Shown here piece by piece: positions 1 through 64,000 of a stretch of DNA of 64,000 nucleotides (position 1 is its first letter; each line of letters opens with the position of its first letter). The DNA lies in NCBI GenBank assembly GCA_052327205.1, contig CM126224.1:28644001-28708000 (forward strand), given 5' to 3'. Below the pieces are notes generated by a model that made no database searches, was not told the DNA's origin, and worked only from the letters and a program-made list of their open reading frames with translations. A program made the translations under genes and the position numbers. The stretch comes from Somniosus microcephalus (lineage: Eukaryota).

Positions 1-2721
1 TTTTTTTTAAAGTCCATAAAATTTTCCGCCCTTGTTTGGAAACTTTCCAAATTTGCCGGCCCTCGTAAAACTAGATTTTTCAAAAAGGACAAAAGAAACT
101 TTGTGTAACGCTGTTAATTGATTTTGTAGGTTTTATGTACTGCCTTCAGGAGATCAGTTTATGGAAGAGTGATAGTCCAATTTAAATGTCTGATCTTAAA
201 TAGAATACTTCTTTATTGGATTGCTTTCCGTTTTTAATCAAGGTTATACAGCTTCTGCAATTTATGTTGTTTGGCTAAGAATCATAAGCCCGTTTTACCC
301 TTAGTTTTGAAGTAGAGTAACACAGGTAAAGTTAAATTATAAAAAAGGCACTACATGCACTGTGAGGTGGTTCTGCAGAAATGACAGCTGCTCAAATGGA
401 AAGTTAATTCAGATACCTTCAATCTGAAGAGGTCTAACAAGGAACAATGTTCATGCAGCGGAATGCGGCTCCAGAACATGTAAAAGAGCAATGCCTTAAG
501 TACCTTGCTGATGCGCTGTTTTGTGGCATATTCCCATCCTGTCAGCTGGAAAATCGCGTCAGGTTGCGACTCAGATTAGAATCTAGCCAAGCCTGCAGTG
601 CAGTCCTTTAGAAGCACTTGTTTGGCTAAAACGCCATGAAATTGAGCAATGAGATTATGTGGTTTACCAGTATCAAAGCTGTGTATGCTGGTTTTCTGAT
701 GGTGGCCAGCAAGTTTCTTCATTGTTGGAGTTGAATGTTTACCTAGCACGCTGTACACGAGTGAATCTGTATTTTTATTCTTTTATCCATGCCCTTATTA
801 ACATTTATTGTTTGCACAAAAATTGGAGCTGTAACTTTTCACCGCTCAAAGAAATGGGGGGAATGGAAAGGTTTCAGCTGTAAAATGGAAGAAAATAATT
901 GAGGAGAGGTACTGCAGTTATAGTAAAATCTGAGCTAAGTAGTTAATACAAATTGATTTGATTCAATGCAAAACCATCAAAGACTCTGAAATGTTCCTAA
1001 TTAAAAGCAGATAATTGCAAAAGGTCCACATTGTTAATCCAGATACCCATTGGTAAAAAAATAATTCCAAGCTGTAAGTGAGATAAAGGTAAAACTATGA
1101 ATACAAAATCTGCAATGTGTTGAGCAGTCGTATTTCTCATGCTCATCCTATACAGTATCTCCCTGTTCTGTGTGATTGTGAACTGAGACGCAATTCTTTC
1201 CAACAGAATTTACAGTAGTCTTATTTTAAGTATTTTTTGAAATTCATAACATTGTCACATATAGGCAATTTGTAGTTATTTTTCTGATTACTTTAATGCA
1301 ATCAATATAGGCTCCTTATTGATATTGGGACATCGGAATGAGGAAGTAACAGGGCTGGGGAAAAAAATGTTGTCCCTGTTTCACTGAATAATCCTATAAT
1401 TACGCTACCAGCAATAAATAGTTTTTCTATTCAGCATATTTAAGGACATTGTTTCGGACTCTAAATCTCGATTCCATGCAAGATTTTGCTATCTTTTTTC
1501 AAACCTGGGATGAAGTGAAGATCCTGCTGCTGAGTTGTGATTGGCATGTGAAATATAAAAAAGAATGAGTATGACTGTACTAATGATAAGGTGCGTGTTA
1601 CTGCTTTATTGATGCGTTTGTCATTTACCTCATTGATGTTGGCGTTGATATATTGATTTTTATAACATTAGCACTTGCTCTGCATTAGTTGAAGCCATGT
1701 GAACAGTATGAAGTGGGCTGATTCAAACTTTAACCGAGAGCCAAATCTGTCCTCTCCAGGCTGCAGCTTTAATTTTGCTTTGCATCATAGATTTAAGTAG
1801 ACTAGAGGGTAAATGTATGACCCTTGAGAGAAAGCATGCCGCTGCTGTCTCAGTAATGGAGGATATTATTCAGCTGCAGAAAGAAATAATTCTGCATTCT
1901 ACAGGCTCAAGTGAATCCACTAGTGTTTCCTGATGAGAAATAATTATTTACAAAATATTTCTTAAATGGTTATTCAATTTTGTCAATAATTACTTCGCCT
2001 CGGTCTTGCTTCACTTCAGGAAACACTAGTGGATGATCCCAAGCATATTGAGAGCAGATTTACTTACTCTCTGTGGTTGAGTGCCTACCTACAAAAAGAT
2101 TTGCAGACAGACACTCCATTACAAAAATGGAAGCAGTGTGTCCCCAGCATGTCCGTCCTCTAGTCCTTTCATAACACCACTTGGTCTGTACTGCCTACAG
2201 CAAAGCATTTAGGGCCATCTTGTATTCTTTTCAAGTACTACTGGGTGTGTGTGTGTGTGAATTGTCTAATGTTGGCTGAAGCAAATTTCTTGCCATTGTT
2301 CCATTCTATAAAAAAAGTTTTAACACACAAATGTGAATTCTGTTGTAAAATTTGCTATCGAAGGCAAAATACTTTTGGATAAAATAATTATTCCCTGTGG
2401 GCTGGTTCAGGATATGTTTGAGCAGTTCACATACCCACAGTGTGCCCAGTTTTCCTGTACAAGACCGTGCTTTTCATTCTGTGGGAAAATGGACATATCC
2501 AAAACCGGGGTGTGATCTTTCCTTTGACCACAGCCTAGTTTTAATTCTCAACTGTATGCAAACTCTTGTGCTTAGATAAGACCTAAGAGAGAACACAAAT
2601 GTTGCTGCAAAACCCCTGTTTTTAAATGATGGATCAGTAAATGTATTCTTATGCAGAAATTCAGGAAGCCCACTCCAAGAAACACCTGTATACGAAGGGC
2701 GGTGAGCAAGATTTTAGCAAC

Positions 2722-2847
2722 AAGCAAAAGACTGCAGATTCTGGAAATCTGAAATGAAAACAGAAAATGCTGGGAACACTCGGGCAGCACCTGTGGTGAG
2801 AGTAACAGAGGACCAAAGTTTCAGTTTGATGACCTTTTGTCAAAACT
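2722..2847. mobile_element. Degenerate half copy of the Penelope-type palindromic short repeat
   Basis: Similar to the arms of the copies at 25083-25311 and 51739-51974. Confidence 0.7.
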
Positions 2848-4054
2848 CAAGCTTCTGCTTTGATTATGTTGCTGAGCCAATAAATTTTTACTGCAGTGTG
2901 AACTAAGAGGTGGCCCAGTAGTTCTGCAAGTTAAATCTGAGGCCCTGATCCAGTGGTCAGTTTGGGACTGAATGTCCATACTTACCCCAGCCATTCAACT
3001 GCTTTAGCTTGAATCTCATTTTGAAGCAGGGTTCTATTTTGCAGCGTGCAAGCACACAGCTGACTGTCAGAGTTTGGCCACAGAGGGCTCTCTAATATCT
3101 ATCAGTCTCAACTTAACGCGATGGAATATTGAGCTTTACTTAATGACATTTTGAGAAACAGATCAAGGATTAATGGTTGTACAGTTCATTAGATGATGGA
3201 ACTATAGTCGTTACTGAGATGTTTTTAAAATGCCGAGCTGTTGCCGTCCCATCAAAACTGCCGGACAAACCAGCGCTAATGTTGAAACATACGGAGATTT
3301 TGAGCTCTGTATCTGGCAACAAACCCTGTTGCTAAACAGTCGGCTGTACCTTGCAAGCGTCTCTGTAGCTTAGCAACAGCTTCAGCGAGACCTTGCAGAG
3401 CTTGACTGTTGAGAAAAAAGCAACGAAAAGAGAAAAACCCTAACGAAACGGCTCCTGATCTTTGACGGTGGCTCGAGCTTGCCGGACATTTAGCCTCCGG
3501 ATAACACACAGTTTCCTGTAACTCCCAACTGTGGTCCAGTTACATAGACAGCCCTCTGGTATGTTACCTAAATGGCCATTCTTTGTTTGAATGTTGGACA
3601 GTTATAAAGCAGGAGAGAGGGGAATCAGCAGCATCAAAGAGCAACTTCAACCTGCCCTTATCCGACATCCTCGCACATATATGCCACATTATTATTTATA
3701 TAAATAAATCTTGATTTGTGCCTGCAGGATTTTCCATTATAAATTCCTATGTCTATGTCTGCATCTATAATGGATATTGCCTATGTAAACTCTCACTATT
3801 GTTTGTGTTGTCACACCTTGAATTTACATCTCCCAACTCCTCGGCATGTACTGCAGAGAATTTCGGTCTCTAATCCCACTTAACCTGACGACTACATGTG
3901 GTATTGGCTGCTTGAAGATTAAGTAGCGACTGTTATCAAACTTACAAACCCAGCCAGGTTTAATACTTTGCGACCACTATTTTCTTGCTCGGATTGCTGT
4001 GAAATCGCTTGTAGCTCTTGAGCTATAATTTCCAGCAGAAGTATTCATTTTGAA

Positions 4055-4153
4055 TTAAAAACAAAAATTGCTGGAAATACTCAGTAGGTCGGGCAGCATT
4101 TGTGGAGAGAGAAACCGAGTTAACGTTTCAGGCCAGTGACCTTTCATCAGAAT
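4055..4153 (-). mobile_element. Half copy of the Penelope-type short repeat with a hammerhead core on the minus strand
   Basis: Minus strand reads CTGATGA-AAGGTC-ACT-GGCCT-GAAAC-GTT-AAC. Confidence 0.7.
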
Positions 4154-4769
4154 GGATTCATGTTGAATTGTACCTGATTGGCTGTTTAAACTGCAATTAA
4201 AAAGTTGGATCATTTTGGCTAATGTTTTCAAAATTAGGAACATTTGCAACTCAATGACTGGTTGCAGAAACCCATGCAGTATCCATCTACCTGCCTGTCT
4301 GAGACAGGTTACATTGTATTGGAGCAAAGCGACACTATATTGGCTTTGTGCTATATCATTCAAGATTATATAATCCACCCTATACATAAAATAAAAACTG
4401 ATCATTTATCCTGTCCTACATTGTCTAGAACTGTGTATTTAGTCATACACTCAGAACCAACTTTACTTGTCTCGTTGGATAATTGGAATTGAATAGTGTG
4501 ATTATTCATGTCAAATTAAGCTGCTACAGGGTATATGCATCATGTGATGTGATTAACGATATCTTTAGAAACCAGTAATTTGTCCTATTACGAAAAAAAT
4601 TTTGTGCTTGTCCTACTCATGAAATTTCGCCTTGGCACTCAACTCCATTCATCTCCTTGGCTACCCACTCAGTCCTGCTTTACCCTGAGCTCGGCTTCAA
4701 TTTTCATATTCTAGCCACCACCAAGATGACCTATTTCTATTTGTTGCAACATTGCCTGACCTCAGTCCC

Positions 4770-5086
4770 TGTGGTAAACCACGTTCACTATCGTATCACT
4801 GTTAGTAGTTAGCACTGTTCACCACTGTTCGTTATAACTGTATCACTGACCACTATTGTATCACGGTACGAGGTCGCCTCTTGCCACACTGCTATACCTG
4901 GGATGACCACTGCCGACTCCGCCTTGGCTCCACCCACCAGGCCAGGTATAAAGGTGAGCGACTGGCTGGTATTCCTCCTGCTTGGATCGGATCACCCACG
5001 AGAGTGGGCTGTTATTTAGTCAATAAAAACCTTTAGTCACCTTCGTAACTCTTTGCCTTTTATTGGAGGAATTGATAGGTATATCA
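4770..5086 (+). repeat. 5' LTR (TATAAA 4947-4952, AATAAA 5022-5027)
   Basis: TGTGGTAAACC...GGTATATCA. Identical to 9060-9376 except T5054 vs C9344 by visual comparison. Confidence 0.96.
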
Positions 5087-5105
5087 ATTTTATTGACTAA
5101 ATTTA

Positions 5106-8100
5106 ATGATGTCCGACAACGAGTCACAACCGGCGGAGGAGCCACCAGCGCAGCTCCCAGGAGCACAGCCACACCAGCCAGCTTGGCTGCGAGCCCTCAG
5201 ACCGCCGTACCTGGACCTGAACCCACGAGCAGCAAACTCAGCCGCAGACTTTAAACACTGGCTGGTCTGCTTCGAATCATACCTGAGAGAATCCAGCGTC
5301 CCTCAGGCATCCAAACTAAGTGTCCTGCAGGCACAACTGAGCCCGAGAGTATACACTCTCATCGAGGACATGACTACCTACGAGACCGCCATCAACCTGC
5401 TGAAACAGAAGTACCGGACCCCGGTAAACTACATGTACGCTAGGCACCTCCTAAGATCACGGCCGCAACAGCCAGGAGAATCAGTAGCCGAATTCTCACA
5501 GGCGCTATATGCACTCGCCAGGAACTGTGACTTTAAATCGGTGTCGGCAGCCGAAAATACTGAAGATAATATCCGCGACGCATTCCTGAAAGGCCTACGG
5601 TCCGAGTACTCACGGCAAAGACTGCTGGAAGCTAAAGACCTCAGCATGGAAAAAGCTGAAGCCCTCGCTATCTCCCTGGAAGTGGCCCACCAAGATCAGG
5701 AAGCATTCACCAGGTACTGCTCGCGACCCTGGGACTCGGGCCCGACCCCTACCACAGCACCCTTCCCAGCGCCGCCCCCGGGATCTACCTCTGCGTCGGC
5801 GTCCCGGACCCGACCGGCCCCGCCACCCCCGGCACCGGCCCCGACATCGGGCATCCGCGATCGGGCCGCCGGCTGTTTTTTTTGTGGCCAGGAGAAGCAC
5901 CCGAGGTCGCGCTGCCCAGCCAAGAACTCCATATGTAAAACCTGCCTGAAGAAAGGCCACTTCTCCAAGGCCTGCAGGAGCGGATCCTCAGAGGCCAGCA
6001 GTGCCGCATGCGAACTATGGGGGCGGCCATCTTCGTTTAGGGCAACTGAGGCCAGCATCCCCACACATGAGTCATGGGGGCGGCCATCTTTGATTAAGGC
6101 AACCGACCCCAATAGTGCCTCATGGGGCCCTACCTCGTGGGAGACGCCATTTTACTCACCACGCCCGACCGCCTCGCCCGCAGATGACAACGACTCGCTC
6201 AGCTACACACTAGCTTCCGTCACCCTGGACCAAGCCCGCCCGCACCATCTGTCCAAGTCAATGATGGACATCAAAGTGAACGGCCACGCCACGACCTGCC
6301 TGTTCGACAGCGGAAGCACGGAGAGCTTCATCCACCCAGACACGGTGAGCCACTACTCCCTCTCTGTCCTACCAACGCGCAGCCGAATCTCGATGGCATC
6401 GAGGTCCCACGCCACGGACATCAGCGGCTACTGTGTCGTGACCCTGTCGGTTAAGGGCACGGAGTATAAAAACTTTAAACTCCTCGTCCTCCCCCATCTC
6501 TGCGCTGCCGTCCTACTAGGGCTGGACTTCCAATCCCACCTCCAAAGCGTAACCCTAGCATACGGTGGACCCCTCCCCCCACTCACAGTCAACAACCAGC
6601 AAACGTTAAACCGCCCACCGCGTAACACCTGCAGCCTCTCCACCCTCAAGGTCCCGCCACCCTCTCTGTTTGCTAACCTTACCCCTGACTGCAAACCCGT
6701 CGCTACCAAAAGCAGGCGGTATAGCGCCGGGGACAGAGCCTTCATTAGCTCTGAGGTGCGGCGCCTCCTGAAAGAGGGCATTATCGAGGGGAGCAGCAGC
6801 CCCTGGCGTGCCCAGGTCGTAGTCGTAAAGACCGGCGATAAAAACCGCCTGGTCATCGACTACAGCCAGACCATAAACAGATATACCCAGCTGGACGCAT
6901 ACCCCCTCCCCCGCATATCTGACATGGTCAATCAGATTGCACAGTATAAAGTATTCTCGACCATCGACCTGAAGTCGGCCTACCACCAACTCCCTATCCA
7001 CCCTGAGGACCGCCAGTATACCGCCTTCGAGGCGAATGGGCGCCTATACCACTTCCTTAGGGTCCCCTTCGGTGTCACTAATGGGGTCTCGGTCTTCCAA
7101 AGGGAGATGGACCAGATGGTTGACCAGAACGAACTGCAGGCTACATTCCCCTACCTAGATAACGTCACTATCTGCGGCCGCGACCAGCAGGAACATGACG
7201 CGAATCTGGAGAAATTCCTCCGTACGGCCCAACGGCTGAACCTCACCTACAATAAGGAGAAATGCGTGTTTAACACCACGCGCCTTGCCATCCTCGGCTG
7301 CGTAGTGGAGAACGGAATCATCGGCCCCGACCCAGAAAGAATGCGCCCCCTCATGGAGCTACCCCTCCCCCACTGCCCTAAAGCACTTAGGAGAACCCTG
7401 GGGCTTTTCGCCTACTATGCCCAATGGGTACCCAATTACGCGGACAAAGCCAGACCCCTCCTGAAAGCCACTTCCTTCCCCCTCACGGAGGAGGCGTGCG
7501 CGGCCTTCTCCCTCATTAAGGGAGACATAGCCAAGGCCACGATGCACGCAGTGGACGAGTCCATCCCCTTTCAGGTGGAGAGCGACGCATCCGACTTCGC
7601 CTTAGCCGCCACCCTAAACCAGGAGGGGAGGCCAGTGGCCTTCTTCTCAAGGACCCTACAGGGCCCCGAGATCCGACATTCGTCGGTCGAGAAAGAGGCC
7701 CAGGCGATCGTGGAGGCAGTACGGCGCTGGAGGCACTACCTGGCAGGCAAACGATTTACCCTCCTCACCGACCAGCGTTCGGTGGCTTTCATGTTTAATA
7801 ACAAGCTGAAGGGCAAAATCAAGAATGACAAGATTTTGAGATGGAGAATCGAGCTCTCCACCTACGATTATGAGATCTTGTACCGGCCAGGCAAGCTGAA
7901 CGAATCCCCTGATGCCCTTTCACGAATGACATGCGCCAGCGCGCATATCGATAGGCTTCAGACCCTCCACGACCAGCTCTGCCACCCCGGAGTCACCAGA
8001 CTCTACCATTTCATTAAGGCCCGCAACCTGACCTACTCCATCGAGGAGGTCAGGACCATGACCAGGAACTGCCAGACCTGTGCGGAGTGCAAACCGCACT

Positions 8101-9017
8101 TCTATAGGCCGGACCGAGCAAGCCTGATCAAGGCCACCCGCCCCTTCGAGCGCCTGAGCATCGACTTTAAGGGGCCCCTCCCGTCCTCTGACCGTAATGT
8201 GTACTTCCTCAACATCGTTGATGAGTACTCCCGTTTCCCCTTTGCCTTCCCCTGCCCCGACATGACCAGTAGCACGGTCATTAAGTGCCTGAATGCCCTC
8301 TTCGCCTTGTTCGGGTTCCCGAACTATATACACAGCGACCGGGGCTCCTCCTTCATGAGCGAGGAACTCCGGCAATTCCTCCTAGAGAGAGGTATTGCAG
8401 CAAGCAGGACCACCAGCTACAACCCCAGAGGTAACGGTCAGGTGGAAAGAGAGAACGCGACGGTATGGAAGGCCGTCCTCTTAGCCTTAAAGTCTAAGGG
8501 CCTCCCAACCTCCCGCTGGCAAGAAGTCCTCCCGACAGCGCTGCACTCCATCCGGTCATTACTTTGCACGGCCACTAACACCACCCCCCATGAACGAATG
8601 TTCGTTTTCCCCAGGAAGTCGACTACGGGAACCACTCTACCAACCTGGCTGACCGCCCCGGGGCCGGTCTGGCTGCGGAAACACGTGAGGACCCATAAAA
8701 CGGACCCCCTGGTCGAGAGGGTGAACCTCCTGCACGCCAACCCCCAGTACGCCTACGTGGCGTACCCAGACGGGCGGGAGGACACTGTCTCCCTACGAGA
8801 CCTCGCACCCTCAGCCGATCCGGAAACACCGCCACCACCCCCCCCAACCTCAGTCCAGGTAGACGGCATGCCGGAACCCCACGAGCCCTCGCCGACCACG
8901 CAAACACCAGCATCAACACCGGATAAGGCACCAGCACCGGATAAGGCAACACCACCGCTGCGGCGATCGGAGAGGCTTACGAAGCCTCCGGACAGACTGA
9001 CCTACCAGAATTGGTAG
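5106..9017 (+). CDS. Gag-Pol polyprotein, 1303 aa (Gag with two zinc knuckles, aspartic protease, RT, RNase H, integrase)
   Basis: Knuckles CFFCGQEKHPRSRC and CKTCLKKGHFSKAC; protease LFDSGS; RT IDLKSAYHQ, PFGV, YLDN; RNase H SDAS, EKEA, TDQ; integrase H-H-C-C plus IDFKG, SDRGSSF, NGQVERENA. No env or chromodomain seen. Confidence 0.97.
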   Translation: MMSDNESQPAEEPPAQLPGAQPHQPAWLRALRPPYLDLNPRAANSAADFKHWLVCFESYLRESSVPQASKLSVLQAQLSPRVYTLIEDMTTYETAINLLKQKYRTPVNYMYARHLLRSRPQQPGESVAEFSQALYALARNCDFKSVSAAENTEDNIRDAFLKGLRSEYSRQRLLEAKDLSMEKAEALAISLEVAHQDQEAFTRYCSRPWDSGPTPTTAPFPAPPPGSTSASASRTRPAPPPPAPAPTSGIRDRAAGCFFCGQEKHPRSRCPAKNSICKTCLKKGHFSKACRSGSSEASSAACELWGRPSSFRATEASIPTHESWGRPSLIKATDPNSASWGPTSWETPFYSPRPTASPADDNDSLSYTLASVTLDQARPHHLSKSMMDIKVNGHATTCLFDSGSTESFIHPDTVSHYSLSVLPTRSRISMASRSHATDISGYCVVTLSVKGTEYKNFKLLVLPHLCAAVLLGLDFQSHLQSVTLAYGGPLPPLTVNNQQTLNRPPRNTCSLSTLKVPPPSLFANLTPDCKPVATKSRRYSAGDRAFISSEVRRLLKEGIIEGSSSPWRAQVVVVKTGDKNRLVIDYSQTINRYTQLDAYPLPRISDMVNQIAQYKVFSTIDLKSAYHQLPIHPEDRQYTAFEANGRLYHFLRVPFGVTNGVSVFQREMDQMVDQNELQATFPYLDNVTICGRDQQEHDANLEKFLRTAQRLNLTYNKEKCVFNTTRLAILGCVVENGIIGPDPERMRPLMELPLPHCPKALRRTLGLFAYYAQWVPNYADKARPLLKATSFPLTEEACAAFSLIKGDIAKATMHAVDESIPFQVESDASDFALAATLNQEGRPVAFFSRTLQGPEIRHSSVEKEAQAIVEAVRRWRHYLAGKRFTLLTDQRSVAFMFNNKLKGKIKNDKILRWRIELSTYDYEILYRPGKLNESPDALSRMTCASAHIDRLQTLHDQLCHPGVTRLYHFIKARNLTYSIEEVRTMTRNCQTCAECKPHFYRPDRASLIKATRPFERLSIDFKGPLPSSDRNVYFLNIVDEYSRFPFAFPCPDMTSSTVIKCLNALFALFGFPNYIHSDRGSSFMSEELRQFLLERGIAASRTTSYNPRGNGQVERENATVWKAVLLALKSKGLPTSRWQEVLPTALHSIRSLLCTATNTTPHERMFVFPRKSTTGTTLPTWLTAPGPVWLRKHVRTHKTDPLVERVNLLHANPQYAYVAYPDGREDTVSLRDLAPSADPETPPPPPPTSVQVDGMPEPHEPSPTTQTPASTPDKAPAPDKATPPLRRSERLTKPPDRLTYQNW

Positions 9018-9059
9018 TACACTTCACCCCGCCGGACTTAATTCTAAACAAGGGGTGAA

Positions 9060-9376
9060 TGTGGTAAACCACGTTCACTATCGTATCACTGTTAGTAGTT
9101 AGCACTGTTCACCACTGTTCGTTATAACTGTATCACTGACCACTATTGTATCACGGTACGAGGTCGCCTCTTGCCACACTGCTATACCTGGGATGACCAC
9201 TGCCGACTCCGCCTTGGCTCCACCCACCAGGCCAGGTATAAAGGTGAGCGACTGGCTGGTATTCCTCCTGCTTGGATCGGATCACCCACGAGAGTGGGCT
9301 GTTATTTAGTCAATAAAAACCTTTAGTCACCTTCGTAACTCTTCGCCTTTTATTGGAGGAATTGATAGGTATATCA
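9060..9376 (+). repeat. 3' LTR, preceded by an imperfect PPT (aaacaaggggtgaa, 9046-9059)
   Basis: Direct repeat of 4770-5086, followed by TSD GTCCC. Confidence 0.96.
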
Positions 9377-9519
9377 GTCCCTACCTCACCGTTGCCAAAA
9401 TCCTTCATACCGTTTTAGCCTCCCGATTCCATTACTCTTGTACTTTCCTAGCTAGCTGCCTCAGTTTCACCCTTCACAAATTACAACTCCTCCAAAAACT
9501 CCGCTGCCTGTATCTTATC

Positions 9520-10164
9520 AGCTCATTATCAAATAATCAAAAAGGTTAATGGAGTGTTAGCCTTTATAACTAGAGGGCTTGAATATAAAGGAGAGGAAGT
9601 TTTGCTGCAGCTATACAAAGCCCTGGTTAGACCACATCTGGAGCACTGTGTATGGTTCTGGGCACCCCGCTTTAGGATATATTGGCCTTGGAAGGAGTGC
9701 AGCGCAGCTTCACCAGAATGTTACCAGAGCTCCAAGAGGTACATTATGAGGAGCGATTACATAAACTAGGCTTGTATTCCCTGGAACATAGAAGGTTGAG
9801 GGGTGATTTGATTGAGGGCTTTAGGATTTTGAAAGGAATTGATAGGATAGTTAGCCTGAAACTTTTTCCGCTGGTGGGGGAGTCTAGGACAAGGGGACAT
9901 AACTTTAAAATCAGAGCCAGGTCTTTCAGGAGAGACGTTAGGAAACACTTTTACGCAAAAAGTGGTAGAGGTGTGGAACTCCCACAAAAAGCAGTCGATG
10001 CTAGATAACTTGATCATTTTAAATCTGAGATCGATGGGTTTTTAGCTGGACAAGGGTATAAAAGGATATGGAGCCAAGGCAGGTGCATGGATTTAAAATG
10101 CAGATCAGCCATGATCTCATTGAATGGCAGAACAGGCTCGAGGGGCTGAATGGCCTACTCCTGT
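9520..10164 (+). mobile_element. 5'-truncated CR1 LINE (RT C-terminus and 3' UTR)
   Basis: Peptides LYKALVRPHLEHCVWFWAP, LEGVQRSFTRMLP, RRLRGDLIE, SRTRGH. CR1 tail ggctcgaggggctgaatggcctactcctg. Apparent TSD tatcttatc (9511-9519, 10165-10173). Confidence 0.9.
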
Positions 10165-10974
10165 TATCTTATCCCTCACCTGTGCTCCCCCATTTTCATC
10201 AAATTTCATGAGCTTCTCAAATCACCAATGCATTCATTTCAAAATTTCCATCCTCATCTGCACATCCCTCCATGGTCTCGCCCCTTCTTAACCTCTGCAA
10301 CCACCTTGCACTCAATGTTAAAGTGTGCACTCAATACTCTTGTGTCTCTGACCTCCTTGCTTCACTGACTGCAGCAGAACCTTGCTTGTCTTGGCCCCAC
10401 ACGCTGGAGTGCATTCCCTAAACCTCTCGCTTTCCTACTTCTCTATCTCCCTCAAAAGCTTCCTTAAAATCTACCCCTTTTGGTCACTGCCGCAACCCTC
10501 CTACCGCTGCTCGGTGTGTTTTTTTCTCGCCTGAGGGAATATTCAATTCTAAGTTGCTGCTGTAGTTGAACATTTATAAATGCTTCAGTTAATAATTCTG
10601 AAAATGATTTGAGGCCCTATTTTGAGTAGAGCTGAATCTAAGCAGCATTGTTTTGGACTAATCTATGTTTAGTTTACATTATATTAATTAAAACTGCAAA
10701 AGCATGTGGTAGGAGGACAGAGTCTTTTTGTCAATATCCAAGGTTACTTATAAGGTGGTATTTGAATTCTTTCTAGTTCAAGGAATTACTATCATTTTGT
10801 TCTGTTCCACATCAATAGAAAATGATCCGAAGATCTGTCATAAGCCTGATAAAAGCTCTCTTACTATGCAGACAACTCTGAAAGTGCCAGACAATCTCAG
10901 CAGTTTGTTAGCTGTTAAAGCAAACCTTTGGGTAAGGATGCCTTGCTGCTTGTAATATTGGGGAGATTCATTCA

Positions 10975-11140
10975 ACGACAACAACTTGCATTTATATAGC
11001 GCCTTTAACATAGCAAAAACATCCTAAGGCGCTTCAGAGGCATAAGGAAAAAAACGGGGATTGAGCCAAAGGAGATATTGGGGGAGGGGGTGATCAAAAG
11101 TGTTGTCAAAGGGCCTTGAAGGAGGGCATTCCAGAGCGTG
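10975..11140 (-). mobile_element. L2/SINE 3' tail fragment
   Basis: caacaacttgcatttatatagcgcctt is the reverse complement of the shared L2/DeuSINE tail aggcgctatataaatgcaag. Confidence 0.65.
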
Positions 11141-14100
11141 GGGCCACAAATAAAGTTGCGGCCGATTTCACATAAGCAGCAGCTAAATTTTGGACTAGTT
11201 TCAAGCCTGATGCTTTCCATCTACAAGGCAGCCACATGGAGTAATTGTCACATAGTCACCACGTGTTACTGCTGTTGGATTTGGCCGCAAACCAACACGG
11301 GGTTTGTCAGAGCTGCACTGGCCTTGGGCTCGGACATAACTCCCTCTGTAGTGATACTACTTTGTGAGAACAACCTAAACTCCAGAATGGCAGAAAAACT
11401 TTAATTGACTTCTTCTGATTCAATCTCATTGCACACCTGTACAAGTGGGGCTTGTACTCTTAAACACAGCTTCAGATTTGGTGCCCTTGTTGGTATATAA
11501 CCATTGGATGCTTGGCAGTGATTTTTTTTCTTCCATGATCATTCTTTCCTGGGGAAAATCCTGTAGAAATAGTTATCCACAATATATTTCTCACTATTAC
11601 AGATCAGTTCTCTAGCAATATATTTTAAATCATTGGTATTTTGTGTTGCACTGAATAAAACCAAAGAATAACACAAATTTCAAGTATATACAATAAAGAA
11701 TGATGCATCGTTTTCCATTAATCACTGTTTCCAAATAATGATGCAGAAGACTTCAGAATGTTACCAGACTATTTAAAACTCAATGAAATACAGCTGATAT
11801 AGTATAATGCACAAAGTACAGTACTTGTAAAAACACACAGACACGCAAATGGAATTCTGCCAAGCAGAAAATTTTAAGACAGTTTGCATAACCACAGGGT
11901 GCCACGTTCTTACATGTTCCATGCTGCTGCTGTTTGCAAGAAAAGTGTCCTGTTGCTGCTAAAGAATTGCCTACAAAGCTGATTATGTACTGATTCAATA
12001 AAGAATCTTTTTCAGCAGTCTTGGCTCCATGTTTGAGGTTTATGAATTTTTATGACACTTGGGTAGTTAAGCAAAAGTCAAATCTTTGGTATTCACAGTG
12101 CACAACCCGTTAAAATATATATTAAAACTTTTATTCTTTTTAAGCCCAATCAGTAGCTTTTATGTCTCGTGTCAGCCAATAAAAGTGAAGTTGGCATCTT
12201 TCTACATATTCAGACAACCATTAAAAAGATGATGTCTGACTTGTGTGCAGCTTTTAATTTTAGCCTGCTGGCTTTAATTTAGTAACACAGTTCTGAACAT
12301 GTTCAAAGAAAGGGGAGCATAGGTATGTTTTACTCTTTATACATTGAAGATTTTGTTTACAAATAAAGTTTAATGCTCATAGCATGGGGGTCGATTGCAT
12401 TGGGAACTGGTGCCTTATTTCTGCTTCTAGTGCAAGACGGGCCAGTGCCAAGGATTTCTAGAACTGTATTAACAGCACAGCTGTATTTCTACCAGAGGCT
12501 TTAGATTCAAGGATTCCAGTGTGGTTGGCCACCAGATAACCACCTTCAGTAGATTAGTTGTCTGCACAATTCATCATGGCAGTGCCCACTGCATGTTGGA
12601 AGATAATGGCACCATGCCCTCGTTCTTGGACATTGTGATTTGTTCTTTTTGAATTCAGTTTCCATTTGTCAATTTTTCCTACTTTTTTTTCTCTCGCTGT
12701 TTTTCAGTTGACTGAAGTCTTCTTGTAATAAAGTTATAGGACTCCTCTGTGAAGTTCTGTGCTTAGACAGTAGGGTAAGGGGATTCTCTTTCAGGGCCCT
12801 ATAGCATATCATTTGGTGGGCGTGGGATCAGTATCAATATGGTCTCTGCAGATCAATCATGGGTTCCCTCTCGCTCACCCAGTGTTGACTGAGAATTTGC
12901 CAAAACATATGGGTAAGAGTAGGGCTCTATGGAGGAAATCCTGTAACTGCAGGAAGAAAGCAATAGCGGAATGCCATCTGATTGTTCAATATTGATGTTG
13001 ATATAAGCGCACACAATTCCTTGTACATATCCCTATACAGTACTAAAGTCACTTTTTCGTACTTTTTTTCCCCCTGGATATATAATCTATGTATCTGGCT
13101 AAATGCCCTAACATTTTGTTTATTGCAGTCTTGAATCGAGATGGTTTTAGTGAGTGGTCCACATTATTGCATAATTATCTAGCTGCATTTAAAGGAATAC
13201 CCTATTTATTGGGAAGAAATGGAATTTTAGAGATAATCACTCGACTATCACTCTTCTACCAATGGCAGATGTCATTCATGCCCCTTCTCTTCCCCCTCAC
13301 TCCCATCACTTAGCCTGCTTTATATTCAGTAGAATGTCTATCTGCTAAGGAGCGATGCTCAGGCATTAAAGGCTTCCAAACCTGCATTTATACTAACAGT
13401 TGGAAATAGCTTGGGATTCTCTGCATGAGCATACATGTATTTATAAGATAGGTAGTGTATTCAACTTATTTCACAGATGGAATGTAAAATGTTAGTTAGC
13501 AATTAACAGTATGTATTCTGATCCAACTTACTTTCTAAGCCTGAAATTGAATATATTTAAATAAATACAGATGAATCCTCTGTACACTATTTCACCCCAA
13601 AGTGATGTAGTTAAACAACCCTTCTCCTTCACTTGTCCGAGGCCATATTTCACAAGTCACCAGCCCTAGAACTTACAACATTTTGAATGTAATAAGGGAA
13701 TGTTGAAAGCCATGATACTTTATATGTACCTTTTCACTTCCTTTTATAGTAGTCTTGAGGCCGGTCTAGATGTCTTGCACTGTTCCTTTTTAACAAATCC
13801 CACATTGGCAGGTTAATCCTCAGTGTCTGATGGAAGAGCTATGTGAGACATCCTGATGGGTTCTTCAGTCTCGGGCTGGAGGGGTCTTGTAGAGGTGTAT
13901 AATATGTTTCACGGAGAAAGTAAATCTGAAAGAATAGTTTTGGATATGTCAGTACAGCAGGACAAGAGGGTTGTTGAGGCCAAGATATGTGACTCATTTA
14001 AAACAACAACAAAAAACCAGCTAGATGCTGCAATGGGAAGATGGTAGGGTTCTGGAAGGATGCAATCAAATTGCCATTTTCATTCTAATCTTGGTGGTTT

Positions 14101-15269
14101 TGTGACTTCTGCAATTGTGGACTACGTACTTGGATCAGCCTTGGGCTGCCCTGTTGTGATTGGACTGGTGTGTTTATTTTATGATGTAACCTTCCCAGTT
14201 TGTCCGGAAGGGCAGCATCATTACTTTAGCCGCTAATTTATAGTTTTGGCTTTTGTTTGAATTCCAGGGAATTTTTTTGATTTGGCCTTTGTTTAAATTC
14301 TAGCATTTCCTTGCCTGCTCCCTGCTCATCTCCAGTGTACTGGAACAGCATCATGGCACAGAGTGGGCTACATGCATTTCTTCTGCTTCCAACACCTGTG
14401 TTGCTCCATAGTTTGACCAACAAGATAAGCACTCTGTTTTGTCCTTTGTGGGAAGCTCCACCTGGTGGAGCCCCTGAAAAGTGGTGCAATTCAATCAAAC
14501 AACTTGTCTGCTACGGTACCACAGCACGCATTAAACTGATATTTCTGCAGCTTCCTGCGGTTTTTTTTCCAACTTCGAGTTAAAGACAACTTTAATTGTT
14601 GTATGTGTACACAGATATTTTTAAGTGAGTTGTGGTGAAAGCGTTCGACTTCTTGGTTAGTATTTAAAACCGACTCCAGTACTCTCGATGTGTTAACTTC
14701 CTGTGGAAATTAGATTTAACCAGAGTCTGCAAAGTCTGTTAATAGTTATGTCTCGGCAATTCTGCTTCATTTACTACTTACATTGCTGTAGCGCTCATCG
14801 GGTATAGGAAAATGGCCTGGAGCGTTTGCAGTCTACGCTGAGTGAGGGGGAGAGCAAGATAAAGAAGTGGAAGAGGGTTAGAAGGGAGCAAAAGCACAGT
14901 CCAAAAGGAGGGAATGGAGGTTTTTGAAGACTGGGTAGGCGGTGGAAAGGCCAAGATGTTGAGGAAGGGAGTTCCTTGGGGAAAGGTAGCTTGAGGACCG
15001 GGCACTGATGGATTCAGGGAACCAGAAGCAGTCGGTATGGAAGTCCGCCCAGTGTACACAGCGACTTAGGGCCGCAGATCACAGACTTGGGGAAAGGCCA
15101 GCCATGGAGAGATTTAAACTGTATTTAGAAAGGCAAATGCTGCATACTATATTTTACAGTTAAGTAAACACTTAAAGGTTGATGTACAGTATTGACAATA
15201 TAATTGTGTATAAGATTGCTGCAAAATCTGTGTTAAAACTTGTATGACACTTTTCAAGGCATTTAAATT

Positions 15270-15640
15270 GTAATTACATGGAATATACAGCACAGAAACA
15301 GCCATTTGGCCCAACCAGTCCATGCTAGCATTTATGCTCCACTCGAGCCTCCTCCTATCCTTTCTCATCTAACTATATACGCAAAATAATAACCTTCTAT
15401 TCCTTTCTCCCTCTCATGCTTATCTAGCTTCCCCTTAAATGCATCTATACTATTCACCTCAACCACTCCCTGTGGTAGTGAGTTCCACATTCTCACCACT
15501 CTCTGGGTGAAGAAGTTTCTTTTGAATTTCCTGTTTGATTTCTTGCTGACTATCTTATATTGATGGCCTCTAGTTTTGCTCTTCCCCACCAGTGGAAACA
15601 CACTCTCTGTGCCTACTCTATCAAAACCTTTCATAATTTT
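15270..15640 (-). mobile_element. CR1 LINE 3' fragment
   Basis: ORF 15365-15634 contains KTRGHQYK and FFTQRVVRMWNSLP; CR1-type tail. Confidence 0.85.
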
Positions 15641-18472
15641 AAAGTAATATTCTGAGTTAAATTAATGTGGATAGCTGTTTTCTATCCAAAGCCCACTCTC
15701 TTGCTACAAAAGTTCCTATTGACAGTATTTACGATTAGAATGCCAGTTTTCTTACAGGCTACATATTTTTGCGAAGCAGCAAATAAAAAGACGACTCAAA
15801 ATGACGACAGTAATTAAATTAATGAAAATTGCTTTAGTTATTCAAAACATGTCTTGCCATATAAACTGTGAATTAGTAATGACATTCATGTATAAGGTAT
15901 GTATTGTTGCTCTACAGTGACTTACTCGGTACAATGAAACTAATGAGTTCGACTTGCACCACAGCAAGGCTGTGTGGTTGGTCTGGCTGTCTGTTCAGTG
16001 TGTCCAGCTGGCTGTCCGCCTGCCTCTTGTTCTGATTATGGGGAGGAGAGTGTACCCCTGCGAGGAGAGTGCTGCTCCGAGAGAGCATATTTTATGACAC
16101 CGAAGGGGAAACTTAAGGGATCAGATTTCTAATCGTCTGAGGGCCTACTTTTTTCTTAACACCAAAACCATTCAAATCCACACCAGTGGATCTGCAGATT
16201 GAGGACGATTTGCCCCCTTGGAACTTTTCGTTTACATACACTTGTGGCCAAGTTCACCAACAAGTAGCTGAACAAAAATAAAGTAAATTAGACCAAACAG
16301 TGGTAAAAAGAGCAGATTAACATAATGGAAAACTGTCGATGTAAAGTGTATGGGGGAGGGGTGAAATGGACATGGGAAAATGGCTGGGGGGGGGGGGGGG
16401 GGGAAGGATAATTAATGTTAAATCCAGTTAAAACACACATTTATTTTTCTGATTACATAAATGTGAAAATTAGACCCGATTACAGTAGTTTTCTAGGCAG
16501 ATTGATTCTGGAATAGTAACTTGAAAATAATTTGCGAGTCATAAAATGATTACAAATAGCCAGTGGAATTCACTGGACCCTGGATTCTAACGAGCATAAC
16601 GTAATCATTTTTTCATGAAAAATACCATTAGCCAGGCTTATGCCAACCAATTATTTTTGCAATAGAATAATTGATTGATACAATGAATCAAAAATTCTGT
16701 AACTTGTAACCATCTTAGAATTAGATCCACTTCTTAGTTAAATAAGCATTTAGGCTCTTGCCTATTATCATGGTACTGTCATGCTGAACAAACCCAGATT
16801 TACTTGGAATACAATTTTAAGCCAATATTTCAATTACCACAGCTAGTAACCTAAAATGTATTTCAGTGGCAGGTTTTCTTGGTGGGGGTGCCTGTGGGCT
16901 GTTATTGATGTAGTCGTAATATTCTTCTGTGGAATAAGTTCCAAACTATTTAAATCACAGCTGGACTGGTTGCCCGACACAGTCAAGTAGCCTAACACTC
17001 ATTACCGTGACCAGTTGTATGGGGACAGATTAGTCAATAGTTACAATGTATTATCAATGAAAATGTTAAGTCAGTTCATTATTTTCTGCTAATTATAGCG
17101 TTTCTACCATCTATGCCTCCAAATGTGATCTTTACTTTCCACTTTTTAAAAAAAAAAAGTGTTTGTCATATCAAGTTTGAATGTTCGCACAGCATAATGC
17201 CTAAAGGGTTAAAGATGCATGTTCACCAAAATCAATAATGTTCTCTACACAGGAAATCAAATCATTATGTGGATCAACTTTGTCTGAATTGACTTACTCC
17301 ACTATTTTTTTTCCCCATTTACCTAGCAGCTACAGTACTCTAGGGATACTAGAGCATGAATTGCGCACAAATTACATAAAGTTGCAAGCACCAGTATTGG
17401 CACTCTGTTACGTACAAGCATACATGCTGGAGCCGGAGGATGTGCTTTGCCTATACATTCTGCAGGGGGACTTTTAAACTAACTTTACTCAGAATTTTTT
17501 TTAACATTTTTTGTTAACATGAATTAATTCCAATATGTACACTTTTTTTGGTCTCCGGAGTATGGAGAATTTTCTTTGTTGTTGTTACAAGACTGAATCT
17601 GTATGCTACTGATCATCATTGTTTTTACTGTGTAATGCTGTTTCATCTGGATCAGCAGTTAATTCTAATTTTGTCTCAATTAACTGCGCTCATGTAATTG
17701 GGGCTAATAGAAGTACATCACAATCCCCTGCCAATATACTACATTTCATAATCTAATGACAGCAGAGATCTGACAAAACAAGTTGAAGCGTATGTTTTAA
17801 GAAATATTTGCTGTCACTTAGTGTTCTGTATGTACAGCATCCCTTTTTTTCCCTCCTTAAATCTTTGATACTGTTGTCATGCATGCTGACAAAGGTTCAG
17901 CACTGTTCTAATTAGCCTCAAGGAACTGTTTGGAGTCGGGGATTTTTTGGAAGAATTCCACGCATTAAATTGACCCTTCTGCATGTCCCCCTATTATTCA
18001 TAAGTTGATCTGTGATAACACTGTGCATGCTCTGCTGGATGCTGGTAGCAGAACATCAGTAGCTGGCAGAGATGTAGCCTAAATTTGGGACATTTATCTT
18101 ATTATGCTCTGTAGTCAGCCAAACTAGGTAGCTAATAAAATCACAATCAAAGCAGGCTCTCTGGAATTTGAAAGACCTTCTGATATTCTGGCAACACATC
18201 TAGATGGCAATTTGCAGCTAGTAGGAGGTTAGGGTAGAAAACTGTCTTGAAGCTAAAGGGTGCGCCAAATATTCTCCTTTTTTTCCTAACTGGAGGAGGG
18301 AAAAGGGGAAAGCCTTGAACAGTTCTCACTGGCCCTAATCAACATAACAGCCTCAGCTGCCCCTTGGATCCCCTGCCAGGTCCCTATCATCTTCTGATCA
18401 AATATTAATGTGTGATACTCTGCTTGCTCGCTAATCCAAAGCCAATTAATATTATCTGTCAATTATTTACAG

Positions 18473-18516
18473 ATCCTGAGGTGCGGAGGCAATTCCCTGA
18501 GGACTACAGCGACCAG
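18473..18516 (+). CDS. DENND1A: DENND1A internal coding exon (equivalent to human exon 3, uDENN region), 44 bp
   Basis: Flanked by tttacAG and GTttg. Translates (D)PEVRRQFPEDYSDQ, matching the recalled DENND1A peptide DPEVQRQFPEDYSDQ rather than DENND1B. Ends in phase 0, compatible with the next exon. Confidence 0.93.
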
Positions 18517-21500
18517 GTTTGGAATGCGTAATTAACTTTTTTTACATGGCAAAATTTATTTCAGAGTCACTCAAGATATCACTGCTGTTCAGTTTAATGA
18601 AGGAGACAAATGAATTTTTTGGGGAAGAGATGGGGGTGATAATTAAGAGCCACTGATGAAGATGATGATGACATTGACAGTTTGAAAAGATATACAGTAG
18701 GAGGCAAAATTTGTAACCCAGCATGGTAATTTTTCAAAGCAATTCTGTGAAGTAAAGCACATGCCAATATATATGAACAACAGATGAAATACGTTTTTTA
18801 AGTTTTCCTTGTGCCTGTTATCTGGCAAATAGCTGTTTAAATGACAAATTGGAAGTTCAAAGTAAAAGAGCATCAGTGACGTGATGCAAACAATGCCACT
18901 GTGAAATTTATGAAGGCCTAATACATGATCGTGTAGCTTGCTGTAGTACAGTTTCTCTCTAACCAGTTCTCTTGATGGCAGTTTTGAAAATACTGTATGC
19001 TGTTTATTGTATACACTATCCTATTGTGATGTTAAGTGTATAAAGATGTAAGTTTACTGCAAAATGTTTCTCAAGCAAAGTATCTTTGAAACTTGAGAAA
19101 ATGTGATAAATCTTTATATATTTTCCTCTTCCTCCCCTAGAGCTCCAACACAGAGTGGACTGCGGATCTGCTCTGCGTTAGGATATTTTTGTGATGACTG
19201 CTAGGAGGCGCGTGAGAGCCGCCTGAGTTTCTTGTCCTTTGATCCGCCACTGTCCTTGTGTGAATGGCCTGAGCTCAACTCGATGCCGTCCTCTGATAGA
19301 ATGGGCGAGATCTAGATCACTGTCCTATATTATAAACATTTATTCATAATTAGTTTTATTATAGATATTGAAAATATTAAATAACTTTACATTCAGAAGT
19401 TCTCCCTCCACATCCCCCTCCCCACAATCAAACCTCCTTGACCCTTCTGGTGAAGGTGCTGTCTCTTGTTGGAATACAGTTCTGTGGGTGCCAGCAGTCT
19501 TGTGGCACCTTCGCAAAGTGGCCGTTCTTCATGTGTGAGACAAGAAAGGGATTGAGGGGGACGTTCAGCTACGTCTGCCCTCCTCCAGTACACTCTGTCT
19601 AGTGGGAGTCAGTCCTAGCTCAGGGGTGCAGAGGACAACAGTAGCGTTCCTACCACAACCTGCCTTAGACCAGCTAACTTGGGGTTGGATTTCGGACTTT
19701 TCTGGTCTGCGTGACTCATTACTTGTAACAAGTGGCGTGTCTTCCCATTTAACTATTGGGGAGCTGGAACATTTTAAGCAATGAGACAGTATTTGAGCTT
19801 CCATGTTTATTATGTTCTTCCAAAAGAACATTTTGTGCTCAGCTTTTGGTTTTATAATATATTTTGCTAAAGTCATATTGTCTTATAAATTTATTCATTG
19901 CAAAATACTCAGTGGACTAAAGTCTTAAAATGTATGTAGATAGAAAACTCTGTTAACTCTTACTTATCCCCTTGAATCTATTAATTCTCAGTTACTGCTT
20001 TCCTAATGAAAACTTGATTCTTTTGTAAAGTCGTCTTAAACAGGCTTATAAAATCCAAGTATAAGCTCTGCTGTGTACCATAAAGTGTGGTGGGGCACAG
20101 GCGCATCTGTATTCTGCCCTCCCTAACGGTGGTGAGGTACCATACATTAATGTCCCATCATAGAAAGGGAGTACAATTCACCAATCTCCGACACCTCTTA
20201 ACAAGTGAATTGTAGAGCTTCATTTAGAGAGGCCAGGGAGCAGGATGCCTGCATACTTTCTTGACCAGGAAAAGATGCATTTTGCAGGTGGACTTTAGAA
20301 GAAGTGAACAAAATAAGTTTATGGGGAGGGGGAAATCTAAGTTTATCTGATCATAATTGTGACTTGTTATATTTCACCTTTAACAAACCTTTCTCAATAA
20401 TTAAATTAACATTAGTAACGTTAGATCATTTACTGCAACAGTAACATTTATAGGCATAAAACAGATATTGTATGAACTTAAAAAAAAAAAAAAAAAATCA
20501 TTTTTACAATTTGACAAATTTAAGAAAAAAACAGCTGTTTGTGATGTCTGCCATGGAGCTTGGCATCAGCAATAAAATTGTCCCATCAGCACCACAGTGC
20601 TGTTAAATCATAAAAAATAATGGATCCATGGGAGTGATTTCTCATCTGGTGGTTTAGACAGTGGCTTTAAACTCCTTGAGCTTGTTTGACCATATGATGT
20701 CATCTGAAACTCTCATCGTGATTGCTATTCTGTAAATCAGCTCGGGCACATAAAGTCTTTATTAATTAGCAAATCTGGAAGATGCTGCTTTTTTTTTACA
20801 AAAAGAAGCTCCATTGTTGTTTTCTTCATGTTTTTGGTGTTTACACAAAGGATTTCTGTTTAATGTATTTCTGAATTAATTGCTCCAATAATTTGCATAC
20901 ACCTCAATAAAGATGTATAGCACATTTGCCATTTAAGTCTTGTCCTTCTTTGTACAAATGTTTGTTGTAGTTTTGCACTTAATTGGAAAATGGTGGCCTT
21001 CTTGTCAGCGAGAAGAGCCTATTTGCTGGTTTGTCTGATAGAAGTAAACTTTACACTGACTCACGTCCTTGTAACTGTCAAAAGAAAAATGATTTTTTTT
21101 AAAGTAATGCTTGAAAAGAAGACTACCAAATATGAATGCGTCTGCTTGTTTGTGGGTAAAATAAATTTCAGATGTACTGTAGTCATTGCAGTGGATCAGA
21201 GGCTTCTGTTGGTGCTGCTACTACCAGTGAAATTTTATTCCTGAAGGTCTTTATACTTCTGCGGGGGACTCTGTCACAAATTATTGTGGCTCGATCCTTT
21301 AGAAACAGAAAAAACACGTTAGATCGGCATCTGTGACTGACTAATGATGGCCAGGCTTTTGGCTTCCCTTGAGCCACAAAGCTATTGCTGCCTTTAGAGA
21401 GGAAAAAGCATAAGAAGAAAGGGGAGGGATGAAAGGGAGTCACAAATCTGTGGCCTCGGAGATGTATGACTGCTAGGCTGGTTGTCTGCATGGTATGATA

Positions 21501-24500
21501 ATCCATTTTGATCTCCTCAGTCTTAATTGTCTGCTAAAGACAAATGGGCAGTAAAAGTTCATCAGTTTCATCTTTGCTTCTCATTTATGGGCAGAATAAA
21601 TGAGCCATCACTATAGAAGAAACCTTTCTTTTTGACACGGAAGTAATGCAGACCTGATGTGTTATTAAAAGTCTTTCTCCCTCATTATTTCAGACTCTTA
21701 GCGCTGATAGATCTCAGTGTTTCATGAAAAATGTAATCTGAAATGTAAATAAGCTGTTTGATACAAAGAGATGATGTAACAAATGAGCTTTTCCGCATTG
21801 TAGAAACCTTGCTTATAATTATTGAGAGTAGAATCTATTCCCTTATTTGTGTGCGTATATTTACAGCAATAACATTATGATGTATGGCAGTTAAATACAT
21901 AACTTAAAGCTGCGCTCTTATTTGGGGAAATATAACCGTTTGGTGCAGTATATTATTTTAAAATTGATTTGAAACTAAATTGCTGTTCTAAAAAAATGGG
22001 TGGGAGAAAAGTTGGCGGGCCATACAGTATCTGTTCTTTTTGAAACTTTGCCTGGATGAATAAAATTTTCAATATTGAAAAGTATAAAGAAGGACTGATT
22101 TTAATGTTTAAATGAATAAAAATATTTTTTTAAATGTAACGCAAGTCATGAGAATGATAGTCTAAACAGGCTTTTAATTTTTAAAAATTAAACTTGGGGT
22201 CACAATCATTAGGATAAAGTGTAATGCCTAATTATAGCTCTACATTTTGAAAAATAACCCATCAGCATTATTAATCATAATCTCTTATGCATCCCATCCA
22301 GTTGATTAACAGTGTCTCCCCACAAAGGATGACATTTGCATGCGCACAGACCAAGCCATTGTTTTCAGTGGGCTGCCAAGCAAATAAAAATCTTATCCCA
22401 AGCTCCCAAAAAGTCAATTAAACCAAAGCACTCACCAGAAGGATGCAGAGTTAAAACCATATTGGAATGTTTGCCTCGAGTGTTTCAGCAGGTAAATGAA
22501 TCACGTGGTGTATGACTCAGCCGTACAGATAAAAATCCCAGGTTCAATCCCTGGTCTAGGCTGAGTTAGTTGATCTTGGCTGATGCAAGGGTGGAGGCAC
22601 TACAATTGGATTTGGTCTCTGTGGCTCATTTTCCCCTCCTCTTTCCCATAGTTCAACAGTAACTTACATTTATATAGTGCTTTGAACATGGCAAAAACAT
22701 CTCCAGTTGCTTCACAGTTTAGGGTTGACCCCTGCATGAGTAGGATTAGAATTAGGGAAGTGGTTGAAATTGTATTTGAAGTAGTAAGTTTTAAGGAGGC
22801 TTTTCCTCCGTGGGGAGGGATACAGCACAATGAAAGGGTTTGGGAAGATAACTGAAAGTTCTGGCTCGCTCTAGTTCCTGCTCTGATTGCTATTCCGTAA
22901 CCACAGCTGGAATGTGTGTATGGATGGATGAGGATGGGATTAGGCTCAACTGCGATGCCTTTTATGTAGAATAGCACACTGAAGCTCATGGTTAAGGCTC
23001 ACTTATGGAAAAAAGTCACCTGGAATGAAGCACCAGAGGGCCTCCAGCACGCATGGAAGTGAATCACTGTCTTCAGGAGATATGGGGAAGAAAGATTGTC
23101 TGCAGTATTGTTTCTGAATCATAGCTGGATTATGAAAGGATTTTTGTGTGCTCAATATTTTCACCTGCAATTGGCTCTCAGCCAATATCTGATAAGTAAA
23201 GATTTGCTTGATCCACTTAATTGTTTCCTTTGTATTAGAATATTACAATGGGCTAAATATATTTTAGAAGAGAAGAACAATATACAAGTTAGTTAATGCA
23301 GCGAGCCCACCACTTCAATACTAAAGGAATTAAAAACCATGTTGGAATGCAGGTTTAGTTTCCTAATACTGCTGAGTTCCAGGTGTCCCTACAAACAGAA
23401 AGGATAGGAAAATTAGAGTGGTGTCCACGAGCGAGAAAAACCTAGTTGGCTAGTTACAGTGCAAAAGGGCAACCTTAGAATGGCCACCCAACTGCTGGAG
23501 CAAAGTATGGTGAGACTGAAAGAGGGGAGGAGAGAACATTTTTTTTCTCTTGAGTGGTGTTAAGCACCAGCATGCAGCATCACAGGCAAACTTCCAGTAA
23601 AGTGAAACTTTCTTATAGTGGACTCTGATAAATGAAACTCCACTGAGGTTTGGGGGTGGGGAAGGCAAGGTGGAGGGGTTGTCCAGTGCCCTAACTCATT
23701 TATCATGCCTGAATGGAATAACATTCATGTTTATGATAAAATTGCTACCTGATGAGTGAAATTCTAAACACAAACATTTGGTTACATGCACTATAAGAAG
23801 GAGTGGGCTATGATGCCTAGTTTAATGGAAAGCAGATCGTAAAGCATTCTGGCTCTCTGTTCCTTCAATATTTCAGTTACACTTCTTTAGGTACAGGGGG
23901 ATGGGAAATGAAGTGTCGGAGAATGCACAAAATTCAGGTTCAACTGTGGACTGCAAGAGGTTTCAACATTGCAAGTTTTCTGTGGACAGGTGTAATGAGA
24001 GTACATAGCCAGTTTCAGGAATGCAACTTGCTGTTTTCATCGTGTTATCCAATTGGTAATGTTCAAGTAGTCAACTGTTGAAATAGTTGCATTGGAGCAG
24101 TTAAAGAAATTCTATTATGGCTGTTGTACAAAAATAATCAAATCTAATCTTTTTGGAGAGTGGTTGCAGGCATGGCTCATGCTTAGACAGGGAATTCTGG
24201 CTAAATTAACTGTTAGATTGCTTATTGTAACAATGGAAATGAACTTTAATGGGGACATGCAAGGCCATAATTAATAACTGGTATCACATATTCCACATGC
24301 CGTGCTGTAGGTAGAAGTCATTTCCGGACATCCTAGATGATTGAGGAATGATTTGATTTCAGTAAAAAAAACCTCAATTATTAGAAAAAATAACTCTATC
24401 AACTGAATAAAAACCACAGAGGTGATGGAATTAAAAATCAAATAAAGAACCCAATGAAAAAGCAAGACGAAATTGTAAAAATGGCCAAAACTGAGAGTGA

Positions 24501-24758
24501 GGTTAAAGCAATAACTTAAGAGCTACCATCAGTATATTGATGGAAATAATTTACTCAGGCTATATTTTCAAGTAGTTAGGTTTATTTCTGTGTTAAATAG
24601 AGAAGAGTTGTAAGTTAGTTGATGTGCATTGCAGTTGACTCTTGTCAACCAGTAAACCCAATCCTTCGGCTGCTGGCACATTCAGGGAAAGTCTCCGAGG
24701 CAACCCAGTTTTGTGTGCTTTCAGCCTATGCACTGTGACACTGAAAATATTACAGTAC

Positions 24759-25045
24759 TGATGTGCCTTCAATAACCACAAAACTAGAAGTTATAGACTT
24801 TAACAAGTTGGCTTTTAATCACTAAGATCAGAGCTAACATCTCAACACACTGACTGGCTCACAGGAATGAGTCATACAGATCCTGGGATCTTTAAGTAAG
24901 AGAGGTCAGGGGTGGAGCCAAGAGCCAAGACCTGGAACCTTCCAGGTTAGTCAGGGAAGAGGAAGTGAAACTATACACCGTGTGGGGGAGGGTAATATAC
25001 ATGAGTGCAAAACGAACACAGGCAAGAGAAACAGATTTCATTACA
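24759..25045 (-). mobile_element. Solo LTR (287 bp), Gypsy-type, related to the intact element
   Basis: TG...CA ends with exact 5-bp TSD AGTAC (24754-24758, 25046-25050). The minus strand ends ATTGAAGGCACATCA (intact LTR: ATTGATAGGTATATCA), shares TTGGCTCCACCC, and has TTAGTGATTAAAAGCC at the poly(A)-signal position. Confidence 0.8.
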
Positions 25046-25082
25046 AGTACTAAAGCTACTGACACAGGAATAGTTTTGCTAT

Positions 25083-25311
25083 AAAAACAGAAAATGCTGT
25101 AAACACTCAGCAGGTCAGGCAGCATCTGTGGAGAGAGAAACCGAGTTAACGTTTCAGGTCGACGACCCTTTGTCAGAACTGGCGCCAGAGTCATCGACCT
25201 GAAACATTAACTCTGTTTCTCTCTCCACAGATGCTGCCCGACCTGCTGAGTATTGCCAGCAGTTTCTGTTCTTATTTCAGATTTCCAGCATCTGCAGTAT
25301 TTTGCTTTTGT
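25083..25311. mobile_element. Palindromic Penelope-type non-autonomous insert
   Basis: Long inverted repeat centred near 25180. 14-bp TSD aatagttttgctat (25069-25082, 25312-25325). Degenerate hammerhead core (CTGACAA...GAAAC) on the minus strand. Confidence 0.8.
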
Positions 25312-25834
25312 AATAGTTTTGCTATTGCAGTTTTACCTGTAAACTACAAATTAAATATCTAAAATACCATTTACATAAAGAAACATCTTGGTAGTGTTCA
25401 CTTTGCAATGCCCTTTTCATTTTCGTTCTTTCCCCATTTTTTTATTTGACACTCTCCTATCCTAACTTTTTTTATTATTTGATGTTTCAAATACCTTTTT
25501 CCTTCATCGGCCCCAACATGACCGAGCCTAGATGAGTAAACTCGACACAATTAATACGGGAGCATTTTCAGTCACCTTTTCTTTTGTAAACCTACCTTCC
25601 TATTCCAGTACTATTTTTATCCTGACATTCTCCTAGCCCTTTCCTCTCATTAATTTCCAGGTATAAATTATTGATGGTAAAGAGAAATCAAAGGAAACTG
25701 AGGCGGCGTGCTTATCTCCACTTCAGCAGAAACAGGACTGTGTTGTTGCGTGAGTGAGAACTTTTCAAATTTCTGCAGATCTGTTCCGAGAGTTTTAGAA
25801 TAGTTTTAGTAACAGGTGCTTCTGTTTCTTACAG

Positions 25835-26430
25835 AATGCCAACTTGCACTTACTTAGTGGTTTTAATGCAATTAGATTACCACAGGGCTTCAAAAAAGCA
25901 GGGGTGGGGGAAGGGTGAGGGTGTGGAGACCAAGCAAGTAGTCAGAAAAAAAATCAGGGGAGGCGACTGAAGTCGTGATCAAAGAGATGGGTGTTGGGGA
26001 GGCTGTTGAAGGCAGGGAGAGATGTGGTAACGCCGAGAATTCCAGAGTTCAGGGCTGTGATTGCTGCATACTCAACAACCAATGGTGAAATGGAAAGATG
26101 AATGCACAATTGACTTCAATTGCAAGAGTGGAGGCTGTGAGCTGGGATGTAGGGCTGGAGAAATTTGCAGAGGTAAGGTAGGTGAGGTCAAGAGGGGATT
26201 TGGAAATACGGATGAGTATTTTGAAATCAGTGTATCTGTACAGGATAGGATGTGGGTGGTGGAGTATTGTACAATTTGGATTTTATGTAGGAAAGAGCTC
26301 GGGATGCAGATGATGAGCAAGTCAAACAAGCGGAGCCTGGAGGACACTAAAACTCACTGCCTAAGCAAGTATGATGAGAGTTCTAGCAGAAATGGAGGCG
26401 AGGTAGGGACAGATGAACCGTATTATAAAT
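25835..26430 (-). mobile_element. Decayed L2-like LINE fragment
   Basis: Starts with a tail-like aacttgcacttacttagtgg and has the purine-rich body typical of antisense L2 relics. Confidence 0.45.
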
Positions 26431-27644
26431 GACCATCACTACAGACCCAATTCAAAATAGCATTGATGTGAATGAGAAAGCACGTTGGGTCTGGTCACGT
26501 TGGCACACTTCAGTGCAGCTAACAACTACACATTCATTTGACTAATAAGTATTAGTAATTTACAAACTTATTGGTTTTATGCCTTTTTTACAGGCCTAAA
26601 GACTGCCGAGTGACAACCTTTGAGTAATGTCCTGTGTGCTTGACAACACGTGGTTCACTTGCTGTTCTTATTTCAGCAAAAAACACAATTAATATAGAAA
26701 GTCTGGTCAATGGGGCCACTGTTAGAAAAGCTGTCTTTTTAAAATTTTGCACCTCCAAAAAAAAAAACGCAGGGAGGCCACTATAAAGATGGCTGTGCCA
26801 CAACAAGATGAGGGAGTGTTTGGTCAGCGCCAGGGATTTAGACTGTATAAACAAATGCCAGGTCTGACACCTAAGCCAGACTTTGATCCACAATGTGAGA
26901 CTTCAGGCAGCACCGAATTTGTGGGTTGATTTGAAGTTGCCACACTTGTGTTCTCACTCAACACCTACATAATTGGATTTAAAAGGTTTGATGTCTGCAG
27001 GCTATGGATCTGTACCTGATGTAAATTGTCATGAGTTATTTAATGTCGTACTTGCCTTACAACGCTGCTGCCACTGGAACCACTACTTCACCAACAGTGC
27101 TGTAAATTATTTCGTCGTTTATTTCATTTCCTCCTGTCCTGACAACATTGATTCTGGCTGAGGTACAGCTCCACCAATGCTGAGCGCTGCCCTTACCCAA
27201 GTGGCCAGCTTTCATGAGTGAGCCTAGACAGTGAGTGACCGTCAGCCATTTAACCACAGGGGGAATCATGGCTGAGCCTGACCCGGTTCTCTCAGGACCC
27301 ATAAATGTGCATTTCTAGCACGTTGCTGGATAATGATGAAGGACAAGAACTCGAGCTGATATTTTTACTCCCCCCTTAACCCCAGTGCTCGGAGGCCACT
27401 TGTACTGTTCACAAAGGCCTGCAACAGCAAAACCACTTTGCCTGTATGAGCAGGTGTCAGTGCTTGAAACACATAGGACCCTGGAGCCAAAAAGATGGGT
27501 GCCTCCATTTTAACACTGTTTGGATTTACATTGGTGCCAGAGGTTGCACTATTATGGATACTTCGGCTCATAATACTAGCATTGCCTTGTGCACTTTGTT
27601 GATTTTGCTGCTGACTTTAGAGCTGCTGTTGGCAGCAAAGAAAA

Positions 27645-28065
27645 TGAGGCAGAAGGATGTGGGTTCAAGTCCCACTCCAGAGACTTGAGCACAAAATCTA
27701 GGCTGACACTCCAGTGCAGTACTGAGGGAGTGCTGCATTGTCTTTCGGATGAGACATTAAACCGAGGCCCCGTCTGTTCTCTCAGGTGGACATAAGAGAT
27801 CCTATGGCATTATTTCGAAGAAGAGTTATCCCTGGTGTCCTAGCCAATATTTATCCCTCAATAAACATTACTAAAAGCAGATTATCTGGTCATTATCACA
27901 TTGCTGTTTGTGGGAGCTTGCTATGTGCAAATTGGTTGCCACATTTCCTGCATTACAACAGTGACTACACTGGAGGGGGGTGGTGGGGGAGTATTTCATT
28001 GGGTGTAAAGCGCTTTGGGATGTCTGGTGGTCATGAAAGGTGCTATATAAATGCAAGTCTTTCTT
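27645..28065 (+). mobile_element. tRNA-derived DeuSINE (SacSINE1-like)
   Basis: B-box gggttcaagtccc, Deu-domain core ctttcggatgagacattaaaccgaggccccgtctg, L2-type tail aggtgctatataaatgcaagtctttc. Confidence 0.85.
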
Positions 28066-28744
28066 TTATACAAAAACCATTGGTAGAATACTGAAAATTT
28101 TTTTCACTGTAATCTGCTTCGCATATATGTGGATTTGAATGAACATTATCCTACCGTACACATGCACTTCGCATTTAGTTATGTGATGATGTCTTTTAAT
28201 GAAGACATTTTGTTTTAAGATGAGTTACATACCTTGAATAAAAAATCTTTTAAAGAAGCCTTACTTGTTGCAGGTATTTTTACTTACTGAGATCTGCAGT
28301 ATGAGGGAACTGAAATAACAGACATGTTGAAATGACAATACCATTGTAACATTATTTTGTTCATAACTGTATAGCTGTTTCTGTTAATTCAGTTTCCTTG
28401 AAATAGCAGGCTTCTTCTCCCCGCCATTTCCCTTGCTGATGATATTGGAATTAATTGCTTATGTTTAGAAATGCAAAAATAAGAGAATGTTAATCTTGGT
28501 CATAATGGTTCTCTGCTGTTTTTTTTTTTAAGGTTCCGATACTGAGGCTTGGCATTAGTATGGTGTTAGCTTGGAGTTGAGTAATTTATCAGTTTTCGGG
28601 CAGCTGGGTGACCTGCATCCAGACCTCTGTCTATGATGTTCTAAACTGGTTGCTAGAAGATTAGGCTTTCCCTCCAGTTCTCTCTTCCCAGGAAAGACTT
28701 TGCTGTTGCCCAATATCATCCCAGATGGACTTGACAGCAGTTAA

Positions 28745-29506
28745 TGGCCCAGAAATTCGGGTCGGGGGCTTCGCGCGGGTGCAAGCCTCCGACCTGCACT
28801 TAGCTAGCGCGCCGGCCATTGTGCTGTGGGCCCGCGTGGGATTCCGATCCTGGGCCTCCTTCAACTGCCGGCGCGCAGTGCTTGCGTATCCCAGGGGCGC
28901 AGTTAGTTCGATGCGTCCCCTCGGATCACGTGGGCCATGGAGAGCCAATGGTAGCAGGGAATGCTTCATTCATAAGTTTGACAGGAAGAACTGTCAAACC
29001 TATAAATACTATAAGCCCCAAAACATCACTAAAACTTCAAATAAATTTTAAAAACATCACATTTTTAAAATAACTATAAATTACATGAAATAACTATTTT
29101 AAACTAATTTAAATTTTTGAAAAAATAATTACATTTTCTAACGGGGCTAAAAATAAACTTAACTTTCTTTAAAGTTTATAAAAAATAATAAACCTGTGGA
29201 AAAAATGTTTTAATTTTAATGAATTCACCACTTCCCTTGTTAAAAGCAGGCCTTGTGCCTGCTTTTTAAAAGTGTAACTCCTAGAGACTTACCCTCCCGG
29301 AGAAACCTGCAAAAAAAACGTAAGTTCAATGCGCATGCGCTGCCTCTCCGGCGCACACGTTCGACCACTGAACAACTACTTTCAGGGGAACGGAAGTGCC
29401 GGTTTCCCACGCATGTGCAGTGCATGCACGAAACCGGCACTTTCGTTGGGTCTACGCGTGAGTACCCCGTGCGTACTCACGCGTTGGGACCCGAATTTCT
29501 GGGCCA
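28745..29506. mobile_element. Non-autonomous PIF/Harbinger-type element (MITE)
   Basis: Perfect 22-bp inverted repeat (including the TWA flanks) taatggcccagaaattcgggtc at 28742-28763 and 29488-29509. GC-rich subtermini, AT-rich centre, no coding capacity. Confidence 0.8.
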
Positions 29507-30049
29507 TTATAACTGCATGAGCAACCTGTTTTCTACCACTTTATGTTGCAACATAGCAGTAAAAAGAAAAAAGAAAGACTTGCATTTATATAGCGCCTTG
29601 CACGTCCTCAGGACTTGCCAAAGTGCTTTACAGCCAATTAAGTGCTTTTTTTTGACGTGTAGTCACAGTTGTAATGTAGGACAATAAGGTGCTGCAGTAA
29701 TTTGAGGATTCACATTTATAGAGTTATTTTTCTTTATTGGGTGGACAATGCTAGTCACTCTCCAATTAAAAGATGAATCTTTAAACTGTTTATTGTATTT
29801 TGTATTTATTTTTGGTCAAATTAAGAGTCAGGTTACTAACCAGTGAAATGTAAAGAGCTAAAGAGCTATGTCTATGCCAGTATTGGCCTGCCTACCCATC
29901 CAACCTGGCAACTAGCCACTGAATATGGTTCAAAGTGATAATTGACAGACTGTATCCATTTATAATTAGTACTCTCTTTTACATGCTACTGTCACCAACA
30001 ATGGCTTAGCTAATTCCTTAATTGAGAGCTAAGAATAATGCTAAGTACA

Positions 30050-30470
30050 TGGGTGGGCTCCCATCGTCTAGCCTCCATAAGCTCCAGCCAATCCCAAACC
30101 CTACTGTGCATATCCTATCCTCCACAACATCCTGTTTGCCCATCCCTACTGTCCTGGCTGACCTCCTCCTCTCCCCCCCCCCCCCCCCCCCAACAACTCA
30201 TTTTAAAATTCTCATTCTTGTGTTTTAAAGCTTTGCCTCCCCCTTTATCTCCTCCAGCTCTAAACCACCTCCCCTGAACTCTCTGCCCGGCCTCTTGTGC
30301 AACCCCCATCATTGGTAGCTCTGGAAATCCCTTCCCAAATCTCTCTGCCTCACCAATTTCCTCTCCTTGAATGCCCTCCCCAAAACCCTCCACCTTCACT
30401 AAGCTTTTGATCATCCTCCTTATGCCTCCATGAAGTGCTTTTCTACATTAAAGATGTAGTTGTAGTTGTA
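30050..30470 (+). mobile_element. L2-like 3' fragment
   Basis: Contains ttttaaaattctcattcttgtgttt and ctctggaaatccc...aagcttttgatca, like other L2 relics in the window. Confidence 0.55.
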
Positions 30471-30651
30471 CATTATTACAATGAAATACAAATAATTTTA
30501 ATTGTTGGAGAGGTGAAAGAATTTGCCTGTTGTACCTTTCGCTATAAATGTGGAATGATTTTCAGTAGTGTGAATTGCAATGTAAATACAACAACATTCA
30601 ATTTTCTTTTGCATTTTACCAAAAAAGATCTTCCTGATCCCAGTCCAGTAT

Positions 30652-30935
30652 TGATGTGTCAAATAACTGCCTGAATCCATGAGGTTACAACTTAAAACTA
30701 AAGGCTTTTATTAAGTAAGAATCTTGGCATCAAGTTAACACAGGGCAACCATCATTCATCACCGACCCAGCCCTTATGAGTAAATCCCAGCTCTTATAAA
30801 TAAGACTCTCACCAATCAGGAGGATCCATAAAGGCGGAGCTAGGGAGGAACATTAGTGGTTACACCTGTAAAACATTTACAGACATTAACAAGTACAACA
30901 ACAGACAATCCAGAACACAGTGTTATTTCATCACA
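30652..30935 (-). mobile_element. Solo LTR (284 bp), Gypsy-type
   Basis: TG...CA ends with exact 5-bp TSD AGTAT (30647-30651, 30936-30940). The minus strand begins TGTGATGAAAT (solo LTR at 25045 begins TGTAATGAAAT), ends GACACATCA and has AATAAAAGCC. Confidence 0.8.
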
Positions 30936-31227
30936 AGTATAATGACATTACTGAGATGCCACTAACATGACAGCTCTTCGCCCAGTACACCGTATTGCCG
31001 AAAGGAACATTTATCACATAGCAAATGCACAAAAGATTTACAAAAAAAAAATCAGACTTGCCCATTAATTTGTCCACACCATCCACCCCACCTCCACAAA
31101 CTGCAGCTGGCGTCCCACCAGGCCTCTGGACATCTTGTACTCTTCTCCTTTTCTCCTTATCCTCCCAATCTTCACTGTCACTGCCTGGCCAGCTGAGTGT
31201 CGACATTGAGGCCCAATGTAAAAGAGG

Positions 31228-31742
31228 AAGGACTTCCATTTATCGTGTCTTTCACATGTCCCGGATATGCCCATGTGCTTCACAACCAGTCAATTACTTT
31301 TGAAGTGTAGTTACTATTGTGTCGGCAAATGTGGCGGCCAATATGTATACAGACAGGTCTTTGAAAAAGTGTGAATAAAATGCAAAAAAACCTGCTAATT
31401 CTGGAAATCTGATTCAAAAATAGAAAATGCTGAAATGCTCAGGTGATCCTTCAGCATCTGTGGAGCAAACAGGCAAGTTAACACCTAAAAGGCCAACTTG
31501 TCTGTTTCTTCACAGATGCTGACGGGCATTTGAAAAAGTGTCTCGTGATCCTTTCTATCCACCTGAACAGCCTGATGGAACCTCGGGGTTAATGTCTCAT
31601 CCGAAAGATGGCACCTCTGCCAATGCTGCACCTTCCCGCAGTGCTGCACCAGATTATGTGCTCATATCCCGGAGGGAGACTTGAACCAAGAACTTTTTGA
31701 GTCGGAGACGAGAGTGCTGCCACTGAGCCAAGCTGACACTCA
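31228..31742 (-). mobile_element. DeuSINE (SacSINE1-like) with a nested Penelope-type insert (31373-31528)
   Basis: Reverse complement of the Deu core (ggttaatgtctcatccgaaagatggcacc) and a tRNA head. The nested insert is flanked by a 13-bp TSD tttgaaaaagtgt (31360-31372, 31529-31541). Confidence 0.75.
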
Positions 31743-32224
31743 GTCTAAGCAGACAAAATGTTGATATATGGGAGTATGTAAAAGACTACAATTCAGAGTT
31801 CTCACCATCACCAAAAGTTCTTGTTTATTAAAAGAAAATCAGTTAACATTAGTCCTTTGACTGTTGAACGTGCAATTGCAATCTTTAATTTTTTTAATGT
31901 AATTCAGAAAGCACAAAGGCAATGTTATAGATTAATGAGGATTTGACATCTATACAAATGTAATTCAGGGTCATTGGGAAGGGGTGGAAACTATCAAACA
32001 TGTAACCAGGTGCTTGGGTTACTATAAGTTTGCGTTTAAATTTCAAATTCTGGATGTTGCATGTTGGTCTGTTCCTACAAGGGTTAAATAAATGGAACAA
32101 AGAGTTAACATACTAGTATTTGGAGTGAATGATCACATGCCTTTGTAGAGTCTTTCCCTCAGGACAGTACAAGCCTATATTTAGGTCTCCACTGCAAACA
32201 TTGTGTAAAATGATGTTTTGTCAT

Positions 32225-33320
32225 CGAGTCATAGAGTTATACAGCACAGAAAGAGGCCCTTCGGCCCATCGCGTCCGCGCCGGCCATCAAGCCCTGTCTA
32301 ATCTAATCCCATTTTCCAGCATTTGGTCCGTAGCCTTGTATGCTATGGCATTTCAAGTGCTCATCCAAATGCTTCTTGAATGTTGTGAGGGTTCCTGCCT
32401 CTACCACCCTTTCAGGCAGTGAGTTCCAGATTCCAACCACCCTCTGGGTGAAAAAGTTTTTCCTCAAATCCCCTCTAAACCTCCTGCCCCTTACCTTGAA
32501 TCTATGCCCCCTTGTTATTGACCCCTCTACTAAGGGGAAAAGTTCCTTTCTATCTACCCTATCTATGCCCCTCATAATTTTGTACACCTCAATCAGGTCC
32601 CCCCTCAGCCTTCTCTGCTCCAAGGAAAATAACCCCAGCCTGTCCAGTCTTTCTTCATAGCTGAAGCGCTCCAGCCCAGGTAACATCCTGGTAAATCTCC
32701 TCTGCACCCTCTCCAAAGCAATCACATCCTTCCTATAGTGTGGCAACCAGAACTGCACACAGTACTTCAGCTGTGGCCTTTACCAACGTTTTGTACAGCT
32801 CCATCATAACTTCCCTGCTCTTGCCTTCATTAGCCGAGGCATAGAATATAAGTATCCCATATGCCTTTTTAACCACCTTAGCCACCTGTTCTGCTGCCTC
32901 CAGGGATCTATGTACATGCACACCAAGGTCCCTCTGATCCTCTGTCTTTCCTAGGGTCTTACCATTCATTGTGTATTCCCTTGCCTTGTTAGTCCGTCCA
33001 AAATGCATCACCTCACACTTTTCAGGGTTAAATTCCATTTGCCACTGTTCCGCCCATCTGACCAACCCATCTATATCGTCCTGCAGCCTGAGGCTTCCCT
33101 CCTCGCTATTTACCACCCCACCAATTTTCGTGTCATCTGCGAACTTACTGATCATACCTTTTACATTCACATCCAAATCATTAATGTAGACCACAAACAG
33201 CAAGGGACCCAGCACTGATCCCTGCGGTACCCCACTGGACACAGGGTTCCAGTCACAAAAACAACCTTCCACCATCACCTTCTGCCACTAAGCCAGTTTT
33301 GGATCCAATGTGCCAAGTAT
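32225..33320 (-). mobile_element. 5'-truncated CR1 LINE (RT)
   Basis: Peptides SGVPQGSVLGPLLFVVYINDL, KFADDTK, QWQMEFNPEKC, ALERVQRRFTRMLP; frameshifted. Confidence 0.93.
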
Positions 33321-33881
33321 CTGTCAACTGTGTTTAGAATAAAGTGCGCACGTACACATGCACGCACTTGCAAGTAAATCTGCAAACATTTTGTCAATTA
33401 GTATATATTTTTAAAACATGTTAAATTCTGTATTTATTTTTACAAAAAAGCAACCAAAAAAAAATAGAGGATATCAGCCAGGAGTTGAATTTTTCAGGGT
33501 AACTGGTGCAGGTGTAAGCCAGGAGTGACTGCAGTATTACAGTGACCACCTTTCATCAAATGTATAATGAGAATAGCATCCATTTAAAACTTAGCCACGG
33601 AGAACTGCGTAGAAGGTAACAAACTATTAGAAAACGATCGATTTTCAACCAGCACTAAATTATTAATTTTTGCATTTTTTTAAGTTTAAAAAGAGTTTTT
33701 CAGTCTGAATATGTTATATGGAGTTAACTAATTGCCTCCCATTCTCCCCTTTGAACGAACCAATTTAATGATCATGTCTCTCAATGAGTTTCAGTTTCTC
33801 ACATTATTTATAAAAGCCAGACCAGTGAAAATAAAACATCAAATCAACTTTTATTGTCATTGTTAGTGCACAAGTGCAGTA

Positions 33882-34501
33882 CAGGTAGACTATCCTTTAT
33901 CCGAAAACCTCGGGACCAGCCGAGTTTCGGATAAAGGAGAATTTCGGATTTCGGAAGGTGGGTCGGCAGGGGTCCGCGGGGGGGGTCGGCGGGGGGTCGT
34001 GCGCACGACTTACGCTGACGCTCAGCGTAAGTCAGTCGGGGCCGGCGGGGTCGGCGGTTGTCGGGGCCGGCGGGGTCTGCGGGGGGGTCGGCGGTTGTCG
34101 GGGCTGGCGGGGTCGGTGGTTGGCGGGGTCGGCGGGGTCCGCGGGGGGGTCGGCGGTTGTCGGGGCTGGCGGGGTCGGCGGTTGTCGGGGCCGGCGGGGT
34201 CCGCGGTGGGGGGTCGGGGCTGGCGGGGTCGGCAGTTGTTGGGGCCGGCGGGGTCCGCGGGGGGGTCGGCGGTTGTCGGGGCCGGCGGGGTCCGTGGGGG
34301 GGTCGGCGGTTGTCGGGGCCGGCGGGGTCCGCGGCGGGGGGTCGTGTGCACGACTTACCCTTTATCCGAACTTCCGAAACCGGAACCCTCTAAAAACCGA
34401 AGGTTTTTTCGTTCGTACGCACGACTTACGCTGAACGAAAAAACCTTCGGTTTTTAGAGGGTTTCGGTTTTCGGAAGTCCGGATAAAGGGTAGTCTACCT
34501 G
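33882..34501. mobile_element. Tc1/mariner-pogo (Tigger-like) MITE containing a GC-rich minisatellite
   Basis: TIRs CAGGTAGACTA(T/C)CCTTTATCCG with TA duplication (33880-33881, 34502-34503). Confidence 0.85.
33958..34345. repeat. G-rich, CpG-rich minisatellite (~20-40 bp units such as ggggccggcggggtccgcggggggggtcggcggttgtc)
   Basis: Tandem degenerate repeats visible directly. Confidence 0.9.
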
Positions 34502-35396
34502 TACAACGAAATGTAGGCTTGCGGCTCCCGAGAGTGTACAATTTGGATTAGGACACTTAAACATTCAACATACATTTATACATTTGGCTTGCAGTATATT
34601 AGCATAAATATGACCATAATAAAGTGCATTGGCAGATGTGCAGGCTTTAGTGTTTATTTGTGGAGTTCAGTAGGATGACAGCCCTGGGAAAGAAGCTGTT
34701 CCTAAATCTGGTCGTACGGGTGCGAATGCATCTGTCGCGTCTTCCAGATGGTAGGAGGGCGAACAGATTGTGGCTGGGGTGGGCAGGGTCTTTGATGATG
34801 GACCGTGCCCTCCGTAGGCAGCGTTTCTGATATATATGCTCTATGGTCGGGTGCCGGTAATGCGTTGGGCAGTTTTGACTACCCGCTGCAGGGCTTTCCG
34901 GTCATGGTAGCTACAGCTGCCATATCATACCGTGATACAGTTTGTCCGGATGCTCTCTATAGTGCAGCGGTAGAAGTTAGAGAGGATCAGGGGTGACGGA
35001 TTACATCCCTTCAGCCTCCTCAAGAAATATAGGCGCTGCTGGGCCTTCTTCACCAGAGAGGAGGTGTTGAGGGACCAGGAGAGGTCTTCCGTGATGTGGA
35101 CTCCGAGGAACTTAAAGCTGGCCACCCTTTCCACCTCCGCCCCATTGATGTGGATGGGGGTGTGACTTCCGCCTTTGGACTTCCTGAAGTCCACGATTAT
35201 TTCCTTTGTTTTCTTGGTGTTAAGGGCCAGGTTGTTGTCGGCGCACCACTTCACGAGATGCTGGACCTCCTCCCTGTAGGCTGACTCATCGTTGTTGATG
35301 ATCTGGCCTACTACCGTGGACCTACTACTACTAGCTGTCCTAAACATGCATATTGTAAATGTAGAAATATAATTTCTCCAAATAAAGTTGTGTTAC

Positions 35397-36416
35397 AGTA
35401 AGATTGCCATCGAATTACAGTATGCAGACGATGTTTGCGTCTGCGCTCACTCTGAGGCCGAACTCCAAACCATCGTTAACACCTTCACCAAAGCGTACGA
35501 GAGCATGGGCCTTACACTAAACATCCGTAAGACAAAGGTCCTCTACCAACCTGCCCCCGCCACACAGTACTGCTCCCCGATTATCAAAATCCATGACGAG
35601 GCCTTGGACAACGTGGACCACTTTCCAAACCTCAGGAGCCTACTGTCAACAAGGGCAGACGTCGATGACGAAGTCCAACACCGCCTTCAGTGTGCCAGTG
35701 CAGCCTTCGGTCGCCTGAGGAAGAGAGTGTCTGAAGACCAGGACCTCAAACCCAGCACCAAGCTCATGGTCTACAGAGCAGTAGTGATACTCGCCCTCCT
35801 GTATGCTTCAGAGACATGGACCATGTACAGCAGGCACCTCAAAGCACTGGAGAGGTACCACCAACGCTGCCTGCACAAGATCCTGCAAATTCATTGGCAG
35901 GATAGGCGCACCAACGTCCGTGTTCTCGCTCAGGCCAACATCCCCAGCATCGAAGCTTTGACCACGCTCGATCAGCTCCAATGGACAGCGTCCAAATGCC
36001 CGATACGAGACTCCCAAAACAATCGCTCTACTCGGAACTCCGACATGGCAAGAGAGCCTCAGGTGGGCAGAGGAAACGTTTCAAGGACACCCTCAAAGCC
36101 TCCTTGAAAAAATGCAACATCCCCACCGACACCTGAGAATCCCTGGCCCAAGACCGCACAAAGTGGAGGAGAAGCATCCGGGAAGGCGCCGAACACCTCG
36201 AGTCTCTTCGCCAGGAGCAAGCGGAAGCCAAGTGCAAACAGCGGAAGGAGCGCACGTCAACCCAGGCACCCCACCCACCCGCCCCTTCAACCACTGTCTG
36301 CCCCACCTGTGACAGAGACTGTAGGTCCCGCATTGGACTCATCAGTCACCTGAGAACTCATTTTTAATGTGGAAGCAAGTCATCCTTGGTTCCGAGGGAC
36401 TGCCTAAGAAGAAGAA
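35397..36416 (+). mobile_element. RTE-clade (BovB/Expander-like) LINE 3' part
   Basis: Peptides LQYADD, GLTLNIRKTKVL, TKLMVYRAVV..LLYASETWT, a C-terminal CPTC..C.SRIGL.SHLRTH zinc finger, and an (AAG)n tail. Confidence 0.9.
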
Positions 36417-36678
36417 TCCCTCCTAAATGTATGTGTGTATATGATTCAAATTTATAACTGTTGGCATTTATAATTTTCACCAGTAGAAATTTATAAGTAG
36501 TTTAATCTACTGAAGTGTATACCTTTACTAAACTGAAATTCCTTGCCTTAATCAGACAGACTGGTGCCTTCCTGTTCTTAAAGGAGAGGTTTAATCCTGC
36601 TGCACATTGATCACTCTGGTCATTGCTGCTTGTGAACTGGGCCTGCAAGGAGCTGTCAGCCTTCACTCAAAAGAAGTC

Positions 36679-38540
36679 ATGGCTGATCAGAGGTCCAGAG
36701 AGCTCGCTCGCCCGCTCAGCGACCACGCTTTGGAGGCTCTGGTTGCGGCCGTGGAATGGCGACGGGCTGCGCTCTTCCCAGACACTGGCAGGAGGCCATT
36801 GCCACAGGCCTTGAGGAGGATGTGGAGGGAGATGGCCCAGGATGTGTCGGCCAGAGGTGTGGTCCACAGAACTCTCTTCCTAGTGACGGAAGAAGTTCAA
36901 TGACCACTCGGGTGGTCGGGTGAGAAGATGCTTCAAAAACCTCTACATGCCACCATCTCAACCTCCGTCTGTGCACACGCTGTATAAACCGCCACATCCC
37001 CAACACTCACCCACCAACCCTGCCCACCTACTAAAAGTGACACACACAGCTCACGCCTTGCATACATTAACAGCTGTTCAACTATGGTAGGCACATATGC
37101 CAAACACACAGCTGCACACTCACTCCCACCCTTTCCTTTTTCTTGGAGGCCAAGCTTGCTCACAACAGGAGGGATCGGGTACAAACGGGAGGAGTTGAGG
37201 TGGACCTGCACCCCCTTACAGACCTGGAGGAGCAAGTGGGCCGCATCATTGAGGCCCAGGTTGTGGGTGCTGTGGCCGTCGGAGACGTCGACCCCCTTGG
37301 GGACAACAACGGTATGTTCATCACCTCTCCCTCTTCTCTCATGCCACTTCCCCCTCACACCACAAGCCTTTCCCACTTTCTATCCAGGTATACTGTCTCC
37401 ATTCCTTGCTCCCTTCCTGCCCCCCTCCCCTGACCTTAACCCCACTCTTGTGCCTTTATGAAAGAAAAGAAAGACTTGCATTTATATAGTGCCTTTCACG
37501 ACCACCGGACACCTCAAAGCGCGTTACAGTCAATGAAGTACTTTTGAAGTGGAGTCACTGTTGTAATGCTTTCAGATAATCAGCCACCAGCTGTCCAGCC
37601 TGTCCCTCAGCATCCCAGTGGCAGCGATTCGGGAGAGGAGGAGGTAGAACAAGCCAGAGCCTTGCTGCCTGTGTCTCCCGAAGGCGCTAGGTCCGATAAT
37701 GGGGCAACGCGGTTGCTGGAGGGGAGCGTAGTACATGGGTCTGATGTGGGTGAAGCTCCGGGACCCAGCGGGCTGCAGCAACACCACAGGGAAAGGGAGG
37801 CTCGGGAGCCATCTCCCCGGAGGGTGAGTGCGCGCGAGTTCCGCTGCACAGGACTCCGATGAGGACCTCTGTGGAGGCGTTGACCAGGCGGGCGATGGAC
37901 ATGCACACCGAGCTCATGGGTGCAATGACGAGGGTGCCCGAGAGCATGGATGCACTGGCAAGGAGTGTGGAGTAGTCCGCCTCCAACATTGCACTCCGCT
38001 CTGCTCACAACATCGAGCCCATCCTTGACCCAGACCTCATGCCACGTGTCATGGGTGAGGTGGCAGCAGCTATTGCAGCACAAGCCGAAGCAACGCAACC
38101 GCTTAGTGCTCTAATGGAGTCAGTGGTTGGTGGCATGCAATCTCAGACTGCTCTCATGCAGTCTTGGATTGATGCCACGCAAGTGCTGACTGCTGCCATC
38201 GTCGCTGGGTCGCCCACAGTCCACCGGGGATCTCACGGTGCTGCAGCAGGCCAGCAGTCTGTGCTCGAGTAGATTGCTCCGGATGCTGAGGTTCTGCCCC
38301 AGAGTAGTGACAGTGTGTCAGTCGAGCAGGAAGGTGCTGTCCTCTCTCAGGATGACAGCATGGCTGCTCCCACCACTGCCACTCCGCCATTGCACTTGTC
38401 GCAGCCTTTCACCCTGCCATCCCAGACTGCTGCCGCCCATGCTGAGCAGGTGCTGTCTGCAGCTGGGCCTTCCAGGCCCAGAGCTGGTCGAGGGCGTCCT
38501 GCAAGGCCATCTGCAGTCTCTGGCTCCCAGACTCCGTAGC
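36679..38540 (+). pseudogene. Harbinger Myb/SANT-like DNA-binding protein gene, spliced and disrupted
   Basis: MADQ..RPLSDHALEALVAAVEWRRAALFP..RRMWREMAQDVSA..RT..KKFND, then AKLAHNRRDRVQTGG..LTDLEEQV. Probable introns at ~36919-37149 and ~37313-37575. Confidence 0.75.
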
Positions 38541-38929
38541 CTTGCTGCAGCCACTGGGGCCACATTACGGAGGAGCAGTATTGTTGGGAGGAGGGGAACT
38601 CAAAAGGGGAGGGAAATAATTGAAGAAGGGGGAGTAAAGAATACTTTAGTAGCAAATGGGGGTAGTGTGTGTTAATAAATATATTGTGTTTGTGAACAAA
38701 TAGTTATGCTTATAAATAAATATTTGTGTTTAGTAACATAGTTCAGTTTGAGAGAGCGTTGTGTTTGTTGATAAATGCTTGTTTATGAATAGTTGTGTTT
38801 CATAAGAGAGAGTTGTGTTCGATAAATTGTTAATTTGACATTGCACATTTTGTGATGTTTCTCATTTGATGGGGGCTGCGAACTGGATGTAATGATGTGA
38901 TTGTGCTGCGCAAACGCCATGTGATATAT

Positions 38930-40038
38930 CATTGATTGGAAGTGGTGTCTAATGAGGCGCTCACGATCAGCCCTTGCAGAAGCAAGCTCGAGTGGCTCCC
39001 TCCTCCATTGTTGTTGCTCCTCCTTCCTCTTCCTCCTCTCTTCCTCCTCCCCGAGGTGGACCTGCAATCCCTGGTTGCAGTGGTTGGGCCCTCAGAATGG
39101 CCAGGTTGTGCAAGATGCAGCAAACAACGATGAAAAGGGAGACTCGATCAGGGGAGCACTGCAGGGCTCCTCCAGAGCGGTCATGGTAGCGGAACCGTTG
39201 CTTTAGGACCCCGATAGTTGTTCGATCAGGTTCCTGGTGGCGCTATGGCTGTCATTGTATGTGTGCTGAGCAGGAGTGTTGGGGTTGCGGAGGGGTGTCA
39301 TCAGCCAGGTGGCGAGTGGATAACCCTTGTCTCCGAGCAGCCAGCCGCGAGCTTCATGTGGTGGGTGGAACAGTGCTGGGACACCAGTCTGTCGCAGGAT
39401 GACTTCATCCTCACCACGATACATTGTCTGTGGTCGCACACCAACTGAATGTTCAGAGTGTGGTAGCTTTTGTGGTTACGGAACACCTCTGCATTGTGAT
39501 GAGGTGCCCACAATGCCATGTGGATGCAGTCAATGGTGCCCTGAACCATGGGGAATCCCGCTATCCTTGCAAAGCCCCATGAGCATTTGTCCTGCTTCTC
39601 TCTGGTGATGGGGAATGAGATGTACTCCCTTCTCCTTCTGTCGAGAGCGTCTGTTACCTCCTGGTTGCAGCAATGGACGGCGAACTGCGAAATTTTTGCA
39701 ATATCCCTTGTTGAAGCCTGGAAGGAGCCACTGGCATAGAAATTGAGAGCGACTGAGCTTAACTGCCACTGAGAGAGACGTCTTGGTCCTGAGCTGAGGC
39801 TGGAGCTCTGGCTGCAGGAGGTGGTGGAGCTCTGTGACCACCTCCTTGCTGAAGCGGAGCCTTCTGAGAGATGAATGTAGGAGAATTGCTCCCGGAATAC
39901 CCTGGGAGGGTCAGGCCTCCTGTTGTGAGGTCTGTCGGCCCTCCTCCCTCAGGCCACATTTGGCAATCTCGGTCTCTGCGTCCATTGCCTCCGACGTAGT
40001 TGCCGGAGGGCAAGGTGAAGTGCCAGCACAGCCCCCAT
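38930..40038 (-). pseudogene. Harbinger (HARBI1-like) DDE transposase, frameshifted
   Basis: Peptides VQGTIDCIH, FRNHKSYHTLNIQLVCDH, WLLGDKGYPLATWLMTP, YNDSHSATRNLIEQ. Confidence 0.9.
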
Positions 40039-40867
40039 AAATGAGAGAAGAGAGGACATAAAAATGTTCAGAGCAATACAAATGATGAAACTGTTAGAGC
40101 AGCAGCAAAGCAAACATGGAGAAAATGTGAACGCAACCAAAATGCTATCTGACAAGCCAGCAATAAATCTGACCTCCCAATGAACCGGTAAGTGATCCCT
40201 TTAAATAGCGCCCCAGGAGCGGCAGTCCCAACGCCTGCTGTTTCTGCCGTTCTCAGCGTCGGGTGGTAAGTTGGGCAGCGACTGAATTTCGCATCCGGGG
40301 CACTAACAGGTCATTGCACACTCGCTGATGTCATGGTCTGAGCGGCTCTAGAGGGCCAGACACTAAGTGTTAGCGCTGGCTCTAAATGCCGACTGAATTT
40401 CACGGGCGGCTTTGGAATCATCGATAAGCCCTTAGTGCCCAACAGGAGGTGTTAAGGTACCGAATTTCTAGCCCCTTATTTCTTCTCAATAAAGAAAACC
40501 TGTTAAGTTTATAACATATCATGGCTACCCTGTGTAAAGTTTCTTTTAAGGATACAGTGTAGCAATCAGTATGTCCACTCCTAGCACTATAAGTGCTAAT
40601 ATGTTAAAGTCTAGCCAGTATTACATACTACCCCATCTTCAACTGTCCTGTTACTGGCCATATAAATTAGAATCTCTTTCATTTTGGTTTTATCTTCACA
40701 GTATTGTGCATCTACACTTCTGCTCATCTAACATTATTCATGCAACTGCTATGTATGAGTGACACGTTTATTTATGTAGCGATAACATGCAGGTATAGTT
40801 TTTTAAAAATCTGTCTGCACTCACTGAAAGGCAGACTATTTAATATGTTGAATCGAAATACTTCAAC

Positions 40868-41239
40868 TTTTGAAAGTTGAAGGCTTTGGTGGTAAAAATA
40901 TTTTATTTTGAACATCTTTTATCCATGCACACTGGCACGGGAGATCCACTAGTTTGTACTGGGGGAAAATCATCTTGGGATTTCGATTATTTTTAAGAGA
41001 CGCAAACTTTGCTATTGTGTTTGAGATTTCCCAATTTCATGAATCAGATGACTTCCCTTGTAACCACGCGCAGGTATCCGATATTCACTAATTGTATTCA
41101 TTGAGACACCCGTGGGCCTCCGTACAATCTATCAATCTTCGAATCGAAGTTCGAAAAAGATGTAGAGTTTGAAATACATGGTTAATTATGAATATTTTGT
41201 TTTGTATATTTTTACCACCAAATACTTCAACTTTCAAAA
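40868..41239. repeat. Unclassified element with 34-bp terminal inverted repeats
   Basis: ttttgaaagttgaaggctttggtggtaaaaatat (40868-40901) matches the reverse complement of 41206-41239 at 32/34 positions. Confidence 0.6.
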
Positions 41240-42999
41240 TAATTACGATTTACTGACATCTCCCTGAATGTTTTTCTTCTGTAAAAACCCAATCTGTTCT
41301 TGTTTGAAGGCCTCTCCTCTGCCAGTCAGGGCAGCATTCAGATGAGCTGCACCCAGCCTTTTGCCATTGTTAATCCAAAATTTAAAGTTGGATTTGTTGA
41401 TTCTAAATATAATCAATAGCAACATTATCCTTTGCTGGCTTTTTGCATCTCCTCTGCTATGTTTGCTACATTTTGAGGCAATACTTATTTTTCTACAGAT
41501 AGAAATGTAATGCTTGCTTTACAACGTATTTCAGAAAATACTCAGCCTCTGGGATTGAAAATATCATTTAAATTAATTGTACAAGTCAGCAAGAAAAAAG
41601 AGTAACTACTGCCCTTAAACTACTTTTGTATTGTACTGCTCCTTTTTGCAAAGCACAGTGCTGATAATTAAAATGCATTGAAAGAGCAGAGAAAACCCAT
41701 CACATGGTCCATAGTCTCTGCTGAAGGCAGGTCTTGCAAGAGGGTAGAGATCATACCAGGAAGCTGTACAGCTAGAAACATTTCTAATTTAGCAGCAGCA
41801 CCTTAATGACTGTGGGTTCATAAAAGTGAAATATGGTCTGATTCTCTCTTACAACATCCTGCGCTATGATGAACGTAACACAGTTCACCTTATTCATACA
41901 ATGACTTGTGCTGCCTTGGTAATGTGGCTTAGGTGGTACGGTGACATAATCATGCTTCTATTGATTTAAGTAGCCACTTAAAACTGTTTGGCTTTTGTGC
42001 AGAACAAATCTTGAAAACACATATGTTTGTTCATTTCACTGCATTATTGACTGTTGTCACTTTGAGTATGTTAGTAGCCCACTTGTGTCACCAGTATGCC
42101 CCTGTGTTCTAGGCAGTAGGAGCTGCTGCAACAGCTGTTGGGGCAGCCTTATTAACTTAAATCATTTGCTTGGGCTTTTAGAGTTTAGGCCCATCATGCT
42201 AGCACTTAACTTGCACTGATTCTTAACAGGAAATGTAGACATCAGGATAGATTCATTAAAATTTTCTTGATGCAGCCTGTATAACTCACATTCCCAAGTA
42301 GTTATTGTAGTAACTGCACGACAGTACTATTGAATAATGACCTGGCAAATATCGCCAGGTTTTAACATTATCTCCATTTTAAATTTAAACACTGAACTTT
42401 TCAAATGCTATAAAACAAAATCCTGTTCAGAATCTTAACACTGAACTTGTCAAACCAAAGCATGTTTGTGGTGCTGATTGAGTGGTACAAATACCAGACT
42501 TGTACTGTGCTGCTATTGCAGGCACTGGTACTGAACTTGAACTGGCGAGACTCTTTCAACTCGTCATAATTTAACTCCATACAGAGCTACTTCCAGGGTT
42601 CTTGGGCATTCATTTCAGCAACCCCATTGCTGATCTGACTTTCTACCTTAAAACATTTGATAAAGATGGTGACGTTAAAATTTATGCAAGCTTCAAGCAC
42701 TAAATAATTCTGATGTCAAAATGTCTCTGATTTTAGTTGAAAATAATCAAGTATTGTGCCAAACATAACTGGAAACTAGCTGAAAACAGCTCACTATTGG
42801 AGCATGAAAGCTTAAGCAAGGAGGGAACATTCCCTGTTTAGAACAGTTTTTGTTACAAGAAAAGTTATGGATAGGTGGAGGCTTTGGAGGTAAATGTAAT
42901 GCTGTCAGCAATCCCAAGGGCCAATGCACCAGTTTGGTGTGAAAAAAGGAGGCTGGGCAATCGAGTATTGTTGGTGCAACTGAGTGAAAAGGATCCAGG

Positions 43000-45570
43000 C
43001 AAGTGGAGCATGTCCCATCACACTCCTGACTTGTAGGTGGTAGAGGGGCTTTGGGGAGTTAGGATATGAGTCACTTGTCACAGAATACCCAGCCTCCGAC
43101 CTGCTCTCGTAGCCACGGCATATATGTGGGTGGTCCAGTTGAGTTTCTGGTCACTGGTGATCTCCAGGATGTTTATGGTGGGGGACTCGGCAATGGTAAT
43201 GCCATTGAATGTCAAGGGGAGTTGGTTATGCTCTCTTGTTGGCGATGGTCATTGCCTGACACTTGTGTGGTGCGAATGTTACTTGTCACGTCAGCTCAAG
43301 TCTGGACGGTGTCCAGGTTTTGCTGCATGTCGGCATGAACTGCTTCATTATCTGAGAAATTGCAAATGGAACTGAACACTGCAATCATCAGCAAACAGCC
43401 CCACTTCTGACCATATGATGGAGGGAAGGACATTGAGGAAGCAGCTGAAGATAGTTGGGTTTAGGGCACTGCTCTGAGAAACTCCTGCAAGATGAAATGA
43501 TTGGTCTCCCACAAATACAACCATCTTCCTTCGTGCCAGGTGTGACTCCAGCCACTGGAGAGTTTTCCCTCTGATCCACATTGACTTCAGTTTTACTAGG
43601 GCTCCTTGATGCCACACTCTGTCAAAAGCTACCTTGATGCCAAGGGCAGTCACTCTCAGCTCACCTCTGAAAATTAGCTCTTGTGTCCATGTTTGGACCA
43701 AGGCTGTAATGAGGTCCGGAGCAGTGGCTCTGGCAGGGCCCAAATTGAGCATTGGTGAACAGGTTATTGGTGAGTACGTGCCACTTGACGACTCCTTTTA
43801 TCAGTTTGCTGATGATTGGGAATGGCAATTGGCGGTGATGGATTTGTCCTGCTTTTTGCGAACAGGACGTACCTGGGCAATTTTCCACATTGTCTGGTAG
43901 AGGCCAGTGTTGTAGCTCTACTGGAAGAGCTTAGTTAAGTTCTGGAGCACAGGTCTTCAGCACTACAGCTGGGATGTTGTCAGGGCCGATAGCATTTGTT
44001 GTGTCTAGTGCATTGAGCTGTTTCTTGATGTCACGTGGAGTGAATTGAATTGGCTGAAGACTGGCTTCTTTGATGGTTGGGACCTCATGATGTAGCCAAG
44101 AAGGATTATCAACTTGGCACTTCGGCTGAAGATGGCGTGAATACTTCAGCCTTGTCTTTTGCAGTCACGTGCTGGACTCCGCCAGCATTGAGGATGTGGA
44201 TGTTGATGGAGCCTCCTCCTCCGGTTAGTTGCTGAATTCTCCACCATTTGCGACTGGATGTGGGAGGACTGCAGAGCTTTGACATGATCCATTGATTGTG
44301 GGATCACTTAGCTCTGTCTATAACATGCTGCTTCTGCTATTTAGCAAGCATGTAGTCCTGTGTTGTAGCTTCACGAGGTTGGCACCTGATTTTCAGGTAC
44401 GCCTAGTGCTGCTTCCGGCATGCTCTTCTACACTCCTCATCGAACCAGAATTGGTTATCTGGCTTGATGGTGATCGAGGAGTGAGAGATATGCCAGGCCA
44501 TAAAGTTACAGATTGTGGCATATATAGTTCTGATGGATCCCCAGTTTTAAGCTGCTAGATTTGTTTTTAATCTGTCCCACGTAGCACGGTAGTAGTGCCA
44601 CACGATGGATGGTGTCCTCGGTGTGAAATCAGGCCTTGATCTTCACGAGGACTGTACATTGGTCACTCCTACCGATGCTGTCATGGACAGATGCACCTGT
44701 GACCAATGTTCACTTTAATTTTTTTTGGGTGCGCGGCCCATTCAAAATACCATGCATGCGCTGTTTCTCCTATTTAAAAGCCGGTGAGCCGGCTGCATGG
44801 GAGCTGCAGAGCGCTGCGCGGCTTAAAGGGAACATTGCCTGTCACAGATTGATTGGTGTAGATGAGGTTAAGTAGGTTATTCCCTCATGTTGGTTCTCTT
44901 ACCACCTGCTGCAAGCCCAGTCTGGTAGCTATGTTCTTCAGGGCTCAGTCAGTGGTGGTACGACCAGGCCACTCTTGATGATGAACATTGAAGTCCCACC
45001 CAGAATACATTCTGTGCCTTTGCTCCCTCGAAGTGGTGTACAGCGTGAGGAGGTAATGATTCAGCTGAGGGAGGATGTTGGGTAGTAATCAGCAGGAAGT
45101 TTCCTTGCCAACGTTTGACTTGAAGCCATGAGACTTCATGGGGTCTGGAGTCAATGTTGAGGATTCCCAGGGCCACCCCGACTGTGTTCCACTGTTTCCC
45201 CCACCTTTTTGGGGGTCTGTCCAGCCAGTTTTTCTAACTCTCTGATCTCTCTGACCGATCTTAGCCGCCAATGTGGCTGACTCTTAACTGCCCTCTGAAG
45301 TGAGCTAGCAAGTCACTTCGTTCTATGAAACCACGAGGAAGCAACAAAAGAATAAAATTGGATGGTCCATTCGGCTGCCACCTTGGCATAGATTCAGGAC
45401 ACGAGAAAGGCACCCAGCCCTGCTTACTAACATCTGGGAACTGCTGCCAAAGTTGTGACAGCTATCTCACAGACAAGTCAAGCAACAGTCTAGCATAGTC
45501 ATAATTGGAGAACTATACCAATGAGCCAGACTCCTCCTCCACCATCCCTGGGTATGTCTTGGCCCACCCA
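43000..45570 (-). mobile_element. Decayed CR1-group LINE ORF2 (endonuclease through RT)
   Basis: APDLITALVQTW..RVTALGIKVAFDRVWHQGALVKL..GLFADD on the minus strand, with endonuclease-like remnants near 45000-45500. Confidence 0.75.
44704..44837. mobile_element. 134-bp hAT-type MITE nested in the LINE
   Basis: TIRs caatgttc(a/c)ctttaa and an 8-bp TSD cctgtgac/cctgtcac with one mismatch. Confidence 0.7.
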
Positions 45571-45574
45571 CATT

Positions 45575-45820
45575 GGTGGTTGACTGGAGTTACATATCGG
45601 CCAGACCGGGTAACGCTGGCAGGTTTCCTTCTCTAATGAGCGTTCGTGAACCAGTTGGGTTTTTAAGACAATCCGACAGCTTCATAGTCAATTTTACTGG
45701 TACATTTTCTTGATTCTGTTTTTTTTCTCAAACTGCCATTGTGTGATTTGAACTTTCATTCATTCATTCATTCATTCTCTGGATTACTAGCCCAGTAACC
45801 GAGCCAATAACATACCATAC
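45575..45820 (-). mobile_element. tRNA-derived SINE fragment
   Basis: B-box-like gttcaaatc on the minus strand, plus a body (ggccagaccgggtaa..cgtgaaccagttggg) I recognise as a shark SINE. Confidence 0.5.
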
Positions 45821-47544
45821 ATTTATGGAAAAATGTAATGCTATACACTTTTATCATAGGTTTAACTAAAAAATAAAGGCATATGCTTCAGCTTTATCTG
45901 ACCGATCTGTACTTTCTGTAGACTGTGACACAAACAAATCCCAATTCCTTCATTTCAAAACTACCAGTGACTTAAAAAAAAGGCTTAAAAAGTGACCCTC
46001 GATGAATGCAGGGGTTTGATATTGCAAGATTCTCTTGCATACAGTTTCGGAGCCTATTTACGCTATAACTCCCTAGACTGAATAGCATAAGCAGACTTGA
46101 TAAATGAAACAATTGTCAGCTAGTAAACATGGCGTAGTATTCCCTGTTTAATAACCCTCTTAGAGACAGTCGTGTTGCTTCTACTTTCATTTGTTTCGAG
46201 CACTGAGAAGTCTTCCTGTATCAGCACAGAAGATTGCATGAAACTACTTCTATCAGCCACTCATTCAGTATATTATTTTTCTGACATAGCCTTTGGTTTG
46301 AATAGCTACTGTGCAAATGCAGTTTTATCTGGATGAAAGGATATGGCAGCTGGAATCTCAGTAGCTGTGTCTATCTTGTACATTGGGAGGCCTTGATTCA
46401 AGTTTATCTAAACAAGCACTACTAATCCCAACTATCTGGGGGGATCCACTGTCAAAACAAGCAGCAGGGCCCTAAGGCAAACAGAACAGGCAAGAAATGA
46501 AGGCTGGGACTTGGGATACTCCAGTGAGTTTGCATTTGAGGCTAGCCGGAGAGATTGAGTGAGTAAGAGACGGAGAATTAGCATAATGCCCTTTCATTGG
46601 GAAATTTGGGAATGCTGACAGCGGCCCTGTGCATAGATCTGTGGTTACAATACAGTGAGTCTATAGGAAAATCATTGAATGACCCAGCCATATTGGCTGA
46701 GAAAATAAAAGGACTAAGTACTGATTGAGAGAAAGGAAGGACAGACTGCAGCATTGTTTGACATCTGCTCTACTTCTCGCTAGTTTTGTTCCCTTGAATT
46801 CTATGTGGACTTTGGAGAAACCTAAGAAGGCTGAACATGAATCCTGTAATCTTCAGCTGAATATTTATGCAGTGGGACAGCAGTTAAGCTACCCTTTGGT
46901 TCAGCCTACTTCTCTTTCATTGTTACACACTCAAATTAGGGAAGCATTTCAAAAGCTAAATAAATGTTTGTTTGTCTGTGAACAGTTAAACAGATTTGCA
47001 TAAATTGTTTGGAGTTTGTCAAATTACTCTCTCCCCCCCCCCCCCCCCCCCCCCCCTTTCCTTTACACTAGATTTGGAAATATTCAGGGAAGAAATTGTG
47101 GCTCCTACTTTGCAAAACCTGATTTGTGCATGGACAAATATTGATTGATTCAAGCCCTTGCAGTGTCAGCTTTGAAGAGAGCTGATAGCTGGGTAAAAGA
47201 GTTTTCAAAGATTGTGTAAAAGACCTGTCAGGAGAAGGTCACAGATGGTGAATGCATGTAGGCATATTGGCATTTGAACAGACATTATGAATCAAAGCAA
47301 AATTTTCTGTACAATGTTTAATATTCTGAACTCTTTGAACACATCATCAATCCAAAAATGGATTCTGTCTCCGCTTTATTTGTTACAAAAAGTGATCAGA
47401 AATTTTACTGAACATTGAAATCTGAGTATGAATGTACTTTACATTGTCAATAACAGTAAACGTGTACACTAGGGAGCAACAAAATCATACGAATAAAAAT
47501 TAAAATTGTATGCTGATTGAGTAATAGTGAGTTTGTGCACTAGC

Positions 47545-47860
47545 CTTTCACCTGTGTAACCTGAGACCTCTGCGTTTCTCCAACTCTGGCCTCTTTCGCA
47601 TCCCCTGTTCTGTTCGCCCCACCATTGGCGGCTGTGCCTTCAACCATCTAGGCCCAAAGCTCTGGAAATCCCCTCCTTAAACCTCTCCACCGTGCTCTCC
47701 ACTGAGATGCTCCTTAAAACCTACCTCTTTGATCAAGCTTTTAGTCACCTCTCCGAGTATCTCCTTTGGCTCGGTATCAACGTTTGTCCAATTCTGCTCC
47801 TGTAAAGTGCCGTGGGACATTTTCCTGTGTTAAAGGCACGATATAAAATACAAGGTGTTC
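47545..47860 (+). mobile_element. L2 3' end fragment
   Basis: ctctggaaatccc..ctccttaaaacctacctctttgatcaagctttt..aaggcacgatataaatacaag. Confidence 0.65.
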
Positions 47861-49651
47861 TTGAGTTAGAATCCAACTCTGGTTGATGGAATGAACGTCC
47901 CTCTGTCACAGATCACAGAAACCCCACAGTGCAGATAGAGGCCATTTCGGCCCATCGAGCCTGCACCGACACATATCCGACTGGAGGGTTGCTAAGTTAA
48001 TAGCTTTTGGCTTTTTCAACCATTGTCCTTGTGGGTATAGGCCTATATCACAATACCGCCTATAATTTGGCACTAAATTCGCAGTCTTGGAGAGATCTTA
48101 AGATGGCTGATGTAGGAAATGGAAAAGAAATCGCATTGGTGCAGCGATGGCACTTTTGTAAGGATTAGGTTAAAGCACATTATTTGCCAAAGGAAACTTT
48201 ACTCTGTATCTGGCTGTGACCTGGGAGGCTGAATGCCAGCACTGGGTGCTCGAAATTTACCATCGCTGACATCTTGTGCCTTAATGAGTAAAAACATTAC
48301 ATGTTAGAAATGATGTATTTTAAAGCTACTGTTCAAAGTGCCACTTGGATACAGGCAGAGTTTTTTTTTCTGTACGCATGAAATTAGTAAAGGCAAATGA
48401 AACTCTTCCCTGCCACTTCTCAAAAAGGATAAATGCTGCTGCCTTTATTATGTGGTTACTCTCCCTAACATTTGGGTAACAAGTCTTCCTAATCCGTGAA
48501 CCATGCTTGAAAGAGTTTATTTTAAAAGATTAACAAAAAGCCTCTATCACCTCACTTTGACTGTCCGTAAGTGATTGACGTGAAAATGTTTCCAGGCGGC
48601 AACCTGACTACGTTAAATTTGAAAGGAAACTCAATCTGAGTTGTGATCTATTTTGTTAATGGCGGCACTCTCTTCCTGTACAATGACAGAGATGGTGGAG
48701 CTTCCACAGTTTTTTTTTCTCCATTGGTCTGCTTTCTCACAATTTATTCATTTTGTAGTTGGAAAAATCCTTTTTTTAAAAACCCAAAAACAAACTGCTG
48801 TTATTGTAGTAACAGTCCTGCAGCTTTGTGTAGTAACTAAATGATCAGTGAACAGAGTAAAGAGGTCATTATTGTCTTTTGGGGTCATATAAAGATCTTA
48901 CTTTCCTTCACTATTTCCATGCAGGTAAATTATTTTGCAACATTATAATGTAATTTTGAAGATTTTTTTAAAGCTGTATGTGTGGAATTCCCCTCCCCCC
49001 CCCCCCCCCCCCAAAAAAAAAAATTGTATAGATTATGTTTCAAATTTGTAACTGATTTTTATGAGGATAGGTTTTATCTGATTGGTGTGTATTTATTCTA
49101 AAAATACATTCTGTATGTTAATAATCACAAAGCTTTATAGGTATGTGGACTAAGGCAAAGAAAGGACAGATTGAAGACAGTTATTAGCAAGCCTTCAATA
49201 CACTTCTGCCCTCTTACTTCTGTGTTTACAATGTCATTAAGGTACAAGTCAGAAATGCTGTCTTGACGCAGTTTCAGTCACAACTGTGAAACCAAAATCC
49301 CATGGGGAGCCTTAAAGTGCAGAGAATTCAGCAAGGGCCCATTATCCACAGTTTCTGTTTATGTTATAAAGAAAGTGAGACTTTGGGGAATCTTACCGCT
49401 CCCCATTCCCCCCCTTAGTGTAATGACCAAGTCAGACTTGAAGGACTTGATGGTAGAAAAGCTGTTGCCTGGTGTGTGAATCATGAGCATTTCAACTGCG
49501 ATTAAGGGCAAAAAGGCAAAATTCAACCTTTGAGGCAACAGAGATTCGTAAAGATCCAATTTTAATAGCACAGTGTATCTTTAGTCAGCCAATATCATGG
49601 AATATTTACTACTGTTTTCAGTTTTGTTTTGAACATTTTTAATACTATTGG

Positions 49652-49867
49652 AGTCATAGAGTTATACAGCACAGAAAGAGGCCCTTCGGCCCATCGTGTC
49701 CGTGCCGGCCATCAAGCCCTGTCTATTCTAATCCCATTTTCCAGCACTTGGTCCGTAGCCTTGTATGCTATGGCGTTCCAAGTGCTCATCTAAATGCTTC
49801 TTGAATGTTGTGAGGGTTCCTGCCTCTACCACCCTTTCAGGCAGTGAGTTCCAGATTCCATCCACCC
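49652..49867 (-). mobile_element. CR1 3' end, near-identical to 32227-32440
   Basis: Direct sequence comparison shows only a few substitutions. Confidence 0.88.
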
Positions 49868-50282
49868 TGCTTCACTTATGCTTTGGTAAGAACCATTCTA
49901 ACCACTCTTTTAGAAACCTGAATCAGCAGAAGGCAATTGTATATGGATGATGAAGTGATTCGGTTCAGATAGCTCGTTCTTCCTAACTCCTTAGACTCCA
50001 TATATAGTGGATGTTTATTCCATGCAGTTGGGAAATCACATGGATATCTACCTTTTTAAGAGACCTTTTCCATCTAGAGCACGTGTACACCCACCCCTGT
50101 CCCCATCTTGATTTATTTTGTGTCAGTGATTGGGAAGAATCTTATGGTTTGTTCACACTAGAGGAGAGATGAGGTGCAGATCCCAAGGTTTGAAGGGCTG
50201 AATGGCCTACTCCTGTTCCTAATGTTGATAGATGAGCCCTTAATGTGCTGTTTTCAGGAAGTTGACCCACGAATCTGTTTTC

Positions 50283-50680
50283 GGGACTGGATGGCACAAG
50301 AGGTTCGATCTCTCGCCTCTGGGTGGAGTTCAAATCCAGTTCTGACTGCAAAAGTTCTTTTTCCTGTTTGCTGGCTGGTAGGAGCAGACATAAAATGGTT
50401 TTGGACAGTCTCATTCAAGTTGGCAGTGAGCATGGCTGCAGCACAAAACTGTCTCTTAATTCATCACCAATCTATTTAGAGAGGCCACACGATAGCCAGT
50501 GCAGGTCGGGGATGCTCTTCTGAAGTTGGGGCCGTGTTTCATTACTGGGAAGAGTAAAGGAGATTGACTCTACAGTTAACTCCAATGCACCTGACTTGGT
50601 GCTCATGCTGAAATTGTGTGCCTGAAATGGAAAGTGTTCCAGTCCCCAGCACTAACGACCCTCACATACAAGAGCAGAAA
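50283..50680 (+). mobile_element. LF-SINE-like element
   Basis: Begins GGGACTGGATGGC with B-box gttcaaatcc. The body (aaatggttttggacagtctcattcaagttggcagtgag..cacaaaact) resembles the recalled LF-SINE consensus. A similar relic lies at ~47980-48300. Confidence 0.5.
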
Positions 50681-51738
50681 AATTAAACATTTATTTTACA
50701 TTTCTCTTTGATTTGTCTCGGTATTTTCTTTATGATAATTTTATATATTCTTGTTTTGGCTTTAATATCTGTGTGTGCTATTAATATGCCTTTCCTATAA
50801 ATGAGGCGTCTAAGGAAGAGGGGATAAACATTCCTGATTTGCACTCGCACCAACTTTTTCAGTAAGCTTGTCAGGAGGAATTTCATTCTTCCTCCAGCAA
50901 AAGGATGGCCTTCTGCATTCTTTCCAAAATAAAAACGCAATAAATCTGTCAAGTGATCTGATGATCTGTCCTATTTGGCGTGGTTTTGGGGGAGTAAAGC
51001 AGACGAGGATAGATAGGAGATTGCCCGAGACTCTGGGTGGCAGTTGAACAGAGGTTGAGTCTATGATGTGTACTGTTGTTGTAAATACCAAGGAATCTTA
51101 CCTGAATCTGGTGTGGTCATTATACCAAAAGAGCAGAGAACAGAATTTTTTGAAGCTATCTTGGATGGTATCCTTCTTAATCATTGGATCTGCGGACCCA
51201 TTATCTGTCTTAATACTGTCAACACGAAAAGCTCTGGCCAGATAAATGAGGGTCCTTACAGGTAACATGGGTTCCAACAATGTCCCCTAACCCAAGACAT
51301 TTCTGTCTTCCTCAGGTAATTGAAGACATGGGTGGACCAGTCAGTATGACTGTATGCCATTACTTTTAGAAAAGTCTGCCCTGGTACGACACGTTGCATT
51401 GGTCTGTTTGGGGAAGTCGGTGCAAAGATGTTCTGGGGTATATGCCAAAGAGATTTTGGTATTGGAAGCTCTGAAGTTTCCCTCTAATAGTGATCTAGGT
51501 CAAATTTCCTTTGTTGATTTTAGCACCAAAATAGCTTGTATTAAAGAAAATAGTTGCTTATTTAACCTCTGGGCAGAGCTTTGCATGCCTTGCCCTTCAG
51601 TGGGGTTATGCTGAGGATTACGGTCTTGACCCAATCGTGTTATTACAGGGTTTCCCATTCCTGACTCCAGAGTGATTATTGTTCAAGGGTAGCTTTGTTG
51701 CACTGTTAGGCTCCAGAGGAGTGATCTTTAACTCTTGC

Positions 51739-51974
51739 GAATACAAAAGCAAAATACTGCGGATGCTGGAAATCTGAAATAAAAACAGAAAATGCTGGAA
51801 ATACTCAACAGGCCAGGCAGCATCAGTGGAGGGAGAAAAACAGTTAACGTTTCAGGTCGATGACCTTTCATCAGAACCCTGACGAAAGGGTCGTCAACCT
51901 GAAACGTTAACTCTGTTTCTCTCTCCACAGATGCTGCCTGACCGGCTGAGTATCTCCAGCATTTTCTGTTTTTA
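51739..51974. mobile_element. Palindromic Penelope-type non-autonomous insert with two hammerhead cores
   Basis: Long inverted repeat centred near 51878. 12-bp TSD tttaactcttgc (51727-51738, 51975-51986). Confidence 0.85.
51843..51877 (-). ncRNA. Minimal type I hammerhead ribozyme motif
   Basis: Minus strand GTT-CTGATGA-A-AGGTC-ATC-GACCT-GAAAC-GTT-AAC gives stem I GTT/AAC, core CUGAUGA, stem II AGGUC/GACCU, GAAA, and a loopless palindromic stem III with a GUU cleavage triplet. Confidence 0.65.
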
Positions 51975-52451
51975 TTTAACTCTTGCTACTTTGTTCTCCC
52001 CAAAAAAGGTTATTCATACCCACCCTGGATCAGAGAAAACTGAACAAGTGCCTCAAATGAGCAGTTAAAAACAGGCTGCTGTAATCAGTCAGGTAATATC
52101 CCAGGGGACTTGATGACTGCCAAAGATTTAAACAATGCCTCTCTCGTTTTAACCACCAGGGAAGGGAGTACCTTGCAAAATTTCTGTCTTTCAAGGTGAT
52201 AGGCGAGCACTACTACAGGGGGTTGTTCTTCGATCTAGTCGCAGTACACAAGCTCTAAGTGTATGTCTGTGATAACTGCTGATGGTTATCTCCGTGTTTG
52301 CTCTTATCTAGGTGACTGACTCATATGGAAACACTTGTAAAGAAAGCAACAAAGTACTCCTGGCAATAGAGCTATTTACTTACCTCGGCCCCTTGGTGGA
52401 TCTGAGTTGGTACCTTCCAGAATCCTCCTTTTATTAGGAATCCACTCCTCC

Positions 52452-52905
52452 ATAAGAACATAAAGAATTAGGAACAGGAGTAGGCCATACGGCCCCTCGA
52501 GCCTGCTCTGCCAATCAATAAGATCATGGCTGATCACCCACCTCCACTCCCCTAGAGTCCAAAAATCTATCGATCTCAGCTTTGAATATATTCAACAACT
52601 GAGCATTCACAGCCCTCTGGGGCAGAGAATTCCAAAGATTCACAACCCTCTGAGTGAAGAAATTCCTCCCGATCTCAGTCTTAAAAGGCTGCCCCTTATC
52701 CTGAGACTATGCCCCCGAGTTCTAGACTCTCCATCCAGGGGAAACAACCTCTCCTCATCTACCCTGTCGATCCCCCTTAGAATCTTATGTTTCAATGAGA
52801 TCACTTCTCATTCTTCTAAACTCCAGAGAGTATTGGCCCAATCTACACAATCTCTCCTCATACGAAAACCCTCTCATCCCAGGAATCAGTCGAGTGAACC
52901 TTCTC
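52452..52905 (-). mobile_element. CR1 LINE 3' fragment
   Basis: cataagaacataaagaattaggaacaggagtaggccat..cagagaattccaaagattcacaaccctctgagtgaagaaattcctc. Confidence 0.85.
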
Positions 52906-55257
52906 TCAGACCAAGTATCTGGACATTCATTTATTTATTTCTGAGCACCAACGTTCAAACAAAACCCAATACTAATCCACTTCGCTGCCAAAAGATTAGC
53001 AAAACAGCATTTTAAAACCCATAACCAAAGTAGACCTGTAGGTGTAGAACACTATTGTGAACTAACAGATGGGGTAATCGCTGCAAGGTTCTAGACGTTG
53101 ATGCACTGGAGAACGATACAGCTGTAAAAGACTCAAAGTAGTTTTAATGATTCTGGATTATTCAGGTACGGAGCACTTCATGTTTATTGCTCACGAGTAA
53201 GAACACAATGCTATTTCACTAAAGGACCTTATGTAGAGAAATCATTTCCTGTGATCTCTCTTTTATTGAAACTTTTCTCCCTGCTTCTCCTGGGGTTTTG
53301 ATTCATTTTGGTATTGTTCTATAGGTGTCAGTAGTTTCCTGGTACTTTGCTAAATGGCCATTTTTAGACTGTGAGTATCAGCAGACTGTTGAATGACAGG
53401 AGGGGCGTATTGCAGCTGAGCCTGATCTCGAGAGGATGGCGAGGAGAAGCACTTACTTCTACAGTTGTTTCCTCATATAAATATTTTAAATACAATTGTA
53501 ATTTATTTTACCCGGCGCAAGAAAAAAGAACAATTATTTCAATTTGTATCCTTTTGGTTGGGGGAACTAAACTACTTTTTCAGCTGAACCGTGTTTACTT
53601 TGTTGATTAATGAGTTTATGTTGCACTTGTGAAAGGGTAACCACTGTATTATATATTTATACATATAAAGACATACACCTTCATACAATGTGACACCGTT
53701 GAATTATTCATAAGTTTTACTTCTGACTGTGTGTGGGGTGGGGAGGACGGAATTGATCATTTCTCCCCCTTTATCTGCTCATTCATTAACTGAAGTGTAC
53801 ACATACCCAAAGTAATCCCTGTATGTTTCAACAGATTTTAACTGAACATGGGGCAATTGGTGACTTTATCTCAAGGCAGGAAATTCATTATTTAGATGAG
53901 TATGTTGGGAACTGGCAATAGAAAAAATGATGTTGGATTCTCGATAAGTTTCATTAGTGATTTTGTCCTGGGTTCAACTGTGGAATTCATTTACATCAGC
54001 CTTTATAGACGCTGCCTTAATAGTTTGAATGCTGCATTGTACCATGTGTTTTCCCTTGGAAAAAGACTTAGCCCAGTTGAACAAGCAATAGAATACCCAT
54101 CTTCCTACTAAAAGATATTAATTGAAATAACTGGTCATTTTTCTTGCAGAAGCCATTTAAAGTAACTAGAAATAAACTACAATTGCACTTAACAGCTCGT
54201 TGGTTTCCTTGAAAATACACACATTTGTACATGTGCCAAAACCCTGCATGTCATATAGGAGTCCACCAATTTTCTTTTGTTATCCTTGATTACTGCTTTT
54301 AGTTGCTTAGCAGTAAATTGTGCCAGTCAACTTTGGAATATTAAAGTGGCACAAGGAGTGAGGGTAATGGGGAGAAAAAGCAAAGTCTTGTGCAAACGTA
54401 TAGGTTTCCAATTGGTTAACATTTTTCAGTGGGGCTTGATGGGGTATGTCTGTGAGAGTGGATTGCTCGGTTTTTAAATAGAAATGAGATGAGTGATCAT
54501 CAGTGATGTCCAAAGGTTAATAGGCTAATTATTTGGATGCTTAAATGCTTTGGCAATGACATTGGCATGAGGGAGTCTGAGATTGAGCTAGTTCGTCAAT
54601 TAGTCTCGAGGAGTTGTTGCACTTGGGGCTTACGATGCTGGAGCATAATTCAGTGCAGATAGGATTTGCACAAAATACTGACGTCAGTGTGCATAGAATG
54701 TTCCAGAAAATGTCAACCTTGTATGCTGGTGTTGTCTCCAATTTTTAAAGGTTGGGAGATTTGTCCCAAGCCTACATTTAATGAAACCTTCCAGAAGAAC
54801 TGAAATGTTTTGGGTTTGGGAAATTCCCTCGTACATTAATCAGCAGAAAGTGAATTTAATGTCTACCTTTTATAGATTTCTTGAAATGTTACTAGCAAGG
54901 AATGGCAAGATAAGTATGCTCATTATAAACTGAAAATGATGCACAAACTTGTATTTGCATAACATTTTGATAAATTTGCATTGCATTTCATATTCTGAAT
55001 TACATTTCACTATTTGCATGTGCTTTTCCAAATTAAAATACAATGGTTATTAAATATTTAATATATAGAAAAAATGTTTTAAGATTCCCCCTCAGTTTTT
55101 TTTTCACATTAATCTGATTCTTCATTCCACATCCTCCATGCATCTTGGGAATATAGCCTAGATCAAAGTGCTGGGGAAACCATATGAAAATAGCACCATG
55201 ATGTAGCAATGGTGGTGCCGCACGTGAATTCTTACTCCCGTGTCTTGCAAAATCATT

Positions 55258-55858
55258 GGCCCTGATATTTATGGGGAGGGTGCGGGGTAGCGTGGGGAAA
55301 AGACGGGAACATTGAGTGGGCGGGGGGGGGGGGGGGGAGGGAGGAAGGAGGGATGGGGGAGAGAGAGGGGCCATTGTGGGAGGGGGGGAAAGGCCAGACA
55401 TCGGTGCTTGGGGGCGCGGCGGAAGGTCTGCGATCGTGGGGGGGTGGGGGGGGCGCAGTGGAAGAGAGAGGCTGTGATCAGCAGAGCGGAGGCCGAAGGC
55501 TTCCTTGAGGGGGTGGGGGACAGAGGGGGTGGGGGACAGAGGCATTCCTGCTCCTCCTGGCCCACAAGAAGTGCTGTAAAAGGCACTTACCACCTTGAGC
55601 TGGCAGCTCTTGTCTTCCTTTCATTGCCGGGTTTCCCGAGCCCTGTTAGTAACAGCAACTGTTAAATCAGGATTCCAAGTGCACTTAGAGCCTGATTTAA
55701 ATATGTTAATGAAGTGTCACGCCTCTCCTTGGCAGCTCAGTTGCACGCCACAAAACCCGCTGCCATGAAAAGAGCGGCAGGTTGGGGTTGCATTACCCGT
55801 TTTTCATGTTTACCATCCACCCTCTCCCGCTCGTCATGGGCGAGCGTTAATATTGAGG
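55258..55858. mobile_element. Probable degenerate Harbinger-type MITE, G-rich
   Basis: GC-rich island with degenerate inverted termini (ggccctgatattta / taatattgagg). Confidence 0.4.
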
Positions 55859-56489
55859 TAATTGTGTCAGTTTATTTTAATGCAAGCACAGACACTTCGC
55901 CCCTTGTGTCAGACCTACTTGTTAAAATTTGGGAAGTCACCAGCCTCCGAATAGGAGTAGTTTTGATTAGATTGACATTGGAACAGAAGTGGCCAAACTC
56001 TCTCTCTTTGTCGGTTGCTTGGGTGTACACCATGGAGCCTGGGTCACATATAAAGTTCCTGTTAGTTTGCATATATCTCAATCAGCCACTGTTTCCAGAT
56101 TTTGTTCTGATGTAGGATTTACTCACCAATGAGGCAACAGTGCTAACAGGCCTTTCCAAACTTCCAGACAATTTTCCCAAAATTCAGACAGGACAAACTC
56201 GATGAATAATAAATATAATTGCAAATGGAATTGAATTGTCTGACCATGGGCCAGATTTCCAAGGCTCAAATGTCACTTCTGTATTGAAATATAAAATACG
56301 CTATTATTTAAACTAACCAGCTCAGTTTTTTTTTCTTTTCACATTTTTAAGGAGCCTAAGTTATTGGCATCAGCCAATGAACCTCCAGAGAAATATTCTA
56401 ATGGGGTGCCCTATTCAGGATAACCATACTAAAGAAAGGAAAGTTATGTTCTTTGGATTGGTAATACTCTCGGAAAGAATGTGCATTTT

Positions 56490-56900
56490 TGTATTGCATC
56501 TTTCACATGCTCAAGCGCTTTCCAGCCAAGGAATTACTGTTGAAGTGCCATCTCCGTTGTTTTGTAGGCAGGCATGGCAGTCAATTTGCACACAGTAGGG
56601 TCCCACCAACAGCCGTGAGATAAATGATGTTGATTGAGGGATAAATATTGGTCATGGCATGGAGAACTCCCCTGCTGTTATTGTCATGGGATCTTTGACA
56701 TCTACCAAGGACCATTTATAGAGCAAATTAAAAAAAATAGCAAACTAAACAAACAGGTTAATTTTCATGATGGCAAAATACTGCGGATGCTGCAAACCCG
56801 AAATAACAACAGAAAACACTGGAAAAACTCAGCAGGCCAGGCAACATCCATGGAGAGAGAAACAGAGTCAATGTTTCGGGTCGAAACCTTTCTACAGAAT
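56490..56900. mobile_element. DeuSINE fragment (minus strand) followed by a half Penelope-type repeat
   Basis: ttgagggataaatattgg and gggatctttgacatctacc are reverse complements of the SINE at 27645. 56772-56900 matches the palindromic repeat arm. Confidence 0.6.
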
Positions 56901-59900
56901 TAATTTTCAGTTAAATTTGGGCCCAGAAATTATTGTCCCATCATTTTATCCACCACTGCACAAGTTATAACTGGAACTTTGCGGAAAGGAAAAATGATGC
57001 CAGAGGACTGAAGAAGGCTTGCTGTGCAAGTACATCGCCAAATGAAATTGGCAGTGCAGATAAAAAATTGTTGGGTGGAGAAACCATTCCGGTAGCAATG
57101 AGGTTGAAGAGGCTTTGCGAAGCAGTGAAGGAGGTCTGTGTGGAATGGAAGCTTAAATATTTTTTAAAGAAAGTGAAGGAAAAATTGTATAAGGCAGGGT
57201 TTGCTCATAGGTATTTTTGTGTATTTGATTGGGACTAATTGGATAGCTCTTGCAAAGAGCTGGCACAGACAAAATGGACCGAATGGTCACCTTCTGTGCT
57301 GTAAGATTCTATGATTCTTTGAATCTTGCCCTTTTTTTTTAAAACAAAAAACACACAATATAAACAGAATTGTGTGGATTTGAGTGGATTTACTTCTATA
57401 ATTATAAGCTTCGTGTCTACCATACATTTGCACGTGCAGGAAAACAAATCAAAATTGAGTTCATCGTGCCAAGAATCTGTTATATTTGCATTTGATTGAC
57501 TTAAATATACTCATTAAAAAATCATGGCTAACTGAGCATCAAATACTACTAAACATAAAAATGCTCTCAATAAAGGATCTGCATTTATCTCTAATAATCT
57601 TGGGCTCAGTATGCCTTGGAGGCAGTTTTCCAATGTTGTCACTGATCCTCACTTTTTAAACAAACAGAAATAAACTGAAAAAGCACACAGGTTTTAAATT
57701 TTTTTTGTAATTCTGAACTGTAACTGGTTGATTCTGAATGGGGCATTTTCAGAATTGAGCTTGGGAGGCTAAGTAACGAGTGACTGCCACCACCAGCAAT
57801 CCTTTGAAACAAAATCTGTTAGAAAATTATGATTAAAATTGTTTTTCCTCTTTCTGTACTTCTGATTAGGTCATCAGCATTCACTATTTAAAACAGAAGA
57901 ACTGGCTTGAGGTGTTACTGAGCTGAATAGTTCAAAGGGGCTCAATTAACACAAATCGAAATCCAGTCATTAACCTGGGGGGATTTCAGTTGCAAAGTAG
58001 AGCTCCCTTAAGTTGTTTGATGAAAAAAAATTGGAAGAAATGAATAGAATGATAATTCTGACCGTGATAGAGAAACTCTTTTATTGAATTGCTGCTGTAA
58101 AATTTCTTAATCTTGAACAACTGGAGGTACATTCTTGTTGCTCTGAAGGCCTGGGCCTGGAGAGAGGCTAGTATATGTTTAAAAATAAACATTTACATCC
58201 AGCTTATAAACGTCTGCTAGTCAGAGGACAACTAAAAACTTGTCCAGAAATGTAGGTTGATTCTTGATTTCTGAATCTTTATTAATATCAATGAGAAGAA
58301 TAAATTCATGACCAATCGAACATTTTGCACAGCAGCATTTTGTTTGAAGTCAGCATCTTTAAGTATTTTTGCTCAAAACTTTGCAATTGAAGCTAGCTTA
58401 ATCGATGAGCTGTAGTCATCAATATGTGTATGGTTGGAAATATTGATCGGTGAGGATTTTAGACAGTGCATGTGAAGCTTATAATGTCAGCAGTAGTTTG
58501 ATAATGATAAGAGTGGAACCTGGGGGAATGGAGACAGGTGGTGCATGTCCTAAAGCCAGCAGTGACATGGCTGCTTTGAATCCCACAAGAGACATGGATC
58601 ATGCCCTACTCTTTGCAAATGTGACTGCATGGTACATACCAGTTTCCTGTTCAAAATAACAAGCCAGAAACCAAATCACAAAATAAATGATTGTTGAAAT
58701 GAGAAACAATAGGATTTTCAGAAAAAGTGTAGTCTTAGAATCCTTAAAAATGTACATATAGTTTAGCTACTACTATATTTAACATGTTTTATTGCTTTAA
58801 TGATTTATTGCAGTAATTTTGCTGCAATTTTCTATATCGAAGTAATGCTGGTTTTAACTATACAATACTTCATAACATATAGTACAGATACATTGTTAAC
58901 TGCTCTGTTCATTTGTTTGTCTTTGTGTGTTCAAACCTCACCAGGCTTGGTTGATTCATAATTTTCTTTTGCCATGAGTAAGTTACTTCGGTAAAATGCA
59001 ACTTACATCTTCTCTAGGATGCATTTTGACATTTAGCCTGCATGCATTGACTTGATCTGCTTTTCAAATTTAGTGTGCACAAGAAGACCATGCTGATTTT
59101 AACTAGAAAACTGTTTGAATGCATTTAATTAAATGGACTAGATTTCTGCCCAATTCATTGTCAGTCAGCACAGGATCTAGCCCAGCCCAGATTTTATTGT
59201 TTAAAACATTGTCTGGTGGTATATACACTATGATATTTATAAAGTATATAATTTAATCATTTTAAATCTACAAAATTGAGTTATGTGCATACTTTTTTTG
59301 AATGCAAGTTTCCTCTATAATGATGTAGTTCCTGTGAACAACAATCCAGTATCTTAAAATCCTTTTTAACATTCAGTGCTACCTTATCCTTTGCAAAGTA
59401 TGTATGGGTAAAGTGGATGGTATCTCATAAGAGTATTGAAAACTAATAGATAAACTTAGAAATCTGGGCTTATGAGGCATTAAACAATTCTTGTGTGCTG
59501 AATGAATTCCCTTAATGTTTATTAGTGCATTGGAACTGATAATTGTAAAAAGATATGGGTGAATACAATCAATGAAGAGTGCGAGACTTTTTGGAAGGTG
59601 GGAGAAGGGTGAACTGGTGTCTGGTGGGATACAGCTTGCAATCCCGTATCAGTTACTTTGCACTGTCTCTGAAGTGGTTCTGGCATGGGACCCGATGAAG
59701 TGGGGTTACTTTTGCGGCAGAAGCAATTCATAGTTCAGAATTCAGAGAGTTTATATTAAGGTACCAAGGGTAGCTTGTAGATGGCTGGTCTGTTACAACA
59801 TGTGGTTGACAGGGTAAAGGGGGTAATGGATCACAAGACTGATTCTTTGCTGTCACTTGATTACAGCTATAGTTACAGCAGCATCACATTGTATGATTTA

Positions 59901-61547
59901 GAACAAACATTTGTGCAAGAAAACCTGTTGAAGGAATAAAATATGTTTTACATGATTTGCGATGACTGCACAACTAAGTGCACGGACTGTTTAAGCCGAA
60001 GTTACTGCCAGAAATTTATAGTGTTCAGCATTCAAGAGCACTGGTAAGAGAACTGCTACGTGTGCAAAGTAATGTTTAATTTATCAGGAAGGTTCAAATT
60101 GGCTTTAGGCAATCCAGCCACAGCTTGAACTGGTTCGCTGGGACCACAGGAAAATTTAATTAGCTATTTCTCATCCACATGTAAAATGTATGAATATAAA
60201 GTGAAGATGTAATTAACATTACAAACCATTTTATGAAAATTGTTTGTGTAGAGTAAACTACATGGTCTGTAAGCTGCAAATGCACAAATGTCATCTTGCT
60301 ATAATGAGGATTTAAAAAAATATTTTACCTCACCTGAAGGTAAATAGATTTTTTAAAGGAAGGAAACAGTTTTAAAAAGAAATTGATACTATCAAACTGT
60401 TCGATAGTTAAATGTATTTTTAAAGTGTTTTTTTGATTTCTGATGTGCTGCCAAGTACTAAAGCATAGTGGGAAATGTGTTTAACCTGATAAAGGATAAA
60501 AAGATTGTAGCTATGAGGAAAAAGATTTCAAGTAACCTAAATTTATAATTTTCTAAAAGCCCTAATAATGTTGGCTTAAATGTTATACGAATATATTGAA
60601 TTTAATATAGTCTAATGTACATATTTTTACAAAAGTGGAAAAAGACAGAGATTAGCAATCTCTCTTATTTGAGGTTTGAGTTTGCTTTTTAAATTGGATT
60701 TTCAGTTTTTGCCGCATAGGATCCCTTATCTGAACAGATGTTTTTTTTCCAAACTACCCCTGTCCTTTCTGCCCCCTCATTGCTTACACAGGTAATGTGC
60801 TCCACAGCATTTTTATTGATTGCATTGTCCCAGTAGTAGGCGCTTGAAACTTGACCTCAAGACTTAAAAAAAAACTATATATGTATTAAACTTTTAATAA
60901 TCTAATGTTGCAGCTGTCAGGTAGCATGTAATTTAAAAATCAAACCATACTTTTTTTAAACCATCGTTTGTGATGAAAAACAGTTAAGTATTTCACGTGC
61001 CTACCATTTTGTATTGCTTAAAAAACTGACAGACTGGAGAAAAGAGATGCTGCTTTTTGTGGTCTTCTCTTTTGTCATACTCTACCATTGGTTTTCTAAT
61101 CCCATCAGCCCCTGTTTCTAGGTAACAGCCAAAGCTCTGGCAGCAGTGGCAGTCTGGGCCAAGATAAGCCCATGTGGTTTGGTGTTATTTAGTATGATCC
61201 ATATGGTCAGGCTGAAGAGAGTCCCAGGAGGGGTGTTAACACTCAGCATCCCAACCTCCAATCCCCTAGGAGGTTACGTGAGGTAGCCCCTGCAGCCTGT
61301 TCATGTGTGAATCTTGATCATTTTTTCCATATTTAATGAAGTTTGATATTGTTTATTATTACAAGTGATTGACTGCTCACTGTTTCTTTCTATAATTGAT
61401 AAGTGCCCTACTTCATCTGTCTCCCATTTTGTCATGGAGCGAGTGAGGGCGGGGGGTGGGAGAGAGGAAGGTGTAATTGTATGGTGCAGTTAATATTATA
61501 TTTATTGGCCCCATAAGATGCATAAATTCTCTGTTTTCTCTCCACAG

Positions 61548-61597
61548 GAAGTTCTGCAGACATTGACCAAGTTTTGCTTCCCTTTCTATGTGGACAG
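61548..61597 (+). CDS. DENND1A: DENND1A internal coding exon (equivalent to human exon 4), 50 bp
   Basis: Polypyrimidine tract ctctgttttctctccacAG and donor AG|GTactg. Translates EVLQTLTKFCFPFYVD(S/R), the direct in-frame continuation of the previous exon in DENND1A. Confidence 0.95.
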
Positions 61598-64000
61598 GTA
61601 CTGTTATCATTGCAAAGTTTACGAGATAAAGATGCCATAAAATTGCTCTGGAAAATAACAAAGAAACATGGTTGTGTTTTGTGCCTTTAAAATCTCATTT
61701 AAAGCACCCCCCTTGCACATAAAAATGAGGAAACTGTTTTTATTTGCCTGTTAAGCAGGTATTGTAATTTACCGCAGGTGCTCTGAATCATAATTCTGTT
61801 TAGTGTCATCATAATTCTGCTATTTTCTTGAAGTTAAAAGCAGTGAAGTGCCCGAGAGAGGCTGTAAATTAGATCTTCACTTCAGCAGAGCACAGCAATG
61901 GGTGGTTTGCATACATTACACATACCAACCACTTTAGTAATATTCGCCAGACTTTGGCAGTGTTAATTATAAGTTAACGAGAAAGGGAAAGGTGCCCATT
62001 TAAAATTTGCTGGAAATATTTTGTGAATATTTTATTTTAGTCTTGGCATTGTGCAATTCTATTTGTAATTTTGTCCATCTTTTTACATAAGTAACTTCAT
62101 TTTTTAATTTTGGCTGATTTTTGAAATTTATGCAACAAAATGAATACTTAAAATAATTCTTATTTAAGAATTGGCTATAGTTTGTGTTTTTAAAAAAACT
62201 AAACACAGACTATTATTTACTTACTTAATAGCGCCCTCTGTAGATATTTTGAGAGATGCTTTGCCATAGAATGTTTTTCTTTGTAAGGAAATGATTTATT
62301 GTTATGCATCTATTATTGAGGTTGTGCGTGCTGTACATTGTGTATAAGGGAAGTATTAACAAGTTTGGTTTTTATGACTGATACGTTATTAGAAAAGGCA
62401 AATTTCTATTTTTGATGGCTTAATTTTTATTAATCACAAGACATCGAATTCAATATATTTTGTTTAAATTATTCAGCTAATTTAATATGTGCCGCATGAT
62501 AGGCAACACAATAAGTTCCCAGAGGAATCTTGGTGCTTTGCCATAGGGTAGGAAAATTGGTGTCCAAATATCTGACTGACTATGACATTCATGCACCTTG
62601 CTACAAACCGTTGCAGAGCAGCATTGGCAGTAGCCTGGTACATCAGGTCTCCTGCGACGTTCTTGGCTGGAGAATGGTGCCAAGTCTCGGGTGAGGGAAA
62701 AAGGTTGTAGAAAAAGCTTTTACCCTTCTTGGTACTTTGGACGAGTTTGCTTGTCGGCAGAAACGTTTCCTATTTTGAGACATCAAAAGTTGTCCAGGAT
62801 TGTCAATCTACAAAGTTTTGGGCTTTCAGTTGGTTGGAAGACTGGCCATAAAACCAGTTTTCAGTGCATGGAAACTCATTTGTTTAAACAAAATGGTGAG
62901 TTGAAGCCTACAAGAAAAAAGAGGGTTTAAAGTTGTATTTTTAGAGAGAGAAAAGGGTTAGAAAAGATAGCATAGGTTTTGCAAATAGGAATGAAGCGAA
63001 TTGGGGAAATTGAGATGACTAGGCAAGCAGAATTAAAATATATACAATTTTATTTTATTTCTGTCATGTTAATATTACAAAAGTAAAGCTAGACCTGAAA
63101 TTTGAGTAACTTTATTACTGTAATTCTGATCATTTCCACAGTGTATGAAATGAAAGCTTGCAGAGCTGTTTGGTTCGGAGAGACAGTCACTTTCCTGGAT
63201 CTGTCAGTGGTCCAAGGATTATTAAACTGCAATTGTTTTCACTTGCAGAGTTGTCTCTGAACTGTTTTCCTACTTCTGAGGAATGCTGCATAGATACAAG
63301 CTGTTCAGTTCAAGAATGTATTGTACCTGGTAGTGGTGCTGTTTTTGTGTTTGGCAACCTCGAGAGTTGGGTTGATTTTTGTCAGTGTTTCAGTTATGGA
63401 AATAGTATTAGACCAGTGGGGAAATATTTTTGCTAGAACAGTTTTGTTATTGCAGTTAAGAGTCCATTTACTTCTGACCTTATTCCTTACCAACTTGGTT
63501 TTGGTCAGCAGCGGAATAGAGTTTGTTCCCTTACTAGCTCCTACCTGCACATATTTCTTCTTCTTTGTGATTAGTTACCTCATCTTCCAGGTACGACTCT
63601 ATTACCAAGGCTGTCTATTGTATTCATGTATAATTGGGCACAATTCTAATTGGAATAGATACTAAACCTGCTGTCTGTCTGAGGACATTCCAGCCATTTG
63701 ACCAGTCAGTACCATAATATGTGACCAGAGTTCTTCTATTTACTGATTTGGGAAAAAATGGTTCCAACCTAAATGGTTAAAGTTTGCTAAAACATGGATT
63801 CATTGTATTTTTATAGGAGGACGTTTTACAAAATGCACCCCTAAAACAAATAATGAAAATTTGGTAACATGTGGATGAAAAGTAAGACACCATGATACTG
63901 AATTTATAAACACAATAGTGTTGTCATGTCACTCAGTGGAATATTTTTCATCCATTTTAACTGCATCCAATGTAACAAGTGTTTTTATAACTACATACTT

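Follow-up and report, generated by a model that had tools for sequence, protein, structure and literature searches.

A short palindrome with two hammerhead motifs in the genome of Somniosus microcephalus is made of two copies of the end of an autonomous Penelope-like element

The sequence analysed is a stretch of 64,000 nucleotides from Somniosus microcephalus (GCA_052327205.1, contig CM126224.1, positions 28,644,001 to 28,708,000 of the forward strand), referred to below as the window. The insert at positions 51739-51974 is a 236-bp head-to-head inverted pair, the arms of which pair over 92 nt with 88% complementarity, and it is bounded by exact 12-bp copies of the TSD TTTAACTCTTGC (left, 51727-51738; right, 51975-51986; plus strand). 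The minus-strand arm (51739-51877) corresponds to the last ~138 nt of the pLTR of a Penelope-like element (PLE) and is about 40 nt longer than the plus-strand arm, the extra length being the PLE tail. Positions are numbered from the first T of TTCTGATG (+1, window position 51876), the preceding G being 0 and the A before it -1, which makes +3 the C3 of the core and +32 the first base past the predicted cut. In these terms the tailed arm runs from 0 to +138, and its tail from about +99 to +138 (51739-51778, minus strand), with a 22-nt motif repeated across it at a spacing of 29 nt. The inverted arm (51879-51974, plus strand) has no tail, covers positions +3 to about +98 and is 88% identical to the other; at the head-to-head junction lies one base (51878) that is non-templated by comparison with the upstream sequence of full-length copies.

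Sequence and fold prediction delimit a minimal type I hammerhead motif on the minus strand (51843-51877), with a GTT/AAC stem I, CTGATGA, a 5-bp stem II and GAAA, and with no closed stem III. Its core boxes (CTGATGA..GAAAC) occupy 51874-51849, and the cut is predicted after GUU, between 51846 and 51845. The second core, on the plus strand (51879-51911, with CTGACGA..GAAAC at 51879-51905), lacks the 5' strand of stem I and has one mismatch in stem II. The first-pass annotation had described a ~235-bp inverted repeat flanked by 12-bp TSDs, in which both strands carry a hammerhead core of the minimal type I kind, the plus-strand one being disrupted in stem I, and this description agrees with what was found, the motif with its core boxes and stems being present by sequence.

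Five relatives are found elsewhere in the window (similarity E 1e-79 to 2e-11). All five had been recognised in the first-pass annotation, and the TSDs given for two of them are real, but only those two are palindromic: an independent palindromic stump at 25083-25311, with its own junction and a 14-bp TSD, and an old one at 31373-31528, joined near +29, with no core boxes and a 13-bp TSD. The copies placed at 2722, 4055 and 56772 are single minus-strand arms, namely a decayed tailed arm (2722-2847) and a tail-less arm with an intact core (4051-4152), for neither of which a TSD was found, and a tailed arm with a 10-bp TSD (56768-56899). Among the window copies, two intact back-to-back core boxes are present only in the insert, and the core pattern otherwise matches one family copy, at 4125-4150. 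The window also holds a 1306-aa open frame (5097-9017, plus strand) with protease, RT, RNase H and integrase, an LTR retrotransposon with the Gypsy domain order, as well as fragments of LINE-type RTs and of a DDE_Tnp_4 (Harbinger-type) transposase (32736-33287, 34928-35392, 35373-36104, 39304-39948 and 43351-43797).

The two arms of the insert represent the pLTR end of an autonomous PLE encoding RT and GIY-YIG, of which they comprise the terminal 138 and 96 nt. Most of the best 30 genomic matches to the arm extend upstream into a common pyrimidine-rich 3' UTR, and several of these 30 reach the end of the GIY-YIG coding region; a GIY-YIG protein piece gave 95,794 first-look candidates in the genome, of which 150 were scored. 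Three copies have open RT and GIY-YIG frames of 788-819 aa, each terminating in the same arm, with Pfam matches to RVT_1 (E 8e-6 to 2e-4) and GIY-YIG (6e-4 to 2e-3) that are significant while lying below the gathering cut-offs. The Penelope origin proposed in the first-pass annotation, with mobilisation by a PLE RT/GIY-YIG, is supported by these frames, and the link to an autonomous element that it called for is illustrated by copy L064, which is of the full-length type and is composed of an inverted truncated copy, a pLTR, the ORF and a second pLTR, within a 14-bp TSD. The reading frame of L064 continues through the arm, and in full-length copies the sequence of the tailed arm doubles as the start of the RT-GIY-YIG frame; pLTRs in direct and inverted orientation, with a pLTR overlapping the ORF start, were seen in L064, L065, L066 and L068. 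As in EN+ PLEs, there is a single ORF with RT followed by a C-terminal GIY-YIG and physically linked to the arm, a 30-40-bp tail at one end, a TSD, and a pLTR hammerhead motif, the last recognised by sequence and stems and with no Rfam match. All long frames have CKRRRCNTC before the GIY-YIG motif, so that the element carries a Neptune-type, Zn-finger-like CX2-5CxxC linker between RT and EN; such a linker is given as the criterion of the Neptune clade in the available text of PMC8557442, and the clade placement suggested here follows from this motif. Inverted partners of about 0.1, 0.4, 0.5 and 1.9 kb were found, and the insert can therefore be regarded as the short end of a size continuum.

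Some variants of the family were also noted. At L066:2710-6995 an inverted PLE copy of 1919 bp is 99.95% identical to its partner, pointing to a very recent insertion or to conversion. One PLE subfamily (L073, L160, L183, L200 and L203) has a variant hammerhead core (TTTTGAAG), in which the C of core position 3 is replaced by T and the core box contains no ATG, while L131, L133 and L178 belong to another, distant family of PLEs, at 31-40% protein identity, with a hammerhead motif of its own.

The first-pass annotation referred to PLE hammerheads acting as dimers, which does not apply to the insert, where the two cores are on opposite strands: a cis dimer cannot form because a transcript of either strand carries one sense core together with its antisense. 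The minus-strand RNA is predicted to fold with an MFE of -161 kcal/mol, with the core bases paired (P unpaired ≤0.01) and a stem II probability of 0, and to force the hammerhead fold would cost 37.6 kcal/mol in the palindrome versus 3.2 in a single arm. The cores are thus predicted to be sequestered in a hairpin, and the ~100-bp dsRNA stem that had been proposed corresponds to a stem of ~95 bp, predicted if the insert is transcribed. An Rfam scan of the window gave 0 matches at the gathering score. Across 66 unbiased arms, mean identity was 94% at 11 core positions versus 91% at 63 downstream non-CpG positions (p=0.07), so that a core no more conserved than its flanks, which had been named beforehand as an outcome contrary to the proposal, was seen in part. 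The hammerhead motifs have probably been carried along with the pLTR end, and no hammerhead fold is predicted for them in read-through RNA. RNA-seq coverage pooled over thousands of copies has no listed pile-up of reads at the cut site. For minimal PLE hammerheads, the available text of PMC4209133 describes monomers as inactive and dimers as weak, and that of PMC11167929 describes the hammerhead of an Anolis PLE as protein-dependent and as dispensable for insertion in vitro.

Two readings that would give the insert a role or a life of its own were weighed against its being a by-product of the parent element. Co-option of this copy by the host as a regulatory hairpin, serving as an editing substrate, an RNA structure or a cleavage site, is very unlikely. 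The predicted stem is stable, with the folding energy given above, and family arms are found on both strands in RNA-seq of related or the same species (two runs, coverage pooled over copies), but the 12% divergence between the arms is at the level of unrelated copies and the difference between core and flank is not significant. Nor was a host gene found that would bear out the location in host pre-mRNA proposed in the first-pass annotation: Pfam gave no host-gene match among 29 long and 141 shorter window ORFs, and only transposon or weak matches among 149 of the 219 low-repeat window ORFs of at least 52 aa. The other reading, a non-autonomous palindromic family of retrozyme or MITE type that propagates itself and is mobilised in trans by the PLE protein, is close to the retrozyme-like non-coding family of the first-pass annotation, and it is now extremely unlikely and largely refuted, although it can draw on the numbers. 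A sample of 100 10-kb stretches placed at round coordinates (1.0 Mb of the 6.45-Gb genome) contained 62 arm matches (3 from the distant family) and 12 short palindromes. Extrapolated to the whole genome, this gives about 4x10^5 arms and 8x10^4 palindromes and bears out the high abundance claimed earlier. Palindrome lengths, moreover, cluster near 210-265 bp, and one join recurs in 9 of the 55 junction loci listed.

Against this reading, the lengths cluster because the 5' and 3' ends are fixed, as they also are in single arms. An exact back-to-back junction pattern had 612/602 matches genome-wide and 0 in the control, but the spacers (0-20 nt) are mostly different among the 55 loci listed, and the commonest join is a CAG/CTG microhomology at the arm start that is found in different subfamilies. 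TSD candidates of 7-15 bp were found in 20 of 25 palindromes and all are different. A palindromic stump on chromosome 4 (L301-L313, G000:C4:33-87 Mb) has been multiplied at least 13 times inside a larger duplicated unit; 13 of the 14 chromosome-4 junction copies have flanks in common over 180 bp or more, in most cases over 0.7 kb or more, and this one-junction cluster was accordingly rejected as a case of self-propagation. The repeated solo stub, a tail-less hammerhead arm of ~100 bp with a 13-bp TSD, lies inside a non-coding element of ~1.0 kb with short terminal inverted repeats and TAA flanks, which we take to be PIF/Harbinger-like (L271-L300; in L273, for example, at G000:C1:24139631, the carrier extends from ~270 bp before to 740 bp after the stub), and it has been amplified with this carrier to ~770 exact-pattern copies by extrapolation. 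Tandem same-strand hammerheads, as in non-LTR retrozymes, are absent, since the arms of the insert are inverted and either strand has a single sense core, and in place of propagation from a master unit the junctions are heterogeneous, the repeated ones being passengers. Since junctions, TSDs and inverted-arm sizes vary and the repeated junctions ride in other repeats, the palindrome does not qualify as a retrozyme that copies itself; both arms are the terminus of an autonomous PLE, and the junction differs between loci.

The insert is thus very probably an extremely short, 5'-truncated insertion of the autonomous PLE with an inverted 5'-truncated partner, likely formed in one event and dead on arrival. 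In the route that we infer, the RT-GIY-YIG protein would nick both target strands about 12 bp apart, and each nick would prime reverse transcription of the same element RNA, starting at about +137 and about +100. Both cDNAs would halt near the 5' edge of the hammerhead and be joined head to head, and gap filling would give the TSD. The two ends of the PLE tail would be the two RT start sites, and the tail motif with its 29-nt spacing may set both. Nicking and extension of both target strands, with two internal RT starts bounding the tail and a predicted dimer, are described in the available text of PMC11167929. A tail is present on exactly one arm in 21 of 25 palindromes, with both arms tailed in 1, neither in 2 and 1 unresolved, so that 3 break the one-tail rule. 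Arms of the same locus are more alike (0.932, n=22) than arms of different loci (0.890, n=967; p=4e-6; 23 loci, L093 and L109 being excluded), a difference in keeping with a single template for each event, although gene conversion could also raise this identity; the insert's own arms, 88% alike, are no more similar than unrelated arms. An inverted arm made by fold-back or self-priming of a single nucleic-acid strand would leave the same dead-on-arrival stump and would also give both arms a common template. Many junctions are small hairpins or microhomology joins, and antisense-template self-priming has been proposed for Adineta PLEs (PMC3846280, available text). This origin of the partner is nevertheless unlikely, as it offers no simple account of the partner ending at the second RT start (about +100) in most loci, or of junctions that have deletions or extra bases on both sides.

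The 5' ends of the arms show a distinctive pattern. Short arms break off at a sharp edge 4-6 nt ahead of the core. This edge coincides with CCAGTTC, an initiator-like sequence that matches the consensus YYANWYY, and also with a sequence resembling a 3' splice site. When the first 100 of 28,025 downstream-anchor matches were sorted by hand, 51 extended upstream, 43 were short and 6 were set aside (4 duplicates, 2 interrupted); the short arms started at -21 to -4 in 2 cases, at -3 to +12 in 29 and at +13 to +37 in 12. Only 2-4 of the 43 began at the hammerhead cut site (+32), and cleaved RNA was rejected as the main template. Genome-wide, with filters that differ slightly between positions, ends with a non-template flank numbered 1332 (preceded by G) and 685 (preceded by A/T) at -1, 1349 at -2, 492 at -3 and 149 at -5, about half of the last being long copies with a shortened T-run. 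The passenger stub made up 58 of the 100 G-start matches listed and 3 of the 100 A/T matches listed; after its removal, G was ~46% of the letters before A-1, versus 21 of 100 before C-2 among the matches listed. A lone G between TSD and arm was present in 3 of 11 TSD-resolved single arms and a lone A/T in 0 of 22 (single arms with no TSD call: 25 of 36 for G, 18 of 40 for A/T). These numbers are small, but the excess of G hints at a cap-derived base and hence at a transcription start at -1. Against a capped start, the antisense GAGTT of stem I can also supply a G through microhomology, the U-run may make RT stall, pooled RNA-seq, which combines both strands and thousands of copies and is too coarse to show start sites, has no pile-up of starts there, and in D. 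virilis the Penelope start lies 46 bp upstream of an intron, the end of which adjoins helix I (PMC2377424 and PMC4209133, available text).

Run-off from the 5' end of the RNA is given an even chance as the cause of the edge, stalling of RT is possible but doubtful, and a splice-related or other cause is less probable still. Spliced RNA as the template of the short arms is not supported: a good 3' splice site does lie at the edge, as it does in D. virilis (PMC4209133, available text), but the short arms have no common upstream exon, many retain AG, CAG or CCAG, and 0 of the 15 joints listed (of 99) is an RNA splice into +1. Tentatively, the short stumps may be integrated run-off ('strong-stop') cDNAs, copied from the tail sites of the 5' pLTR to the capped RNA 5' end at CCAGTTC, 4 nt ahead of the hammerhead core, often with a cap-derived G added, and made of two nick-primed cDNAs joined head to head. 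If so, the stumps, which number in the tens of thousands, would preserve in vivo evidence of where Penelope transcription starts and of insertion by twin priming. In front of some short arms (e.g., at G000:C1:172335148) the first bases of the arm occur a second time as a small direct repeat, as though RT had copied the end of the template again. No paper on such an edge or on such shark stumps was found in the mainly open-access literature searched.

As an element, the insert is ordinary, a by-product of a known class of retrotransposon, and it counsels caution against annotating such palindromes as MITEs or retrozymes. The stumps are nonetheless a large natural data set on the PLE insertion mechanism, bearing on the origin of the inverted copy, the tail and the role of the hammerhead. 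Only the 5' edge could add to what is known of that mechanism, and together with the one-tail rule it leads to predictions that are precise and can be tested. Hairpins of ~100 bp, estimated to number in the tens of thousands, may also be a large source of dsRNA in these genomes.

The comparison with known systems, as far as the available texts go, places the insert among PLE insertions. An inverted 5'-truncated copy with a 30-40-bp tail and a TSD has been published for Adineta Pen2a (PMC3846280) and as a scheme (PMC8557442), and an inverted-repeat form is described for the Penelope of D. virilis (PMC2377424). Like EN+ PLE insertions, the insert has a head-to-head copy, a one-sided tail, a TSD, a pLTR with the ORF start and a palindromic junction; it differs in consisting only of the last 100-140 nt, in belonging to an estimated tens of thousands and in the piling up of 5' ends at one edge. 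The core boxes, the extra base before stem II, the short stem I, the palindromic 15.2-16.2 and the lack of stem III are those of the minimal hammerheads of PMC4209133, which already reports paired motifs on opposite strands, at distances of 100-700 bp, as well as single ones left by truncated PLEs; the cores of the insert, in contrast, are 4 bp apart, and sharks are not among the genomes named in the available text. With Poseidon of Anolis (PAc, PMC11167929) the family shares a hammerhead over the ORF start, a tail between two genomic 3' ends and few ends at the cut site, whereas the linker here is of the Neptune type (CX4CX2C) and the available account of PAc describes no 5'-end clustering. 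Finally, non-LTR retrozymes (bioRxiv 10.64898/2026.07.22.740005) are likewise non-coding, derived from a PLE pLTR and equipped with a type I hammerhead, but in the available text they are tandem repeats with a same-strand hammerhead in each unit, while the insert consists of two inverted arms, has a single sense core on either strand and lacks a common master.
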